A DNA stretch of 64,000 bases from an uncultured bacterium (GTDB lineage: Bacteria; Babelota; Babeliae; Babelales; Babelaceae), in NCBI GenBank assembly GCA_963722385.1, contig CAVRKK010000002.1, positions 1,120,001 to 1,184,000 on the forward strand. The letters are read 5' to 3'. Below the pieces are notes generated by a model. The model did no database searches. It had not been told where the DNA came from and was given only the letters and a program-made list of their open reading frames with translations. This document shows, in pieces, positions 1-64,000 of this stretch. Made by a program: the position numbers and the translations under genes. Each line of letters begins with the position of its first letter. Position 1 is the stretch's first letter.

Positions 1-4
1 CTTA

Positions 5-289
5 TTATTGTGGGACGTTTTCTTCTATTTCGCACGTAACTTTATTGCCGTGACGTACATATTTGCCTTTTAATGAACCAATAGAACAATTCCACCCCTC
101 ATGAACACACCAATGGTCCTCGGAACAGATACCACTTATATAAATAAATGGACAGACAGCCCCTTTTGTTTTTGCACAATAAAATGACTGGCATTTGTCG
201 CCTGGGCGAGGACAGCTATTGTATGGCTGGGCAATACTGATTCCTGCTGTTAATAAAAAAGTAGCGGTAAGTAATAAAAATTGATGCAT
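5..289 (-). CDS. Small secreted 8-Cys protein (paralog of 316-612)
   Basis: ATG at 289 preceded by AGGAG; signal peptide MHQFLLLTATFLLTAGISIA; Cys spacing shared with neighbour. Confidence 0.75.
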   Translation of the reverse strand: MHQFLLLTATFLLTAGISIAQPYNSCPRPGDKCQSFYCAKTKGAVCPFIYISGICSEDHWCVHEGWNCSIGSLKGKYVRHGNKVTCEIEENVPQ

Positions 290-315
290 AGCATACTCCT
301 TAACAATTACGCTCG

Positions 316-612
316 TTACTTTTGATCGCCAGGAACGCATGTGACAACATTATCAATAAGTTCATAATGTCCCTCGGGGGCAAGACCCGTCAAAGGATTC
401 ACGCTGCAGGCGCTGCCAAGAGCAACACAGTAGTGGTCTGCGTTGCAGTAACCACGTACTACAACAGTTTGAGGACATATTTCGCGCTCACAGGGCAAAT
501 TTGTAAAGCATGGAGCATTTGGCGTTGTGCATGTTTGTGGGTGAACGATCACAGAAAGTGCCTGCATAGAAAAAACACAAGCAAGAATAAATACGGCAAG
601 ATAGCGTTTCAT
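316..612 (-). CDS. Small secreted 8-Cys protein (paralog of 5-289)
   Basis: ATG at 612 preceded by AGGAG; signal peptide MKRYLAVFILACVFSMQALS; shared CP..G.C..DH.CV..G..CS..VTC pattern. Confidence 0.75.
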   Translation of the reverse strand: MKRYLAVFILACVFSMQALSVIVHPQTCTTPNAPCFTNLPCEREICPQTVVVRGYCNADHYCVALGSACSVNPLTGLAPEGHYELIDNVVTCVPGDQK

Positions 613-772
613 AGCTAAGTCTCCTTTTTTGGTAAAGCTTAGTAATCTAAGCGACACAGGCTCTGTTGATTGCTTATTGTGCGCTTATAATATTAATATA
701 TAAATAATGCTTTATAATAGTCAATAATTTTATGAATGTATATTGAGTTCTCGTTAAGATATCAAGCGAGCA

Positions 773-1804
773 TTAAGTTGCAGATCCGATAATAGCGGCG
801 AGAATTTCCTCAGGTAGTAACCCGCCTTGTTCACTCTGGTAGTGTGCTAAAGTAAGTTTTTCGCGTCTTCTCTGGGATGCCTGGAGGATTCTCGTGGCAA
901 TTTCTTGGTAATTCTTTTTTTGTTCGGCGCTGAGTGAGCGGCTTTTAAGTAATCCTTTGAGGTAAGCACGTGCCTCGCTAAGGTCTATATTGATATTAAA
1001 TTGTAAGTCGCGATCGAGAATTTCTTTAACGATCGGTAGATGGCCTTGTGCGCCAGCGCAAGCCAATGAATGACTGAGCGCTTCTGCCCAATCCGGCTTA
1101 TTTTGAGCAACATCAAGAATCATGGTGACTATCTTATTATTGCCGAGTAAAGCTGCTCGTTCTAAAGCCTCGTGTAAATCTTGATCAGAGGCCAACTCGG
1201 CCTTAATAATGATATCAACGGTATGAGTAAGCCCGTATGCTGCTGCCAACATTAAAGCCTGCTTAATCTCTCTAAATGTTGCCATTTCAAAAAGACTTAT
1301 TGCTTGTTGTTCATCGTGGGCAATGATTGCTTGATGTAAAGGTGACGGAAAGATATCAGCTATAATTCGCTTAAATTGAGGATCATTTCTATTAAAGTGA
1401 GCACCGTGCTCGACAAAGTAGCGGATTATATCCTGTTTTATACGATATTGCTCTGATGGTTCCTTTGTCTCATTCAGAGCCTTGAGGGCCCACATGATGG
1501 GTTGATAATGCCCCGTGCAGCCAAAGGGGGCATTGATGTCGGCGCCATGCCTAACAAGCCACTTCAAGAGAGGCAGGTGCTTATTATAGGCGGCCACATG
1601 AAGAGGTTTCATGCGGGAAGAGTTAGGTTCATTGAGATCGATGCCTTGATTAAATAATTTTTCTACAGTCTCGATTTCACCACGCCCGATCGCTGCGTCG
1701 AGTTGCAGAGCAGTTGGGGGAGCCTCCATGCTATATAACGCTGGAAAGCCTAACGAAAGCACAATTATAAGTAATGCATATAGCGGCGATCTTTTTGTTA
1801 TCAT
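773..1804 (-). CDS. Secreted ankyrin-repeat protein with C-terminal F-box-like motif
   Basis: Signal peptide; PLHVAAYNKHLPLLKWLVRHGADINA ankyrin; C-terminal LLPEEILAAII. Confidence 0.85.
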   Translation of the reverse strand: MITKRSPLYALLIIVLSLGFPALYSMEAPPTALQLDAAIGRGEIETVEKLFNQGIDLNEPNSSRMKPLHVAAYNKHLPLLKWLVRHGADINAPFGCTGHYQPIMWALKALNETKEPSEQYRIKQDIIRYFVEHGAHFNRNDPQFKRIIADIFPSPLHQAIIAHDEQQAISLFEMATFREIKQALMLAAAYGLTHTVDIIIKAELASDQDLHEALERAALLGNNKIVTMILDVAQNKPDWAEALSHSLACAGAQGHLPIVKEILDRDLQFNINIDLSEARAYLKGLLKSRSLSAEQKKNYQEIATRILQASQRRREKLTLAHYQSEQGGLLPEEILAAIIGSAT

Positions 1805-1819
1805 TTTTAATCCTATTTA

Positions 1820-2980
1820 TTAACCTTTATAACCTTTAGAAGGCGCCCGTAAAAAGCTTAATATGAAATATATTAATTCAAGTGGCAATTGAGGCAGTGC
1901 CATTTGAGGCGTTGCAACTCTTGAAGCTTTTCTCACTTCTATGGCGTCAAGTAAAAGGTTACGCAGCGCCGTATACTGTTTGACTTCTGAAGCGGTTAGT
2001 GGTGAGTTCGATGCTAACGTTTGATGCATACGCAACAGATTAGTAATATACTCGCCTAAGGGCGTAAGGTCAAGGCTTAATCCTTGCGTAAAAGCTGTAT
2101 TAAGGATAAACGTTACCAATGGAATATTGCGCCTAATCCCGCTAATATAAAGCGCTTTGCTTAAGGCTTCCTCCCATTCAGCTTCTTGGAGAGTGCCGAT
2201 TGGCCTATTATTTACAATAAATTCATAAATGGAAGCGATGATAAATTGATTATCTGAGTAAGCGCCGCCGATGAGGGCTGCTTGTAAAGAAGCATCATCT
2301 ATTGCCATAGGAAATTTATCCAAGATATCTCTAACCAGAAATTCTTGATTTTGTTGAGCAGCTAACTGTAATGCATCGTTAATAAGGGCTTGTTCAGAAG
2401 GAGAAAGCTCATGGGCTTGGAGCAAACCTAGCAGGTGTTCGATATCCTGTTCATGACGTAACGCAATAGCAAGGAGTAATGGTTCGCTAAAGATTTTGTT
2501 TATTTTCGGGGCATCTTCTTCAGTTGGTTGAGCTCCGCGCTCGATAAGGTGCCTCATAAAATCAGGTGATTCTGTTGAACAAAGGGGATGTATCCCAAAA
2601 AAGTTAGTACTATTAACATTGGCTCCATATTCGATAAGCAATTTTGCAACGTCAAACTGGTTGTTCTTGAGTGCATAATGCAAAGGGGTTTCGCCCAAAT
2701 TGTCCACCGCATTTACCGACGCACCATGTTCGATAAGCCACCGTACCATGGGAAGATGGCCACCAGCTGCCGCATGATGGATTGCCTGTGCCTCGTCTCG
2801 CTCTTGCGTATTAATCTGAGCACCGGCATTAAGAGCATGGTCAGCAGCTACGATGTCGCCGTTTTTGGCTGCCTCAAGGAGCTCTTGGTTGGGTATGGTA
2901 GGCGCGGGTGCCTCCATGCCATGAAGGCTTGCCGCTGCTTGAATAATTAAAATTAGAAATATATTTCTGAAATTCACCAT
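1820..2980 (-). CDS. Secreted ankyrin-repeat protein with C-terminal F-box-like motif
   Basis: Signal peptide; GETPLHYAL..NQFDVAKLLIEYGANVN ankyrins; C-terminal LPQLPLELIYFILSFL. Confidence 0.88.
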   Translation of the reverse strand: MVNFRNIFLILIIQAAASLHGMEAPAPTIPNQELLEAAKNGDIVAADHALNAGAQINTQERDEAQAIHHAAAGGHLPMVRWLIEHGASVNAVDNLGETPLHYALKNNQFDVAKLLIEYGANVNSTNFFGIHPLCSTESPDFMRHLIERGAQPTEEDAPKINKIFSEPLLLAIALRHEQDIEHLLGLLQAHELSPSEQALINDALQLAAQQNQEFLVRDILDKFPMAIDDASLQAALIGGAYSDNQFIIASIYEFIVNNRPIGTLQEAEWEEALSKALYISGIRRNIPLVTFILNTAFTQGLSLDLTPLGEYITNLLRMHQTLASNSPLTASEVKQYTALRNLLLDAIEVRKASRVATPQMALPQLPLELIYFILSFLRAPSKGYKG

Positions 2981-3288
2981 ATTCTCCTTTTCAGAGTAAG
3001 TTTTTCAAATCTACAAACTCGTATTTATTGTAATAATACCATTTGTAAAAACAACCAGTCAAGTAAAAAATTAATTGTCAATTCTAAAAATTATTGGCAG
3101 AGTAGCACGAAATACTGAGCAATTAAGCGGTTTCACGCCAAGCAGCGTTATCGAAGTATTGATACCAAGCAAGAATATGCTTTTTTTGGGCTTATCTGTT
3201 GGTGCCAAAAATTTTGTTGTGCTTGGACTTCTGTAAAAACCGGTGTATTTTATAAAGTATCTTAATATTTTTTAGTAGGGAGAGGCGA

Positions 3289-4740
3289 ATGGCGCTTTGG
3301 TCAAATATACAGGCAGTCGTCTTGGCAGCTGGAAGATCGGCCCGTTTTAAAACAGAGCAAAGCAAGCTTAGTTTTTCGATATGTGGCCAGGAGATGGTCT
3401 TATATCCTACCAAGCTTTTGCAAAAGCTTGATATACCGATCACTTTTACCGTTGGGTATCAAAAAGAGGTCGTACAAGGCATCATCAAGAATAGCGGCAT
3501 TGAAGCTAATTATGCTGAGCAGCTTGAGCAGAAAGGAACAGGACATGCCCTTTTGTGCTCACGTCCTTTTTGGTACGCTGACCATATTTTGGTGATGCAT
3601 GGGGACACTCCCTTGGTCGCGCAGGATATTCTTGAGGATTTAATTAATAAACATCTTGCCAATCAGGCTACGTTGAGCTTTGTAACTGCTCATAATAGCG
3701 ACCCAGAGCTTATAGGCTACGGGCGCATTATTCGCGATAACGGAGGAATCAAGGTCCAGGAGCATTTTGATCATCAACGCGATGTGAGGCAGCAGTGCTG
3801 CATTAATGCTGGCATTTACCTGATCAAGCGCTCATTCTTAGAAGCAAGCATTCATCTGATCGGCCCTTATCCTCAATCGGGAGAGATGAATGCGCATGAG
3901 CTGATCCGCATAGCAAGCGCTCAGGGCTTAAAAGTTGAGACAGTTCAAGCGCCATTTGATTATATTCGTGGTGTTAAGACGCTTAAAGAGCTCTGGACAG
4001 TTGAGCATATCAAGCGGGCAGAGCTCATTACCTATTGGATGTCGCAAGGTGTTCGATTTGCCGCGGCGCAAAATGTTCATCTTGATCACGATGTTATTAT
4101 TGGCCCTGATACCTCGATCGGGTCGGGAGTTATTTTGCTTAAGGGTACGCGGATCGGATCCCATTGCGTGATTGATGCGTTTTCTTATATTAGCAATAGT
4201 GTTATTCAAGACTATGCTGCGGTCTTGAGCCACTCGGTCATTTATGACTCGATTGTGCAGCAACAGGCAAAAATTGGACCATTTGCCCATTTGCGCAAAG
4301 AGAGCACGATCGGTTTGAGCGCAACAATTGGCAATTTTGTTGAGGTGAGCGCAAGCAGTGTTGGCCCTTATTCGAAGGCAAAGCATTTAGCCTATCTTGG
4401 CAATGCGCAAGTCGGCGCAAATGTCAGAATTGGCGCGGGAACGGTTACCTGTAGCGACGATGGCTTTACCAAGCATACCACGGTGATAGGTGATGGCGCA
4501 TGCATTGGTGGCAATAGTTCGCTGGTGGCGCCGCTTTCCATTGGGCGTGAGGCGTTCACGGTGTCTGGTTCGACATTGACCGAGTCAGTACCTGATTATA
4601 CCTGTGGTAGTGCACGTTCACCCCAGGTCAATAAAGAAAACTACGGCTATGCGCGACGACTGCCATGCCTGTCTGAACGGAAAGGACATCAGTGTATTTC
4701 GTTACAATGCGCTCCTGTACCGGTTCCTGAAGTTATATGA
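3289..4740 (+). CDS. glmU: Bifunctional UDP-GlcNAc pyrophosphorylase/acetyltransferase GlmU (divergent)
   Basis: LAAG, Q.EQKGTGHAL, GDTP, INAGIY, hexapeptide repeats, IGPFAHLR, IGNFVEV, KAKHLAYLG. Confidence 0.9.
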   Translation: MALWSNIQAVVLAAGRSARFKTEQSKLSFSICGQEMVLYPTKLLQKLDIPITFTVGYQKEVVQGIIKNSGIEANYAEQLEQKGTGHALLCSRPFWYADHILVMHGDTPLVAQDILEDLINKHLANQATLSFVTAHNSDPELIGYGRIIRDNGGIKVQEHFDHQRDVRQQCCINAGIYLIKRSFLEASIHLIGPYPQSGEMNAHELIRIASAQGLKVETVQAPFDYIRGVKTLKELWTVEHIKRAELITYWMSQGVRFAAAQNVHLDHDVIIGPDTSIGSGVILLKGTRIGSHCVIDAFSYISNSVIQDYAAVLSHSVIYDSIVQQQAKIGPFAHLRKESTIGLSATIGNFVEVSASSVGPYSKAKHLAYLGNAQVGANVRIGAGTVTCSDDGFTKHTTVIGDGACIGGNSSLVAPLSIGREAFTVSGSTLTESVPDYTCGSARSPQVNKENYGYARRLPCLSERKGHQCISLQCAPVPVPEVI

Positions 4741-5984
4741 TTCGCTTTATTCACACGGCCGATATTCATTTTGGCGTAGAAAATTATGGGCGGACGGATG
4801 CTAAGACGGGTATTCATACACGGTTACTCGATTTTTATAACGCACTTGATTTCTGTGTTGAGCGCGCAATTAGCGAAAATGTCGACTTTTTTTTGTTTGC
4901 TGGCGATGCGTATAAAACGGCGCATCCAAGTCCAACGCAGCAAAGGCTTTTATGCGCCTGCTTCCTCAAGCTTTTTAAAGCGGGCATTCCGCTCGTTATT
5001 GTTGTTGGCAACCATGATAACCCATTGAGCTTTGGCAAGGCGCACGCCCTTGAGCTTTTTGGTCAAATTCCTCTTGAGGGCTTTCATGTTGTATCAAAGC
5101 CGACCTCGTTCACGCTTGCCACCAAGAGCGGGCCTGTACAACTGGTTGGAATTCCGTGGCCGTCACGTACGACACTTGCGCTCAATACCACCCATATGCA
5201 ATCTTCTACCAGCGACGTTTCCTCATACATAAGCGCTGCGGTAGCTGAGATTATCCAAGCATATGCGCGGGAGCTTGACCCATCAACGCCGGCTGTCTTG
5301 ACTGGCCACCTGACGGTAAGTTCGGGAATTTTTTCGGGCTCAGAAAAGCGCGCGATTTTTGGCAATGACCCCGTGTTTCTCCCCTCGCAATTAGCATATG
5401 AACCCTTTGATTATGTTGCGCTTGGACATCTTCACCGGCATCAGAATCTTAATGAGCAGGGGCAAATACCGCTTGTCTACGCTGGCTCGATCGAGCGGGT
5501 AGACTTTGGCGAGCGAAAAGAGGAAAAAGGGTGCTGCCTTGTTACGATTCATGATAAAAAGAAAACAACCTACGAATTTATCAGGACACCTACGCGCCGA
5601 TTCTTGCAAATCGACGCCTATTTGGAAGGTGCTGAAAGCCAGACAGACCAAATTCTTGCCCAGCTTGCCGAGCATGAGCTCGAAGATACCGTGGTGAAAA
5701 TCGTCTATCATGTACAGGCCGGGAAAAAGGATCGCGTTGATACAGCTGCACTACAACGAGCATGTATGGGTGCGCACTACCTAGCTGGCATAATTCCTGT
5801 GCGTATCCCCGAGGCGCGAGACCGACGCGTACAACTTCAGGTTACAATGGACCTTGCACAATTACTTGATGCTTATTTCCAGCTCAAGCCGGAATGGCGC
5901 GACAAGCGCTCCTCGCTTATTGAAAAAGCCCGCGCTCTTGAGGTTGAGCTTGAGCAAGAGATTGCCGATAAGAGCGCTCTTTAG
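4737..5984 (+). CDS. sbcD: Exonuclease SbcCD subunit D (Mre11-type metallophosphoesterase)
   Basis: HTADIHFG, AGD, GNHD, YVALGHLH, YAGS..R.DFGE motifs. Confidence 0.9.
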   Translation: MIRFIHTADIHFGVENYGRTDAKTGIHTRLLDFYNALDFCVERAISENVDFFLFAGDAYKTAHPSPTQQRLLCACFLKLFKAGIPLVIVVGNHDNPLSFGKAHALELFGQIPLEGFHVVSKPTSFTLATKSGPVQLVGIPWPSRTTLALNTTHMQSSTSDVSSYISAAVAEIIQAYARELDPSTPAVLTGHLTVSSGIFSGSEKRAIFGNDPVFLPSQLAYEPFDYVALGHLHRHQNLNEQGQIPLVYAGSIERVDFGERKEEKGCCLVTIHDKKKTTYEFIRTPTRRFLQIDAYLEGAESQTDQILAQLAEHELEDTVVKIVYHVQAGKKDRVDTAALQRACMGAHYLAGIIPVRIPEARDRRVQLQVTMDLAQLLDAYFQLKPEWRDKRSSLIEKARALEVELEQEIADKSAL

Positions 5985-6055
5985 CGAATGTAAAGAGGTT
6001 TGTTTCATTAAAATAGATATGGTAGATTGTTAAAGATACTTCAAGGAGAATTTCT

Positions 6056-7849
6056 ATGTTTTACCCCCTATCCTCTTTCTGTTTTATGGTAACGGTAGCG
6101 GCATCGTTAGTTGTTGCTATGGAAGAATCGGAAAATTCAGCGATATCGCAAGTTCGCGAGAATCCTGGAAGCGAACTTTCTAGAGAGCTTGAAGAAATAA
6201 TACAACAATGTAGAACGACAGCAAGCTGCCTGAGATTATTTTCTGGAGAAGATACTATAATTAATGACAACGCTCGATTTAACGAGATGCCTCACAACGC
6301 TTCTTCTAGCATAACAAATTATGCAAGCCAGGCTGAGCTTTTTCAAGCGGTGAATCCTTTGGGTCAAGGAGATGTTGAGCGTGCTCGACGAGCAATTGAA
6401 CACGGTGCTTCTGTGAATGTACGCGATAGTAATACGCAACGGACTCCATTACAAAAGGCTGTTCAAACAGGGAATATTGAATTGGTTAAGTTTCTCCTTG
6501 AGCAAGGGTCGGATGTTCATGCCTTTGAAAGAGAGAATCCATCCTTTACTCATGGTTTTCCCATGTCGGTAAACTCGCTCTATTATGCGCTCTTTCCTTG
6601 CTATCAATCACGTACTCATCAGCATTTTGCTATAGCGCAAATGCTTCTTGATCGGGGGTTGAATATACATATTTTGGCCCCGGATGGATCCCCTCTTTTC
6701 TACAAGGCTTTGCAAATGGGCGATCAGAGCCTCGTTGAATGGTTTCTTGAACAAGGTGTGCTGCTTGATTATGCCTATGATGGTGTACATACACCTGTAG
6801 AATATGCCTGCTTGTGTAATCAATGGGATTTAGCTCGATTTCTTATTGAAAAATATCCTTGTAGTGTTGATGGTAGAATGGAAGCAAAGGAGAGCCAAGA
6901 GGAAAGAGAGGAATATTATACGCCGCTTTATTATGCGACAGATGCTCAAAATCACGAGTTTGTTTGCTGGGTTTTAGCAAGAGGAGCTACAATTGATCGT
7001 GAGGTAACTCAACTTCCTATTACCGTACCTCTCCTTAAAGTATTTGTAGAATATGGTATACCTCTAGAAAATATGCTTGAGATAGCATTTCTTGGTGTGC
7101 TTGATTATGAAGCACTAGGGTTATATGATGAAAGAGACGTAGCAGAATCAGCTTTATGGCTTCTCATACATGGGGCTCGTGTTGCTCATCAAGAACTAGT
7201 ATGCTTTATGAATGCTAAAGATGACATAAGAAAGGGCAAAAAAATTAAAGATAGATTGCCCGACTATGTCTGGTTAATTATCCAAGGCCACCCTGATGAT
7301 GCTCTAGCTCAAATTAAAAAGGTGCTTGAGGAAGCTAAACCCCTTAATGAAACATTGCTAGCCTTTTTGGGTAATGCTGCTACGGCAGCTTCTGCGCGAG
7401 GGTATCTACCCTTGGTCCAAGATATGCTTGATAATCTTCAAGAATTTTTAACAGAGTCACTTTTAAAAGATATGTTTATAGGTGCCGTACTTGGTAACTG
7501 CAGCAATAGTATTGAGTTTATTGTAAAGTCTCTGCCTATGCAGGTGCCTATGGTATCTAACTGCCTGGCGCAAGCACTTGCCATAGCTGCTGCACAAAGG
7601 AAAGTGGAACTTGTTATTTCTATTCTAGCGCTTATAAAAGAGTACAATCTTATTGTACCACTTGAGCCGATTAGTGCATTTATTGAGGCTTTATCTCATA
7701 AAGAGGAAAGATATCTATCCGCTCTTCTCAGTAGAGAGGATAAGTCTGAGTTTAGTGAAGGCCGTGAGTACATGGTGCAAGCATATCGGACGGCCAAAAC
7801 TCATTTAGCAACTATACATGATCTTCTTAGAGAGAGTGGATCTAAGTAG
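6056..7849 (+). CDS. Secreted ankyrin-repeat protein
   Basis: Signal-like N-terminus; RTPLQKAVQTGNIELVKFLLEQGSDV and further ankyrin repeats. Confidence 0.85.
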   Translation: MFYPLSSFCFMVTVAASLVVAMEESENSAISQVRENPGSELSRELEEIIQQCRTTASCLRLFSGEDTIINDNARFNEMPHNASSSITNYASQAELFQAVNPLGQGDVERARRAIEHGASVNVRDSNTQRTPLQKAVQTGNIELVKFLLEQGSDVHAFERENPSFTHGFPMSVNSLYYALFPCYQSRTHQHFAIAQMLLDRGLNIHILAPDGSPLFYKALQMGDQSLVEWFLEQGVLLDYAYDGVHTPVEYACLCNQWDLARFLIEKYPCSVDGRMEAKESQEEREEYYTPLYYATDAQNHEFVCWVLARGATIDREVTQLPITVPLLKVFVEYGIPLENMLEIAFLGVLDYEALGLYDERDVAESALWLLIHGARVAHQELVCFMNAKDDIRKGKKIKDRLPDYVWLIIQGHPDDALAQIKKVLEEAKPLNETLLAFLGNAATAASARGYLPLVQDMLDNLQEFLTESLLKDMFIGAVLGNCSNSIEFIVKSLPMQVPMVSNCLAQALAIAAAQRKVELVISILALIKEYNLIVPLEPISAFIEALSHKEERYLSALLSREDKSEFSEGREYMVQAYRTAKTHLATIHDLLRESGSK

Positions 7850-8187
7850 ATGAACCCTTTGATTATGTTGCGCTTGGGCATCTTCACCGGCATCAGAATT
7901 TTAATGAGCAGGGGCAAATCCCGCTTGTCTACGCTGGCTCGATCGAGCGGGCAGACTTTGGCGAGCGAAAAGAGGAAAAAGGGTGCTGTTTTGTTACGAT
8001 TCATGATAAAAAGAAAACAACCTACGAATTTATCAGGGCGCCTACGCGTCGCTTTCTGCAAATCGACGCCTATTTGGAAGGTGCTGAAAGCCAGACAGAT
8101 CAAATTCTTTCCCAGCTTGCTGAGCATGAGCTCGAAGATACCGTGGTGAAAATCGTCTATCATGTACTGGAAAAAGGATCGCGTTGA
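7850..8187 (+). repeat. Duplicated internal fragment of sbcD (copy of about 5398-5740)
   Basis: Near-identical direct repeat starting ATGAACCCTTTGATTATGTTGCGCTTGG, with scattered substitutions and a small deletion near the end. Confidence 0.92.
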
Positions 8188-8291
8188 CGCCGTGTATCTT
8201 GAGGGGGCGAGCCTGTTAAAGGGCTTGATTTTTTAGTATGACCATGTTAGCTTTCCGACTCAGAAGAGAGTTATCATTTAGGAGAAAAAGT

Positions 8292-8850
8292 ATGACAGTT
8301 ATTAAGCGCTTATGATGGAAATACTCTTGCCGCTGGTACCCGCAATTTAATTCGATCATATCTATTAATAATAACGGAGGAGCTACTCAGATTTATACAA
8401 GATCCGGCTCAATCTGGGCATATCAAGCCACGTTAACTCAAGCAAATAATTCAGGTCAAGAAGGTTATTCCGTAGCTTTAACAAAGGATGGCAATACTTT
8501 GGCAGCCGGTGCCCTTTTTTCATAAATGGAGCTATTCAGATGTATACTAATACAGACAATAGCTGGCAATACAGCGGTACGCTCACTCGAAACTCTACAG
8601 GATCTGGGGAAGGGTGGTCAGTAGCATTACCTGTTAATGGTACTATTGTAGTAGCAGGCGCACCCTTTTTGTATGGTGAAACAGGAGGGATACAGGTGTA
8701 CGTTAAATCAGGTGAAAGTTGGAAATATCTGACTACATTAACGCAAGGAATACAAGGCGACAATGAAGGGGGTTGTCGCATTATCTGCCAATGATACTAC
8801 GCTAGGGTAAGCTCTAATGGCAATGGCACTCTAGTTTATGTCGCAAAGTA
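8292..8850 (+). pseudogene. Degraded FG-GAP/beta-propeller repeat gene
   Basis: Fragments in different frames: AYDGNTLAAG, GYSVALTKDGNTLAAGA, GWSVALPVNGTIVVAGAP; frameshifts and stops. Confidence 0.5.
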
Positions 8851-8924
8851 GCCTATACAAGAGCGCATAAGCATTACAAAAACAATAGAAGCGATTAATA
8901 TATCTTCTAGCGCTTATTGGCAAA

Positions 8925-9419
8925 CTATTCTAATGCGCCCTTTGCTACCGCTTCTTGAGGAGTTATAGAGAACTTATCTTTAAAATTATCAGCCAGCTGG
9001 GCTTTAGCCTTTTGTTGTGCTGATGTTTGAGTTGGTAAAGTATCCCAAACCCATGCGAGAACATATGCTGATTGACACGGTGGCATTGCCATCTGTTGGC
9101 AATTGACTTGGGGTAAATCTGATAAAATTGCTGTCGACCTTGAAATTACCAAATTTTCAGATGGGTAGGCGTTATAATGCTCCCTGAAAAGCTGTTTTAT
9201 TTGTTGCTTTCTTTCTGTGTTCGGTAAAAGCTCAAAGCAAAAAGATACGTCTTGGGATGGCATAGTTTTGTATACCATTGCCTTTTCCACAAAATCAAAT
9301 TTATTTGGCGCTCTGAAAAATGCTTGCGTGTTATTGAGCGTGATTTGATTCTCATATGATATGGCGTAACACTTGGCTACGAATAAAGTTAAGCTCATCA
9401 TATAAATCCATCGAGCCAT
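8925..9419 (-). CDS. Secreted hypothetical protein
   Basis: 164-aa ORF, AGGAG RBS, signal-like N-terminus. Confidence 0.65.
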   Translation of the reverse strand: MARWIYMMSLTLFVAKCYAISYENQITLNNTQAFFRAPNKFDFVEKAMVYKTMPSQDVSFCFELLPNTERKQQIKQLFREHYNAYPSENLVISRSTAILSDLPQVNCQQMAMPPCQSAYVLAWVWDTLPTQTSAQQKAKAQLADNFKDKFSITPQEAVAKGALE

Positions 9420-9632
9420 GGTATCTCCTTGTATTAGTTTCTATTTTTCTTATTTATTTCGTCTTATATTGTAATATTATATTAGTAAGATTCTATAAAA
9501 AATTACAAGAGTAATTAAAAGCGATTGCTGATTTCTTTGCCCGAGCACTTACTAAAGGTTTCCTTGAAATGAGGAAAGATTTTCGATAATCTATCATTAT
9601 TCCAAGGAAAGAATAAGGGAGAGGCTATCAAA

Positions 9633-10895
9633 ATGAGCCCAGAAATGATGATTCAAATTTTGCTTGGGGAATTTTACGATAGGTTACGCCTCCTAAGTGA
9701 CCTTGTTGTTCGAGATATTGAGTTGCCCGTTGCTCCAGGTAAAATTAAAGTAATTATCGGTATGAGGCGGAGCGGAAAAACTTATTTTGTCTTCCAGCAA
9801 ATTTTGAAACTTATAGCTGAAGGTGTAGATCGAAATTGCATCTTGTATATTAACTTTGAAGATGATCGGTTGATGCCTTTAGATCAAGAAAAGTTGGCAC
9901 GCCTCGTTGATGCATTTTATGAACTCTATCCTGAAAATCACGAAAAAAAATGTTATTTATTTTTTGATGAGATCCAAAATGTAGATAATTGGCCTCTGGT
10001 TATTCGTCGCTTGAGTGACAGTAAAAATTTAGAGATCTATTTGACGGGATCCTCTGCCAAACTCTTGAGTAAAGAAATTGCAACAAGCCTGCGTGGTAGG
10101 TCGTTAGCTATAGAAATGTGGCCGTATAATTTTAGCGAATTTATGCGGGCAAAGAAAATGAGCATTGAGCGAGATTTGCATGATAAAAAAACGCAAGATA
10201 AATTGAAGCAAGCTTTTTATCAGTATTTATCGAGCGGCGGCTTTCCCGAGCTTATTTGGTTTGACGTTAACGCCCGAAGGCAAACTTTGCAAGAATACAT
10301 CGATGTGACGATTTATCGGGACATCGTTGAAAGGTATGCTGTTAAGCATCCAGCTACCATTAAGTATATGCTTTTGTCCATGATTCATAATATTAGCCGA
10401 CCATTTACGCTTAATAAATTTTATAATGACGTGAGAAGTCAGGGTCACCATGTCGGGAAGGACATTCTTTACGAATATGCGAGCTACATAGAAGACGCCT
10501 ATGTTGCTTTTTTGGTACCTATCTATGATTCGTCTCTTCGAAAAGTTCAAGTAAATCCGAAAAAAATCTATGCTATAGACCCTGGTTTAGTAAGATCGGT
10601 CACGCTCGACTATGATGGTGATTTAGGAAGACTGTTTGAAAATGTTGTTTATTTAGATCTTAGAAGACGGCGCGCTACAGCGAACTATTATCTAACTGCT
10701 GAACGCTATGAAGTAGACTTCGTAGCCCAGGCTCCTGATGGCCGTAAAAAGCTGTTGCAAATCGCATGGGACGTAGATAATCAGCTTACTTTTGATCGAG
10801 AACGCAGAGCTTTAGATGCCGGGATGAAAGAGCTGAAAATTGATGGAGAGATGGTAACGTTAGATTCATATCTTTATAAGGGTGTATTTAACTGA
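9633..10895 (+). CDS. AAA+ ATPase (AAA_14/DUF4143-type)
   Basis: GMRRSGKT Walker A, FFDEIQ Walker B, TGSS, GGFPE, KKIY..DPG, LFEN.V, EVDF. Confidence 0.88.
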   Translation: MSPEMMIQILLGEFYDRLRLLSDLVVRDIELPVAPGKIKVIIGMRRSGKTYFVFQQILKLIAEGVDRNCILYINFEDDRLMPLDQEKLARLVDAFYELYPENHEKKCYLFFDEIQNVDNWPLVIRRLSDSKNLEIYLTGSSAKLLSKEIATSLRGRSLAIEMWPYNFSEFMRAKKMSIERDLHDKKTQDKLKQAFYQYLSSGGFPELIWFDVNARRQTLQEYIDVTIYRDIVERYAVKHPATIKYMLLSMIHNISRPFTLNKFYNDVRSQGHHVGKDILYEYASYIEDAYVAFLVPIYDSSLRKVQVNPKKIYAIDPGLVRSVTLDYDGDLGRLFENVVYLDLRRRRATANYYLTAERYEVDFVAQAPDGRKKLLQIAWDVDNQLTFDRERRALDAGMKELKIDGEMVTLDSYLYKGVFN

Positions 10896-11022
10896 AAAAT
10901 TATATCGAGGAGTTACATGAGGGCCGTGCTTGGTTTTGCAAGGTCCCGTCTTTGCAAGAAACGATAAATAGTTTATTCTTAAGGTTATAGCAAAATAACG
11001 GCTATTTTTTACGTAATTTTTT

Positions 11023-11114
11023 GGAGAGATGGCTGAGTGGTCGAAGGCGGCTGCCTCGAAAGCAGTTATCCTGAGAAATCGGGATCGTGGGTTCGAATCC
11101 CACTCTCTCCTCCA
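11023..11114 (+). tRNA. tRNA-Ser (anticodon CGA)
   Basis: GGAGAGA/TCTCTCC acceptor stem, anticodon loop CT-CGA-AA, long variable arm, GGTTCGAATCC, encoded CCA. Confidence 0.96.
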
Positions 11115-11131
11115 TATTCAGGATTGCTTTT

Positions 11132-12448
11132 ATGGTTAACGCGCGGATTCTCATTTTTCTTCTTATCAGCGGGATCTCGTGCTCCATCGTTGGTATGACG
11201 TTTGATAATCGTTTTTTCCCACTGCTTGATAAACCTATCTTGCGGCACGATGATGTTCATTTTTTCTTTAGAGCTCAACCCTTTATTATGTTTGCGGATG
11301 AAGCTTCTTTACGAGATGAAGAAGACCGGGAGGGAGCGGGTCTTTTTGATGGCGAGGGCAAATTCTTCCAACATCACCTTGATAGTGCATTAGGGGAGCT
11401 TAAAAAATCGTCGAAGGAGCCTTTGCGGCCGGACTTGGCAGCGGAACTCCAGCGTGCGACCTGGTCATTTCCTGGGAGGCTTGATGCTGCTGGTGTAGCA
11501 TTGCGCTGGTATTATCGGCTCAATCCAAATTGGGAGATTGGTGGTTCCTGGCTTTTTATAGGCGCACGGTCCCGGATTGACCGGATATTGCGTGAGGGTG
11601 AGCTTCTTTTGACCGATGGTGACAGGCGTGATCTTGAAGCATCACATGAGCTATCAATGCTGCTCAATAAAACCAAATCAGCACTGTGGTCTAAGGTTGG
11701 CATCGGCGATCTTGACCTCTATGTGCGGCTCGGGATGCTCAAGCACTATTTCCTGCGCTTTAAAACATTTGACGCAGGTATTAAGCTTGGTGTTATAGCT
11801 CCTCTTGCCGAACGTCGTGACATTTTTAATGCCGCATCGCTGCCTTTTGGAGGGAATGGGCACTGGGGCTTCTATGCCGATGCTGCCGTCCATACTGAGC
11901 TCAAAGACGACCTTTTTGCAGGACTCAATGTGCGGTTTATTCAGCGGTTACCACGTACGCAAACGATACGAATTCCCCTTCGTTCTGATAGCACAAAATC
12001 TGCGCAACCAGATCTGGACAAAAATGAAAAAGATACTATTGTGATTCCTCAAGGTGTTCCTTTAAACTTTAGTCCAGCAATAGGATTAGCTCAGGTTATA
12101 CCTGGCTTTACCTTTGTGTTTGCGCCCTATGTAGGGCTTGGAGGAATACGCGATGGTTTTGGAGCACAGTTGCAATATACCCTTATCATGCATACTCATG
12201 ATAGTATACATGATAGGAGGCATCAGCCTGCTGCTCCTCTTGACGTTGAATTTTTTAAGTACCGATCAGAATGGGCGAGAGAATATATAACATTTAGTAT
12301 CTTGTATGATTTTGCTCAAAATAAGGAGTATCGCGGCAGAGCACCGCTTTTATCGCTGGATGTTGACTTTCCTGTAGGATTTTTAGCAAGCAAGCAGTCG
12401 TTTAAAACCGTTGGAATCTCATTACGAATCGAGTCTGACTTATGGTAA
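11132..12448 (+). CDS. Secreted protein, possible outer-membrane beta-barrel
   Basis: Signal peptide from ATG 11132; alternating hydrophobic strands; aromatic C-terminal residue. Confidence 0.55.
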   Translation: MVNARILIFLLISGISCSIVGMTFDNRFFPLLDKPILRHDDVHFFFRAQPFIMFADEASLRDEEDREGAGLFDGEGKFFQHHLDSALGELKKSSKEPLRPDLAAELQRATWSFPGRLDAAGVALRWYYRLNPNWEIGGSWLFIGARSRIDRILREGELLLTDGDRRDLEASHELSMLLNKTKSALWSKVGIGDLDLYVRLGMLKHYFLRFKTFDAGIKLGVIAPLAERRDIFNAASLPFGGNGHWGFYADAAVHTELKDDLFAGLNVRFIQRLPRTQTIRIPLRSDSTKSAQPDLDKNEKDTIVIPQGVPLNFSPAIGLAQVIPGFTFVFAPYVGLGGIRDGFGAQLQYTLIMHTHDSIHDRRHQPAAPLDVEFFKYRSEWAREYITFSILYDFAQNKEYRGRAPLLSLDVDFPVGFLASKQSFKTVGISLRIESDLW

Positions 12449-13491
12449 AGCTTTTAGCGCGGCGTGTATTTAATTTTTTCTCTAATGATCTTGCTATAGA
12501 TTTAGGAACAGCAAATACGATTGTGTACGTTCCCAATAAGGGTATTGTGCTGAATGAGCCGTCAGTCGTTGCTGTTAAAGCGCACACGAACCATGTTTTA
12601 GCAGCAGGGCGTCGTGCGAAGGAGATGCTTGGCAAGACCCCTGATAGCATTGTCGCCTGTCGTCCCATGCGCGAAGGTGTTATTGCTAATTTTGAACTTG
12701 TTGAAAGTATGATCCGCTACTTTATTAAAGAAGTAAATGGTAATCGGCGCACGCTTGCCAAGCCACGCATGGTTATTGGTGTGCCTTCAGGAATTACGCA
12801 AGTTGAGCGGCGTGCAGTCGAAGACTCAGCGCGTAATGCTGGTGCTGGCGAAGTACATATCATTTCGGAGCCGCTTGCTGCAGCAATTGGGGCAGGGCTT
12901 CCTGTTCATGAGCCAACGGGTAGCATGATCGTTGATATTGGCGGTGGAACGACCGAAGTGGCCGTTATTACGCTCAAAAACATGGTATTTTGCCGATCAG
13001 TACGCGTTGGCGGTGATGAGATGGATCGGGCTATCGTTAATTACGTGAAGCGTAAGTACAATCTTTTAATCGGCGAGCGCACTGCTGAGATGATCAAAAT
13101 AAGCATTGGTACAGTGATGCCTGGTGATCAGCATGAAAGTATCGAGGTAAAAGGACGGGATCTGATGGCGGGCATACCGAAAATTATTCGATTAAGCAGC
13201 CCTGAGGTCCATGAAGCGCTGCTGGAAACGGTTTCGAGCATTATTGAGGGTGTGCGTGTCGCACTTGAAAATACCCCGCCTGAGTTATCATCTGATCTTG
13301 TTGATAAAGGTATTGTTATGGCTGGTGGTGGATCGCTGCTGCGTGGGCTGGACAAGCTTATTTCACATGAGACGAGCCTGCCGGTGCATATTGCTGATAA
13401 TCCGCTCTTATGTGTGGTGAATGGTGCCGGGCGTGTGCTCGAAAACTTGGATTTCTTCCAAGAGGCTTTGCTTTCTTATGGACCGCGCTAA
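12442..13491 (+). CDS. mreB: Rod shape-determining actin-like protein MreB
   Basis: DLAIDLGTANT, EPSVVA, VDIGGGTTEVAVI, AGGGSLL. Confidence 0.97.
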   Translation: MVKLLARRVFNFFSNDLAIDLGTANTIVYVPNKGIVLNEPSVVAVKAHTNHVLAAGRRAKEMLGKTPDSIVACRPMREGVIANFELVESMIRYFIKEVNGNRRTLAKPRMVIGVPSGITQVERRAVEDSARNAGAGEVHIISEPLAAAIGAGLPVHEPTGSMIVDIGGGTTEVAVITLKNMVFCRSVRVGGDEMDRAIVNYVKRKYNLLIGERTAEMIKISIGTVMPGDQHESIEVKGRDLMAGIPKIIRLSSPEVHEALLETVSSIIEGVRVALENTPPELSSDLVDKGIVMAGGGSLLRGLDKLISHETSLPVHIADNPLLCVVNGAGRVLENLDFFQEALLSYGPR

Positions 13492-14287
13492 AGCGAGCCG
13501 GCATAGGCATGGTGAGGCCCACGGCATACGTTTAAAGAAGCAGTACGGGCAGCACTTTCTACGCGATCAATTGGTTGTTGACGATATGCTCGTGGCCGTT
13601 AACCTCAATGAAAACACCAACGTTTTTGAGATCGGGCCCGGCGATGGCTTTTTGACGAGGTCGATATTGGCCAAGCCCGTCAAAACTTTGTGGGTTTTTG
13701 AGATTGATCCTGATTGGGCTGCGTATATAGGTAAGGAATATGCCGATTGCCGCTTGACCGTTTTTTCTCAGGACATTCTCGCCTTTGATTTTAAGCAGTT
13801 TGAGAGCTTAAGCCCGTGGGTTCTTTTGGCCAATCTCCCTTATCAAATTACGTTTCCGCTACTTAAGCGTTTAAAAGAGCACCGTGCTCTTTTACGTGAG
13901 GGAGTGATTATGGTACAAGAGGAGGTCGCGCAAAAAATTGTAGCAGAGCCCGGTGACAGCACGGTGCAATCCATTTTCTTTTCTTATTATTTTACGTGGA
14001 AGCTGTTGCGTAAGGTACCGCCTACGGCATTTTACCCGCCCCCTCAAATATATTCACGCTTGCTCTACTTTAAGCCAAAGACTAATCTGGCTCCTATTCC
14101 TGACGAAGAGCGCTTTTGGCGCTTTGTTAAAATATGCTTTGCCCAGCGCCGGCGTACGCTCAAGAATAATCTAGCATCAACCCATTATCCATTACAGGCT
14201 ATACCCCAAGAGTGGGCTCGCGCACGAGCCCAAGAGCTTTCGCTTGCAGACTTTTTGAACCTGTGGAATATCCTCAGGAAGTATTAG
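13478..14287 (+). CDS. rsmA: 16S rRNA adenine dimethyltransferase RsmA/KsgA
   Basis: KKQYGQHFL, EIGPGDG, ANLPYQIT, MVQEEVA, F.QRRRTL.NNL. Confidence 0.95.
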   Translation: MDRAKASRHRHGEAHGIRLKKQYGQHFLRDQLVVDDMLVAVNLNENTNVFEIGPGDGFLTRSILAKPVKTLWVFEIDPDWAAYIGKEYADCRLTVFSQDILAFDFKQFESLSPWVLLANLPYQITFPLLKRLKEHRALLREGVIMVQEEVAQKIVAEPGDSTVQSIFFSYYFTWKLLRKVPPTAFYPPPQIYSRLLYFKPKTNLAPIPDEERFWRFVKICFAQRRRTLKNNLASTHYPLQAIPQEWARARAQELSLADFLNLWNILRKY

Positions 14288-14406
14288 CAACTGACATACT
14301 TTTATCTCCAATTGAACAAACTATTGCAAATATAAAATTAAAAATGTTATATATTATAATTGAAGATTTATTATTGAAACAAATGTTAATGTTAAGGAGA
14401 AATAGC

Positions 14407-14856
14407 ATGAAGAAAACTAATGTTTTAACCTATCTTTTAATTTCTTTAAGCATATTCTTTCTATCGGATGCTCAAGAGTGTGCGGTACAAAGTGGCCAGA
14501 CAACGGCAATTCAGGTGCGAGGTCAGGTACAGCCACAGATCAGCTGCACTGATTCAACCATGATTTTAACACCCCCTGATGGATGCTGTCCACCTGATAA
14601 GCCACTCTATGATGCTACCAATCGTGTATGCTGCTCCAAAGAAAATTTTAATGAGGACACTAAACAGTGCTGTGGTGGATGTGGGCACTATAATGCTGCA
14701 GAAAAAACATGTTGTTCTAACGCATATAATCCTACAACCAAGCAGTGTTGCCCTTCAAAGTATCCTACATTTGATCCCAGCAATCATAAATGCTGTGGAA
14801 AAGTCTCAAAACGTCTTCCTGGTGGCATGACAGCGCTGGTACGTGTATGTGTGTAG
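14407..14856 (+). CDS. Secreted Cys-rich protein with tandem [YF][ND]xxxxxCC repeats
   Basis: AGGAG RBS, signal peptide, repeats YDATNRVCC, FNEDTKQCC, YNAAEKTCC, YNPTTKQCC, FDPSNHKCC. Confidence 0.75.
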   Translation: MKKTNVLTYLLISLSIFFLSDAQECAVQSGQTTAIQVRGQVQPQISCTDSTMILTPPDGCCPPDKPLYDATNRVCCSKENFNEDTKQCCGGCGHYNAAEKTCCSNAYNPTTKQCCPSKYPTFDPSNHKCCGKVSKRLPGGMTALVRVCV

Positions 14857-15085
14857 GTACTTAATGCATCATGAAGCATGTGTTACCAAAGTCGCTAAAA
14901 ACGCTACTTGTCCCACGAATTAGTTACAACCAGTTTGGGCTTGGCGAATATAAAGTAAGCTTATCCCAGTATTTGAGTCGTAATCAAATCAGGACCAATT
15001 AGGAGCCGTTACTGAGATGCTTGGCTTTAGCTAATTAAAACAAGCAAAGTATCCACAGATAATACCAGTGAGATTAGAAAAGCTT

Positions 15086-15129
15086 CCCCAAGGAATGAGT
15101 AAAACAGCTGTTTTACTCATTCCTTGGGG
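15086..15129. repeat. Perfect 44-bp palindrome without spacer
   Basis: CCCCAAGGAATGAGTAAAACAG|CTGTTTTACTCATTCCTTGGGG between convergent genes. Confidence 0.95.
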
Positions 15130-15205
15130 TCATAATATTATCTTAATGTAAAAGGTTGCGAATGGCGAAACTCGGAAACGTTATGCAAAAAGGATCATTG
15201 AGGTT

Positions 15206-16315
15206 TCAGGTTGACATAAAGATATTTCCGAATTCCTTGCTCAGTGAGAGACGAACTAGGCGTGATAATGCGATAACGGTTCGTGGCTCGCCATACGCGT
15301 AGGCATTCTTGCCCTCAGAATCGACGAGGGTAGCATCGGCGCCTCTTTCTACTAAAGCTTCTATGAACGGAATGTTATTGTCAGCTGCGGCCATCATGAG
15401 TGCTGTTCTGCCTCCGATATTGGTCCTGTTAACGTCGATCCGACTATCTGCTAAGAGAGCCGTAAGTATATTTGCGCGATGGTGACTAACGGCATAGTGA
15501 AGTGCGGTATTGTTACGAGCATCGGGAGCATTAATATCGAATGGATGACCATGAGCCTTCATATATTTTAGTAAGGCTTGCAAGAGCTCGGCATCATCAG
15601 CTTCTGCAGCGATTATGTGCAGAAGTCGCGAGGCATAGCTCGTTAACATTTCTTCAAGCGAATTCGAGTCTCTTGAGCAATTCTTTTCTTGCAGGAGAGC
15701 ACGTAGGAGCTTAATAATTATACGTCGTGCAGTGGGTTTATTATCATCGTCAACCGCGTCAAGAATGTAAAAGGCAAATGCGAGCGGCGTCTTGCCTTCA
15801 AGCTTTGTAGTTATGTAAGCCCCTGCAGCAAGGAACATATCAAGGAGATCCTCATTCTGCTTTTCGATTGCCTTAAATAGTGAGTGGGTGTCTTCATAAC
15901 GATTATAGAGTTGGCCCCGTGTAGATAAAATCAGCTGTATAATAGACACGTCGCATCCCGATATAACCGCCCAATGCAAAGGAGTTTTACCACATTTATC
16001 CCCTTGGCGAGCTAAGTTTGGCAGGTAGGCGAAAATTTCTTGTAGGAATTCAAGCGCCCGTAATTCTATATGATCCCTTAAAAATTGTTGCTGCTGCTCA
16101 AGGGATCGCCCTTCAAGATTAGATCTTACCATAAATTGGATAAAATTTTTCCGCTTTATGGCCTGTTCAGCTACGCTCTCCGGCGCTAAAGGCTTGTTTG
16201 CTCCTGAAATTGATTCTACTTCTTCATTCTCTTCGTCATGTTCCATTGGCCGCGCATGATAGGCGAGCCCAAGACTAGCCAGTAAACATGCCAAGAAAAA
16301 TATTTTTTTGCTCAT
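15206..16315 (-). CDS. Secreted ankyrin-repeat protein
   Basis: Signal peptide; GKTPLHWAV, NTALHYAV, GRTALMMAA. Confidence 0.88.
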   Translation of the reverse strand: MSKKIFFLACLLASLGLAYHARPMEHDEENEEVESISGANKPLAPESVAEQAIKRKNFIQFMVRSNLEGRSLEQQQQFLRDHIELRALEFLQEIFAYLPNLARQGDKCGKTPLHWAVISGCDVSIIQLILSTRGQLYNRYEDTHSLFKAIEKQNEDLLDMFLAAGAYITTKLEGKTPLAFAFYILDAVDDDNKPTARRIIIKLLRALLQEKNCSRDSNSLEEMLTSYASRLLHIIAAEADDAELLQALLKYMKAHGHPFDINAPDARNNTALHYAVSHHRANILTALLADSRIDVNRTNIGGRTALMMAAADNNIPFIEALVERGADATLVDSEGKNAYAYGEPRTVIALSRLVRLSLSKEFGNIFMST

Positions 16316-16602
16316 TGGTCACCCTCTAAATAAAATATTCTATTATTTACTCTACCAAAATTAAATTCAATGAGCAAATTTTATTGATTGAGTGGCAAGC
16401 GGATTGCTTGATCAATTGAGATCAAGCGTCTCGTACTTGAGCACGCGAGCCTACCTGCGGTGAAACTCGCAAAAGCTGAGAAATGTAGCTTCTTTGGGGT
16501 AGCCCGTAAGCAGAAGTAGAATTTATCAATTTATAATAAATATTTACTTTAAACTTATTGATTTAGTACTATTTTATTATAGTTTGCATAAGCGGAGGGT
16601 CT

Positions 16603-17595
16603 ATGACATCATATAAATATAAAGTACTCATAGCGCTTTATAGCCTGCTGTTCTTTTTTCGTGGAGTTTCTAGCCTGGATGTCTGGATTTTGCCTGATGA
16701 GAATATACGCTATAATGCAACGTGCTTTTTAACGAGTCACAATGCCTTTGCTAATTTTAATGAAGGCTGGGGCCGCTATATGATGCAGACCTGGAGTATT
16801 GAGGAGCAGCTTGACCATGGAGTCCGTGGGCTTATGCTGGACGTATTTAATGCTGATGGGTCAATTGTGATGTGTCATGGTGGCTGTGGTCCTCTACAAA
16901 CGGTGCAAAAAGGGGTAAGAAAGTCGATTTATTCGTTATTTGAAAAGCATGAATATAAAAGGTTTTCAGAGACGCTTAAAGTTGTGAAAGAGTGGGTAGA
17001 GAGGCACCCAGCTGAGATAGTTACCATTTTTCTTGAAAACAGGGTTGACATCCAAAAGCTCAATGATGAAATTAAGTCAGTTGAGGGACTTGCGCCTTTT
17101 GTGTTAACCTTACGTGAATGGGACCCGGCTGATTATCAAGGTTCTTGGCCACGGCTTGCTTGGATGAGAAATACAAATAAGCGGATTGTTATTTTTAATG
17201 AGGATAAGACGGGTTCAGGCCTAAAAATGTACGGCGAACCGGTGCTGAAAAAATATCTGTTTTATTACGGCTGGCACTATATCATCGAATCACAATATGG
17301 GACGGTTGACCCAGATAAAGCATGCGTTGAGAGGACCGATTCTCAAGAATATAGGAATATTCGACGCACGATCTATGTGCTGAATTTTTTTAGAACATTG
17401 GCAGGCCCTCTGGCTCAGAGTGTTACTGATAACTCATATGAAATGCTTAAGAAGACGGTGCAACTTTGCCAATCGCGCAATTTGGCTCATGGCAAGACAC
17501 CTAATTTTATAGCACTTGATTTTGTAGAAGAAGGGAACGCTATAAAACTCATAAACGAGCTTAATGAACGAAAGAAAATAGAGGGGAAGGCATGA
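16603..17595 (+). CDS. Secreted PI-PLC X-domain-like phosphodiesterase
   Basis: LTSHNAF, QL..GVRGLMLD, CHG, P.EIVTIFLE, PNFIALDF motifs; signal peptide. Confidence 0.85.
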   Translation: MTSYKYKVLIALYSLLFFFRGVSSLDVWILPDENIRYNATCFLTSHNAFANFNEGWGRYMMQTWSIEEQLDHGVRGLMLDVFNADGSIVMCHGGCGPLQTVQKGVRKSIYSLFEKHEYKRFSETLKVVKEWVERHPAEIVTIFLENRVDIQKLNDEIKSVEGLAPFVLTLREWDPADYQGSWPRLAWMRNTNKRIVIFNEDKTGSGLKMYGEPVLKKYLFYYGWHYIIESQYGTVDPDKACVERTDSQEYRNIRRTIYVLNFFRTLAGPLAQSVTDNSYEMLKKTVQLCQSRNLAHGKTPNFIALDFVEEGNAIKLINELNERKKIEGKA

Positions 17596-18557
17596 TGAAA
17601 AAGCGTCTGATTTTTTCTATAGCAATGCTTAATTGCTTATATGCGCTTGGCCAGAATCTGCAGCGAGATGGTACCGGAAGAACGCTTCTACATCATGCCG
17701 TTGGTCTTAGCAAGGAAGACGTAGATGAAGCCATTAGAAAGGGATTTTCGGTCCATGATCAAGATATGAGCGGCAATACTCCTTTGCACCTAGCGGTAGC
17801 CTATGGCAAACTACCGATTATCAGAGCGCTTCTACAGAAGGGTGCTTTGGTAAATGCTTGCAATAAATTTCAGGATACACCGTTACATATAGCGGCTTTT
17901 CACGGTACAAGTTCTGTAATAAAAACACTTCTCGATGCAGGAGCACGGGTGAATGCTCGCAATAGTCATAAGAGCTCCCCTTTACATGAAGCAGCGCGGT
18001 TTGGCAACGTTGGTGCGGTTAAAGTCCTGCTTGATCATGGCGCCTTAGTCAATGAACTGGATGAGCATGGTCGTACGCCATTACACCTTGCTGCTGGCCA
18101 AGGCAGCGGTGCTAACGTTTTACTTCTTATAAATCATAAAGCGGCAATTGATGTGCGGGATAGTAAGGGGAAAACACCGCTTATGTATGCTCTTGCCTCA
18201 AATAATCTAAAAATAGCTGAAGACCTTATCCGCACCTATCATGCTCAGGGTGCTTGCCAGGATAATCAAGGTCATGGTGCTCTTCATTGGGCGGCTTATA
18301 GAAGCGCATTGCCTATCGTGAAAGCTCTGGGCGAACAAGGGGTGTCAATGGATATTGCCGATTGGCAAGGTCTGACGCCGCTCCACTGGGCAGCACGGTA
18401 TTCGTCAGCCCCTGTTATCAGGTTATTGGTTGCTTATGGTGCTACCTGTCATGCAAAAGATAAAAATGGCTATACCCCCCATGATCATGCGGTTCAGTAT
18501 GATAGGCCCTATGAAATTAGGCAGCTTTTTAATCAGTGCTCAAAAATAGAAGGGTGA
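17592..18557 (+). CDS. Secreted ankyrin-repeat protein
   Basis: About 9 TPLH-type repeats; overlaps the PLC stop (ATGA). Confidence 0.92.
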   Translation: MMKKRLIFSIAMLNCLYALGQNLQRDGTGRTLLHHAVGLSKEDVDEAIRKGFSVHDQDMSGNTPLHLAVAYGKLPIIRALLQKGALVNACNKFQDTPLHIAAFHGTSSVIKTLLDAGARVNARNSHKSSPLHEAARFGNVGAVKVLLDHGALVNELDEHGRTPLHLAAGQGSGANVLLLINHKAAIDVRDSKGKTPLMYALASNNLKIAEDLIRTYHAQGACQDNQGHGALHWAAYRSALPIVKALGEQGVSMDIADWQGLTPLHWAARYSSAPVIRLLVAYGATCHAKDKNGYTPHDHAVQYDRPYEIRQLFNQCSKIEG

Positions 18558-18567
18558 GGCGGATAGT

Positions 18568-19239
18568 ATGCAATTTTTTAATCGATTGCGTGAAACGTTT
18601 ATTCTTAGCTGGACGTTTTGTCGTGTTCCGGCGAATATTATTTACGGCGTATGGCGAGTGCTTAAGCTGCCTCAACCATGTGTAAGCATTTTTGGCGGTA
18701 CGCATGTTGAGCGAGAGAGCCCTTATGCCGCTCAAGCGCATCGAATTGCGGCGATGCTTGTCAAAAATAATATTTCGATACTAACCGGGGGAGGCCCTGG
18801 CATCATGGAAGCGGCCAATTGCGGTGCTGCAGAAGGCCAAGCAAATGGCGAGTCATACACGATGGGCATTACGGTCAAGGGGTTTAAGGGTGAGCCTGCC
18901 AATATGTGTACCAAAGGTTCATTGCTTGTGCTTCGGTACTTTTTTGCACGAAAATGGCTGTTGATCAATTACTCCATCGGGTTTGTTATATTTCCTGGAG
19001 GGGTCGGTACCCTTGATGAGCTCTTTGAACTTTTGACGCTTATTGTCACAAAGCAGCGGCCTCCGGTGCCTATTATATTATTTGGCACAGAATTTTGGAA
19101 GCCGGTTATGGATGTGCTTGATCGAATAGGGGAGCTAAAACTCATTAATCCCGTCACTTTCTCCCTGATCACGCTGACGGATAATGCTGATGAGGTCGTG
19201 GATATTTTAAAATACTATTGTCTCAAGTGTAATATTTAG
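18568..19239 (+). CDS. LOG-family nucleotide phosphoribohydrolase (TIGR00730-like)
   Basis: TGGGPGIMEAAN.GA, YFFARK, FPGG.GTLDELFE. Confidence 0.92.
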   Translation: MQFFNRLRETFILSWTFCRVPANIIYGVWRVLKLPQPCVSIFGGTHVERESPYAAQAHRIAAMLVKNNISILTGGGPGIMEAANCGAAEGQANGESYTMGITVKGFKGEPANMCTKGSLLVLRYFFARKWLLINYSIGFVIFPGGVGTLDELFELLTLIVTKQRPPVPIILFGTEFWKPVMDVLDRIGELKLINPVTFSLITLTDNADEVVDILKYYCLKCNI

Positions 19240-19246
19240 AAACGCT

Positions 19247-19441
19247 ATGTTTAATCCTGTTACCAAGCAGTGTTGTCCTCGAGGCCAAACATTCAACACC
19301 TACGCGGTGGGCGGCAGGAATGTTTTCGCAAACACTCCTGCACCTCGTGCGCCAGGAGCTCTTGGACCCTACGCTCCGAACTCCCTTGCTCGCATATCAA
19401 AGATATGCTACGCGCAGTCAGACAGGCGGAGCTACTTATGA
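19247..19441 (+). pseudogene. Remnant related to the Cys-rich repeat protein at 14407
   Basis: FNPVTKQCCP..TF matches YNPTTKQCCP..TF; no signal peptide. Confidence 0.45.
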
Positions 19442-19815
19442 CTTTTTTCTATAGCGTACCCAATCGGGCTTGCTATAACCTCGTTTTACATTGTTTTGCT
19501 TAAAAGAACAGAAAATCAGGGTTACCAAAATTACGTCTGAGTAGTTCAAGACACTCTTCTTTTCGTTGCTATACAAGCCGATATTTGCAAGTATTATTAT
19601 AAAAAATTATTTGCAAAAAAGCTTATTGGGCGGTACCCTATCATTTGCAATCCAAGCCTTATTGATAAAAATGATTTTGCAGTTGTCAAAACATTAGGTC
19701 TGAATATTTAATATATTAGGTTGAGAAAAATTTCTTTTTTGCCGCGACGTAGCAGGCTATGAGCTTTAAATAGGTTGAACTCACGCTTCTCAAACAAATA
19801 ACAAATGCTAATCCT

Positions 19816-20871
19816 TTGATGGTAGACATGCTATTACCGGAGTGGGAACCGGCGGTCATGCATCTTCTTAAGAGGGGTAATTTTAGCGAAAATGAGCTTT
19901 TGGAAGCATTTCTCCTTATGGTTGGCCTCGATAAACGCTCGCTTATTACATTTGTATTACAAAACGAAATTAATCATTTTGCGCCTGTAATTATTATAAG
20001 AGCTTTGGAAGTAGCTGCAGCAACGGGTAATTTGGAGGTGTTTGAGCAACTATTCAATGCATATTGGTGGCCAGCCTTGGAACCAGAAGCTTATAAAGTT
20101 TTTGCGAAAGGTTTAGAACAGGCGTTATATTGGGCAATGCTCAGCAAGGACCATAGGATAGTAAATTTTATTATGTTGAATAGCCTAACGAATAAGCTTG
20201 TTTGTTGGGGGTCGTTTAATAGGGTTTTGCAGGGGGCAGCAATTGCTGGTGATGTTGAAACGTTTAAGGTATTTTATGGCGTGCTAGAAACACGGTTAAG
20301 CTCTGATATGCCCGCGGTAATGTCTATGTTAGAAAATGCGCTTTATTGGGCGATTCAAGCGAGCAATATCGACGTAGCATATTTTATTATACAAGTTGCT
20401 CACAGGGTGCCGATCTTGTTAAAAAGAGTGCTCAAGGTAGCAGCTTTTGAGCAGAATATCATGCTTTTTAAGCAACTATACGAGCTTGCTTTACATCGAG
20501 CGCGTACTGAAAACAATTATGAATCCGAATTTTTATCGATATTAGAAGATGTTTTATATGACGCAGCGATGAGATTAAATAGCGATATTATTAATTTTGT
20601 AATCGAGCATAGTTTTTACCATGGTGAAGCTATAAATCTTTCGCTTGTACGAGTGACTGAGCTCATTACCCGCAGGGTAAATGAAAGTGTGGGATCGGCA
20701 GAAGGATGGTTGTGTGGACAAATACTTGCGCGTCTTGCTGATGCAGCGAGCCAACAAGACGCTGCTTATAGGTCTTATCGCATGCAGCAGCATATGGTAG
20801 CATCGGCCGAAGCACAAGCCTTGTTAATGGGAGCTTTCTTTTATACTTATGGGAGCACGGTACGTAAGTAA
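19816..20871 (+). CDS. Degenerate ankyrin-like helical repeat protein, probably 5'-truncated
   Basis: Repeats ALEVAAATGNLEVF / LEQALYWA / LENALYWA; resembles C-terminal halves of 773, 1820 and 6056 proteins; non-ATG start, no signal peptide. Confidence 0.6.
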   Translation: MMVDMLLPEWEPAVMHLLKRGNFSENELLEAFLLMVGLDKRSLITFVLQNEINHFAPVIIIRALEVAAATGNLEVFEQLFNAYWWPALEPEAYKVFAKGLEQALYWAMLSKDHRIVNFIMLNSLTNKLVCWGSFNRVLQGAAIAGDVETFKVFYGVLETRLSSDMPAVMSMLENALYWAIQASNIDVAYFIIQVAHRVPILLKRVLKVAAFEQNIMLFKQLYELALHRARTENNYESEFLSILEDVLYDAAMRLNSDIINFVIEHSFYHGEAINLSLVRVTELITRRVNESVGSAEGWLCGQILARLADAASQQDAAYRSYRMQQHMVASAEAQALLMGAFFYTYGSTVRK

Positions 20872-20961
20872 TAGCGCTGCAACTTTGCTTTGTTGTTCAA
20901 TTGCTCGTTTCTTTTCTTCTTTGTCGAACTCGCGTAAGTAGGAGCAGTACATCTTACTGTT

Positions 20962-22305
20962 TTAGAAAAGGGAAAGTAGTTCGTAGACGTTTTGAAATGT
21001 GCGAATAGTACATGAAGTATGTTCGATTTTCTGATTTTTGGCAACGAAGATTTGCTCTATGCCAAATTTTTCAGCTTCGTTAATGTGAAGGTTGATAGCA
21101 TTTATCGGCTTGACATGGCCAATGAGGCTTATTTCGCCTAGTGCCAGTGTTTTACGTGGGAGTGGTTGCTGAAAAAAGCTTGAAAGCAGGGCGAGGACGA
21201 TGGCAAGGTCTGCTGAGCTTTCTCGAAGTTTGAAGCCGCCGCTAATTTTGAAGAATATATCGTGGGCACTCATCTTGATTTGTAAGTGTTTTTCCACAAT
21301 GGCCGCCAGAAGGGTAATCTGGGTAGCATCCATGCCCGAGATGACTCGTTGGGGCATGCCATATTTTGAAGCGATCACGAGAGCTTGCAGCTCAAGCAAA
21401 AGTGGCCGGGTTCCTTCCAGTGAGCTTGTTAGCACTGACCCGGGGCTATCTGATATTTCTTCCAAGAGTTGCTGATTAATGTTGGGTACTTCGCGTAAGC
21501 CATCCTCGCGCATCTCAAAAAAGCCGAGCTCGTTGACGGTTCCAAATCTATTTTTTACCGAGCGCAGGACGCGTGTTTGCCAGCGGTCTTCGCCTTGGAG
21601 GTAAAAGACCGCATCAACCATGTGCTCGAGCGTCTTTGGTCCCGCCATGAGGCCTTCTTTTGTGATATGGCCACTCAGCAGCACGGCAATCGTTTTTTCT
21701 TTAGCAAGGCGCATGAGCTTAAAAGCGGCCTCTTTCAGCTGGCCAATGCTCCCCGGAAGTGTCTGGGCTTGCGACAGATAGCAATTCTGAATTGAATCAA
21801 TGATAACGAGGTCAGGTTTTTGTTGTTCGGCAGTCGCAATAATGTCTTCTAAATGAGCGTTATCAGAAAATAATAAGGGGCTCTGAAGGCAGCCGAGGCG
21901 GCGTGCTCGCACTTTGACTTGTTCTAAAGATTCTTCCGTGGAGAAATAGAGGAGCTTGTATTGTTGTGCAAGTTCATGAGCTATACGAAGTAATAGGGTC
22001 GATTTGCCGATTCCGGGGTCCCCGGTTAATATAGTAAATGAGCCCGGCAAGATACCGCCGCCGGTAATGCGATCCCATTCCTTAATGCCAGAGGTCATGC
22101 GGATTAGGTTTTGCTCGGCTAAGTGAGCGAGTTGTGTCAGTTCGAGCACGCGGGCATGCGATTTCGGTGCTGGCGTTCGTTCCTGGTTTTCAGCGAATGT
22201 ATTCCACTCTTTGCAGGTAGGGCAACAGCCGAGCCATTTAATGGCAGTATAACCGCATGATACGCATAAAAATGACTGTTTGTTTTTGTGGTGTGCTTTG
22301 AGCAT
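20962..22305 (-). CDS. radA: DNA repair protein RadA/Sms
   Basis: C4 zinc finger, GDPGIGKSTLL, IDSIQ, AGPK.LEHMVD, KNRFG. Confidence 0.97.
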   Translation of the reverse strand: MLKAHHKNKQSFLCVSCGYTAIKWLGCCPTCKEWNTFAENQERTPAPKSHARVLELTQLAHLAEQNLIRMTSGIKEWDRITGGGILPGSFTILTGDPGIGKSTLLLRIAHELAQQYKLLYFSTEESLEQVKVRARRLGCLQSPLLFSDNAHLEDIIATAEQQKPDLVIIDSIQNCYLSQAQTLPGSIGQLKEAAFKLMRLAKEKTIAVLLSGHITKEGLMAGPKTLEHMVDAVFYLQGEDRWQTRVLRSVKNRFGTVNELGFFEMREDGLREVPNINQQLLEEISDSPGSVLTSSLEGTRPLLLELQALVIASKYGMPQRVISGMDATQITLLAAIVEKHLQIKMSAHDIFFKISGGFKLRESSADLAIVLALLSSFFQQPLPRKTLALGEISLIGHVKPINAINLHINEAEKFGIEQIFVAKNQKIEHTSCTIRTFQNVYELLSLF

Positions 22306-22536
22306 GCTTCTACCAATAAATTATGCTATCTTACTATAGCATAATGCTGCATAACTTCAATGAAGCGACTGTGCGCGAAAAATCTTCACGAGACCCACTT
22401 AAGAAAACCTTTAAAAAAGCCCCCAAAAGAAAATCAACACGCCAACAAAGAAATAATAACCAGATGTTATTAAAGACTTCTTTAATAACAGGTAATACTA
22501 ATAAGGAACGGGTTCCCTATAAATATATGCAATGTA

Positions 22537-25500
22537 TTACAAATCTTCCGCCGGTCCAAAATTAACACTGCCGAGGGTAGCTCGCTGCTTATGTAGATAT
22601 TTGTACCATATAAAAGCCGCCAATCCAGCAATGGTGAGGAGAGCAGCGCCTCCAAAAACGCCTCCTATTAAAGTCGTTGGAAGGATAATGTTTAAATTAT
22701 TGCTGCTAAATCCATCACCTCCATTAGATCCACCATCACCACCATAATTATTGCCTCCCCCAACAAGCACCGCAACTGATACGTCATTTGAAAAAGCATT
22801 GGCAGTAGCAAGATGTGAACCACTTGGTGCAAAAGTTATAGCAACGCAATGTGTTGAATTGGAAGGTAAATTATAAGATATACTGGCGTTAAATGTACCT
22901 CCATTTACGGTAAAGACCGTAAAACTGTTGGAGTCGCTGTTGGCAGTCGCAATAAACTCACCATTTGGTGAAGAAGCAATTGACTGAGGAGTGAGAGCAC
23001 CTGGAGGTAACAGGTACGATTGCCCACCGCTCAAGGTGCCTGCTTGAAAATTGAATGTCGTCACATCGTTAGAGCCACTATTGGCGCTCACAAGAAGTAA
23101 CGTGCTATTGCCGTTAACGGGCAAAAATAAGAGAGACCGTGGCCCATTCGACCCTACTGGTAATGCAGTTGAAGGGGCAAAACTTAAAGATCCAGTTATA
23201 AACTGAGCAACTGCGATGTCATTTGAACCGTAGTCCGCTATAGCAAGATAAGCACCATCAGGTGTAAACGCTAATGCCGCCGGTTCAACAGATCCTGAAG
23301 GCAAAGGATAGGCAAGGCCGCCGCTGAGACTCCCAGCAACTACGTTAAACACAACAACGTCATTTGAGCCACGATTTGCCACAGCCAAATAAAGATCATT
23401 AGGCGAGAACGCTACCGCTGCAGGACTAGATGAGCCAAGGGGTAATGAGTAGGAGATAGGCCCCGTTAATTGTCCGCCTGTCAGTTGAAATATCGTCACA
23501 TCATCTGAGTTATCATTGCCTGTAGCAACATAAGGGCTGTGAGCAGAGAAGGCTATTGAAGTCGGATGCGAAGACGTTACCAAATTGTAAGGCAATGGGA
23601 AAGATTTTTTGGTGCCTAACGTGAGCGTTGTTGCGCTACTTGCATTGACGTTAAAAAGTGCTACATCGCTCGAGCCATAGTTGGCTGTTGCAAGGTATAA
23701 GTGATCCGGTGAAAAAGCTATTGCGTTCGGTGCACGCGAACTAGTTGGCAATTGAGGTAATGGGTAAGAAATGCCCGCATTAAGCACTCCCCCTGTAACG
23801 GTAAATATGCTTATGCTTGATGAGCCGGTATTAGCCGTTGCAAGATAGGAGCTATTAGGTGAAAATGCTACCGATTCGGGAAAAATGGAACTCATCGGCA
23901 GTGGGTATAGCGTTCCGCCACTTAACACTCCGCCTGCAGCTGCGCTAAAGACTGCTACATTACCGGACAAGGCATTCGCTGTGGCCAAATATGAGCCATC
24001 TGGTGAAATTGCTACTGATTCAGGTTCCGTAGCACCAGAGGGTAAGGAATACGTTGTGCCCGCATTCAAAACTCCCCCTGAGAAGGTAAATGTGGTCACC
24101 GTAGCTGACTCGGCGCCCGCAAGAGCAATATAAGATCCATCTGGTGCGAAAGCCATTGAAAATGGTTGTGTAGCAGCAGCAGGTATTGGATAGAGAGTGC
24201 CACCACTCAATGCTCCTCCTGCTCCAACATTAAATATTACTATGTCAAATGCCGCGGCAACAGCAAGATATAAGCCATCTGGTGAAAATGCCAGAGCTTG
24301 AGGACCCACAGCAGTAACAGAATATGAGGTACCAGCGTTTAAGACCCCTCCTGAGCCCACAGTAAATACTGTTATGTCATTCGAAATAGCACTATTAGCA
24401 GTAACAAGATAAGAGCCATCTGGTGAAAATGCTAGTGCATTAGGCTGTATAGAACCGGTAGGCAAAGAATACGCGGCACTTCCCGTCAAAGTTCCGCTCG
24501 ATCCTACATTCCATATCGTTACGCTATTAGCATATTGATTGACCGCTGCAAGATATAAGCTATTAGGCGAAAATAGTGCTCTGCCGGGCCGTACGAAACT
24601 AGAGAATATTGAATATGAGGTACCACCTGTCAAAACGCCCCCCGCTTCGACATCAAACACGGTGAGATCATCCGAAGCATTAGCCGTAACAAGATATGAG
24701 CCATTTGGCGAAAATAGTACCAGCTGAGGAAAAGTAGATCCGGTAGACAAAGCATAAGATACTGCTCCACTGAGCACGCCGCCTAATACGCTAAAGATCG
24801 TTACATTTTTTGAAGTGTAATTAGCGGTAGCCAGATAGGCCCCATCTGCTGTAAATGCAACAGATGCTATACTAGTCGAACCGGCTGGCAAAGCATACGA
24901 TGTACCACCGCTCAAAGCTCCGCCAGCACCTACGCTAAATACGGTTACATCACTTGAGATGTTTCCAGTAACAAGAAATGAGCCGCTAGGCTCATAGGCC
25001 ACTGAGCGTGGAAAGCTTGAACCAGCAGGTAAAGCATATGAGGTACCTCCACTCAAAACACCTCCCGCCCCAACACTAAATATGGATACATCGCTAGAAT
25101 TATTATTAGCTAAGGCAAGATATGAACTATCTGGTGAAAATGCCACAGAGTATGGGAATGTTGAGCCGGCAGGAAGCACATACGAAGTACCGCTGTTTAG
25201 AATTCCTCCCGCTTCAACGGTAAATATGGTCACATTACTTGAAGCATAATTTGCCGTAGCAATGTATAAACCATTAGGTGAAAATGCTATAGATTGTGGA
25301 AAGACTGAACCTATGGGCAAAGAATATGAGGTTCCCTTGCTCAGCACACCCGTTTCTACAGCAAATATGGTCACGTCATCTGACCCATTAGCAATGGCAA
25401 GAAGTGAGCCATCTGGAGAAAAGGCCATCGCTTTAGGAAAATAAGAAGTAGAAGGTAAAGGGTACGTTGTACCCCCACTTAAGGTACCTCCCGATCCAAC

Positions 25501-25845
25501 AGCAAACACGGTCACGCTCGCTGCCTCAACAAAACCGTAATTAGCCGTCACAAGATATGAGCCATCTGGTGAAAAAGCGGCTCCATAAGGTGGTATGCGC
25601 CCTGCAGGGTCAAGATATGAGGTGCCTCGAGTTAGTATTCCTGCTGTACTATCAAATATTGACACGTCATATGCATTAGCAGTAGCAAGATATAAGCCAT
25701 TAGGCGCATAGGCTACCGAAGTAGGCCATTTGGAGACACCGGGCAAAGGATAGCTGACTTCGTTAAGAGCTTCAAGAGATAAGCTGACAACAAGCAAGAT
25801 GTTTAAAAATAAAATGTACTTTCTATTACTCTTTTTAGAAGCCAT
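22537..25845 (-). CDS. Large beta-propeller repeat surface protein with C-terminal TM helix
   Basis: Signal peptide; over 20 repeats of about 47 aa P.SVAFSP.G.YLATAN..S.DVTIF.V..GG.L..G.SY.LP; Gly/Ser linker, TM, basic tail. Confidence 0.9.
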   Translation of the reverse strand: MASKKSNRKYILFLNILLVVSLSLEALNEVSYPLPGVSKWPTSVAYAPNGLYLATANAYDVSIFDSTAGILTRGTSYLDPAGRIPPYGAAFSPDGSYLVTANYGFVEAASVTVFAVGSGGTLSGGTTYPLPSTSYFPKAMAFSPDGSLLAIANGSDDVTIFAVETGVLSKGTSYSLPIGSVFPQSIAFSPNGLYIATANYASSNVTIFTVEAGGILNSGTSYVLPAGSTFPYSVAFSPDSSYLALANNNSSDVSIFSVGAGGVLSGGTSYALPAGSSFPRSVAYEPSGSFLVTGNISSDVTVFSVGAGGALSGGTSYALPAGSTSIASVAFTADGAYLATANYTSKNVTIFSVLGGVLSGAVSYALSTGSTFPQLVLFSPNGSYLVTANASDDLTVFDVEAGGVLTGGTSYSIFSSFVRPGRALFSPNSLYLAAVNQYANSVTIWNVGSSGTLTGSAAYSLPTGSIQPNALAFSPDGSYLVTANSAISNDITVFTVGSGGVLNAGTSYSVTAVGPQALAFSPDGLYLAVAAAFDIVIFNVGAGGALSGGTLYPIPAAATQPFSMAFAPDGSYIALAGAESATVTTFTFSGGVLNAGTTYSLPSGATEPESVAISPDGSYLATANALSGNVAVFSAAAGGVLSGGTLYPLPMSSIFPESVAFSPNSSYLATANTGSSSISIFTVTGGVLNAGISYPLPQLPTSSRAPNAIAFSPDHLYLATANYGSSDVALFNVNASSATTLTLGTKKSFPLPYNLVTSSHPTSIAFSAHSPYVATGNDNSDDVTIFQLTGGQLTGPISYSLPLGSSSPAAVAFSPNDLYLAVANRGSNDVVVFNVVAGSLSGGLAYPLPSGSVEPAALAFTPDGAYLAIADYGSNDIAVAQFITGSLSFAPSTALPVGSNGPRSLLFLPVNGNSTLLLVSANSGSNDVTTFNFQAGTLSGGQSYLLPPGALTPQSIASSPNGEFIATANSDSNSFTVFTVNGGTFNASISYNLPSNSTHCVAITFAPSGSHLATANAFSNDVSVAVLVGGGNNYGGDGGSNGGDGFSSNNLNIILPTTLIGGVFGGAALLTIAGLAAFIWYKYLHKQRATLGSVNFGPAEDL

Positions 25846-25944
25846 AGCGCTCCTCCAGTAGATGCCAAAATTATGATGCTGCTTGAGTATAGCATAAATT
25901 TATGCTCCGTCCAGATATCTTAACAAACAAGAAGCCCTTGACCA

Positions 25945-26192
25945 TAGGGCCACCTCACTTAAATTTGTTTGAAAATCAGGTCCAAAGTGCTAGATTGCCA
26001 ACCGGCAATTTTTCGAAACTCATACGCTCAGAAACCAATGGGGCCGTTATTTTGAGCAGATTGAGAGCCAAGCGTTTGATGGCGGTTACGTTTTGAGTTG
26101 CATTGCCTTTGCGGATTCTTGACTGATCATCACTAAAGCAAACATCAAGAGTCCAATGCATAGAATTCTCATTTTTAAATGAGGTTGCCCTG
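25945..26192 (-). mobile_element. Internally deleted ISAs1-family element (MITE-like)
   Basis: ENSMHWTLDVCF.DDQSRIRKGNA transposase C-terminus; ends TAGGGCCACCTCACTTAAA / TTTAAATGAGGTTGCCCTG match the TIRs of the element at 57872-59119. Confidence 0.85.
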
Positions 26193-28251
26193 CTCTGCAC
26201 GTTCTTTTTTAAGGTTATAACCTATTTCTTGGAGCCAATCTTTATCAATATCCTGCCAAGCCAAAATAATTGGTTGACCCCTTTTGGATCTTAAATAATT
26301 ATAATTAAAAAGCGAATTCATTTGATCAGATTCATTGTTTGGAGATTTTTTAAGCTTGTTTAGGTAATATTTAGCGAAGTACAAAAGACGTTCTTGCTGA
26401 GTTAATGGGTCGGGATTTTCTTCGTCCCATTTTTTCTTGAGTTCTTTTTTCCATGTGTCGTATGCAGCATATGTTCGGAGTTTCTGCATAACATCAGAAT
26501 ATTTCTTAAGCGATTTTTCTTGCTTGTGTTCTCTATACAATTTTTCTATCGCGGCGCTTTCTGAACTGTTCCAAGCAGGAGTGAAGAGCGTGGCGTAGCT
26601 GGTTGCTTGCTCCCCTGATAAACAAACACCACGCTTTTCCCATTCTTCGAGCTCATGATTTACATTGTAGCCATGAGATGCAAGGAACCCTATCATGTAT
26701 ACCGCTCGTTCTACTTGAGAAGGGTGCAGATCAGCGGTACCTTGAGTAACAAGATAAGATTCACTTCCTTTATCAAGAGCGTAATGTTCTATGGTTGTTA
26801 AAATTGAACTTATGTTTTTTAATTTCAAAAGTGTTCTAAGGCCGAAAAGGTCTGCTCGTTGCTCCTTTGCCCGTCCCCACATTACGAGATTTTTTGATTG
26901 AGGATCTTCAGGGGGGACCCAAAGGATACTATATTGCTTGAGTACTTCTTGGGCTTCTGTACGTGATAAAGCTTCGGCCAGCTCTTTGCCAGCCTTAGTG
27001 TTATATAAAGAAGGTATGGTCGATAAGCCTAATGCAAAATAATTTTTTGTATTATCGAGGTCAGCTTTAAAATTTGGCTCATTAATAAGCTCTATCGGAT
27101 CTTGTTCCTTCGAGATGATTGATTTTGCCATTTCTGTATCATGATGAACAATATGCCCTAATTCATGATACAAAGTAAAAAGGCGGGTATCCAAATCGGG
27201 AGTTTGACACAGAGCAATATAGCCTCTTGAGCCAACCTGGGCAGCTTGTCCTCCCTTTTCGTGGCCATATCCTGCGGCTATTACGTGCTCCTTAAGCTTA
27301 AGCAGGCGAGCGCCTTCAAGCACGAGTTCTTTTTGCGCTTCGGTCGGTGGCTGCCAATCGTGCTTTTCGATAACCGAAAAAAATTCCATTTCTGGTAGAA
27401 TCTGACTCAGCCATAGAGTATCTATTTCATCGAGCGATTGGGCTAAGGGTAAGCTCAAAAGCTCTCTTAAAAAATTATACGGAAACAGCGCTCGATTAGG
27501 ATTAGACGCAAGATCGGGCTCGCTGATAGCACGGGTTGCTTCATCACCAAGGTCAGCTAATTTCTCGGGTAACAAAATGTCGGTGTCCCATTCTACTTGC
27601 TTTGTTTCTCTCCACATATCATAATCTTTTAGCTGTTGATTCTAGCCAGCTCTTGTCAATATTTTGCACAGCTGAGGCAAGCGGTAAATGAAGCATCTCT
27701 CTTAAATAATTATAGTTAAACAATGCGTCAATTTTGTCAGATTCGTCTTCAGTTTTCTTCGAACTCCTCTAAATAATAATGAGCGAAATGCAAAAGGGTT
27801 GCCTGTTGAGCGAGTGGTTTCTTGTCTCTTGCTTGCCAATCTTCATTCAATTCATCTTTCCAGATACGATAGTCTTCTTTCTGAAGCCAGTCTTCATCAA
27901 TATGTTGCCAAGACGAAGCGAGCGGTAAATGGAGCATCTCTCTTAAATAATTATAATTAAAAAGCGCTTCTTTTTGATCATAGGAGCTGTCTGGGTTTTC
28001 ACTGAGCTCACCTAAGTAGTAATAAACCGCTGAAAGAAGGTCAGCTTGGTGGATTAGGGGATCTAACTCAAGCTTTTTCGATTCAATTTCTTGTTTTTGT
28101 TTCCAGGCTCTATATTCTTTGTTTTCATCTAGCTCCTGCTGAGTTGGAGAGCTGTTGCCGGCATATACTGGTTATTTTCTTGTCCTTTAGTTTGTAGAAC
28201 AAAAAGTAGTATGGAAGAGCATAAAACTGCTAATTTTCTTCTATTCTTCAT
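26175..28251 (-). pseudogene. Frameshifted secreted repeat protein with M48-like zinc metallopeptidase domain (intact part 26175-27617)
   Basis: LYHELGH, EQRADLFG, HPS..ER; repeated LFNYNYLR...WQ.ID..WL module; signal peptide at 28251; three frameshifts upstream of 27617. Confidence 0.7.
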
Positions 28252-28409
28252 GGCGAAACCACTAATATTGCAAATAAGCTTATTTTTATTAACAATATCA
28301 CATGCTTGTGTAATTGTGCAATAAATTTATAGGCTTTGCCAAAATATCTTGGTCCCACAAGTGAACTCGTGGGCTTTCTCGCTTAATCATCGTAAGGCAA
28401 AACAATTTA

Positions 28410-28720
28410 TGATTGGTTTCAGAAAGCTTGTTAAATTGGACGTTTTTAGAGAAGCATGGAAGTTAAGCACTGACAGGTATGACAAAACTGCGGGCGGGTT
28501 TATCTTTAGGCCATCAAATAGCCACTAGTTGCCATAAAAAATCTCCACTAGGAGGAGATAAAATAGGGCAAGCCCCGTTGATAGGAAAAAACTTGGATCT
28601 AAAATGATGAGCTCCGCAGTATTTTTACTCGTTACGAAAGAAACTCTCATTGCCAAGCTTGCTTCAGTCAGACTTCCAGATCATTATTCTTAAAAAAATT
28701 AGTTTCCAGACAGGCTCTTA
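28410..28720 (+). mobile_element. Degraded IS5-family remnant
   Basis: Translated fragments SPLGGDKIGASPVDRKKLGSK and RYERN; end TTTCCAGACAGGCTCTTA. Confidence 0.55.
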
Positions 28721-28792
28721 TTCTAAAGAGAGAAAAACAACAGATTAAAAAAATCAATAGATTTTGTTGAGGGTAATATTGATCTAAGTCAA

Positions 28793-29104
28793 TTAATTTT
28801 TTCTATGGACTTGCGGATTATAAATTCCTTTTTCCACGATTTCAAGAAGCCGCAATGCAGATTGGCTCGGAGCTCGTTGACCTGATTCCCACGATTGCAC
28901 AGTCTTAATGCTAACGTTAAGAACCTTAGCAAAAAGCCCTTGCGAATATCGATTTTTTTCTCTTATTTTTTTTATTTCTTTAGCTTTATATTGAGCAGGT
29001 GGTTCTGGAATTTCTATAAATTCTGACCGAAGGTCCAACTTGCCTTGATCGTGTGCAATTGCTTCTTCGAATCCTAGTTTTAAAGCTTTAAATAACTTAC
29101 CCAT
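28793..29104 (-). CDS. HigA-like HTH antitoxin
   Basis: IKKIRE...SQ..FA..LNVS..TVQSWE.G.R.PS XRE HTH. Confidence 0.88.
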   Translation of the reverse strand: MGKLFKALKLGFEEAIAHDQGKLDLRSEFIEIPEPPAQYKAKEIKKIREKNRYSQGLFAKVLNVSIKTVQSWESGQRAPSQSALRLLEIVEKGIYNPQVHRKN

Positions 29105-29450
29105 ATGATGAACCCCTTTTAAAATAGTTTGCTAAGTCCCTAAGAACTTTCTTTTCTTCCTCTGTTATATTTTCTTGCTCATTTTTGCCAAATATGTAAA
29201 ATAGATATATTCGTTCTTTTGCCTGAAGGTAAAAATAACAAACTCTAAATCCTCCTCGCTTTCCTTTAGAAGCAGACTTTAATCGAACTTTCCGAACGCC
29301 GCTAGTGCCAGGAATTACATCACCAATTTCGGGGTTTTTGGCTAGTTCTTCCGTAAATTCATCATAATCTTCGTGCAAGAGCTGCCTCTTTTTTAGAAGA
29401 TCATCTCGAATTTTGCAAAAATAGGTGGTTGGCAAGATCTCTCTATTCAT
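29097..29450 (-). CDS. HigB-2/RelE-family toxin
   Basis: NPEIGDVIPGTSGVRKVR...KGKRGGFRV.YF, K.EQENIT. Confidence 0.9.
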   Translation of the reverse strand: MNREILPTTYFCKIRDDLLKKRQLLHEDYDEFTEELAKNPEIGDVIPGTSGVRKVRLKSASKGKRGGFRVCYFYLQAKERIYLFYIFGKNEQENITEEEKKVLRDLANYFKRGSSYG

Positions 29451-29486
29451 GCCATTACTATACTACAGAGTGGCATACATTGTCAA
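29449..29486 (-). promoter_or_regulatory. Sigma70-like promoter and inverted-repeat operator of the TA operon
   Basis: TTGACA-18 nt-TATAGT, 6 nt before ATG; ATGCCA..TGGCAT inverted repeat overlapping -10 and start. Confidence 0.6.
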
Positions 29487-29705
29487 TTGTCAATAACTCA
29501 ATGGAGATTAGTTAAGGTCTATTTTTATGAGATCAGTTAAACAAGATATTGTCAATTCGAAGAGCTGCCTAAAATGCTTCGAGCAGATTAAAGCTGATAT
29601 TCAGAAAGCCCAATTGAAAGCTGCCACAGCAGAAATCGAAGAAAGCCTTGCCAAAACAAGCCGAGCAAAATAATCGTCAAAAATAATTTTGTATAACACA
29701 TATAC

Positions 29706-30782
29706 TTAAATGAGCGAATGAATGAGCGTGCGATACTTATCGGCCGTCTGCTCAATGGTAAATGTGTTCATAACTGTTTCCCGCGCGTGTTTTTTTAGGT
29801 AATCGCGAAGGCTGCCTTCGCACAGCATCGTTACCATTGCGTGGGTAAGAGCTCCTCGGTCATCAGGGGGAATCACCAGGCCATTGTTTTTATGCGCAAC
29901 AACTTCGTGCTGATCGTGACTCGTAACGATGACCGGCAGCTCAAAAAAGAGCGCCTCTAAAAGGGCAAGAGAAATACCTTCATAGCGTGAAGGCTGAACG
30001 AAGCAATCAAATTGAGCGTAATAGGGCAGAGCCTTTTGTCCGGTAATAAACGTTACCTTGTCGGCAATCATAAGCGCTTGGGCACGTAGTCGAAGATACT
30101 GCTCTTGATGGCCATCACCAACAAGCATCAAGCGCACGTTGCTCTGTTGCTTGGCTAAGTCGGCAAAACTCTCAAGCAAGAGCGCATAGTTTTTTACCGG
30201 TACCAAGCGACCCACCGACCCAAAAATAAATTCCCCGTGCTTTTTGACACCCCTTTTGTCGTGTGCTATTAAAGCATGCGTATCGATACCATTATAGATC
30301 GTCGTTATGCGTGATGGACGTATGCGTCGGCGCTGTATCAGTGATTGCGCTACCTGATTACCAACGGCTACGTAGCGCGTTGGGCTGAATGGTACGCACC
30401 GCTCAATAAAAGTACGTAATGCTCCTTCATGCTCAACTAATGCGTGTACGGCGCTTATAACCGGAATTTTGGTGAAAAAGCATAAGGCGTAACCCAAGAT
30501 ATTAGCTGCCCATAACGAGGTGAAAATACAGCAAGGGTCGAGCTGCTTGATCTCTCTGAAAAGGCGATACAAGGCAAGGCCATCATAAGGGCAGAAAAGC
30601 CCGCCAATAGGATATGTTTTAATAGCTACTCTTTCTAGTTCTTGCCGCAGTGGGCCATCGTGGATGTAAAAGACGTGATGCTCAAATTCAACAAGGCTTT
30701 TGGTTAGGGCAACTAATAAGTTTTCAGCACCGCCGCGCTTTAGGCTTGATATAATATGAACAAGAGGCTTAGGCTTCATCAC
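29706..30782 (-). CDS. GT4-family glycosyltransferase
   Basis: GGAE, IYNGID, VGRL.PVKN, PS.YEG.SLALLEA. Confidence 0.92.
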   Translation of the reverse strand: MMKPKPLVHIISSLKRGGAENLLVALTKSLVEFEHHVFYIHDGPLRQELERVAIKTYPIGGLFCPYDGLALYRLFREIKQLDPCCIFTSLWAANILGYALCFFTKIPVISAVHALVEHEGALRTFIERCVPFSPTRYVAVGNQVAQSLIQRRRIRPSRITTIYNGIDTHALIAHDKRGVKKHGEFIFGSVGRLVPVKNYALLLESFADLAKQQSNVRLMLVGDGHQEQYLRLRAQALMIADKVTFITGQKALPYYAQFDCFVQPSRYEGISLALLEALFFELPVIVTSHDQHEVVAHKNNGLVIPPDDRGALTHAMVTMLCEGSLRDYLKKHARETVMNTFTIEQTADKYRTLIHSLI

Positions 30783-32322
30783 GTTGTTCGTCGCTCTTAA
30801 GAATTTTTTTATCGACTTTGCCGGTTGCAGTTATAGGAAGGGCGTCCCGTATGATGAACTCCCGCGGTATTTCATAGGTTGCCAGGTGATCTTCGCATAT
30901 TTTTCTCAGCTCTTCCTCAAGGTGCTCAAAAGGCTTTCGCGCCGCGATATAGGCTATGGGTACCTCTTCTGAATCACGCAAGCGGCCAATGACGGCTGCA
31001 GCAAGAACTTGCGGGTGTGCCATAAGTACGTTTTCAAGTTCCTGCGGGTAAACCTTAACCCCCTTTGTCTTGATGAGTTCTTTTTCACGACCAGAGAGCA
31101 CAAGCTTTCCTGTTCGCGTTACTAATGCTAAGTCTCCCGTATTTAACCAACCATCTACCAAGACCGAATTTGTCATATCAGGTGCGTTATAATAGCCAAG
31201 CATGATATTTTCTCCCTTGACCCAGAGAGTGCCGATGGTACCGGTGGGTAAGAGCATATTATTTTCATCCCGTATTTGGTATTCGATCCCGATAAGTGGC
31301 TCGCCTACGGTATCGGGAGGCCTGATCCTATCATCAAGCTCTATGGAAATGAAAGGAGCGGTTTCCGTAAGCCCGTAACCATTGCAGATCTTACGACGAT
31401 AAATAAGTTCAAAATGCATGCGTATCTTGTCGGGAAGCAAGTCGCCACCTGAAATGAAGTACCTGACATGGTTAAAGCGAACTGTTTTCATGAGGGCAAA
31501 AAGGCCATATAGTTGGGGGATCCCCAAAATAACCGTTGGTTCATAGGCAAGGGCTTGGATGAGAGACCGGCGCTCAATTTTGGGAACAACGATTGAGGTG
31601 ATGCCAAACATGGTGGAAAACCAGATACAGATATTTTGCGTATAGCTGTGAAAAAGTGGCAGGGCGGCCAACAACCTATCGCCCCGCTTGGCCATCATGC
31701 GCGCTGATCCTTGAATACAGTTAATAATTATGTTGTGAGAGCTGAGCATTACGCCCTTCGGCGTGCCTGTTGTTCCCGATGTATATAAGATAGTGCACAG
31801 AGCATCAGCGCTGCGCGAAACGAGCTTAACATCAGGAACATCAGCATGTTGTTGAATGGTATCAAGGTTTGATTCGGTAAAAAAGGCGGGAATAGTGTGC
31901 TCATATTCGGCGACCTTGTGCGCCAGCTCGCGAGAAACAATAAGCCCCTGCGGGCGCGCATTGGCAATAATGAGAGCGAGTTCTTTTGGGTGGAGCAAGG
32001 TGTTGACCGGAGCAACAATTCCGCCAATTTGCCATATCGCGTAATAAGCGACATAGAAATTAATAGAATTTTCATAGAGGAGCATGACGCGGCTATCTTC
32101 CGTAATACCAGCTTTGAGTAAGGCCGCGCTGACGCGCAAAGAGCGATGAAAGAGCTCTTTATAAGTAACCTGTTGGTCTTGGCAAATGACCGCTCTATGC
32201 TCAGGCCACAAGCGTGCCGCACGTTCAAGCAAGAGCCCTGCGTACAGAAGTCGCTTATTGACCAAAAGAGCATTGTAAGATTCTTGATAGCGTTGGTGCT
32301 CTGTCATAGTCTTGTTTTCCAA
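30769..32322 (-). CDS. AMP-binding long-chain acyl-CoA ligase
   Basis: YTSGTTGTPKG, GYGLTE, TGDL, TATGK. Confidence 0.92.
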   Translation of the reverse strand: MENKTMTEHQRYQESYNALLVNKRLLYAGLLLERAARLWPEHRAVICQDQQVTYKELFHRSLRVSAALLKAGITEDSRVMLLYENSINFYVAYYAIWQIGGIVAPVNTLLHPKELALIIANARPQGLIVSRELAHKVAEYEHTIPAFFTESNLDTIQQHADVPDVKLVSRSADALCTILYTSGTTGTPKGVMLSSHNIIINCIQGSARMMAKRGDRLLAALPLFHSYTQNICIWFSTMFGITSIVVPKIERRSLIQALAYEPTVILGIPQLYGLFALMKTVRFNHVRYFISGGDLLPDKIRMHFELIYRRKICNGYGLTETAPFISIELDDRIRPPDTVGEPLIGIEYQIRDENNMLLPTGTIGTLWVKGENIMLGYYNAPDMTNSVLVDGWLNTGDLALVTRTGKLVLSGREKELIKTKGVKVYPQELENVLMAHPQVLAAAVIGRLRDSEEVPIAYIAARKPFEHLEEELRKICEDHLATYEIPREFIIRDALPITATGKVDKKILKSDEQRDEA

Positions 32323-32381
32323 AAAGTTTGATACTTTAGTATACTTTTATTTAACATATCATAAAACGGGTGCTTTAAACT

Positions 32382-33026
32382 ATGGAATGCTTGTCAGGTG
32401 GTTTTCTTATCGCTCTAGAAGGGATTGATGGCTCGGGTAAAAGCACGTTAGCGAGCAATCTTGGGCGCTTGTTGCAAGAAAATGGTATTCCGGTTCTTTT
32501 AACCAAAGAACCGGGTGGAACGCTGCTTGGGGTCGAAGTTCGGCGCATTGTCCAGGGGTCGCCGCATGCGATAAGTCCGATTGCTGAGGCGTTTCTTTTT
32601 GCTGCTGACCGGGCACAGCATATAGCGCAGGTCATTAAGCCAGCGCTCGCGGATGGGCAGGTTGTAATTTCTGATAGGATGGCTGATTCTACCCGTGCAT
32701 ATCAGGGCTTTGGCCGTGGTTTGGACGCTTCTTTTCTAGAATTGGTAATTGCCGGAGCATTAGATGGTGTAGTGCCTGACCTTGTTTTGTATCTTGCGCT
32801 TGATAGCAAAACGGCATTAGGCAGGCTTGCTTCGCGAAGCTTGCGTTTGAGCCGGTTTGAGAAGGAACGTCCTTCTTTTTATGATGATGTTATGAGAGGC
32901 TTTGATACTATATTTGCTCAATGCCCTTATGCGAAAAAGATTGATGCGGGCGGTTCGCCTGATGATATAGCCCGGCAAGCTTATGAGCAGGTGCTTGATG
33001 CGCTTAAGAAAAAAAATTTAGTATAA
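32382..33026 (+). CDS. tmk: Thymidylate kinase
   Basis: EGIDGSGKST, EPGG, ADRAQH, SDR...S..AYQG. Confidence 0.96.
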   Translation: MECLSGGFLIALEGIDGSGKSTLASNLGRLLQENGIPVLLTKEPGGTLLGVEVRRIVQGSPHAISPIAEAFLFAADRAQHIAQVIKPALADGQVVISDRMADSTRAYQGFGRGLDASFLELVIAGALDGVVPDLVLYLALDSKTALGRLASRSLRLSRFEKERPSFYDDVMRGFDTIFAQCPYAKKIDAGGSPDDIARQAYEQVLDALKKKNLV

Positions 33027-33036
33027 AGGTAGGTAT

Positions 33037-33771
33037 ATGAGTAACCTGGATCATCCAGCGTGTCTTGTAGTAGGGCCACGCTCTGCAGCAATTCGCCAGG
33101 TCGAAGAGGATCTGAAAAAAATCTGGTGTCCCGAGCAGGGCTGTCGGCGCTGTTCGGTGTGTTTGGGAGTAGCAGCGCGTCAGTATTATTTACTGCATTG
33201 GATGGTGCCCGGCAAGCAGGCCTATACGATGGCCCAAGTTCATGAAGTTTTACAGGTACTTTCTTTTTTGCTTGATGAACATGAGCAATGTTATTTTGTT
33301 TTTGAGTGTGCTGAGTTGTTATCATTCAATTCAGCACCGGCGCTGCTCAAGGCGCTTGAGGAGCCGCCCCCTGGGTATCATTTTGTGCTTTTGACCGAGT
33401 CGGTTGAGGTGCTTTTGCCGACCATCGTTTCGCGTTGTGTTGTGCAGCAGGTTTTTGGGGAGCATGAGTTGGGCCAGTGGGATGCGTTTCTTGCATTTTT
33501 TTGCGCTCGCCAGCGGTCCGATTTAAAAGCATTTGAGCGGGAGTGTGAGCGCGGATCGCCTGCTGAATATGAGGCGCGTAAGTTCGTGGAAGTGATTATG
33601 GCCTACTGGCATGGGAAGAGCCGGGTCTTTGTTGGCGTTGGGGATGAGCAGCGTGCTGTTTATGCGCGGCAGCGTTTGGAGATATTGCAGGAGGCGCTTG
33701 GGGTTTTGCCAATGCCCGGTAGCGCGAAGCTGTTTTGGCGCACGCTGTTCTTAAAGATGGTCTTTCTTTAG
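33037..33771 (+). CDS. holB: DNA polymerase III delta' subunit-like
   Basis: Cys cluster, ALLKALEEPP, LLPTIVSRC; follows tmk. Confidence 0.8.
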   Translation: MSNLDHPACLVVGPRSAAIRQVEEDLKKIWCPEQGCRRCSVCLGVAARQYYLLHWMVPGKQAYTMAQVHEVLQVLSFLLDEHEQCYFVFECAELLSFNSAPALLKALEEPPPGYHFVLLTESVEVLLPTIVSRCVVQQVFGEHELGQWDAFLAFFCARQRSDLKAFERECERGSPAEYEARKFVEVIMAYWHGKSRVFVGVGDEQRAVYARQRLEILQEALGVLPMPGSAKLFWRTLFLKMVFL

Positions 33772-33815
33772 TTTGCTGAATCAAGTCGTCTGCTTGACCA
33801 GCGTTTAGAATCGAA

Positions 33816-34136
33816 TCGCCTGCGCGGCTGGCGCCAAAGGGGGTTACCCCCTTTGGGATCCCGTAGCGTTGTGCTTACCGGCTTGGTGAGTAGTTATCGT
33901 CCGCAAAAGCGTACGATAACTTACGCCGTTATCATGTCGCTGCACTCCATGATAAAAATTTAATATCGCTTGTCTATTTTCCGTCAGGAAAATTGCGGTA
34001 GCCATAATCATGCGCCCCGCATGGTTACGGCATTGAAAGAGAAAAAGACAGAGCAATTGAGCAAAAATAACCAAGCAATGGGTGCAGGGCCGCCGCCCTG
34101 CTGCCCGCCGCACAGGCGCGCCAGCCGCGTAGGCGA
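33816..34136. repeat. Structured non-coding repeat, copy 1
   Basis: 19-bp closing inverted repeat (33816-33834/34118-34136), internal hairpins, inverted homolog at 36385-36780. Confidence 0.85.
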
Positions 34137-34272
34137 CATTATAGCTTTCAAGTGCAAATTAATAAAACTCGGGCTAATTAATCATATAAAAAAGCAAATT
34201 TGCCAAAAATAGCTAACTGTGCTACGGTGTAAAAAGTTAGATAACCGTTATACTGATGACGAAGGAAATACT

Positions 34273-34854
34273 ATGAAAAAAATTATTGGCGCAATTATAG
34301 CGCTTGCGCTTGCCAGCGCTGATAGCTTACAAGCTCGCTGGGTTACCTTTATTAATCACAGCTCAGACCGCTTGGGTCTCGTGACCCTTAATAAGCCATT
34401 TAAGAGAGCCCACGTGCCTTCAGTGTCGCTTACGTGGCTTGAGCCTGGCGAGGAGATGGAGTATAATACACGCGGAAGGCTGGTTGGTTGGTACCAACGA
34501 GGTATGCCGGTCAATTATACGGTGCTTGGCGATTATGATCGAATTATTGGGTTTGTTGAGCACGCTGGCGAAATAAAATCGCTCCATGGTGCACCGCGCG
34601 AAAGATTCTTTTCGAATGACAATTATAATCCTCTTATGATCGAGACTAAAAACCCGAATTCTGGCGCCCAGGATTGCCGCGACTGCGCCGAAAATTGCTA
34701 CGATCGTTGGGGTAGCGTTGCTCATTGCTCCTGCCTTGATTGGTGCTGGGACAAAACGCAAGATATGAAATGGATACTCAACCCGGGAAGAAGTATCGAC
34801 GTCATCGTTGCTTCAGGAGCTAAGCTCGGTTTGTCAGAACTGTATTATGAATAA
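34273..34854 (+). CDS. Secreted hypothetical protein with Cys-rich segment
   Basis: Signal peptide MKKIIGAIIALALASA; CRDCAENC..HCSC..WC. Confidence 0.7.
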   Translation: MKKIIGAIIALALASADSLQARWVTFINHSSDRLGLVTLNKPFKRAHVPSVSLTWLEPGEEMEYNTRGRLVGWYQRGMPVNYTVLGDYDRIIGFVEHAGEIKSLHGAPRERFFSNDNYNPLMIETKNPNSGAQDCRDCAENCYDRWGSVAHCSCLDWCWDKTQDMKWILNPGRSIDVIVASGAKLGLSELYYE

Positions 34855-34859
34855 ATTAG

Positions 34860-35339
34860 GTGATAAAATCGTTAAAAAGGAAAGTAGTTTTTAGCGTGAC
34901 AAAATTGGTCAAAGAGGTACTGAAGAGCATTTTTGAATCATATGATGACTGGCGGTTTAAGCTCCTTAAAAATTGGGACGTTTGTATCGGGCCTGTATCA
35001 GCACACGTGCGCCTTGAGCGAATTTGTCAGGACGTTCTGGTGTTAGGGGTATATGACCGTATTTGGATGCATGAGTTATATGCGCTTTCTTATAGCATGG
35101 TAGCTTCGATTAATGAGGCTCTAGGCGGCGCGTACATACGTGAGCTTAAATTTTGCTTGGTCGAACGGTCACGGGTACGCCATCATGTCATGCACTCTAC
35201 CCCGTTACAAAGAACCACGAGAGAGCGGCAGCTTGCTTCTAACGAACGTAAGGCGCTCGATCGTATTAGCGACCCTCAGCTCAAAGAAGTTCTTCATGCT
35301 TTTCTCATGAGAATTTCGGAGACAGCTCATGGACAATAA
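34860..35339 (+). CDS. DciA/DUF721-like protein
   Basis: W...IG.....H......L..GV....W..EL pattern. Confidence 0.6.
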   Translation: MIKSLKRKVVFSVTKLVKEVLKSIFESYDDWRFKLLKNWDVCIGPVSAHVRLERICQDVLVLGVYDRIWMHELYALSYSMVASINEALGGAYIRELKFCLVERSRVRHHVMHSTPLQRTTRERQLASNERKALDRISDPQLKEVLHAFLMRISETAHGQ

Positions 35340-36381
35340 GCAACAACCTATCTGCCTCGTAGCTGGCTTGTCGGGAGGACATCTCTTGCCGGTCTTTGCT
35401 TTAGCAACAGCGATGCGTAAGGATGGCACTGTACCAGTTATTCTTTTTTCTGCAACGACCGCTCTTGACCATACCATTGTCAAGCATATTGGTGGTATTG
35501 ATACGCACTATACGCTTGGCATTAATCGGTTGTGTGCTCGGCGTTGGTATACCTACCCTTTCGCTTTATTAGCGCTAGCCAAGGACTTTGCGCAAAGCTG
35601 GTGGCGACTTCGAAAGGTACATGCTCAATGTATCATCACGACGGGCGGGCTTATTGCTGTTCCCGTTTGCTTGGCGGGGTGGCTTTTGGGTATCCCGATA
35701 ACCGTTTACGAGCTCAACGCCCTGCCGGGGCGTGCCGTATCATTTCTTGCTGGCTTCGCGATGCGCCTTTGTATATGTTTTGAAAGCGCTCGCATGCACT
35801 TCAGCTCGGCAAACCAAGAAAAGATTGTCCACGTGGATTACCCGATTAGATTTAGTACTGCCGACAAGCTTACCAGCCTGCAAGCACGAACACAGCTTGG
35901 TTTAGCGCCTACGGCTAAAATTTTGCTTATTGTGGGTGGCTCGCAAGGCTCCCAATTTCTTAATGCTGTCGCTCAAGCGTATCTTCGCTATCGCATGCTT
36001 ATGCTCGCCGAGAGTGACCAGAAGCTTATTGTTTTTCATCAAGCCGGCCAGGCGCAGCAAGAAGAAGTTGAGCAGTTTTACAAAAATTATGGTATTGCGG
36101 CCACCGTATTTTCGTATAAGGCCGATATAGCGGTCTATTATGCTGCTGCTGATGTGGTCATAGCCCGAGCTGGTGCAGGCACCGTGTTCGAGCTCGCATT
36201 TTTTGACAAGAAATCGATTATTATCCCGCTTGAAGGCGCCGCGGCGGGGCATCAAGTACATAATGCTCTTGCAATTGCCGCGCAGTACCCGCATTTATTT
36301 ACCGTCTATCGCCAAGAAAGTATCGAGAAAAGTCCAAGTGAGCTCTATAGCTATCTCGATAGCCTGCTATCGCCGGCGTGA
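35329..36381 (+). CDS. murG: Undecaprenyl-PP-MurNAc-pentapeptide GlcNAc transferase
   Basis: SGGHLLP, TGG....P, E.NA.PG, GGSQGS, RAGA.T..E, HQ..NA. Confidence 0.92.
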   Translation: MDNKQQPICLVAGLSGGHLLPVFALATAMRKDGTVPVILFSATTALDHTIVKHIGGIDTHYTLGINRLCARRWYTYPFALLALAKDFAQSWWRLRKVHAQCIITTGGLIAVPVCLAGWLLGIPITVYELNALPGRAVSFLAGFAMRLCICFESARMHFSSANQEKIVHVDYPIRFSTADKLTSLQARTQLGLAPTAKILLIVGGSQGSQFLNAVAQAYLRYRMLMLAESDQKLIVFHQAGQAQQEEVEQFYKNYGIAATVFSYKADIAVYYAAADVVIARAGAGTVFELAFFDKKSIIIPLEGAAAGHQVHNALAIAAQYPHLFTVYRQESIEKSPSELYSYLDSLLSPA

Positions 36382-36384
36382 GCG

Positions 36385-36780
36385 GCCTTCGCGGCCAGCG
36401 CGCCTGTGCGGCGAGCACACTTACGCAGTGGGCGGCAGAAGCCAGCTTCTGCACTTGTTACCTTTATCATCGTTGCTTCAGATGTTTATTTTTGATTTAG
36501 GTAAATGCCGATAACCATGCGGGGCGCATGATTATGACTACCGCAATTTTCCTGACGGAAAATAGACAAGCGATATTAAATTTTATCATGGAGCGCAGCG
36601 ACATGATAATGGCGTAAGTTATCGTACGCTTTGGCGTATGATAACTACACAGACCAAGCTTATAAGCACAACGCTACGGGATCCCAAAGGACATAGCGAT
36701 GCGGAGTAGCGCAACGCTTGTCCGTAGCGGCTTTTTGTAAAGAAAGCGATCAGCGGAGGCGGGCGCTAGCCGCGCCCGCC
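36385..36780. repeat. Structured non-coding repeat, copy 2 (inverted relative to copy 1)
   Basis: Core 36505-36690 is the near-identical reverse complement of about 33850-34033; closing stem 36390-36401/36763-36774. Confidence 0.85.
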
Positions 36781-36989
36781 TTGTAGGCACTTAAGGTTCC
36801 GCGGAGCAAGCGATTCAGCTTTCTAGCGTTATTTCGGGTTACAGGATTGGCCAGCGCAGAAAATTACATAGTAATTGCCGCTGCCCATACGTCCTGGAAC
36901 TTTTCCGCCTTGCCAATTAAGTGGCCAATAGCGGTTGACTTAATCATGACGCTGCCAGCCGGTAATTCAAATTCTTCAAGGCAATTAGA

Positions 36990-37331
36990 TTACAGTTTGA
37001 GGCCGCAGGACCTGCCATTGCAAAAGGTTACTTGGTTCCTTGTTCCAGGAATGTCGTAGCTACCAATAGCATTGCTAAAGATTGTCCAAAGAGGACCTAT
37101 ACCACGTTTACCCGTTTGCATGCCTATATGTGTGCTAACAACGTCAAAAGTATTTCTGTCACAGTCAACAACTGGTCCAAATTCAGTTAGCTTGTATGAG
37201 CAGGTTTTGTCAGAAAGCTCCAGCTCTTTGCTTGCCTGGGACGTGTCAATAGGAAGCTTAGTTAATTGCGCCGAACAACCGAGGAATGATCCCAAGGCAA
37301 CTACCAATAAACTTAAGGTTAAATATTTCAT
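36990..37331 (-). CDS. Small secreted protein or lipoprotein, paralog of 37367-37708
   Basis: Signal with FLGC; shared P.DT..E..D..C.Y..G..V.C..F.V.S. Confidence 0.6.
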   Translation of the reverse strand: MKYLTLSLLVVALGSFLGCSAQLTKLPIDTSQASKELELSDKTCSYKLTEFGPVVDCDRNTFDVVSTHIGMQTGKRGIGPLWTIFSNAIGSYDIPGTRNQVTFCNGRSCGLKL

Positions 37332-37366
37332 ATACGTCTCTTTGATTATAATTAAAGGTTTTTTAC

Positions 37367-37708
37367 TTATTGAGCCATGACAAGGGTTAGTGTATTCACT
37401 ATTGTGCCATCAGGGGCTACTGTTGATGATGGAAATTTGCCTACGTAATTTGGGCTTCCTTTCAATGTCGATGCTCTGGTAGGGACAACAGTTTTTGAAG
37501 TAACGTTAAAAAAGGGTCTGTGATACTCACACGTTACCGAGCTGCTTGCTGTTGTTCCTAAAATACTTACGTTATAAGTACACGAATCATTGGCTTCTAT
37601 ACCCACTCTGTTATTTCTTGTGTCAAGTGGTGTGCTAAAATTAGCACCTAAACTTATTTGCCCTGATACTAGTAGAGCTAATACAACGAAATTTCTAACT
37701 TTTACCAT
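37367..37708 (-). CDS. Small secreted protein, paralog of 36990-37331
   Basis: AGGAG RBS, signal peptide MVKVRNFVVLALLVSGQISLG. Confidence 0.6.
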   Translation of the reverse strand: MVKVRNFVVLALLVSGQISLGANFSTPLDTRNNRVGIEANDSCTYNVSILGTTASSSVTCEYHRPFFNVTSKTVVPTRASTLKGSPNYVGKFPSSTVAPDGTIVNTLTLVMAQ

Positions 37709-37860
37709 ATTCTTTCTCCTTTTCTTATTTAAGTTCACTCTAGCAGGATTTATTTTAAATTGTCAATATTTAAGTAAAAAGCGCTCAATAATTCTACGAT
37801 AGAAATATTAACGATATCGTCAGCTCGTTAAATACTTTACGAGATAGGTGATCAAGGCAT

Positions 37861-39753
37861 TTAACTCGGCCAATTTTTAGGTGTGCCAGCCAAATACACA
37901 TTGGAGCCTGGCTGCATCAAAAGAGGAGGCGTTGATAAGCTGATGGGGCCGAGCAAAATTAAATAAAGAGCTTGAAGTCCTGCTTGACTAAAAATTCTTT
38001 GGGAAGGCGCGGCATTAGGGTTATTGAAAAGCGTTGGTGCGCCTTTTGCACGGAGATAGGCAGACAGGTCGGGCACCAGGCTCTCAAGCTTTGTGGCAAA
38101 GGGTGCTAGGTTGTCCAAGGTGATAGCCTGAAGAGGAATCGTTTTTTTGTTTGCAGAAAATGTAGCCAGCCAGCCGACAATATTCTGCTGAAATTCAGCC
38201 GTTGCTTGCGCACTTTTTTCTTGCTTGGTCCCTTTAAATGCATCGGGTGCTAAGTGCGCCGTTACGATGCTGGCAAATGTGGCATCCGCCTTGAGTATTG
38301 CTGGTGAAATTTGGTAAAAGCGTGGTGTTAGCTGCCCGCCACCATAGGCCAGAAAGGTGTCGGTTAAGAGCAGCGTACCAGTTATGCCTGATATAGGCTC
38401 AGTAATAATAGCATTGGTGGGCGCTTGCATTGCCTTGTGAACAGCAATCGCTATATCCTCGGTGCTCATCGTTGCCGGGTTTTTAATCGACGTTTTTACG
38501 ATTGTCTGTACCAGATTGGGGTTTTTTATAACGTTCGAAAGAAATGTACGAGCTTTTGCTTGATTGTCCGTGCCTACTAAAAACAAATACAGCTGGGCAG
38601 CTTTCTGGCTTGCCGGTGGCCGTAAGATCGCAAACGAACTTACTGCACCTGATGGTAGCTCCTGTTGAAGCAGGTAATCTTTGACCGCATAAGCAGCCCA
38701 GAGCTGTCCCGGTAACGCGAGTGGTATCAGAGAAGGGTCTGGCTTGCCATTTTTGCTGAGCTCCTCAAGGTACTGCTGTGGCGAGGTATTCCAGACCTTG
38801 CATATCACCGGGTTAATGTCACGGACTTTGGCAAGTTGCGCAGGAGCCTCAGATGCAGCAACGTCGCGGACACCTATTTGGTTATGATTGCCCATGTTAA
38901 AACCTTGGATGCCAATAGCGAGACTGTCCCTATCCTTGCCTACAATTTCGTAGGTATAGGTCAACGGGACGAGAGATTCTTTTTTGGTCGTACGGTCATG
39001 GTAAATTTGACCGAGGCCTTTTGAGCTAATCGGTATCTTCACCGTGTTATTTGGCAAAATAAAGCTAAAAATGCTGTTGGGGCCGCGTATCGAGTTTGAC
39101 TGCATTGTGTCAGAGCTTAGTAAGCTAAAGGAATCTGCCTCAAGAATTGCTTTGAATGATTGGGTATTTTTGGTAAAGCCGAGAGAGATATCATATGCCG
39201 TGTTGTTAAAAAAAACGCCCTCAAAATCAGTCGATTGCGTATAGGGACCACCGTACCAGCCAGGGCCCATGAATTCACCTTCGTAGTTGCCATCGAGCAC
39301 ATAGCCATGATAGAAGTATTTATTTTTGTCGGTTTTTGATATATCAACCGGATGATTAAAAAATTGCTTGGTTGGTACCTGCCTACCCATAATGGATTGC
39401 GCACCAACAAGCTTAAGACGAATAATTGCATGGCAAACATTTAAGTTGGTAAAGGGGGCGTATTGATACGGCTGGATATTTTGCGAGGTCGTGGTTTTAG
39501 AATTAAACTTCGCTCCCTGTACTTGTACAATGCTTTGAACATCAACGTTTATTTCCTGAGGAATATCATTCCAAACTTCCATATTGTAATCGTAATCTGA
39601 AGGACAGTAGCCGAAGCTCACGGCAAATTGCTCTGGCAGTCCCTTCATGCTTGACAAGGCACTATTTATATCAGAAGAGACCTCATTTGCAAACAGAGGT
39701 GGCCAAAGAGCCAGCAAAGATGCTAGAAGCGCAAGGATCCAGGGAGCTCGCAT
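37861..39753 (-). CDS. Secreted hypothetical protein
   Basis: 630-aa ORF with signal peptide; no recognised domain. Confidence 0.7.
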   Translation of the reverse strand: MRAPWILALLASLLALWPPLFANEVSSDINSALSSMKGLPEQFAVSFGYCPSDYDYNMEVWNDIPQEINVDVQSIVQVQGAKFNSKTTTSQNIQPYQYAPFTNLNVCHAIIRLKLVGAQSIMGRQVPTKQFFNHPVDISKTDKNKYFYHGYVLDGNYEGEFMGPGWYGGPYTQSTDFEGVFFNNTAYDISLGFTKNTQSFKAILEADSFSLLSSDTMQSNSIRGPNSIFSFILPNNTVKIPISSKGLGQIYHDRTTKKESLVPLTYTYEIVGKDRDSLAIGIQGFNMGNHNQIGVRDVAASEAPAQLAKVRDINPVICKVWNTSPQQYLEELSKNGKPDPSLIPLALPGQLWAAYAVKDYLLQQELPSGAVSSFAILRPPASQKAAQLYLFLVGTDNQAKARTFLSNVIKNPNLVQTIVKTSIKNPATMSTEDIAIAVHKAMQAPTNAIITEPISGITGTLLLTDTFLAYGGGQLTPRFYQISPAILKADATFASIVTAHLAPDAFKGTKQEKSAQATAEFQQNIVGWLATFSANKKTIPLQAITLDNLAPFATKLESLVPDLSAYLRAKGAPTLFNNPNAAPSQRIFSQAGLQALYLILLGPISLSTPPLLMQPGSNVYLAGTPKNWPS

Positions 39754-39966
39754 ATCTTTTTCCTTACCCGTAAAGCTTTTGCTTACTCTAGAAAATTAGG
39801 GTTGCTCGATGCAATAGTAGGGCTCTTTAGCTAACTTCCTCAAATATTATGGCACAGTTCATAAGGTGCTTTATTAACATAGAGATGCAAAAATACTAAA
39901 ATAATTCCTAACTTTATAGTAGAATACCAAAGTAGCAAAGTTACTTGCATTTTAAGGGATAGAATA

Positions 39967-40212
39967 GTCAACTAACCAGCGGCCTAAAGGCCGCGGCTTG
40001 TAGAAGCCCGGGTTGACCAGCTTCAGCCGGCGTAGCTCTTGAGCGAAGACGGCTACGTTATAAGGGAGGGCTTAAGATCGCACCTTGGGATGCGTGCCAG
40101 TTCCAAGTTCTGTAACTAAAGGGTTAAACAGACCGAGGGTTTAAGTCAGTGCTTTTTAGATACGCCGCCTTATAACATGAGCGAGGCAAACTTTACCCCC
40201 TTATGGGGAGAT
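39967..40212 (+). ncRNA. omegaRNA/HEARO scaffold (5' guide predicted at about 39947-39966)
   Basis: Conserved blocks GTCAAC..GTTGACCAG, CTACGTT, ACCTTGGGATGCGTGCCAGTTCCAAG, GGTTAAACAG, CAGTGC, AACAT..GCGAGGCAAACTTTACC directly upstream of iscB. Confidence 0.9.
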
Positions 40213-40225
40213 TTTTAGGAGTGTC

Positions 40226-41509
40226 ATGTCCTTAGTGTTTGTCATAGACAAGAATAAGCAACCCTGTAACCCCTGCCATCCGGCGGCAGCAAGAACCCTG
40301 CTCAAACAAGGCAAAGCTGCTGTTTTCAGGCACTTTCCTTTCGTTATCATTCTTAAATACGAACGCATACTTGAAGTTCGCTTATTGAGGCTTAAATTAG
40401 ATCTTGGCTCTAAGGTTACAGGACTTGTTGTCCTTGATGAGAGCACTGGCAAAGTAGCCTTTGCGGCAGAGATTGAGCACCGAGGAAACACCATTCGCGA
40501 CCAACTTCTTACCAGAAGAAGTCTTCGTAGAAATAGAAGGAATAGAAAGACGCGATATCGCCAACCTCGATTTGATAATAGAACTCGGCCTTCCGGCTGG
40601 CTTGCCCCTTCATTGCAGAGTAGGATAGATAATACCATAACATGGGTCCATAAGCTTATACGTTATTGTCCTATCGGCGCTATTAGCCAGGAATTGGTAC
40701 GTTTCGATACGCAGCTTATGCAAAATGCCCACATTACGGGTGTCGAATATCAACAAGGAACCCTGGCTGGCTATGAAGTTCGCGAGTATCTGCTCGAAAA
40801 GTTTCACCGATCTTGCGTCTATTGTAAAAAGTCTGGGATCCCTCTTGAAATAGAGCATATAATACCAAAGAGCAGAGGAGGAGGCAACCGTATTTCAAAT
40901 CTCACTCTTGCGTGTACTTCATGCAATCAGGCAAAAGACAATAAGACTGCGCAAGAATTTGGTCATCCTGAAGTACATGAGTTAGGCAAGACGTCACTCA
41001 GAGACGCAGCAGTGATGAACAGCGTTCGCTGGCATCTTTACCATGCATTATGCTCTCTCGGTTTACCCGTAGAAACAGGTACCGGTGGAAGAACTAAATA
41101 TAATAGAAATCTGCAAAACTTACCCAAGGCTCATTGGCTCGATGCCGCTTGTGTTGGTGCATCTACACCATCGCAGCTCATGGTTAATCATGTTAATCCG
41201 CTCCTGATAAAAGCAATAGGTCATGGTAGCCGACAAATGTGTAGAGTAGATAAGTATGGTTTTCCTCGTACCAGCTCAAAGTCTGCCAAAAAATGTTTTG
41301 GATTTCAAACAGGCGATATTGTTTGGGCTCGCGTACCACAAGGTAAAAAGAAGGGGAAATACCTCGGAAAGGTTGCTATCAGAACAAGCGGTTCTTTTAA
41401 TATCGCTACCTCTTCCAAAATAGTTCAGGGAATTAGTTACCGCTTCTGTAAAACAATTTCAGCTGTTAATGGTTATAGTTTTAATCAGGGCATTTTCTCT
41501 GCGCTCTAA
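40226..41509 (+). CDS. iscB: RNA-guided endonuclease IscB
   Basis: PLMP-like PCNPCHPA, RuvC-I LKLDLGSK, Arg-rich bridge helix RRSLRRNRR, RuvC-II QELVRFD, HNH CVYC..EHIIPKSRGG..NL..AC..CN, RuvC-III HWLDAA. Confidence 0.95.
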   Translation: MSLVFVIDKNKQPCNPCHPAAARTLLKQGKAAVFRHFPFVIILKYERILEVRLLRLKLDLGSKVTGLVVLDESTGKVAFAAEIEHRGNTIRDQLLTRRSLRRNRRNRKTRYRQPRFDNRTRPSGWLAPSLQSRIDNTITWVHKLIRYCPIGAISQELVRFDTQLMQNAHITGVEYQQGTLAGYEVREYLLEKFHRSCVYCKKSGIPLEIEHIIPKSRGGGNRISNLTLACTSCNQAKDNKTAQEFGHPEVHELGKTSLRDAAVMNSVRWHLYHALCSLGLPVETGTGGRTKYNRNLQNLPKAHWLDAACVGASTPSQLMVNHVNPLLIKAIGHGSRQMCRVDKYGFPRTSSKSAKKCFGFQTGDIVWARVPQGKKKGKYLGKVAIRTSGSFNIATSSKIVQGISYRFCKTISAVNGYSFNQGIFSAL

Positions 41510-41548
41510 AGAGCCCAGTTTCCATGCCTTTTCGGAGGAACAGTTAGA

Positions 41549-44500
41549 ATGATTAAGTATATGAAACTGATAGCATTAATAGGCTGTTTTTTGATTATGC
41601 CTGCTTATGGAATGGAACGACCGAGAAGAAATAAGCTTTTTGAGTATTTAGAAAAGGGTGATGTAAAAAGTTTAAACACTTTTCTGAGCTATAAAAAATT
41701 GACAGATAGGCTTAATTTAAGCGTATCTGATAGTGCTGGCTGGCAACCAATCCACCATGCTATAAAGAGTGGCGATAGGGAAAAAATAAAGCTTCTTATC
41801 GAATATGGTGCAGATGTAAATGCGCAAATAAAAGATAGCCAGGGGGAGCGACCGTTGCACATAGCAGCTCGAGCTGGGAATGAAGAGATTATTCTCGATC
41901 TCGTAGCAGCAGGAGCTCAACCAGATTTGGCTGACAATAATGGAATATTGCCTATTTACTATGCTGGAAATATATTGCCTTTATTTGTTGATTCTCCAGG
42001 TAATTCAGTAAATATGCATTGTGCTATGGGGCATGAGTCATCAGAGGTAAATAGATTTATAAACTTGAGTAAGCACGTGAGCACTTTATCGATAAGTGAT
42101 CAGTTTCTATTGTTGAGTCCGGCAAAGAAGAATGAAAGACCAGAAAACGCTGATAAGCAGATAAAAAGAGAAACAGCAGCAGGCAAGCTTTCTAGTGAAG
42201 AATGCAATCAAAGGCTTCTTAATGCCCTTTTACGTGGTGACCTTGAAGAAGCGCAATTATTTTATGCGGAAGGAGCCAACGTAAATTTCCGAGATGCTGT
42301 TGGTAATCAGCCTGTACATCATATAGTAAATCAAGGTTTAATGCCGACTCTTGAATGGCTTCTTATGCATGGCGCAGACATAAATGCAAGAGACAGAGAT
42401 GGTAACAGACCGGTACGTATAGCGGCTCTTAGAGGGCATGTTCAAGTTGTACCATGGCTCATTAAGCAGGGAGCCAATCGTAATGATCAAGAAGATCAAA
42501 AGCAAAAGGTTGAGAAAGAAACAAGTCAGCATTTCTTTTCTGAGAATAATGTTTGTTCGTCATTGATCTCGGAAAATGAGGTAGAGAAGCAAAAAGAAAA
42601 GGAAAGAGAGGAATCTTCTAATCAGCCTACTCAGGAAGAACTTAATAATAGGTTATTGAGCGCGGCTCAAGCTGGCCGTTTATCTGAGGCAAAGAGTTTA
42701 GTTAATCAAGGTGCTCATGTTAATGCCCAAGATAATCGAGGCTGGCAGCCTCTACGCCTCGCTGCTCAATTTGGGCATTTAGAAGTAGTTAAATATCTTG
42801 TTGAACATGAAGCTTCCATCAATGCTCAAGATAATGATGGCAGACAACCTCTTCATTGGTCTGTTTTTAATGGGCATTTAGAAGTAGTAAAATGGCTTGT
42901 TGAGCATAACGCTGGTATCAATGCCCAAGATAATTCTGGCAAGCTTCCTCTCCATTACGCTGCCGGAAGAGGGCATTTAGAAGTAGTAAAATGGCTTGTT
43001 GAGCATGGTGCTGGTATCAATGCCCAAGATAATTCTGGCAGGCTTCCTCTCCATTCAGCTGCTCTCAATGGGCATTTAGAAGTGGTCAAATGTCTCGTGG
43101 AGCATGGTGCTCATGTTAATGCTGTAAATAGATTTAATCAAAGACCTATTGATGTAGCTGCTCAGAATAATAAGCAGAATATCGTTGATTGGCTTTCTAA
43201 AGTAGCTGAGAAAAAGGAGGCTAAAGAAAAAGAGCCTGAGAATGAAAGGGGGAATCATTCTCATCAGACTAGCCAGGAAGAACTTAACACGAGGTTATTG
43301 AGTGCTGCTCAAGCTGGCCGTTTGCCTGAGGTAGAACGTTTAATTAATCAAGGTGCTCATATTAATGCCCAAAGCCGTTTGGGCAGGCAGCCTCTCCATT
43401 CTGCTGTTTTTGGTGGGCATTTAGAAGTAGTCAAATGGCTTGTTGAACATGGCGCTTCCATCAATGCCCAAGATAAGCATGGATGGCGGCCTTTACATCT
43501 TGCTGCTCAAGAAGGGCATTTAGAAGTAGTAAAATGGCTAGTTGAACATGGTGCTACTATCAATACCCAAGGTAAGGACGGTAGGCAGCCTCTCCATTTT
43601 GCTGTTCTCCGCGGGCATTTAGAAGTAATCAAGTGGCTAGTTGATCATGGTGTTCCCATCGATGCGCAAGATAATGGTGGCTGGCAACCTCTTCATGTAG
43701 CTGCTAACCGCGGGCATTTAAAAGTAGTCAAATGGCTAGTTGATCAAAGCGCTGCCATCAATGCCCAAGATAAGCATGGATGGCAGCCTCTTCATGATGC
43801 TGCTTGTGGAGGGCATTTAGAAGTAGTAAAATGGCTAGTTAAACATGGTGCTACTATCAATACCCAAGGTAAGGACGGTAGGCAGCCTCTCAATTTTGCT
43901 GTTCTCCGCGGGCATTTAGAAGTAATCAAGTGGCTAGTTGATCATGGTGTTCCCATCGATGCGCAAGATAATGGTGGCTGGCAACCTCTCCATTCTGCTG
44001 CTTTTATAGGGCATTTAGAAGTAGTCAAATGGCTTGTTGAACGTGGCGCTTCCATCAATGCCCAAGATAAGCATGGATGGCAGCCTTTACATCTTGCTGC
44101 TCAAGAAGGGCATTTAGAAGTAGTTCAATGGCTTGTTGAACACGGTGCTTCCATCAATGCCCAAAATAATGGTGGCTGGCAACCTCTTCATGATGCTGCT
44201 TGTGGAGGGCATTTAGAAGTAGTCAAATGGTTGGTGGAGCATGGTGCTGATATTAATGCTGTAGATAGATTTGGTCTAAGACCTATTGATTTAGCTGCTG
44301 AGAGTAATAAGCAGAACATTGTTGATTGGCTTTCTAACGCTGCGAACAAAGGAGAGAGTAAAGAAAAATTGCCTGAGAAAGAAAAGGAGAGAGAAAGCTC
44401 TCCTACTCAGGAAGAGCTTAACAATAGGTTATTAAGTGCTGCTTACGCTGGCCGTTTATATGAAGTAGAGAGTTTAATTAATCAAGGAGCTAATACTAAT

Positions 44501-45655
44501 GCTCAAGATAATAATGGTATGCAGCCTCTCCATCGTGCTGTTTTTGGTGGACATTTAGAAGTAGTTAAATGGCTTGTTGAGCATGGTGCTTCCATCAATG
44601 TCCAAGGTATTTATGGCAGGCAGCTTCTCCATAGGGCTGCTTGGGGAGGGACTTTAGAAGTAGTCAAATGGTTAGTGGAGCATGGTGCTCCTATCAATAT
44701 CCAAGATAATAATGGTATGCAGCCTCTACATTGGGCTGCTTATGATGGGCATTTAGAAGTAGTTCAATGGCTTGTTGACCATGGTGCTTCCATCAATGCC
44801 CAAAATAAGACTGGCTGGCAACCTCTCCATTGGGCTGCTTATGATGGGCATTTAGAAGTAGTTAAATGGCTTGTTGAGCATGGTGCCGATATTAATGCTG
44901 TAGATAGATTTGGTCTAAGACCTATTGATGTAGCTGCTCAAAAGAATAAGCAGAATATTGTTGATTGGCTCTCTAAGGCTGCCGAGAAAGGAAAGAGCAA
45001 AGAAAAAGAGCCTGGGAAGCAAAAAGAGAAAGAAAAGAAAAATCATCCAAATCAGCCTACTCAAGAAGAGCTTAACAAGAGGTTACTCAATGCTGCTGCA
45101 GCTGGTCATTTATCTGAGATAGAGAGTTTAATTAATCAAGGGGCTCATGTTAATGCTCAAGGTAATGATGGCATGCAGCCTCTCCATTTGGCTGCTTTGG
45201 GAGGGCATTTAGAAGTAGTTAAATGGCTTGTTGAGCATGGTGCTTCCATCAATGTCCAAGGTATTTATGGCAGGCAGCTTCTCCATAGGGCTGCTTGGGG
45301 AGGGACTTTAGAAGTAGTCAAATGGTTAGTGGAGCATGGTGCTCCTATCAATATCCAAGATAATAATGGTATGCAGCCTCTACATTGGGCTGCTTATGAT
45401 GGGCATTTAGAAGTAGTTCAATGGCTTGTTGACCATGGTGCTTCCATCAATGCCCAAAATAAGACTGGCTGGCAACCTCTCCATTGGGCTGCTTATGATG
45501 GGCATTTAGAAGTAGTTAAATGGCTTGTTGAGCATGGTGCCGATATTAATGCTGTAGATAGATTTGGTCTAAGACCTATTGATGTAGTTGCTCAAAAGAA
45601 TAAGCAGAATATTGTTGATTGGCTCTCTAACATGATGGTTGAAAAGACCTCGTAA
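41549..45655 (+). CDS. Large secreted multi-cassette ankyrin-repeat protein
   Basis: Signal peptide; over 25 ankyrin repeats, 21 of them organised in four capped cassettes separated by KEKE linkers. Confidence 0.95.
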   Translation: MIKYMKLIALIGCFLIMPAYGMERPRRNKLFEYLEKGDVKSLNTFLSYKKLTDRLNLSVSDSAGWQPIHHAIKSGDREKIKLLIEYGADVNAQIKDSQGERPLHIAARAGNEEIILDLVAAGAQPDLADNNGILPIYYAGNILPLFVDSPGNSVNMHCAMGHESSEVNRFINLSKHVSTLSISDQFLLLSPAKKNERPENADKQIKRETAAGKLSSEECNQRLLNALLRGDLEEAQLFYAEGANVNFRDAVGNQPVHHIVNQGLMPTLEWLLMHGADINARDRDGNRPVRIAALRGHVQVVPWLIKQGANRNDQEDQKQKVEKETSQHFFSENNVCSSLISENEVEKQKEKEREESSNQPTQEELNNRLLSAAQAGRLSEAKSLVNQGAHVNAQDNRGWQPLRLAAQFGHLEVVKYLVEHEASINAQDNDGRQPLHWSVFNGHLEVVKWLVEHNAGINAQDNSGKLPLHYAAGRGHLEVVKWLVEHGAGINAQDNSGRLPLHSAALNGHLEVVKCLVEHGAHVNAVNRFNQRPIDVAAQNNKQNIVDWLSKVAEKKEAKEKEPENERGNHSHQTSQEELNTRLLSAAQAGRLPEVERLINQGAHINAQSRLGRQPLHSAVFGGHLEVVKWLVEHGASINAQDKHGWRPLHLAAQEGHLEVVKWLVEHGATINTQGKDGRQPLHFAVLRGHLEVIKWLVDHGVPIDAQDNGGWQPLHVAANRGHLKVVKWLVDQSAAINAQDKHGWQPLHDAACGGHLEVVKWLVKHGATINTQGKDGRQPLNFAVLRGHLEVIKWLVDHGVPIDAQDNGGWQPLHSAAFIGHLEVVKWLVERGASINAQDKHGWQPLHLAAQEGHLEVVQWLVEHGASINAQNNGGWQPLHDAACGGHLEVVKWLVEHGADINAVDRFGLRPIDLAAESNKQNIVDWLSNAANKGESKEKLPEKEKERESSPTQEELNNRLLSAAYAGRLYEVESLINQGANTNAQDNNGMQPLHRAVFGGHLEVVKWLVEHGASINVQGIYGRQLLHRAAWGGTLEVVKWLVEHGAPINIQDNNGMQPLHWAAYDGHLEVVQWLVDHGASINAQNKTGWQPLHWAAYDGHLEVVKWLVEHGADINAVDRFGLRPIDVAAQKNKQNIVDWLSKAAEKGKSKEKEPGKQKEKEKKNHPNQPTQEELNKRLLNAAAAGHLSEIESLINQGAHVNAQGNDGMQPLHLAALGGHLEVVKWLVEHGASINVQGIYGRQLLHRAAWGGTLEVVKWLVEHGAPINIQDNNGMQPLHWAAYDGHLEVVQWLVDHGASINAQNKTGWQPLHWAAYDGHLEVVKWLVEHGADINAVDRFGLRPIDVVAQKNKQNIVDWLSNMMVEKTS
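44552..45630 (+). repeat. 425-bp internal duplication (44552-44976 vs 45206-45630)
   Basis: Direct comparison; only one difference seen (GCT/GTT, AAQK vs VAQK). Confidence 0.85.
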
Positions 45656-45743
45656 ATTGGGGCATCCCCTAATGTAGCTTGTGCTTAACGAACGATTGTT
45701 TTAGCTCAAGAAAAGATTCCCCGAAATAAGTGTGAAATACCAT

Positions 45744-47546
45744 TTATTCCTGGGGGAATATGCCAATAATTTTATTGTAATCGAGCCAGAGCGGAAAGGC
45801 AGTGTTACTTGAATAAACATTTTTGCCCAGTGGCTGGTTATTGTCGCACCCAATATAAACTGCAGTGGTAAAAGAAGGTGTCGAGCCCGCAAACCAGCAG
45901 GTCCTCGCTTGATTGGTGGTTCCCGTTTTTCCAAAGAAGGGAACATCGGGCCAGCGCTGCGCATGCTTTTGCTTAAACCGGTCAAGGCTTGGAGAAAGGA
46001 TTTGAGTAATCTTGCTTGCCGTTTGCTCGCTTAAAATGGTCTTATGTACATCCTTATGCTTTGCTATTTTTTTACCCCAGGCATCTTTTACCCATTCAAT
46101 GAGGTAAGGCTGGTGATATATTCCTTTATGGGCAAACATGGTATACATCGCTACCGTGTTAAGTGGTGTGGTATCTATACACCCGAGTGCGAGGGAAGGA
46201 TAAGGCTCGATTGCCATCGCTAAATTGAGCTTTTTAGCATAATCAATAATTTTATCGATTCCTGCATGGAGAAGTACTTTAATGGCAATGGTGTTCTTTG
46301 ACGTAGCAAGCGCATGAGCTAACGTCATGGGCCCTTCAAATTTTTTATTGAAATTGTGAGGGTTCCAAACTTGATGGTGATCAGTAATCGTGACTGGCTC
46401 ATCAAGAGCGATGGTATCTAAATCAAGGCCACATTCTTGCAAAGCGATAGCATATATCAATGGCTTAAATACCGAGCCCATTTGTCGTTGTGCCTGGACA
46501 GCACGATTAAATTGTGACACCGTAAAATCGTAACCACCGACGAGCGCCTTAATAGCGCCATCTTTAACCGCAAGCGTGACAAGCGCGCCATCAGTGTCTG
46601 CCGGCAGCTTAGTGCGGAGCCCGCGTAGGTGCTTTTTAAAAGTATGTTCTGCTGCTTGTTGCATCGAAATATTTAAGGTCGTCTGGATAGTCAGGCCTCC
46701 TGTGTAGAGCTCCTTTCTACCCACCATGCTCTCCACAAGGGAGCGTATATATTCTCGGGCATGGCTTGCAAGCGGCTGTTCATCGACATGGAGCTTAACC
46801 GTGACTTGCTTTTGCAAAAGTTGCTGGTAATCATCGTCGGCGAGTAGTCCTGATGAGCGCATGAGCTTTAAGATGTGGTTGCGGCGAGTTTGCGTTTTGT
46901 GAGGGTTGATAAGTGGGCAATAGCGAGCGGGTGAGGCAATGATGGCTGCCAGTGTTGCTGACTCGTCAATGGTGAGGGTGCCAACGTCTTTGTTCCAAAA
47001 ACGTTGGCTGGCTGATTGAACACCGTAAATGCCACAACCAAAGTAGAGGTGGTTTAAGTAGGTTTCAAGAATGAGTTCTTTGGTAAATTGCCGCTCGACG
47101 GCTAATGACAAGAGCTGCTCTTTTATTTTGCGGTGGAATGTTTTGCGCTGATCGAAAAAGAGTAATCGTACGAGTTGCTGGGTAATAGTGCTAGCGCCCT
47201 GGACGCGGCCTTGACGCGCTAGATTTACCATAATGGAGCGTGCTATACCCTGCAAAGAGAGGCCACCGTGTGAGAAGAAATGACGGTCTTCGGCAAGGAG
47301 AAAAGCGTCGATAAGGTGCTTGGGCATGTCGCTTAATGAAACAGGCACGCGGCGGTCTATTTGAAACCGGCCCCATTCATTCCCCTGATCATCAAGAATG
47401 ATCGATGGCTTGCCTGGGTCATAGTGCTCCAAGACCGATAGGTCAACCCAGGGAACATGGGTGAGGTAAAAGAGCATACCAGAAGTGTACGTGCCTATCA
47501 GTGCTAAAAATATAAGCGCGTTTGTTACAAGTTTCATAATAACCAT
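45744..47546 (-). CDS. Class A penicillin-binding protein (PBP1A family)
   Basis: Transglycosylase AEDRHFF.H, GASTITQQL, RKIKE; transpeptidase SVFK, SKN, KTG. Confidence 0.93.
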   Translation of the reverse strand: MVIMKLVTNALIFLALIGTYTSGMLFYLTHVPWVDLSVLEHYDPGKPSIILDDQGNEWGRFQIDRRVPVSLSDMPKHLIDAFLLAEDRHFFSHGGLSLQGIARSIMVNLARQGRVQGASTITQQLVRLLFFDQRKTFHRKIKEQLLSLAVERQFTKELILETYLNHLYFGCGIYGVQSASQRFWNKDVGTLTIDESATLAAIIASPARYCPLINPHKTQTRRNHILKLMRSSGLLADDDYQQLLQKQVTVKLHVDEQPLASHAREYIRSLVESMVGRKELYTGGLTIQTTLNISMQQAAEHTFKKHLRGLRTKLPADTDGALVTLAVKDGAIKALVGGYDFTVSQFNRAVQAQRQMGSVFKPLIYAIALQECGLDLDTIALDEPVTITDHHQVWNPHNFNKKFEGPMTLAHALATSKNTIAIKVLLHAGIDKIIDYAKKLNLAMAIEPYPSLALGCIDTTPLNTVAMYTMFAHKGIYHQPYLIEWVKDAWGKKIAKHKDVHKTILSEQTASKITQILSPSLDRFKQKHAQRWPDVPFFGKTGTTNQARTCWFAGSTPSFTTAVYIGCDNNQPLGKNVYSSNTAFPLWLDYNKIIGIFPQE

Positions 47547-47751
47547 GCTAATATTATAATATCTTAAGTTAATTATAGCCACGCACTGCAATCGAAAAGC
47601 CATTAATCGCTTACTCTTTTGGCTGGTTTCTAAAATTTGGTTTTCAAAGCTTTCATGAAGGCCAAACCCATTTGGCTACATTAGCAATAAAAAAGATTTT
47701 ATGATACACTAATAACCATCTGTATTGGCAAATATCAAGAGGCAAAGAATT

Positions 47752-49092
47752 ATGTTTGATTTTCTATCAAGCAAATTTTCTTCTATTTTTTCTGCATTGC
47801 GTGGTTCAGGTCGGCTGACCGAAGAAGCTGTTCAGGGGGCGCTTGGGCAGGTGCATGACGCGCTGCTTCAGGCTGATGTGCCCTATGACGTAGTCCAGAG
47901 CTTTGTGGCAGAAGTAAAGTCGGGGGTAACCGGAAAAAAGCTGATCGGGTCGCTCAAGGCTGACGAGCAGCTCATGAAGATTGTCCATGATAAGCTTTTG
48001 CAATTTCTCGGTGGAAGCGCATCAAGCGAGACCGTTGTTGCTTTTGATATACCATCGGTGATACTTGTTATGGGTCTTCAGGGGTCGGGTAAGACGACGA
48101 CGGTTGCCAAATTGGGCCATTATATCAAAGATGCGGCAGCAAAGCGGCATAAGAACCGGAAGATACTCTGTGCTTCGGTTGATTTTTATCGTCCGGCGGC
48201 GATCGACCAGTTGCAGGTAATGGCTGAGCGGGCAGGTATCGATTTTTATCGAGCTACTGCTGAAACACCTGTCAAGGCTGCTCAAGAAATTATAATTTTT
48301 AGCGCTAAAAATCAGTACGAAATTCTTTTGCTTGATACAGCTGGCAGACTTCACGTAGATCAGGAGATGCTGAGTGAGCTCAAGCAGATTGAAAGTTTGG
48401 TAAAGCCAAAATATAAATTTTTAGTTTTGGACGCGATGACCGGCCAGGAGTCGCTGGCGGTAGCGCGTGCATTTGATGCCTCGGTCGGGTTTTCGAGCGC
48501 AATTTTGACCAAGATGGACAGCGAGGCACGTGCCGGTGCGGCTTTTGCGTTTCGCTATGCTCTCAAGAAACCCATTACGTTTGTTGGGGTCGGGGAAAAG
48601 ATAGGAGACCTTGAGCTCTTTAAGCCCGAGCGCATGGCAAGCAGAATACTTGATATGGGTGATATTCTAACACTTGTCGAAAAGGCGAATGCAAAAATAG
48701 GTGAGGATGAGCAGAAAAAGTTATCAAATGCTTTTGAGCACGGTAAGCTTACCCTCGAGGATTTTGCTTATCAGCTTGATATGATGTCCAAGCTTGGCTC
48801 GCTCTCGTCGCTCATGAAATACTTGCCTGGAGTTGGCTCGCTTTCGTTATCATCGGACACCCTTGCCCAAGGTGAACGTGACATGAAGAAATATAGAGCT
48901 ATTATTGGATCGATGACGCCTAAAGAGCGCCGCAATCCCCAATTGCTGAGCATATCAAGGAAGGGACGTATCGCGCAAGGAGCGGGCGTTAAAGTTGCTG
49001 ATATAGATGGTTTATTAACGAAGTTTGAACAAAGTCAGCAATTTGTTAAGCTTTTTAAGAAGATGGGTCGTACTAACTTTTTTTCTCGATGA
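47752..49092 (+). CDS. ffh: Signal recognition particle protein
   Basis: GLQGSGKTTT, D.YRPAA, DTAGR, DAMTGQ, TKMD, RILDMGD, SMTPKER. Confidence 0.97.
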   Translation: MFDFLSSKFSSIFSALRGSGRLTEEAVQGALGQVHDALLQADVPYDVVQSFVAEVKSGVTGKKLIGSLKADEQLMKIVHDKLLQFLGGSASSETVVAFDIPSVILVMGLQGSGKTTTVAKLGHYIKDAAAKRHKNRKILCASVDFYRPAAIDQLQVMAERAGIDFYRATAETPVKAAQEIIIFSAKNQYEILLLDTAGRLHVDQEMLSELKQIESLVKPKYKFLVLDAMTGQESLAVARAFDASVGFSSAILTKMDSEARAGAAFAFRYALKKPITFVGVGEKIGDLELFKPERMASRILDMGDILTLVEKANAKIGEDEQKKLSNAFEHGKLTLEDFAYQLDMMSKLGSLSSLMKYLPGVGSLSLSSDTLAQGERDMKKYRAIIGSMTPKERRNPQLLSISRKGRIAQGAGVKVADIDGLLTKFEQSQQFVKLFKKMGRTNFFSR

Positions 49093-49113
49093 TGCATATA
49101 AAAGGAATATTGA

Positions 49114-49368
49114 ATGGCGGTAAAAATTAGATTATCTCGTATTGGAACTAAGAACGCTCCTGTGTTCCGTATCGTAGCTATTGACGAGCGTGCTAAGAGA
49201 GATGGCGAGGCGCTTGAGATTTTGGGCACGTATAACCCTTTATCAGGCTCTTTGGTCAACCTTCATGCAGATCGTATGCAAACGTGGGTAGCGCAAGGTG
49301 CTATTGTGACTGATGCGGTCAAAAGAATTCATAAGCTCTATCGTAAGCAACAGGCTCATCAAGGGTAG
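49114..49368 (+). CDS. rpsP: 30S ribosomal protein S16
   Basis: MAVKIRLSRIG.K..P.FRIV..D.R..RDG..E.LGTYNP. Confidence 0.97.
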   Translation: MAVKIRLSRIGTKNAPVFRIVAIDERAKRDGEALEILGTYNPLSGSLVNLHADRMQTWVAQGAIVTDAVKRIHKLYRKQQAHQG

Positions 49369-49610
49369 TGCTCGTTATGCTGATGCAACTTATTAGTTCA
49401 ATTGTTAAAAAATTGGTAGATAAACCAGATGCTGTCACGGTACAGGAAGTCGAATCTGACGGTAAAGCGGTGGTGCACATACAGGTTGCTCCCTCAGATA
49501 TGAGTCGTGTTATTGGCAGTGAAGGAAAAACATTTAGAGCTTTGCGAACGCTCGTGCAGATTATGTCCCGCGGGCAACCGAAAGATCTTGTTGTTGATAG
49601 CGGCGAATGA
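49368..49610 (+). CDS. khpA: KH-domain RNA-binding protein (UPF0109/KhpA)
   Basis: LVDKPDAV.V, DM.RVIG..G.T..ALRTL; conserved position after rpsP. Confidence 0.88.
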   Translation: MLVMLMQLISSIVKKLVDKPDAVTVQEVESDGKAVVHIQVAPSDMSRVIGSEGKTFRALRTLVQIMSRGQPKDLVVDSGE

Positions 49611-50947
49611 ATATCTCTATTCTAACCTTGTTTCCTGACCTTTATACGTCGTTTTTGGAGACAAGCCTGATAGGGCGCGCCCGTCAGCAAGGCAACCTGC
49701 ACTGTAATGTGTCGAGCTTATTTACCTACAGTTTGCCTAAAGAGCGCATAGACGCGCCTACTTTTGGCCATGGTAGTGGTATGCTTATTCGCCCTGACGT
49801 AATTGAGCGCGCCATTGATGCCCATGAAACAGCACAGGGGCCCGCTTATAAAATATTTTTTTCACCTCAGGGGCAATTGCTTGACCAGGACGTGCTCAAG
49901 GACTTATACGCGCAGGTCATAAGCCGCGGTGGGCATCTTATGCTGCTACCGGCGCGCTATGAAGGGATGGATGCCCGTGTTGAGGATTATTATGCGGATA
50001 AGCTTATTTCGTTGGGAGATTTTGTGCTGATGGGAGGCGACTTGCCAGCGATGGTGCTTATTGAGGGTCTGGTTCGCTTGATCCCTGGTGTCGTGGGAAA
50101 GCAAGAATCGATTGAGCGCGAGTCGTTCTCGGGAGCATTTGTTGATTACCCCGAATATACGACGCCCGTAGTATGGAAGGGTATGGCAGTACCTGACGTT
50201 GTTCGCTCGGGTAATCATAAGGAGTTGCAATCGTGGAGGGAACGCCAGGCCGCGACCAAAAGCGTTTTGAGCCACTTTGAATGGGTCCGGAGCCATGAGC
50301 TCACCGAGGAGCAGGAAAGGCTTGTTGGTCACCTTATCCCGCCCCATTACGCGGTGCTTATGCATACCAACGTCATGGTGCCGGGTATTAACGAAGGGAC
50401 TACTTCGGTGACATCGCTTGATATTCACGATATTGCTCGGTCAGCGCGGACCTTTGGATTAAAGGGCTATTTTGTGGTAACGCCGTTAGCTGATCAGCAG
50501 AAGATTGTTCATAAACTTTTAAGCTTCTGGCGCTCTGACGCTGGCATAGGGTATAATGGGCAGCGCCATGATGCCTTGCAGATCGTAAATACGGCAACAA
50601 GCTTTGATGAGGCGGTCGCTGCGATAGAGGCGCAAGAAGGCGCCGCGCCGCTGATTATAGGGACATCGGCTCGTCAAGCAGAGCATCAGCAGCATGCTCA
50701 ACCGATTACGTATTATGACCAAAAAAGAGTCTGGCATCCTAAACGGCCGGTAATTTTTGTTTTTGGCACGGGGTTGGGACTGGCTCCATCGATGTTGGAA
50801 CGCTGCGACTTTATGCTCCCGCCGATTGGTGGATTTAGCTCGTTTAATCATTTATCAGTGCGTTCAGCAGCGGCCATTGTTTTTGACCGCTGGCTTGGGA
50901 GCAACAAAAAGAAAATTCATTATGTGAAGGGATATCATGAAAGCTAA
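49607..50947 (+). CDS. trmD: tRNA (G37-N1) methyltransferase TrmD fused to a second SPOUT domain (Tm1570-like)
   Basis: [31 protein letters not shown]; then [31 protein letters not shown]. Confidence 0.93.
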
Positions 50948-51317
50948 GAATTATACGAAAGAAACAGTTCGAGAGGCTGGCATTGTTGATCGCGGCTTTG
51001 CGAAATTTGGCGTTGGCGATACCATCGCTATTGACCAAAAGGTTATTGAGGGCGATAAAAGCCGTATCCAAACTTTTGAGGGAGATGTTATAGCGATGCG
51101 CCGTAATGGCGCTTCAACAACCTTTACCGTCCGGCGTATTGGTGCCCATGGCGTTGCTGTAGAGCGCATATTCCCCTATTATTCGCCGCTTGTTGATACT
51201 ATTCGGTTGGTGCGAAAAGGCGAAACTCGTCGGGCCAAGCTCTATTACGTGCGCGGTCGTGTTGGCAAAGCTGCCCGTATCAAGGAAAAAGTTATTACTA
51301 AGGCTCAGGGAGAGTAA
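50937..51317 (+). CDS. rplS: 50S ribosomal protein L19
   Basis: [33 protein letters not shown]. Confidence 0.97.
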
Positions 51318-51318
51318 G

Positions 51319-51840
51319 ATGCTTGCACGCGGCTGGCTTCTTGCCGCGCTTGCGTGCTTGCCTGCGTGTGCACCGCGTCAAAGAACAAGAAGAGTGACGC
51401 TTGGCGAGCAGGTAATGCTTCCTGAAAGAGAGCCTTTTATTGAGCAGCCTAAGGCCGAGCCCATACCAACGAGCGCCGATACAAGTATCGATATTTACGA
51501 AGCGCGGTGGGATGTACCGCTGCCTTTTGATGCTCGTCGCAATCGAGCGAATACGCGTCAAAGCGTTGATGGTACAAGCTGCGTTTTTGTTTTTCAGACG
51601 AGCTTATCGGAAGCTGCGTGCGGTGACTTTTACCACAGTGAAATGGAGCGTTTGGGCTGGCAAGAAGCTGCGGTGTTTTCTTTTACGCCCCATGAGCTGC
51701 TGCTTATGTATGAAAAGCCTGCTCAGCGAGCGGTGGTTTATATTGTGCCTGAGGGAAATTCCTGCCTAACCGTGCGGTTATACGTAGGAATCAAGAACCA
51801 AGGGCACGCTGAGCATGCCCTTGGTGAACAACACTATTAA
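51319..51840 (+). CDS. Putative lipoprotein
   Basis: MLARGWLLAALACLPAC lipobox-like signal. Confidence 0.6.
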   Translation: MLARGWLLAALACLPACAPRQRTRRVTLGEQVMLPEREPFIEQPKAEPIPTSADTSIDIYEARWDVPLPFDARRNRANTRQSVDGTSCVFVFQTSLSEAACGDFYHSEMERLGWQEAAVFSFTPHELLLMYEKPAQRAVVYIVPEGNSCLTVRLYVGIKNQGHAEHALGEQHY

Positions 51841-52340
51841 AGAACTTCGATTTCTGCAATCTCTGGTCCCTTAGTGAGATGGACAGGTGCGCATGAGCGC
51901 CGTTGTGCTTCGATATTTTTAAGCGATTGCTTACGAATATCGATAGCGGTTTCCGTATCGGCAAGCTCTTGTTCGATAGCAACGATGCGGCGCTCAAGAG
52001 AACGCTTTTTTGCTGACAAGTCTTGGATCTGCTCAATCAGGCGGGAAGCTTCACGCTCGAGAAGCGCTAGTTTTCCTCTTTTGGGTGAGCGAACATGCTC
52101 GATAACATGTACTCGATCTACCGGTACTCTCTCTTCATATATTACTTCTTTAACGATTGGGCGTCGGCTGCTTGGTCGCGGGCTGGTTACCACGTTGCCT
52201 ATGATCGTTCCTGCTGTTGATCCGAGGGCTGAACCGAGCGCTGTCGCGGCAACCGTTTCGCCAAAGTCAGCGCGAGCCATACATGCTGCACTGAGCACAA
52301 GTGGCGTTATAAGGCTTGCGAGCGTAATGCGATATACCAT
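51837..52340 (-). CDS. Secreted glycine-zipper/coiled-coil hypothetical protein
   Basis: Signal peptide, ALGSALGSTAG, heptad-rich C-terminus. Confidence 0.6.
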   Translation of the reverse strand: MVYRITLASLITPLVLSAACMARADFGETVAATALGSALGSTAGTIIGNVVTSPRPSSRRPIVKEVIYEERVPVDRVHVIEHVRSPKRGKLALLEREASRLIEQIQDLSAKKRSLERRIVAIEQELADTETAIDIRKQSLKNIEAQRRSCAPVHLTKGPEIAEIEVL

Positions 52341-52410
52341 AAGGTTCTCCTAAAAATATACATATAATGCTAATTATTATTATGAGCTTAAAATAGTCAA
52401 AAATCAACTC

Positions 52411-53814
52411 CTATTGTTTATTTGCATTTTGCAGGGTATCAGCGAGCTTATTTACCTTGCCGGCGCCGAGTAATAAAATAAGATCGTCTTCTTGAACAAC
52501 GCCATCAAGTGCCTGCTGAATGCTTGCAAACTGCTCATCTTGAGGAATATAGGTGACCGATTGATCGGCTTTATTGGATTGAAGTTCCTGCGTTAGTCGT
52601 GCGCTCGTAATGGTTGGTATGGGCGCTTCGCTTGCGGCATGTATATCCGTTATGATCAAATGATCGATCGGATGGTGGGTGAGTACTTTAATAAAATCTT
52701 GCCAGAGGTGATAGGTGCGCGAATAGCGATGGGGTTGAAATATGACGATAAGCTTTCTTTTTGTGCGTTGTCGAGCAACTAAAAGGGTGTTATGTATTTC
52801 AACGGGATGGTGCCCATAATCGTCAAAAACATCAGCGCCTTTATAGGTTCCTTTAAAAGTAAACCGGCGATCGACTCCTTTGAAATTGGCAAGGGCTTGG
52901 GCGATGTTATGAAAAGGTACCTCGAGTTCTAATGACAGGGTTGTCGCGGCGAGGGCATTGAGGAGGTTGTGCCTGCCGGGCATCTTGACCATAAGGTTGC
53001 CTATATGCTTGTTTCCACGTGAGCGCCAGAGCGAGCAGGTGGTGTGCGTTGGATACAATTCAATATCATGGGCAAAGATATCTGCTTGCTGTGAAAGCCC
53101 GTACGTGATGGCTTTTGCATGACTGAGGGGAAGAAGCGAGCGGGCATGTTCATCATCGTGACAAATGATTGCTCTGCCATAAAAGGGCAGATTGCTGAGG
53201 AATTGCCTGAACGTTGCTTTAACGTCATCAAGATTGGTATAGGTATCAAGATGTTCACGGTCAACATTGGTTACGATGGCTATCGCCGGCGAGAGTCGGA
53301 CCAATGATCGATCACTCTCATCAGCCTCAGCTACCAAAAAGTCACCTCGGCCCAAGTGCGCATTGGTTGAGATACTTTTTAAGTGGCCGCCAATAATAAC
53401 GGTTGGATCATAGCCTGCTTCCATAAGCACGTGTGCTACGAGCGATGTCGTGGTTGTTTTGCCATGGGCACCTGCAATGGCGATGCTGTACTTCATGCGC
53501 ATGAGCTCTGCGAGCATTAATGCTCGCGGGATTGTAGGCAGCCCTAAACTCCGTGCTCGCATAATTTCTAGGTGGTCATCCTTGATATCAGAAGAATATA
53601 CGACGATATCAATTGAAGTATCATGGCATTGGGGAGTATTATTGCCCTTAGATACCGGACAGCCGAGCTGGGTCAAATCAACGACACTTTTTTGTTCAAG
53701 ATCTAGGTCGCAGCCCGAAATAATATATCCTTGATGCTTAAGAATTTTGGCGATACCACTCATGCCGATACCACCGATTCCGACAAAATGAATATGAGCT
53801 TTTTTATTGTACAT
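52411..53814 (-). CDS. murC: UDP-N-acetylmuramate--L-alanine ligase
   Basis: HFVGIGGIGMSGIA, AGAHGKTTT, EADESD, DDYGHHP.EI, FQPHRYSRT. Confidence 0.97.
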   Translation of the reverse strand: MYNKKAHIHFVGIGGIGMSGIAKILKHQGYIISGCDLDLEQKSVVDLTQLGCPVSKGNNTPQCHDTSIDIVVYSSDIKDDHLEIMRARSLGLPTIPRALMLAELMRMKYSIAIAGAHGKTTTTSLVAHVLMEAGYDPTVIIGGHLKSISTNAHLGRGDFLVAEADESDRSLVRLSPAIAIVTNVDREHLDTYTNLDDVKATFRQFLSNLPFYGRAIICHDDEHARSLLPLSHAKAITYGLSQQADIFAHDIELYPTHTTCSLWRSRGNKHIGNLMVKMPGRHNLLNALAATTLSLELEVPFHNIAQALANFKGVDRRFTFKGTYKGADVFDDYGHHPVEIHNTLLVARQRTKRKLIVIFQPHRYSRTYHLWQDFIKVLTHHPIDHLIITDIHAASEAPIPTITSARLTQELQSNKADQSVTYIPQDEQFASIQQALDGVVQEDDLILLLGAGKVNKLADTLQNANKQ

Positions 53815-53921
53815 GTTTTTATTGGTCTAAATGGCGCAAATGTAATGGTTGTCAATTAAGTGTATACCAGATTTTTCATGTGCTCAACAAGCCTTTTAAC
53901 GCTCACGATGATTTTGAGGGC

Positions 53922-54236
53922 TTAAGACCCTGGAAAGCGTTGCCGTGAAAAAAAGGATAGAACATCATTTTCCTGAATTGAATAATCCTTTAATGTTTTG
54001 TTATCGTCTAATACTATACCTTTAAAAGCAAGCCGTTGGGCATCTACGGGAACCTCCTGAAGGCCTTGTATTATTTGCTGTGCTTCGAGAGCTTTTTTGA
54101 CCATGTTAATGGTAGCTGATGGTGGTATATCTAATTTTAGCTCAGGTCCCTCTATATATTTGATAACAACGGGCATTGATAAGGCCGGGCTGGCGAAAAA
54201 AATAATTAATAATGACAGAGCGAGAAAAAGCTTCAT
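53922..54236 (-). CDS. Secreted eukaryote-like ubiquitin-fold protein
   Basis: Signal peptide followed by a sequence aligning to ubiquitin (PS.TI..VK, P.D.QRL.F.G..L.D..TL.DY.IQ). Confidence 0.88.
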   Translation of the reverse strand: MKLFLALSLLIIFFASPALSMPVVIKYIEGPELKLDIPPSATINMVKKALEAQQIIQGLQEVPVDAQRLAFKGIVLDDNKTLKDYSIQENDVLSFFSRQRFPGS

Positions 54237-54570
54237 CGCAATTCTCCTTTTTTAAACTTATGAGATAAATACAAAATAATATTATCACGTTGAGCATTTC
54301 AGCCGCAATGGTTTTGATTGCGCGAGATCAATATATTTGCTAGCAGGCCTTAAGCTCTACAGCGGTCTTAAAAAACCGTGGGCAACAATCTGCTACCTCT
54401 CTTAATCAACGGCCTATTTTTAAGAGTTATTTTCAAGATATAAGGATGTCACCGGTCAATCGTTGCATAAACTGAAGTGATAGGGCGCTTTGTCTGATAG
54501 CATCTCAATTTTAGACCTTGACCAATGGTATCGAATTATGATACTATTGAGAATATAACAAGAGGGCGTA

Positions 54571-54825
54571 ATGAACAATAAACATAAACGTACTCTAGAA
54601 AGCATCTTTAGGCTACCTACACAAACCTCTATTAAGTGGAAAGATGTTGAATTATTGTTTATACATTTAGGAGCCAAAGCGACTGAAGGAAACGGCTCGC
54701 GAATACGTGTGATACTAAATAAGGTTCCAGCAAACTTTCATAGACCGCATCCACGCCGTGAAGCAACTCAAGGTGCCATTGAAGCAGTACGTAGGTTTTT
54801 AAAAGATGCAGGAGTTAAAAAATGA
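54571..54825 (+). CDS. HicA-family toxin
   Basis: IKW.DVE.L...LGA...EG.GSR, FHRPHP. Confidence 0.88.
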   Translation: MNNKHKRTLESIFRLPTQTSIKWKDVELLFIHLGAKATEGNGSRIRVILNKVPANFHRPHPRREATQGAIEAVRRFLKDAGVKK

Positions 54826-55145
54826 TTGAATATAAAGGATATAAAGGAATAATTACCTACGATAGTAAATTAAAAGTTTTTCATGGGGATGTTATAGGAT
54901 TGCGACACGTTATCACCTTTGAAGGAACAAATCCTGAAGAAATTGAGAAATCTTTTAAAGAGGCTATCGATGATTATCTTGATATGTGCAAACAAGAAGG
55001 TATAAAGCCTGAAAAAACTTTCTCAGGAAAGTTCATGATAAGGATTTCTCCTAATCTTCACGCTGAACTTTTTAGCGCAGCGAAACAAAACAAAAAAAGT
55101 TTAAATTTATATATAGCAGAGGCGTTAAGCGCAAGACAAAAATAA
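54822..55145 (+). CDS. HicB-family antitoxin
   Basis: YKGY.G, F.G.V.G..VITF.G, FSGKF..RI.P.LH, SLN. Confidence 0.9.
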   Translation: MIEYKGYKGIITYDSKLKVFHGDVIGLRHVITFEGTNPEEIEKSFKEAIDDYLDMCKQEGIKPEKTFSGKFMIRISPNLHAELFSAAKQNKKSLNLYIAEALSARQK

Positions 55146-55196
55146 ATATCTATGCGCTACTAATCTAATGATTTTATACTTATCGTAAAAAAGATA

Positions 55197-55455
55197 TTGG
55201 CTACTTCTCAAGATTGTAGTAAATGCCATCTACGAGGTAATCGCCAGGGTAAATTATTTAAGTGTCCTCATTGTAGGCACGTTGATCATGCTGACGTAAA
55301 TGCTTCATTCAACATAGCTATGCGTCATGGGCAGAGATCAATTGGACGCAGACAGAGTTGCGTTCAACGGGCTCACTGAAATCCCTAAAAGGGCTACGCT
55401 GCTTGAATGACCGCGACCCTAGAACCTCCGGCTTTTAAGCCGGCGTTATTCAGTC
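55197..55455 (+). pseudogene. 3' remnant of tnpB with IS200/IS605 right end
   Basis: [20 protein letters not shown]; subterminal hairpin CCGGCTT-TT-AAGCCGG. Confidence 0.8.
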
Positions 55456-55805
55456 GATGTATCCCACAGCGTTCCTCAAGCTATAGTACCCATGCTCACC
55501 TTGATATACCATATGTGGAAAGGTGCTTTGTAGAGTTAGTCTGGAGCAGCCACTCGTGAGACGCTGTGTTTTACTGCGACATATTAACCGTTCAGGCTCG
55601 TCCGAACTTGGGTTTTCTTTCAAGCGACCTCAAACGACGAACCAGGGGCAATAATCTGCAACAGAGATAGCTGTGTCCTGTTTTACATAAAATATTGCTA
55701 TTAGTATGCAAAAATTGTTATAATTTACGCAAGTTGGGTAATCATATCTTACCTCAGCATTGGTTTTTCAAGTACATTTTATTGTCATATTAAATAGGAG
55801 TAATC

Positions 55806-56765
55806 ATGAATAAATTTGCGAAACTGCTTATTTTAGGTTTAATTCTAGCGAGTATCGGAAATCTTGCAAAGGCTCAAGAAAAGGCTATGGATCTAGCTTG
55901 GCATACGCTACAAGAAACATACAAAAAAGAGGGAATGAAAGGAATTGCGACCGATGTCATTAAAGCTTCCTGGGACTGGACCAAAAGTTCTACGGTCGTT
56001 ATTGTAGAAAATGCAAAAAAAGCAGTAAACTACACTATTGCCGAGCTTCCGTCAGATATACGTGAGATCGCCGAGCTTATAACACCAGAAGAAAAAGAAC
56101 AACTGCAAACGGCACTCGAGAGTGCAAAAAATCAATCTATTGCTGTTAATATCAAGGTGGCGCAATATTTTGGCTTGCCGCAGGACGTAATGGCAGGTAT
56201 TTTGATAGCTTCAGGATTGGTAGGTCTACGTGCGGCGGTTCCGCCACTTGTCCGCGCTATCCCAATGGTGCCTTATGCCGTTCAGTATGGTGCGCTTGCT
56301 GGTGGGACATATGCCGTAGGCAAAGCCATTTTACCATATGTTCCCTATATGCCTTTCCTAGCGTCGAACGTTGACGTAAAGCAAGTATTTTCTAGCGTAA
56401 AAGATGCGATTGTTTCAGCAAATGAAAATATAGCAAATAAACTAAGCCTTTCACCTTATGCCACCGGCTTATTAGGAGTAACCTTGGCAACGGCAGGGGC
56501 TGGATGGATGTACCGTACAGCTGCTACCACCTTGCGTTGGGCGCGAAATGGCGTCTATCTAGCGCTTGCTTGGCCATTGTTCCAATATTCCTATAGTTTT
56601 GCACAAGAGGCATATAGCAGGTTGAGTGCACAGCGTCTTTCAAAAGCACAAGCGCAAGCGCTTGTTGATGAAGCAAATAGGCTTGCTGATCGATCAAGCC
56701 AAGTAGCAAAAACCCTTGCTGCCGATGTTGCGCAGGAAGCTGCCGTTCTTAAAACAGAATTATAA
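55806..56765 (+). CDS. Secreted/membrane hypothetical protein
   Basis: AGGAG RBS, signal peptide, several hydrophobic segments. Confidence 0.7.
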   Translation: MNKFAKLLILGLILASIGNLAKAQEKAMDLAWHTLQETYKKEGMKGIATDVIKASWDWTKSSTVVIVENAKKAVNYTIAELPSDIREIAELITPEEKEQLQTALESAKNQSIAVNIKVAQYFGLPQDVMAGILIASGLVGLRAAVPPLVRAIPMVPYAVQYGALAGGTYAVGKAILPYVPYMPFLASNVDVKQVFSSVKDAIVSANENIANKLSLSPYATGLLGVTLATAGAGWMYRTAATTLRWARNGVYLALAWPLFQYSYSFAQEAYSRLSAQRLSKAQAQALVDEANRLADRSSQVAKTLAADVAQEAAVLKTEL

Positions 56766-56781
56766 GGTAATCTTAAGTTCG

Positions 56782-56809
56782 AAGCTCCAGTAATAAGCTG
56801 GGGCTTTTG
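56782..56809 (+). terminator. Probable intrinsic terminator between convergent genes
   Basis: AAGCTCCAG-TAATAAG-CTGGGGCTT followed by a T-run. Confidence 0.55.
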
Positions 56810-56825
56810 AACGCTACTTAGGTGA

Positions 56826-57203
56826 TTATTTTCTTTCTAGACGAGTATCAATATATTCGTCAATAAGCTGGTTTAAAGATTTTGATCGTCTTGTTGCTTC
56901 GCGTGCTAACAAATAGTGCCTGCGGCTTGTTGTACGGTAGGCAATATTTCCTTTAAATTGCTTTTCATCAATTGGCTCGGGAACTATCTCGCCATGTTTG
57001 ATATAAAGTTCAAAGGTAGCGATCATAGCTTCTTTGATAGCTTCCATTCCTTCTGCAATAGTGAGTGCATCAGTGCTTATACCCGGTAGCTCGTTAACAT
57101 GTATGATATAATAAGGCTTATCTTGATCTTTTGCTGTTTCAATGGTGTAAGTCCAGGGAAGCTGCAAATAATATTGTATATTCTTTTTTTTGTTAGTAAC
57201 CAT
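56826..57203 (-). CDS. HicB-family antitoxin
   Basis: YY..LPW, ELPG..T...T..E, VPEP, F.G.I..R, SLNQ. Confidence 0.85.
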   Translation of the reverse strand: MVTNKKKNIQYYLQLPWTYTIETAKDQDKPYYIIHVNELPGISTDALTIAEGMEAIKEAMIATFELYIKHGEIVPEPIDEKQFKGNIAYRTTSRRHYLLAREATRRSKSLNQLIDEYIDTRLERK

Positions 57204-57807
57204 GTTTAATAAGCACCTCTTTTAAAAGCTTTACTTGATAAGTAACGCGAATTCGATCTAAGCCGGTAAGCCAAAAAAAAGAAAATCGCTTGCGAGAGAG
57301 GGCTTTTTTTGCCTAAATGAGTAAGCAACTAAGGCAGAAAAGATGGAGTACAATAATAATCTTTAAACGTTTTACAACTCAGAATAATGATAATAAATCA
57401 TAATGGTCATAATCTCGCAGAGTCGCATTCTACTCTTTCTTTTTCGCTTTTTTCACCTTGCAGAGCCGCCAAACAGCCATTTTTTTCAAGGTCTTTGCAA
57501 AAGTTTGCAACGTGGTAAAATATTGTGACGAGCATTGTCGTTTCTCCTTTTTTTGTTGAATTTTGAAAAAAGGATAGTACTTTGCTCGTTTTTTTCTACT
57601 TTTTCTTACGTCGAACTCGCGTTAAGTAAGTAGTTCAGGCCTTTTTTTTAACGATACATGAAGTTCGAATCCTGCTTTCTTAAAAATATGATGAGATCCT
57701 CTCATATGTAGGTTAAATCCAAGATTCAACAAAAGCTTTTCAGCTTCATCGAAGGAAACCGAGGAATAGTTATATATCTTTCTTATAATTTTTTCTTTAT
57801 CGCCCAT
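57193..57807 (-). pseudogene. HicA-family toxin gene interrupted by an IS982-derived element
   Basis: LGF....GSHHIF motif; removing the insert restores RPELLTYQVKLLKEVLIKHGY*. Confidence 0.88.
57245..57622 (-). mobile_element. Internally deleted IS982-family element (378 bp)
   Basis: TIRs ACGCGAATTCGATCTAAG / CTTACGTCGAACTCGCGT; TAAGTA target duplication; fragments MLVTIFYHVANFCK and LVAYSF..KKPSL. Confidence 0.85.
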
Positions 57808-57871
57808 ATTGCTACCTCTTAAACATGATATCAAATTAGATATCGTGTGGCAAAGATTTTGGCGTCAAAGG

Positions 57872-59119
57872 CAGGGCCGGCTCATCTAAATTTGATTGAC
57901 AATTAATTCCAAAGTGCTAGGTTGCCAGCAAGACAGCTTTCGAAGACATTTGATACTGATGTACTTATCAACCAATGGCTGGGCTCGTTTGAGCAAGTTA
58001 AGCGCCAAACTTTTGATGGTCGCTACATTTTGAGGAGCATTACCTTTTCGAATTCTCGATTGATCATCATTAAAGCAAACATCGAGTACCCAATGCATCG
58101 AATTCTCTATTAACCAGTGACTTCTTGCGGCGCGCAATATTCTTTCTGCTGATGCAGGAATACTTGTTATGTAGTAACGTTTTTCTATAGTCTTATTCTT
58201 ACCAATCAATCGCTCTGATTGTATACAGGCAATGCTCTTTATTGAGACCCAATCATTTTTTTTAGAAAGCCAGCCTATTTGATCGGTTGTTGTACAAGTC
58301 CTAATCTCAATTCGACCATGCCCTTTTTCTGTTTCTGAAAATGTATCATGCTTAATATTGATATATTTTGATTCGCTTTCTATTTCAAAGAAAGTTTTTA
58401 TTTCTTCAAGAAGATCACCTTGATTGCCCTTTACATTAAGCAAATAATCCCCTTTTTTGTCAATAATCTTTTGAGCAATTTTTTTCTGGGTCCCTATTGC
58501 ATCAATCGTCACTATCGCATCGCAGATATCAATTAAGTCCAAGAGCTGCGGGATAGCCGTTATTTCATTCGATTTTCCTTCTACCTTTTTTTGACAAAGG
58601 ACCATTCTAACATCTGTCGCAAATGCATTGACTAGATAAAGAGGCTCTTTATCTTCTGTTTCACCCTGATCAAACTTCTTTTTGTCACTTTCCCATCTAT
58701 GGCTACTGTTCTTGCATCATCAGTGTCTCTGTTATCCCTTACTGATGCTACTAAATCGCTTACCCATTTTACAAATATTTTAGAAAACTCATTAGGATCA
58801 AGTGCTCTAAAAAATCTCCTTAACGTATCATCGCTTGGTACCCCATTTTCAAATGGTAGATACTTTTTAAGTACGTCTAATCGAGCTTTTCCGTAGTATT
58901 CGATATCTTTCCAACCCTCGCACCCACTTATAACCCCTACCAGAGTTAAAAAAAGAATATCTGCCATTGAATGCAGTTTTCCTCTTTCAATTCTTGGGTC
59001 TTCTAGTTCACCTATATAATCCAAAAAACTAATATTTCTGTCTTCCATCTTGGTTCTCCCGGTTTTTTTTGAGAACCATTATATCTTAGTTTTTTAATTT
59101 TTTAAGTGAGCCGGCCCTG
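57872..59119 (-). mobile_element. ISAs1-family IS with frameshifted transposase (59048-58632, 58605-57886)
   Basis: TIR CAGGGCCGGCTCA at both ends; 10-bp duplication GCGTCAAAGG; motifs DPR, AIDGK, KSNEITAIP, TIDA, KGNQ, HGRIE.R, HW.IEN. Confidence 0.95.
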
Positions 59120-59127
59120 GCGTCAAA

Positions 59128-60589
59128 GGGTGCAATTAAAAGTGGTGGTTAGCAAATATCGTATGTTTTATGTGCTTCCCAATAGCCATTCCAACCATTA
59201 TTCGCTCTTGTAGTTAGCATTGCAAGCATAAATTGGCATTTTCTTCACACCACCAACCGCCAGGAATTTTAAGACGTTTTTGTATAACCGACTTATGAGC
59301 GCCCTCTATCTCTCCTGATCCAATCGACAAATCTCGTTCAAGAGCTCCTTTGTAATCGAATTGCTTCATCCTTTTGATCATGTATTGATAGCACTTTTGG
59401 GCTCCACATTGATGTTTTGGTATTTTTGTTTCATCAAGATGGTTTTTTAGATTTTTTAAAACAACATCAAGTTTATTTTCTTTCATCAATTTTTGTTGAA
59501 CATGAAACCAGTTTATCGAATTGTTTGGGAAACAGCACAATGAAGCTTGATTCAGATATTGGCTCAAGTGATAATAGTCTATTAAGTAATTGGCATCGTC
59601 ACCAAAGACCTTCTCGATTTGTTCTGCTATCCATAGCGCGCCATCACCTAGAGCATGAATACGCGTTTTAGGTCCACGGTTAGCATCTCTGACGAGCTCT
59701 GCGAGCTGATCGCCTACCTCATCGGGCGATCCTAATGTTGCTCGATAAAAAGTAGTTGTACTTCCTTTGTGATAAGCCAGTGCAAGTCGAGCTTCGCGCC
59801 ACAATGTCTTCCGGGACTTTCTTCTGTCACCAGTATTTTTTGGATCAAAAGTTACTATAGGAATCATACTTCCATCAGATTCTGCAATCACGAATTCTGC
59901 TGGCTTTTTCACAACTTTTTTTGCTTTAGGGGCACCTTGGTTCTTTGCCATGTTGTATGCATGTTTTTCTACAATTAATCTGATCGTGCTTGCAGGCAAC
60001 TCTATCCCATAGTGCTCTTTCATTTTTTTTGATGCAGATTCAAAGGAGACGTCTGTTTCAAAATCAGAAATATAGCGAGATTCTTTAAGTGATGCACGAA
60101 TATGGCATTATAGCTTTGTGCTGAGATTAAAATGCTCGGCATAGTGAGCATGGCTTAATGCATTACGCTATAGCACGCTGCAACGGCATCGAATACCCTC
60201 GACATTTGACGTTTGCTGAATAAGCAAGAGGCCTTGTACGCCTTCCTTGACTAACCAAAATTCGTTCTTTAATTTCTACAGTCCCGTAGGTAGTTTGCCA
60301 TTCAAGTTTTTTTTGAATGAAGCTTTGAATCAGGGTTGTTCAATCTGGTGGCTTGGTGTTTCTTTTCTTCTTGGTTTGTTGCCCATGTGGTCAGTAATTT
60401 ATTGCCTATTTTTCTAATTTCCACAATCAATTGCTCTTCTGCATCATCAGCTCTGTCAAGTCTGCCTGACGAGTTTTCTGCTATTTCCAATAATGCTTCA
60501 ATCCGGGATTCCAAGTGTGGATATTTTTCTAATCGTTTTACTTGTTGCTTAAATCTCGTCAAGATTTACCCACACTTTTGTTTACACCC
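59128..60589 (-). mobile_element. ISKra4-family-like IS, inactivated
   Basis: Imperfect TIR GGGTG(C/T)AA..AAAAGTG; motifs DGSM.P, GDGA.WI, D.YH..YL, IGSG.IE.AH; MITE insertion and frameshifts. Confidence 0.8.
60071..60172. mobile_element. About 100-bp MITE with TA duplication (IS630-like ends)
   Basis: TATAGCG...CGCTATA, 19/25 terminal inverted match; excision restores LQRAISDF in the host transposase. Confidence 0.8.
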
Positions 60590-60672
60590 CCTGCCTTTTT
60601 TGATTTTGACTTTGAATAAAATATTTTCTAAAATGGAAGTCATTTCAAAGAAGACTGCATTGGGAGTAATTT

Positions 60673-63600
60673 ATGTCCGCTTATTATCTTAAGTATTTTT
60701 TATTAGGCATCTTGTTTTTATGTACTACTCAGTTGCAAGCAGTACTCTGCAGGCTGACAGGGACAAGTTATGCTTCGTCTGCTCAATTAGATCCAACTTC
60801 TGTAGCTTTTTCTCCTAATGGTTCTTATGCGGCTACCGCTAACGGGGGCTCAGATGGTGTAACATTATTTACGATAGGAGCTGGAGGCGTGGCGAGCAGC
60901 CAAAATTCGTATGCATTGCCAAGCGGCTCAAGTGCCCCTATCTCAGTAGCATTTTCACCTGATGGGTCTTATCTTGCTACCGCTAATTTTGAGTCAAATG
61001 ATGTAACGGTATTTCAGGTAGGAGCTGGTGTACTATCAGAGGCAACATCATATGCACTACCAAGTGGTTCTTCAGATCTTTATTCAGTAGCGTTTTCACC
61101 TGATGGGTCTTATCTTGCTACTGCTAATATTGGGTCAAGTGATGTAACGATATTTCAAGTAGGAACAGGAGGAATGTTATCAGGAGCAATTTCTTATACA
61201 TTACCAAGCGGTTCTAGCGGTCCCGCTTCGGTAGCATTTTCACCTAATGGGTCGTATCTTGCTACTGCTGACTACGGCAATTATAGTTATGGTGGTGGAA
61301 CTACAGTAACAATATTTCAAGTAGGAACAGGGGGAACTTTATCAGGAGCAATTTCTTATACATTATCAAGCGGTTCTAGCGGTCCTGGCTCAGTAGCATT
61401 TTCACCTAATGGGTCGTATCTTGCTACTGCTGACTACCGTGATAATGATGGAATTACAGTAACGATATTTCAGGTAGGAGCGGGAGGAGTGTTATCGGGA
61501 GCAGTGTCATATGCATTACCAAACGGTTCTACTGGTCCTTATTCAGTAGCGTTTTCACCCAATGGTTTATATCTCGCTACTGCTAATTATTCAGGTAATA
61601 TAACAATATTTCAAGTAGGAACAGGAGGAGTGCTATCGGGAGCAGCGTCATATGCATTGCCAATCGGTTCTAACTCCCCTTTATCAGTAGCATTTTCACC
61701 CAATGGAGCCTATCTCGCTACCGCTAATGAAGGGTCAAATGATGTCACCATATTTCAGGTAGGGGCTGGCGGAGTATTATCGGGAGCAGTGTCATATGCA
61801 TTGCCAATCGGTTCTAACTCCCCTTTATCAGTAGCATTTTCACCCAATGGAGCCTATCTCGCTACTGCTAATCTTGACAGTAATGTAACAATGTTCCAGG
61901 TAGGAGCGGGAGGAGTGTTATCGGGAGCAACATCCTATGCATTACCAAACAGTTATTCTGTCCCTTACTCAGTAACATTTTCACCAGATGGATTCTACCT
62001 TGTTACTGCTAATAGCAGCTCAAATGATGTAACGATATTTCAGGTAGGAGCGGGAGGAGTGTTATCGGGAGCAACATCGTATACTTTGCCAAGTGGTTCT
62101 AGCGATCCTTGGTCTGTGGCCTTTTCACCGGATGGGTCATATCTTGCTACTGCTAATAGCAGCTCAAATGATGTAACGATATTTCAGGTAGGAGCGGGAG
62201 GAGTGTTATCGGGAGCAGTTTCATATGCATTACCAAGTGGTTCTGGTGGCCCTCAATCAGTAGCATTTTCACCCAGTGGCTCATATCTTGCTACTGCTAA
62301 CTACGATTCAAATGATGTAACAATATTTCAGGTAGGAGCAGGAGGAGTGCTCTCGGGAACAACTTCTTATGCATTACCAAGCGGTTCTTCCGTACCTGTT
62401 TCGGTAGCCTTTTCACCTAATGGATCTTATCTTGCTACTGCTAATAGTTATAACCCTGGAGATGTAACACTATTTCAAGTAGGAGCAGGAGGAGTGCTAT
62501 CAGGGGGAATATCGTATGCATTACCAAGCGGTTCTACCTATCCTTATTCAGTGGCATTTTCACCTGATGGCTTATATCTTGCCACAACAGGCTCAAACAA
62601 TGTAACAATATTCCAGGTTGGAGTAGGAGGTATTCTAACAAGACCAGCTTCCTACGCTTTGCCTGGTGGCTATAGCCGTCCTGTTGCAGTAGCATTTTCG
62701 CCCAACAGCTTGTATCTTGCTAGCGCTAATAACGATCAATTCTTCTTCGCGTATAGCAACAAAATAGTTACCATTTTTAACTGTGGCAGTTTTTCAAGCA
62801 CCTTTACGTCGGTTTCTTTACCTCCAGACTCTAAAAATCCAGCGGCAGTTACTTTTTCCAACAATGAACAGTATTTAGCAACAGCAAACCAAAACTCAGA
62901 TGATGTAACTCTTTTTCAAATAAACCCAGTTAATGCTACAAAACTTCTCTCTCTTGGAGTATCGTACCCATTGCCAATAAGCTCGCTTGGCCCCGTAGGA
63001 ATTACATTCTCGCCAAACAGTATATACCTTGCAACAGCAAACAGTAACTCAAGTGACGTAACTCTTTTTAAAGTTTCAGGAGGACAGTTAGCAGGAGCAA
63101 GCTCTTACGCGTTACCAGGTGGTTCTATAAACCCTCATGCCATTGCCTTTTCTTCCGACAATAACTACCTCGCCACAGCGAACAGTGGTTCAAATGACGT
63201 CACCCTTTTTAACTTTGTAGCAGGAATTCTCAACAATCCTCTTTCCTATTCTTTACCAATTAACTCTACTCAGCCAGTGGCGTTAACCTTTACGCCAGAT
63301 AATAGCCATCTGGTTACCGCAAATGCTCGATCATACGATGTAACTCTTTTCAAATTAACAAATGGCATACTCAGCAACGGCATGTCAAAGCCACTGCCAA
63401 AAATATCATCAGTGCCTAGTTCTGTTGTCTCGTTCGTAGATACTAATGAAAATACCGTTATTGTTGTTGCTAATAGTGGCTCCGATGATATTACGCTCTT
63501 TGCTATTGTTGGTGGCGCTTTATCAGAAGGACAATCACGCCAAATAGCCCAAGGCAATGCCCAGCCAGGATCCATTAGTCTGTCAGCCGATGGTTCTTTT

Positions 63601-64000
63601 CTTGCAACCAGCAATAGTGGCTCTGACACGATCGCTCTCATTGAATTGTCAAAAGACGCTGTTTTGGGAAATCGTACGACGCATATTTTACCTGGCAATT
63701 CTACCTACTGTGTATCAATAGCTTTCTCTCCAATTCTTTCAGACACGGGAAATGCTCTCCTTGCTACTGCCAACTTCTACTCCGACGATGTATCAATCTC
63801 CCAAATTTTTGGATCAAGCAGCACGGGAGGATATTCAGGAGATGGTAGTGGTAGCTCTCCTAATATTGGCATCATCATAGGGCCTATTATCGGTGGTGTT
63901 GGCGCTTTAACAGGCGTTGTGATAATTGGCATAGCCGCTTACTTTGCCTGGAAGTACTTTACTCGCCATCGTGGTAGAGGTAGCGTTAATTACTCGCCAG
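60673..64000 (+). CDS. Large beta-propeller repeat surface protein with C-terminal TM (paralog of 22537-25845); runs off the window end
   Basis: Absent from the ORF track because no stop lies in the window; translated by hand at several points: MSAYYLKYFLLG signal, SVAFSP.GSYLATAN repeats, TM IIGPIIGGVGALTGVVIIGIAAYFAW. Confidence 0.88.
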   Translation, partial: MSAYYLKYFLLGILFLCTTQLQAVLCRLTGTSYASSAQLDPTSVAFSPNGSYAATANGGSDGVTLFTIGAGGVASSQNSYALPSGSSAPISVAFSPDGSYLATANFESNDVTVFQVGAGVLSEATSYALPSGSSDLYSVAFSPDGSYLATANIGSSDVTIFQVGTGGMLSGAISYTLPSGSSGPASVAFSPNGSYLATADYGNYSYGGGTTVTIFQVGTGGTLSGAISYTLSSGSSGPGSVAFSPNGSYLATADYRDNDGITVTIFQVGAGGVLSGAVSYALPNGSTGPYSVAFSPNGLYLATANYSGNITIFQVGTGGVLSGAASYALPIGSNSPLSVAFSPNGAYLATANEGSNDVTIFQVGAGGVLSGAVSYALPIGSNSPLSVAFSPNGAYLATANLDSNVTMFQVGAGGVLSGATSYALPNSYSVPYSVTFSPDGFYLVTANSSSNDVTIFQVGAGGVLSGATSYTLPSGSSDPWSVAFSPDGSYLATANSSSNDVTIFQVGAGGVLSGAVSYALPSGSGGPQSVAFSPSGSYLATANYDSNDVTIFQVGAGGVLSGTTSYALPSGSSVPVSVAFSPNGSYLATANSYNPGDVTLFQVGAGGVLSGGISYALPSGSTYPYSVAFSPDGLYLATTGSNNVTIFQVGVGGILTRPASYALPGGYSRPVAVAFSPNSLYLASANNDQFFFAYSNKIVTIFNCGSFSSTFTSVSLPPDSKNPAAVTFSNNEQYLATANQNSDDVTLFQINPVNATKLLSLGVSYPLPISSLGPVGITFSPNSIYLATANSNSSDVTLFKVSGGQLAGASSYALPGGSINPHAIAFSSDNNYLATANSGSNDVTLFNFVAGILNNPLSYSLPINSTQPVALTFTPDNSHLVTANARSYDVTLFKLTNGILSNGMSKPLPKISSVPSSVVSFVDTNENTVIVVANSGSDDITLFAIVGGALSEGQSRQIAQGNAQPGSISLSADGSFLATSNSGSDTIALIELSKDAVLGNRTTHILPGNSTYCVSIAFSPILSDTGNALLATANFYSDDVSISQIFGSSSTGGYSGDGSGSSPNIGIIIGPIIGGVGALTGVVIIGIAAYFAWKYFTRHRGRGSVNYSP

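Follow-up and report, generated by a model that had tools for sequence, protein, structure and literature searches.

Results

An IscB element separates an ankyrin gene from its native leader

The window analysed here, a stretch of 64,000 nucleotides from an uncultured bacterium of the Babelaceae, carries at 39967-41548 an intact, non-autonomous IscB/omega-RNA element, i.e., one with no transposase gene of its own. IscB is an RNA-guided nuclease and a relative of Cas9. A recheck of the coordinates confirmed that the element is placed between the native Shine-Dalgarno motif (SD) and the ATG of a gene encoding a 1368-aa ankyrin-repeat protein, as the initial annotation had proposed, with TAGAATA (39960-39966) separating the native SD-like motif from the element start. 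The second SD-like motif, GGAGGA 9 nt before the same ATG, was likewise found where it had been reported (Table 1). The element is an ordinary non-autonomous ISC2/IscB-omegaRNA element of the IS200/IS605 superfamily. Its HEARO match in Rfam begins at the element boundary (GTCAAC) directly upstream of iscB. The nuclease has the split RuvC, HNH and arginine-rich helix expected of IscB, with motifs located at D59, E156, H211 and the H303 region, which we take to be the IscB motif residues. Folding placed subterminal imperfect hairpins at both ends, the left one being modest, as 13 of 200 shuffles folded equally well. Between 36000 and 46000, HEARO alone matched with E values of 1 or less, and an IStron, which would carry a group I intron, was rejected.

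Table 1. Features at the locus, in window coordinates; the slash marks the insertion point
Feature	Position	Strand	Remarks
Sigma-70-like promoter candidate, divergent intergenic region	39874..39902	+	10/12 consensus; weak
Host leader, predicted omega-RNA guide source, contains native SD	39947..39966	+	5' of scaffold; origin presumed from bioRxiv 10.1101/2023.03.14.532601 (available text)
Native SD-like AAGGGA, 7 nt before junction	39954..39959	+	AAGGGAG at matching place in three paralogues
HEARO/omega-RNA scaffold	39967..40196	+	RF02033, 130.2 bits, gathering 83, model 1-211 of 211
Transposon right end	39967..40000	- (transposed strand)	Boundary common to copy on contig C1; hairpin 39979-39994
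Putative right-end DNA guide	39997-40000	-	Presumed via IS608 pairing rule
SD-like AGGAG of iscB	40217-40221	+
iscB, 427 aa, RuvC and HNH motifs intact	40226..41509	+	NF040563, 428.9 bits, cut-off 175; RRXRR and HNH matched
Left-end imperfect hairpin	41488..41529	-	Folds; z only -1.83 as DNA
Putative left-end DNA guide GAAA	41519-41522	-	Predicts target TCAT = ATGA; guide-target covariation
Replacement SD-like GGAGGA, left-end linker	41534..41539	+	Also in three closest copies
6-nt extension, window copy only	41543..41548	+	Captured flank or repair scar as candidate origins
ATGA: transposition target, predicted IscB TAM, host start codon	41549..41552	+	N/ATGA in PMC4810608 (available text)
Intact ankyrin-repeat gene, 1368 aa, signal-peptide-like N-terminus, member of paralogous family	41549..45655	+

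A second copy with 94% identity on contig C1 of the window genome (G000), together with two fragments, attests to mobility, and 26 HEARO matches are spread over 9 of the 41 genomes of the family. Two full-length tnpA genes exist in G000; their own elements have similar hairpin loops and a different apparent target.

The initial annotation had joined the two flanks and predicted an empty junction with AAGGGA 7 nt before the ATG. Among the six element-free ankyrin paralogues shown from the same genome, four (C2:577901, 582549, 575332 and 452030) read GATAGAATA/ATGATTA and thereby support this junction as a proxy for the orthologous locus; the remaining two (617135 and 1009603) have different leaders. 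No empty orthologous locus was found among 40 relatives. The contigs of four sequencing runs had no joint skipping the element, an absence that is no evidence; the loose ends seen in them at 41548 belong to leaders of paralogues. In run X1, a single contig covers 41518-41689 with zero differences, and X1 is possibly the source of the window and therefore not independent. Omega-RNA, iscB and the ankyrin gene may be transcribed from the promoter candidate, which is weak, as the scan performed at chance level (3 sites versus 3.2 expected). A short T run after the left-end hairpin, not flagged in the promoter-candidate scan, might attenuate read-through.

The ATGA target often coincides with start codons

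ATGA follows all 22 placed ends of the clade of the window element, ends that were themselves located using the ATGA motif, and copies within the same genome diverge right past it. Both the paralogue junctions and the same-genome copies indicate that the element inserts beside a fixed tetranucleotide and duplicates no target sequence, which substantiates ATGA as the target. The motif extends to ATGAA at 18 of the 22 ends; the window has ATGAT. Across 76 parsed ends, the DNA guide predicted the target tetranucleotide at 58, compared with a mean of 31.6 for shuffles. An N/ATGA target has been published for ISC transposons (PMC4810608, available text), and it fits the predicted DNA guide of the window element.

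Right flanks were tabulated, as had been suggested, for 19 clade insertions from 8 genomes of the family, and 13 of them fall on a start codon. The background is far lower, with 614 of 16153 ATGA sites being start-like (3.8%). Restricting the null to tolerable sites, either start or intergenic, raised the expectation to 20% (p 8e-6), and the strictest null, which additionally required a same-strand gene within 150 nt, raised it to 41% (p 0.013), all nulls being built on crude ORF calls in G000 only. The excess thus shrinks with each survivor filter, which we count for survivor selection and against active targeting, and some excess remains even over the strictest null. Six of the 19 copies failed the start test, one of them (L253) apparently lying within a gene. 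Outside the clade, ATGA families sit at starts in 16 of 35 cases (background 4.4%) and GTGA families in 1 of 30 (background 2.3%). The earlier claim that the element targets translation starts therefore holds as an enrichment; active targeting is disfavoured by the DNA guide, by the GTGA families and by survivor nulls that absorb most of the excess.

The left end carries an SD-like core in this clade

All 17 clade ends that face an ORF of at least 90 codons have an SD-like core, versus 2 of the 5 others (Fisher p 0.006; 22 ends), and all three ends lacking it face short ORFs. The core lies 3-10 nt before the ATG, mostly 7-10, across linkers that otherwise differ widely, and the summed anti-SD energy of the 19 distinct clade ends was better than that of all 2000 composition shuffles. 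Genes downstream of clade copies remain long and intact, conserved ones included. The native leader is gone from a 1022-aa paralogue at C2:585899, whose sole SD is the leftover end of a window-type element.

The replacement SD postulated in the initial annotation is thus supported, as an SD-like core, across the clade and not in general: beyond the clade, 14 of the 17 ends docked at a start have no SD, and a link between SD and start was rejected there (3/17 versus 6/25, p 0.72). A sister group (5 rows) has no strong core. The cyanobacterial GTGA copies L084, L091 and L115 have a strong core, yet do not sit on a start.

The three closest copies (the one on C1, the remnant at C2:585899 and L248 from another genus) end GGAGGAACA/ATGA, so that the final 6 nt occur in the window copy alone. 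This extension stretches the gap from GGAG to ATG from 5 to 11 nt. Gaps of native genes peak at 5-8 nt (103 of 139) and reach 11 or more in 6 of 139, which puts the window copy near the far end of the native distribution; a weaker register of GGAGGA, read by eye, gives a gap of 8. Set against positions -9 to -4 of the leader, the six extra nucleotides agree at 5 of 6 bases, a caveat to insertion without target duplication. A search of G000 for an earlier donor site returned 14 other matches, none of which runs on into ATGA.

Discussion

We consider it fairly probable that start-codon docking results from a fixed tetranucleotide target combined with survivor selection rather than from active targeting, and that selection maintains the SD specific to the clade. 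A Y1 transposase supplied in trans would insert the element 5' of ATGA by pairing of the left-end four-base DNA guide with the motif, a mechanism that is established and presumed to apply here. Since ATGA is the commonest gene beginning, the target would coincide with start codons. Insertions inside genes would be purged and the IscB guide requires outside transcription, so that survivors may accumulate exactly at start codons, the pattern seen in the counts. Insertion would strand the native SD upstream, where it would join the guide. The free linker from hairpin to cleavage site would hold the SD-like core in this clade, and the core may be kept because copies restoring downstream translation cost the host less, as its association with long ORFs suggests. 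An omega-RNA-iscB-ank transcript would carry the ankyrin gene as its final cistron, incidentally and not by designed coupling. A spare ribosome-binding site (RBS) at the element end, common to most close relatives, probably lets these elements persist without silencing the host gene.

The purine core may not be an RBS but a left-end component that is structural or neutral, either a mini-hairpin or a once-captured host leader, inherited within the clade while downstream genes are impaired or otherwise expressed. The core may indeed be structural, because it can pair with neighbouring pyrimidines in a CTT-loop-purine mini-hairpin, and several copies are predicted to fold it shut. The clade ends are related by descent, and therefore the SD may be a single inherited accident; SD and start are unlinked outside the clade, linker length varies even within one genome (G050), and flexible spacing with flank capture is described in the available text of bioRxiv 10.1101/2023.03.14.532601. 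We nevertheless find this explanation unlikely, given that the core is retained across dissimilar linkers, mostly 7-10 nt before the ATG, that coreless ends all face short ORFs and that long genes downstream stay intact. Integration actively biased towards translation starts, over and above the tetranucleotide, through single-stranded DNA near promoters or pairing of the SD-like linker with a similar target leader, strikes us as improbable. The residual excess and the resemblance of the linker to native leaders speak for it, as does the redirection of IS608 by engineered extended end-target pairing (PMC5934647, available text), but that pairing acts on the opposite side of the hairpin. Moreover, docking is equally common in ATGA families whose linkers have no SD, GTGA families avoid starts, and nearly a third of clade copies (6/19) fail the start test.

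Host co-option, in which the insertion links expression of an ankyrin effector to that of the nuclease or the omega-RNA regulates the ankyrin gene, is very hard to reconcile with the data. It could draw on the occurrence of this element or its end at two ankyrin paralogues and on the predicted guide, which shares 9 nt beside ATGA with the leaders of four paralogues. However, the same insertion occurs in 0 of 40 relatives, a fifth 9-nt match belongs to a non-ankyrin gene, and the best guide match is 11 of 16, on which full self-targeting of the paralogues was rejected. The other docked genes of the clade are unrelated, including YhcG, secretin, resolvase, DUF58 and PrmC, and secreted-type proteins are not enriched among them (hydrophobic N-termini in 11 of 17 versus 331 of 614). 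Membership of the downstream gene among Dot/Icm-type ankyrin effectors was also rejected; all such NCBIfam models scored under cut-off, with matches stemming from the repeats. The effector coupling suggested by the initial annotation is accordingly not supported.

A stronger proposition is one that we regard as possible though rather doubtful: an IscB clade with a translational safe-harbour strategy, in which the target is the start codon, the host leader serves as guide and promoter, and a selected left-end RBS keeps the gene translated, even in operons, with a possible real start bias and with domesticated RBSs, such as that at C2:585899, left behind. If true, IStron splicing would have an RBS-based counterpart here. 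Docking with an end-encoded RBS bears on how IscB, whose guide needs outside transcription, persists at transcribed sites without harming the host. It would also account for the commonness of a TAM that equals a start codon, and rewired translation of host genes is a prediction that follows from it.

The original HEARO paper reportedly named ATGA and GTGA integration sites, and the 2021 IscB paper is said to give an ATGA TAM; either may mention start codons. The element, the target motif and the guide logic are already known, and new are the clade-level count and the SD test. Our literature search, mostly of the main text of open-access papers, turned up nothing published on docking of IscB at start codons or on RBS re-supply. 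ISC1-1_MA, ISC2-1_HM and ISC2-1_MS (PMC4810608, available text) resemble the window element in carrying iscB alone, a 5'-GTCA end and subterminal hairpins, and in inserting 5' of ATGA without target duplication; unlike here, gene starts or an SD at the end are not tabulated in its main text, where the term "start codon" is absent. IS608 of Helicobacter pylori shares the left-end four-base guide that sets the target by base pairing, but it targets TTAC and encodes TnpA and TnpB instead of IscB (PMC3201880, PMC5934647; available text). IStrons are also IS605-type and thought to soften the cost of insertion for the host gene, yet they splice out as group I introns (bioRxiv 10.1101/2023.11.20.567912, available text), whereas the rescue proposed in the window is an RBS.

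Another close system is GstIscB from Geobacillus stearothermophilus (bioRxiv 10.1101/2023.03.14.532601, available text), whose TAM, TTCAT, is the reverse complement of ATGAA, the motif of most clade ends. Guide supply from outside transcription, established there for IscB, backs the earlier suggestion that the host leader is the guide source, and flexible end spacing is shared as well. The available text leaves two options, insertions preferentially generated or preferentially retained, and does not discuss downstream start codons or RBS re-supply; start docking with an end-encoded RBS offers a cheap, concrete test between the two. GstIscB shows a bias to co-oriented upstream genes, whereas the upstream gene in the window is divergent; across the 19 clade insertions, 12 are co-oriented and 7 divergent by crude ORF length, which is not informative. 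Two clade copies lie inside apparent operons, 6 and 21 nt past a co-oriented ORF and ahead of a secretin and a DUF58 gene.

The IscB element and its insertion junction

The HEARO (omega-RNA, the guide RNA scaffold upstream of iscB) and guided_IscB matches identify the window element as an IscB/omega-RNA element; both its family and its target were already known. RuvC and HNH motifs are retained in the protein, a hairpin is present at each end of the element, and the upstream gene is divergent. The host genome (G000) measures 1.6 Mb in two contigs, C1 and C2, with the window on C2.

Features of the element and the adjoining gene (window positions)
Feature	Position	Basis or remark
IscB/omega-RNA element	39967-41548	HEARO and guided_IscB matches
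omega-RNA	39967-40196	Rfam HEARO, complete match, 130.2 bits (gathering 83)
iscB ORF	40226-41509	NCBIfam guided_IscB, 428.9 bits (cut-off 175)
Ankyrin-repeat gene	41549-45655	Intact, 1368 aa, ORF directly after element

The initial annotation had placed the element between a native Shine-Dalgarno (SD) site and the ankyrin ATG, and the motifs and spacings it described there were confirmed on re-reading of the sequence. Element-free ankyrin paralogues in G000 bear out this placement: four of the six shown read GATAGAATA directly followed by ATGATTA, with AAGGGAG just 5' of the junction sequence in three of these four, and the element therefore lies between native SD and ATG. The paralogues support the window junction as a proxy; an empty orthologous site, sought in 40 relatives and in contigs of four sequencing runs, was not found.

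The window copy is six bases longer at its 3' end than three related copies, all of which terminate in GGAGGAACA directly followed by ATGA: a frameshifted copy on C1 (L002, G000:C1:293193-291694; 94% identical), a remnant on C2, and a more distant copy in another Babelaceae genome (L248 in G052; 85-90% identity). Because the window copy alone carries the extension, the shorter end represents the ancestral state. These six additional bases are identical to leader positions -9 to -4 at five of six positions and may be captured flank, which the flexible end spacing described in bioRxiv 10.1101/2023.03.14.532601 would permit; alternatively, they may be a repair scar.

Target motif and predicted DNA guide

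ISC elements insert 5' of ATGA (PMC4810608), TTCAT is the target-adjacent motif of GstIscB (bioRxiv 10.1101/2023.03.14.532601), and IS608 selects its target through base pairing to a left-end guide of four bases (PMC3201880, PMC5934647). ATGA, initially proposed as the target-adjacent motif, is the insertion target of the window element, in agreement with the published ISC target and with the element's own predicted guide. On the minus strand, positions 41519-41522 read GAAA, for which the IS608 pairing rule gives TCAT, that is, ATGA. The fourth guide base of IS608 also pairs with the target. Because this GAAA sits in the internal loop of a larger hairpin, we can only infer that it is the DNA guide. 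Among related elements the rule agreed with the target seen at 58 of 76 parsed ends (34 of 110 being unreadable by the parser); label shuffles averaged 31.6 and reached 48 at most. Since the rows are related, this fit represents covariation and not a probability.

Two loci, L154 and L170, apparently target ATGC and carry an SD-like core within the linker between left-end hairpin and cleavage site; their guide fits the altered target by eye, and the parser agrees for one of the two.

Insertion at start codons

HEARO gave 26 matches in 9 of 41 family genomes, and the IscB proteins from this set group as a single clade (15 rows, SH-aLRT 97, quick tree). The sample comprised 23 of the 24 places outside G000 and one truncated copy, plus three G000 places; after exclusion of five loci without a recognisable 3' end, 22 ends were placed, 19 of them with both flanks, in 8 genomes. 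An insertion was called start-like if the abutting ATG opened at least 100 codons and was the first ATG after an in-frame stop located no more than 30 codons upstream. By this definition 13 of the 19 were start-like, an excess over all three nulls. Among ATGA sites in G000, the definition accepted 614 of 16153 (3.8%); the share rose to 20% among sites at a start or between genes (binomial p 8e-6), and to 41% where intergenic sites additionally had to have a same-strand gene no more than 150 nt away (p 0.013). With all 19 left flanks pooled, SD content only just exceeded that of random ATGA sites (p 0.04) and fell short of typical starts (p 0.012). The docked genes, five of eight scanned having a Pfam match, include YhcG, secretin, resolvase, DUF58 and PrmC, and the suggested coupling of effector expression to the nuclease found no support.

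Outside the clade, 159 loci were reduced to 76 by removing duplicates, 19 unclear ends, and no-end and short-flank loci. Start-like ends made up 16 of 35 ATGA-target copies (background 103/2356) and 1 of 30 GTGA-target copies (background 35/1512), right ends being assigned by pattern and, for 47 of the loci in the complete set, by eye, with a possible bias to start-like choices. A strong linker SD occurred in 3 of 17 start-docked ends versus 6 of the 25 ATG-target ends not docked at a start (p 0.72). Start docking thus tracks the ATGA target and needs no SD, which speaks against the earlier idea that the element targets translation starts as such.

Six metagenome loci of one IscB family (L138, L140, L146, L156, L157 and L161) have a 5' end other than GTCA and a T-rich 3' end leading into AGGAG- or GGGAG-like sequence, with the start codon after varying spacers. 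Insertion in this family may occur immediately 5' of the host SD, not at the ATG.

A proposed replacement Shine-Dalgarno sequence

The proposed replacement SD stood in part: an SD-like core is associated in this clade with ends that face a long ORF, and outside the clade it is unlinked to docking. Anti-SD energy was -3.3 or lower in 17 of 17 clade ends facing an ORF of at least 90 codons versus 2 of 5 other ends (p 0.006), at a threshold set after the data were seen and passed by 27% of all ATGA sites. The summed energy of 19 distinct clade ends was better than that of all 2000 composition shuffles, and the core mostly stops 7-10 nt 5' of the ATG. Against reading the core as a selected ribosome-binding site, the clade ends share ancestry, the core is able to pair with neighbouring pyrimidines, and the main SD register of the window copy lies 11 nt from the ATG, native genes peaking at 5-8. 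A sister group (five rows) is without a strong core; possession of the SD marks this clade and some cyanobacterial families.

Proposed mechanism

The element would be transposed by TnpA in trans, G000 having two full-length tnpA genes, and its omega-RNA guide would derive from the host leader. By analogy with GstIscB, an empty site would be cut and the element re-installed; intragenic copies would be purged, and the linker SD would be under selection. The predicted guide (window 39947-39966) equals the paralogue leaders at C2:577901, 582549, 575332 and 452030 over the 9 nt beside ATGA (11/16 overall), and guide binding or weak cutting at these four is possible. No account of start-codon docking or ribosome-binding-site re-supply by IscB elements was found in the literature searched, whose coverage was incomplete for key papers. 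The locus contributes start-docking counts for a clade against graded nulls, the comparison with GTGA-target copies and the finding that the SD is clade-specific.

Related copies

In the stretch G000:C2:585899-586700 (L205, L024), the C2 remnant, a 100-nt right-hand piece of iscB (C2:585988-585899), is adjoined by a TnpB element, which together with a deletion has erased the native leader along with the remainder of iscB. The ankyrin paralogue there (1022 aa) begins at its second Met, and the remnant supplies the sole remaining SD.

L002 has an omega-RNA interrupted by an insert of ~95 nt and likewise sits at a start codon, that of a 388-codon ORF. Three copies in one family genome (L253, L254 and L255 in G050) have three different linker lengths, and none sits on a long ORF, L253 apparently lying within a gene. 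Internally deleted short forms (L235, L237, L244 and L251; 253-483 nt) keep the omega-RNA and are still at start codons. An IS200 tnpA family (G000:C2:344423, 544726, 197451) and TnpB elements have a common right-end hairpin, and one TnpB fragment lies inside the window at about 55200-55450 (C2:1175203-1175450).
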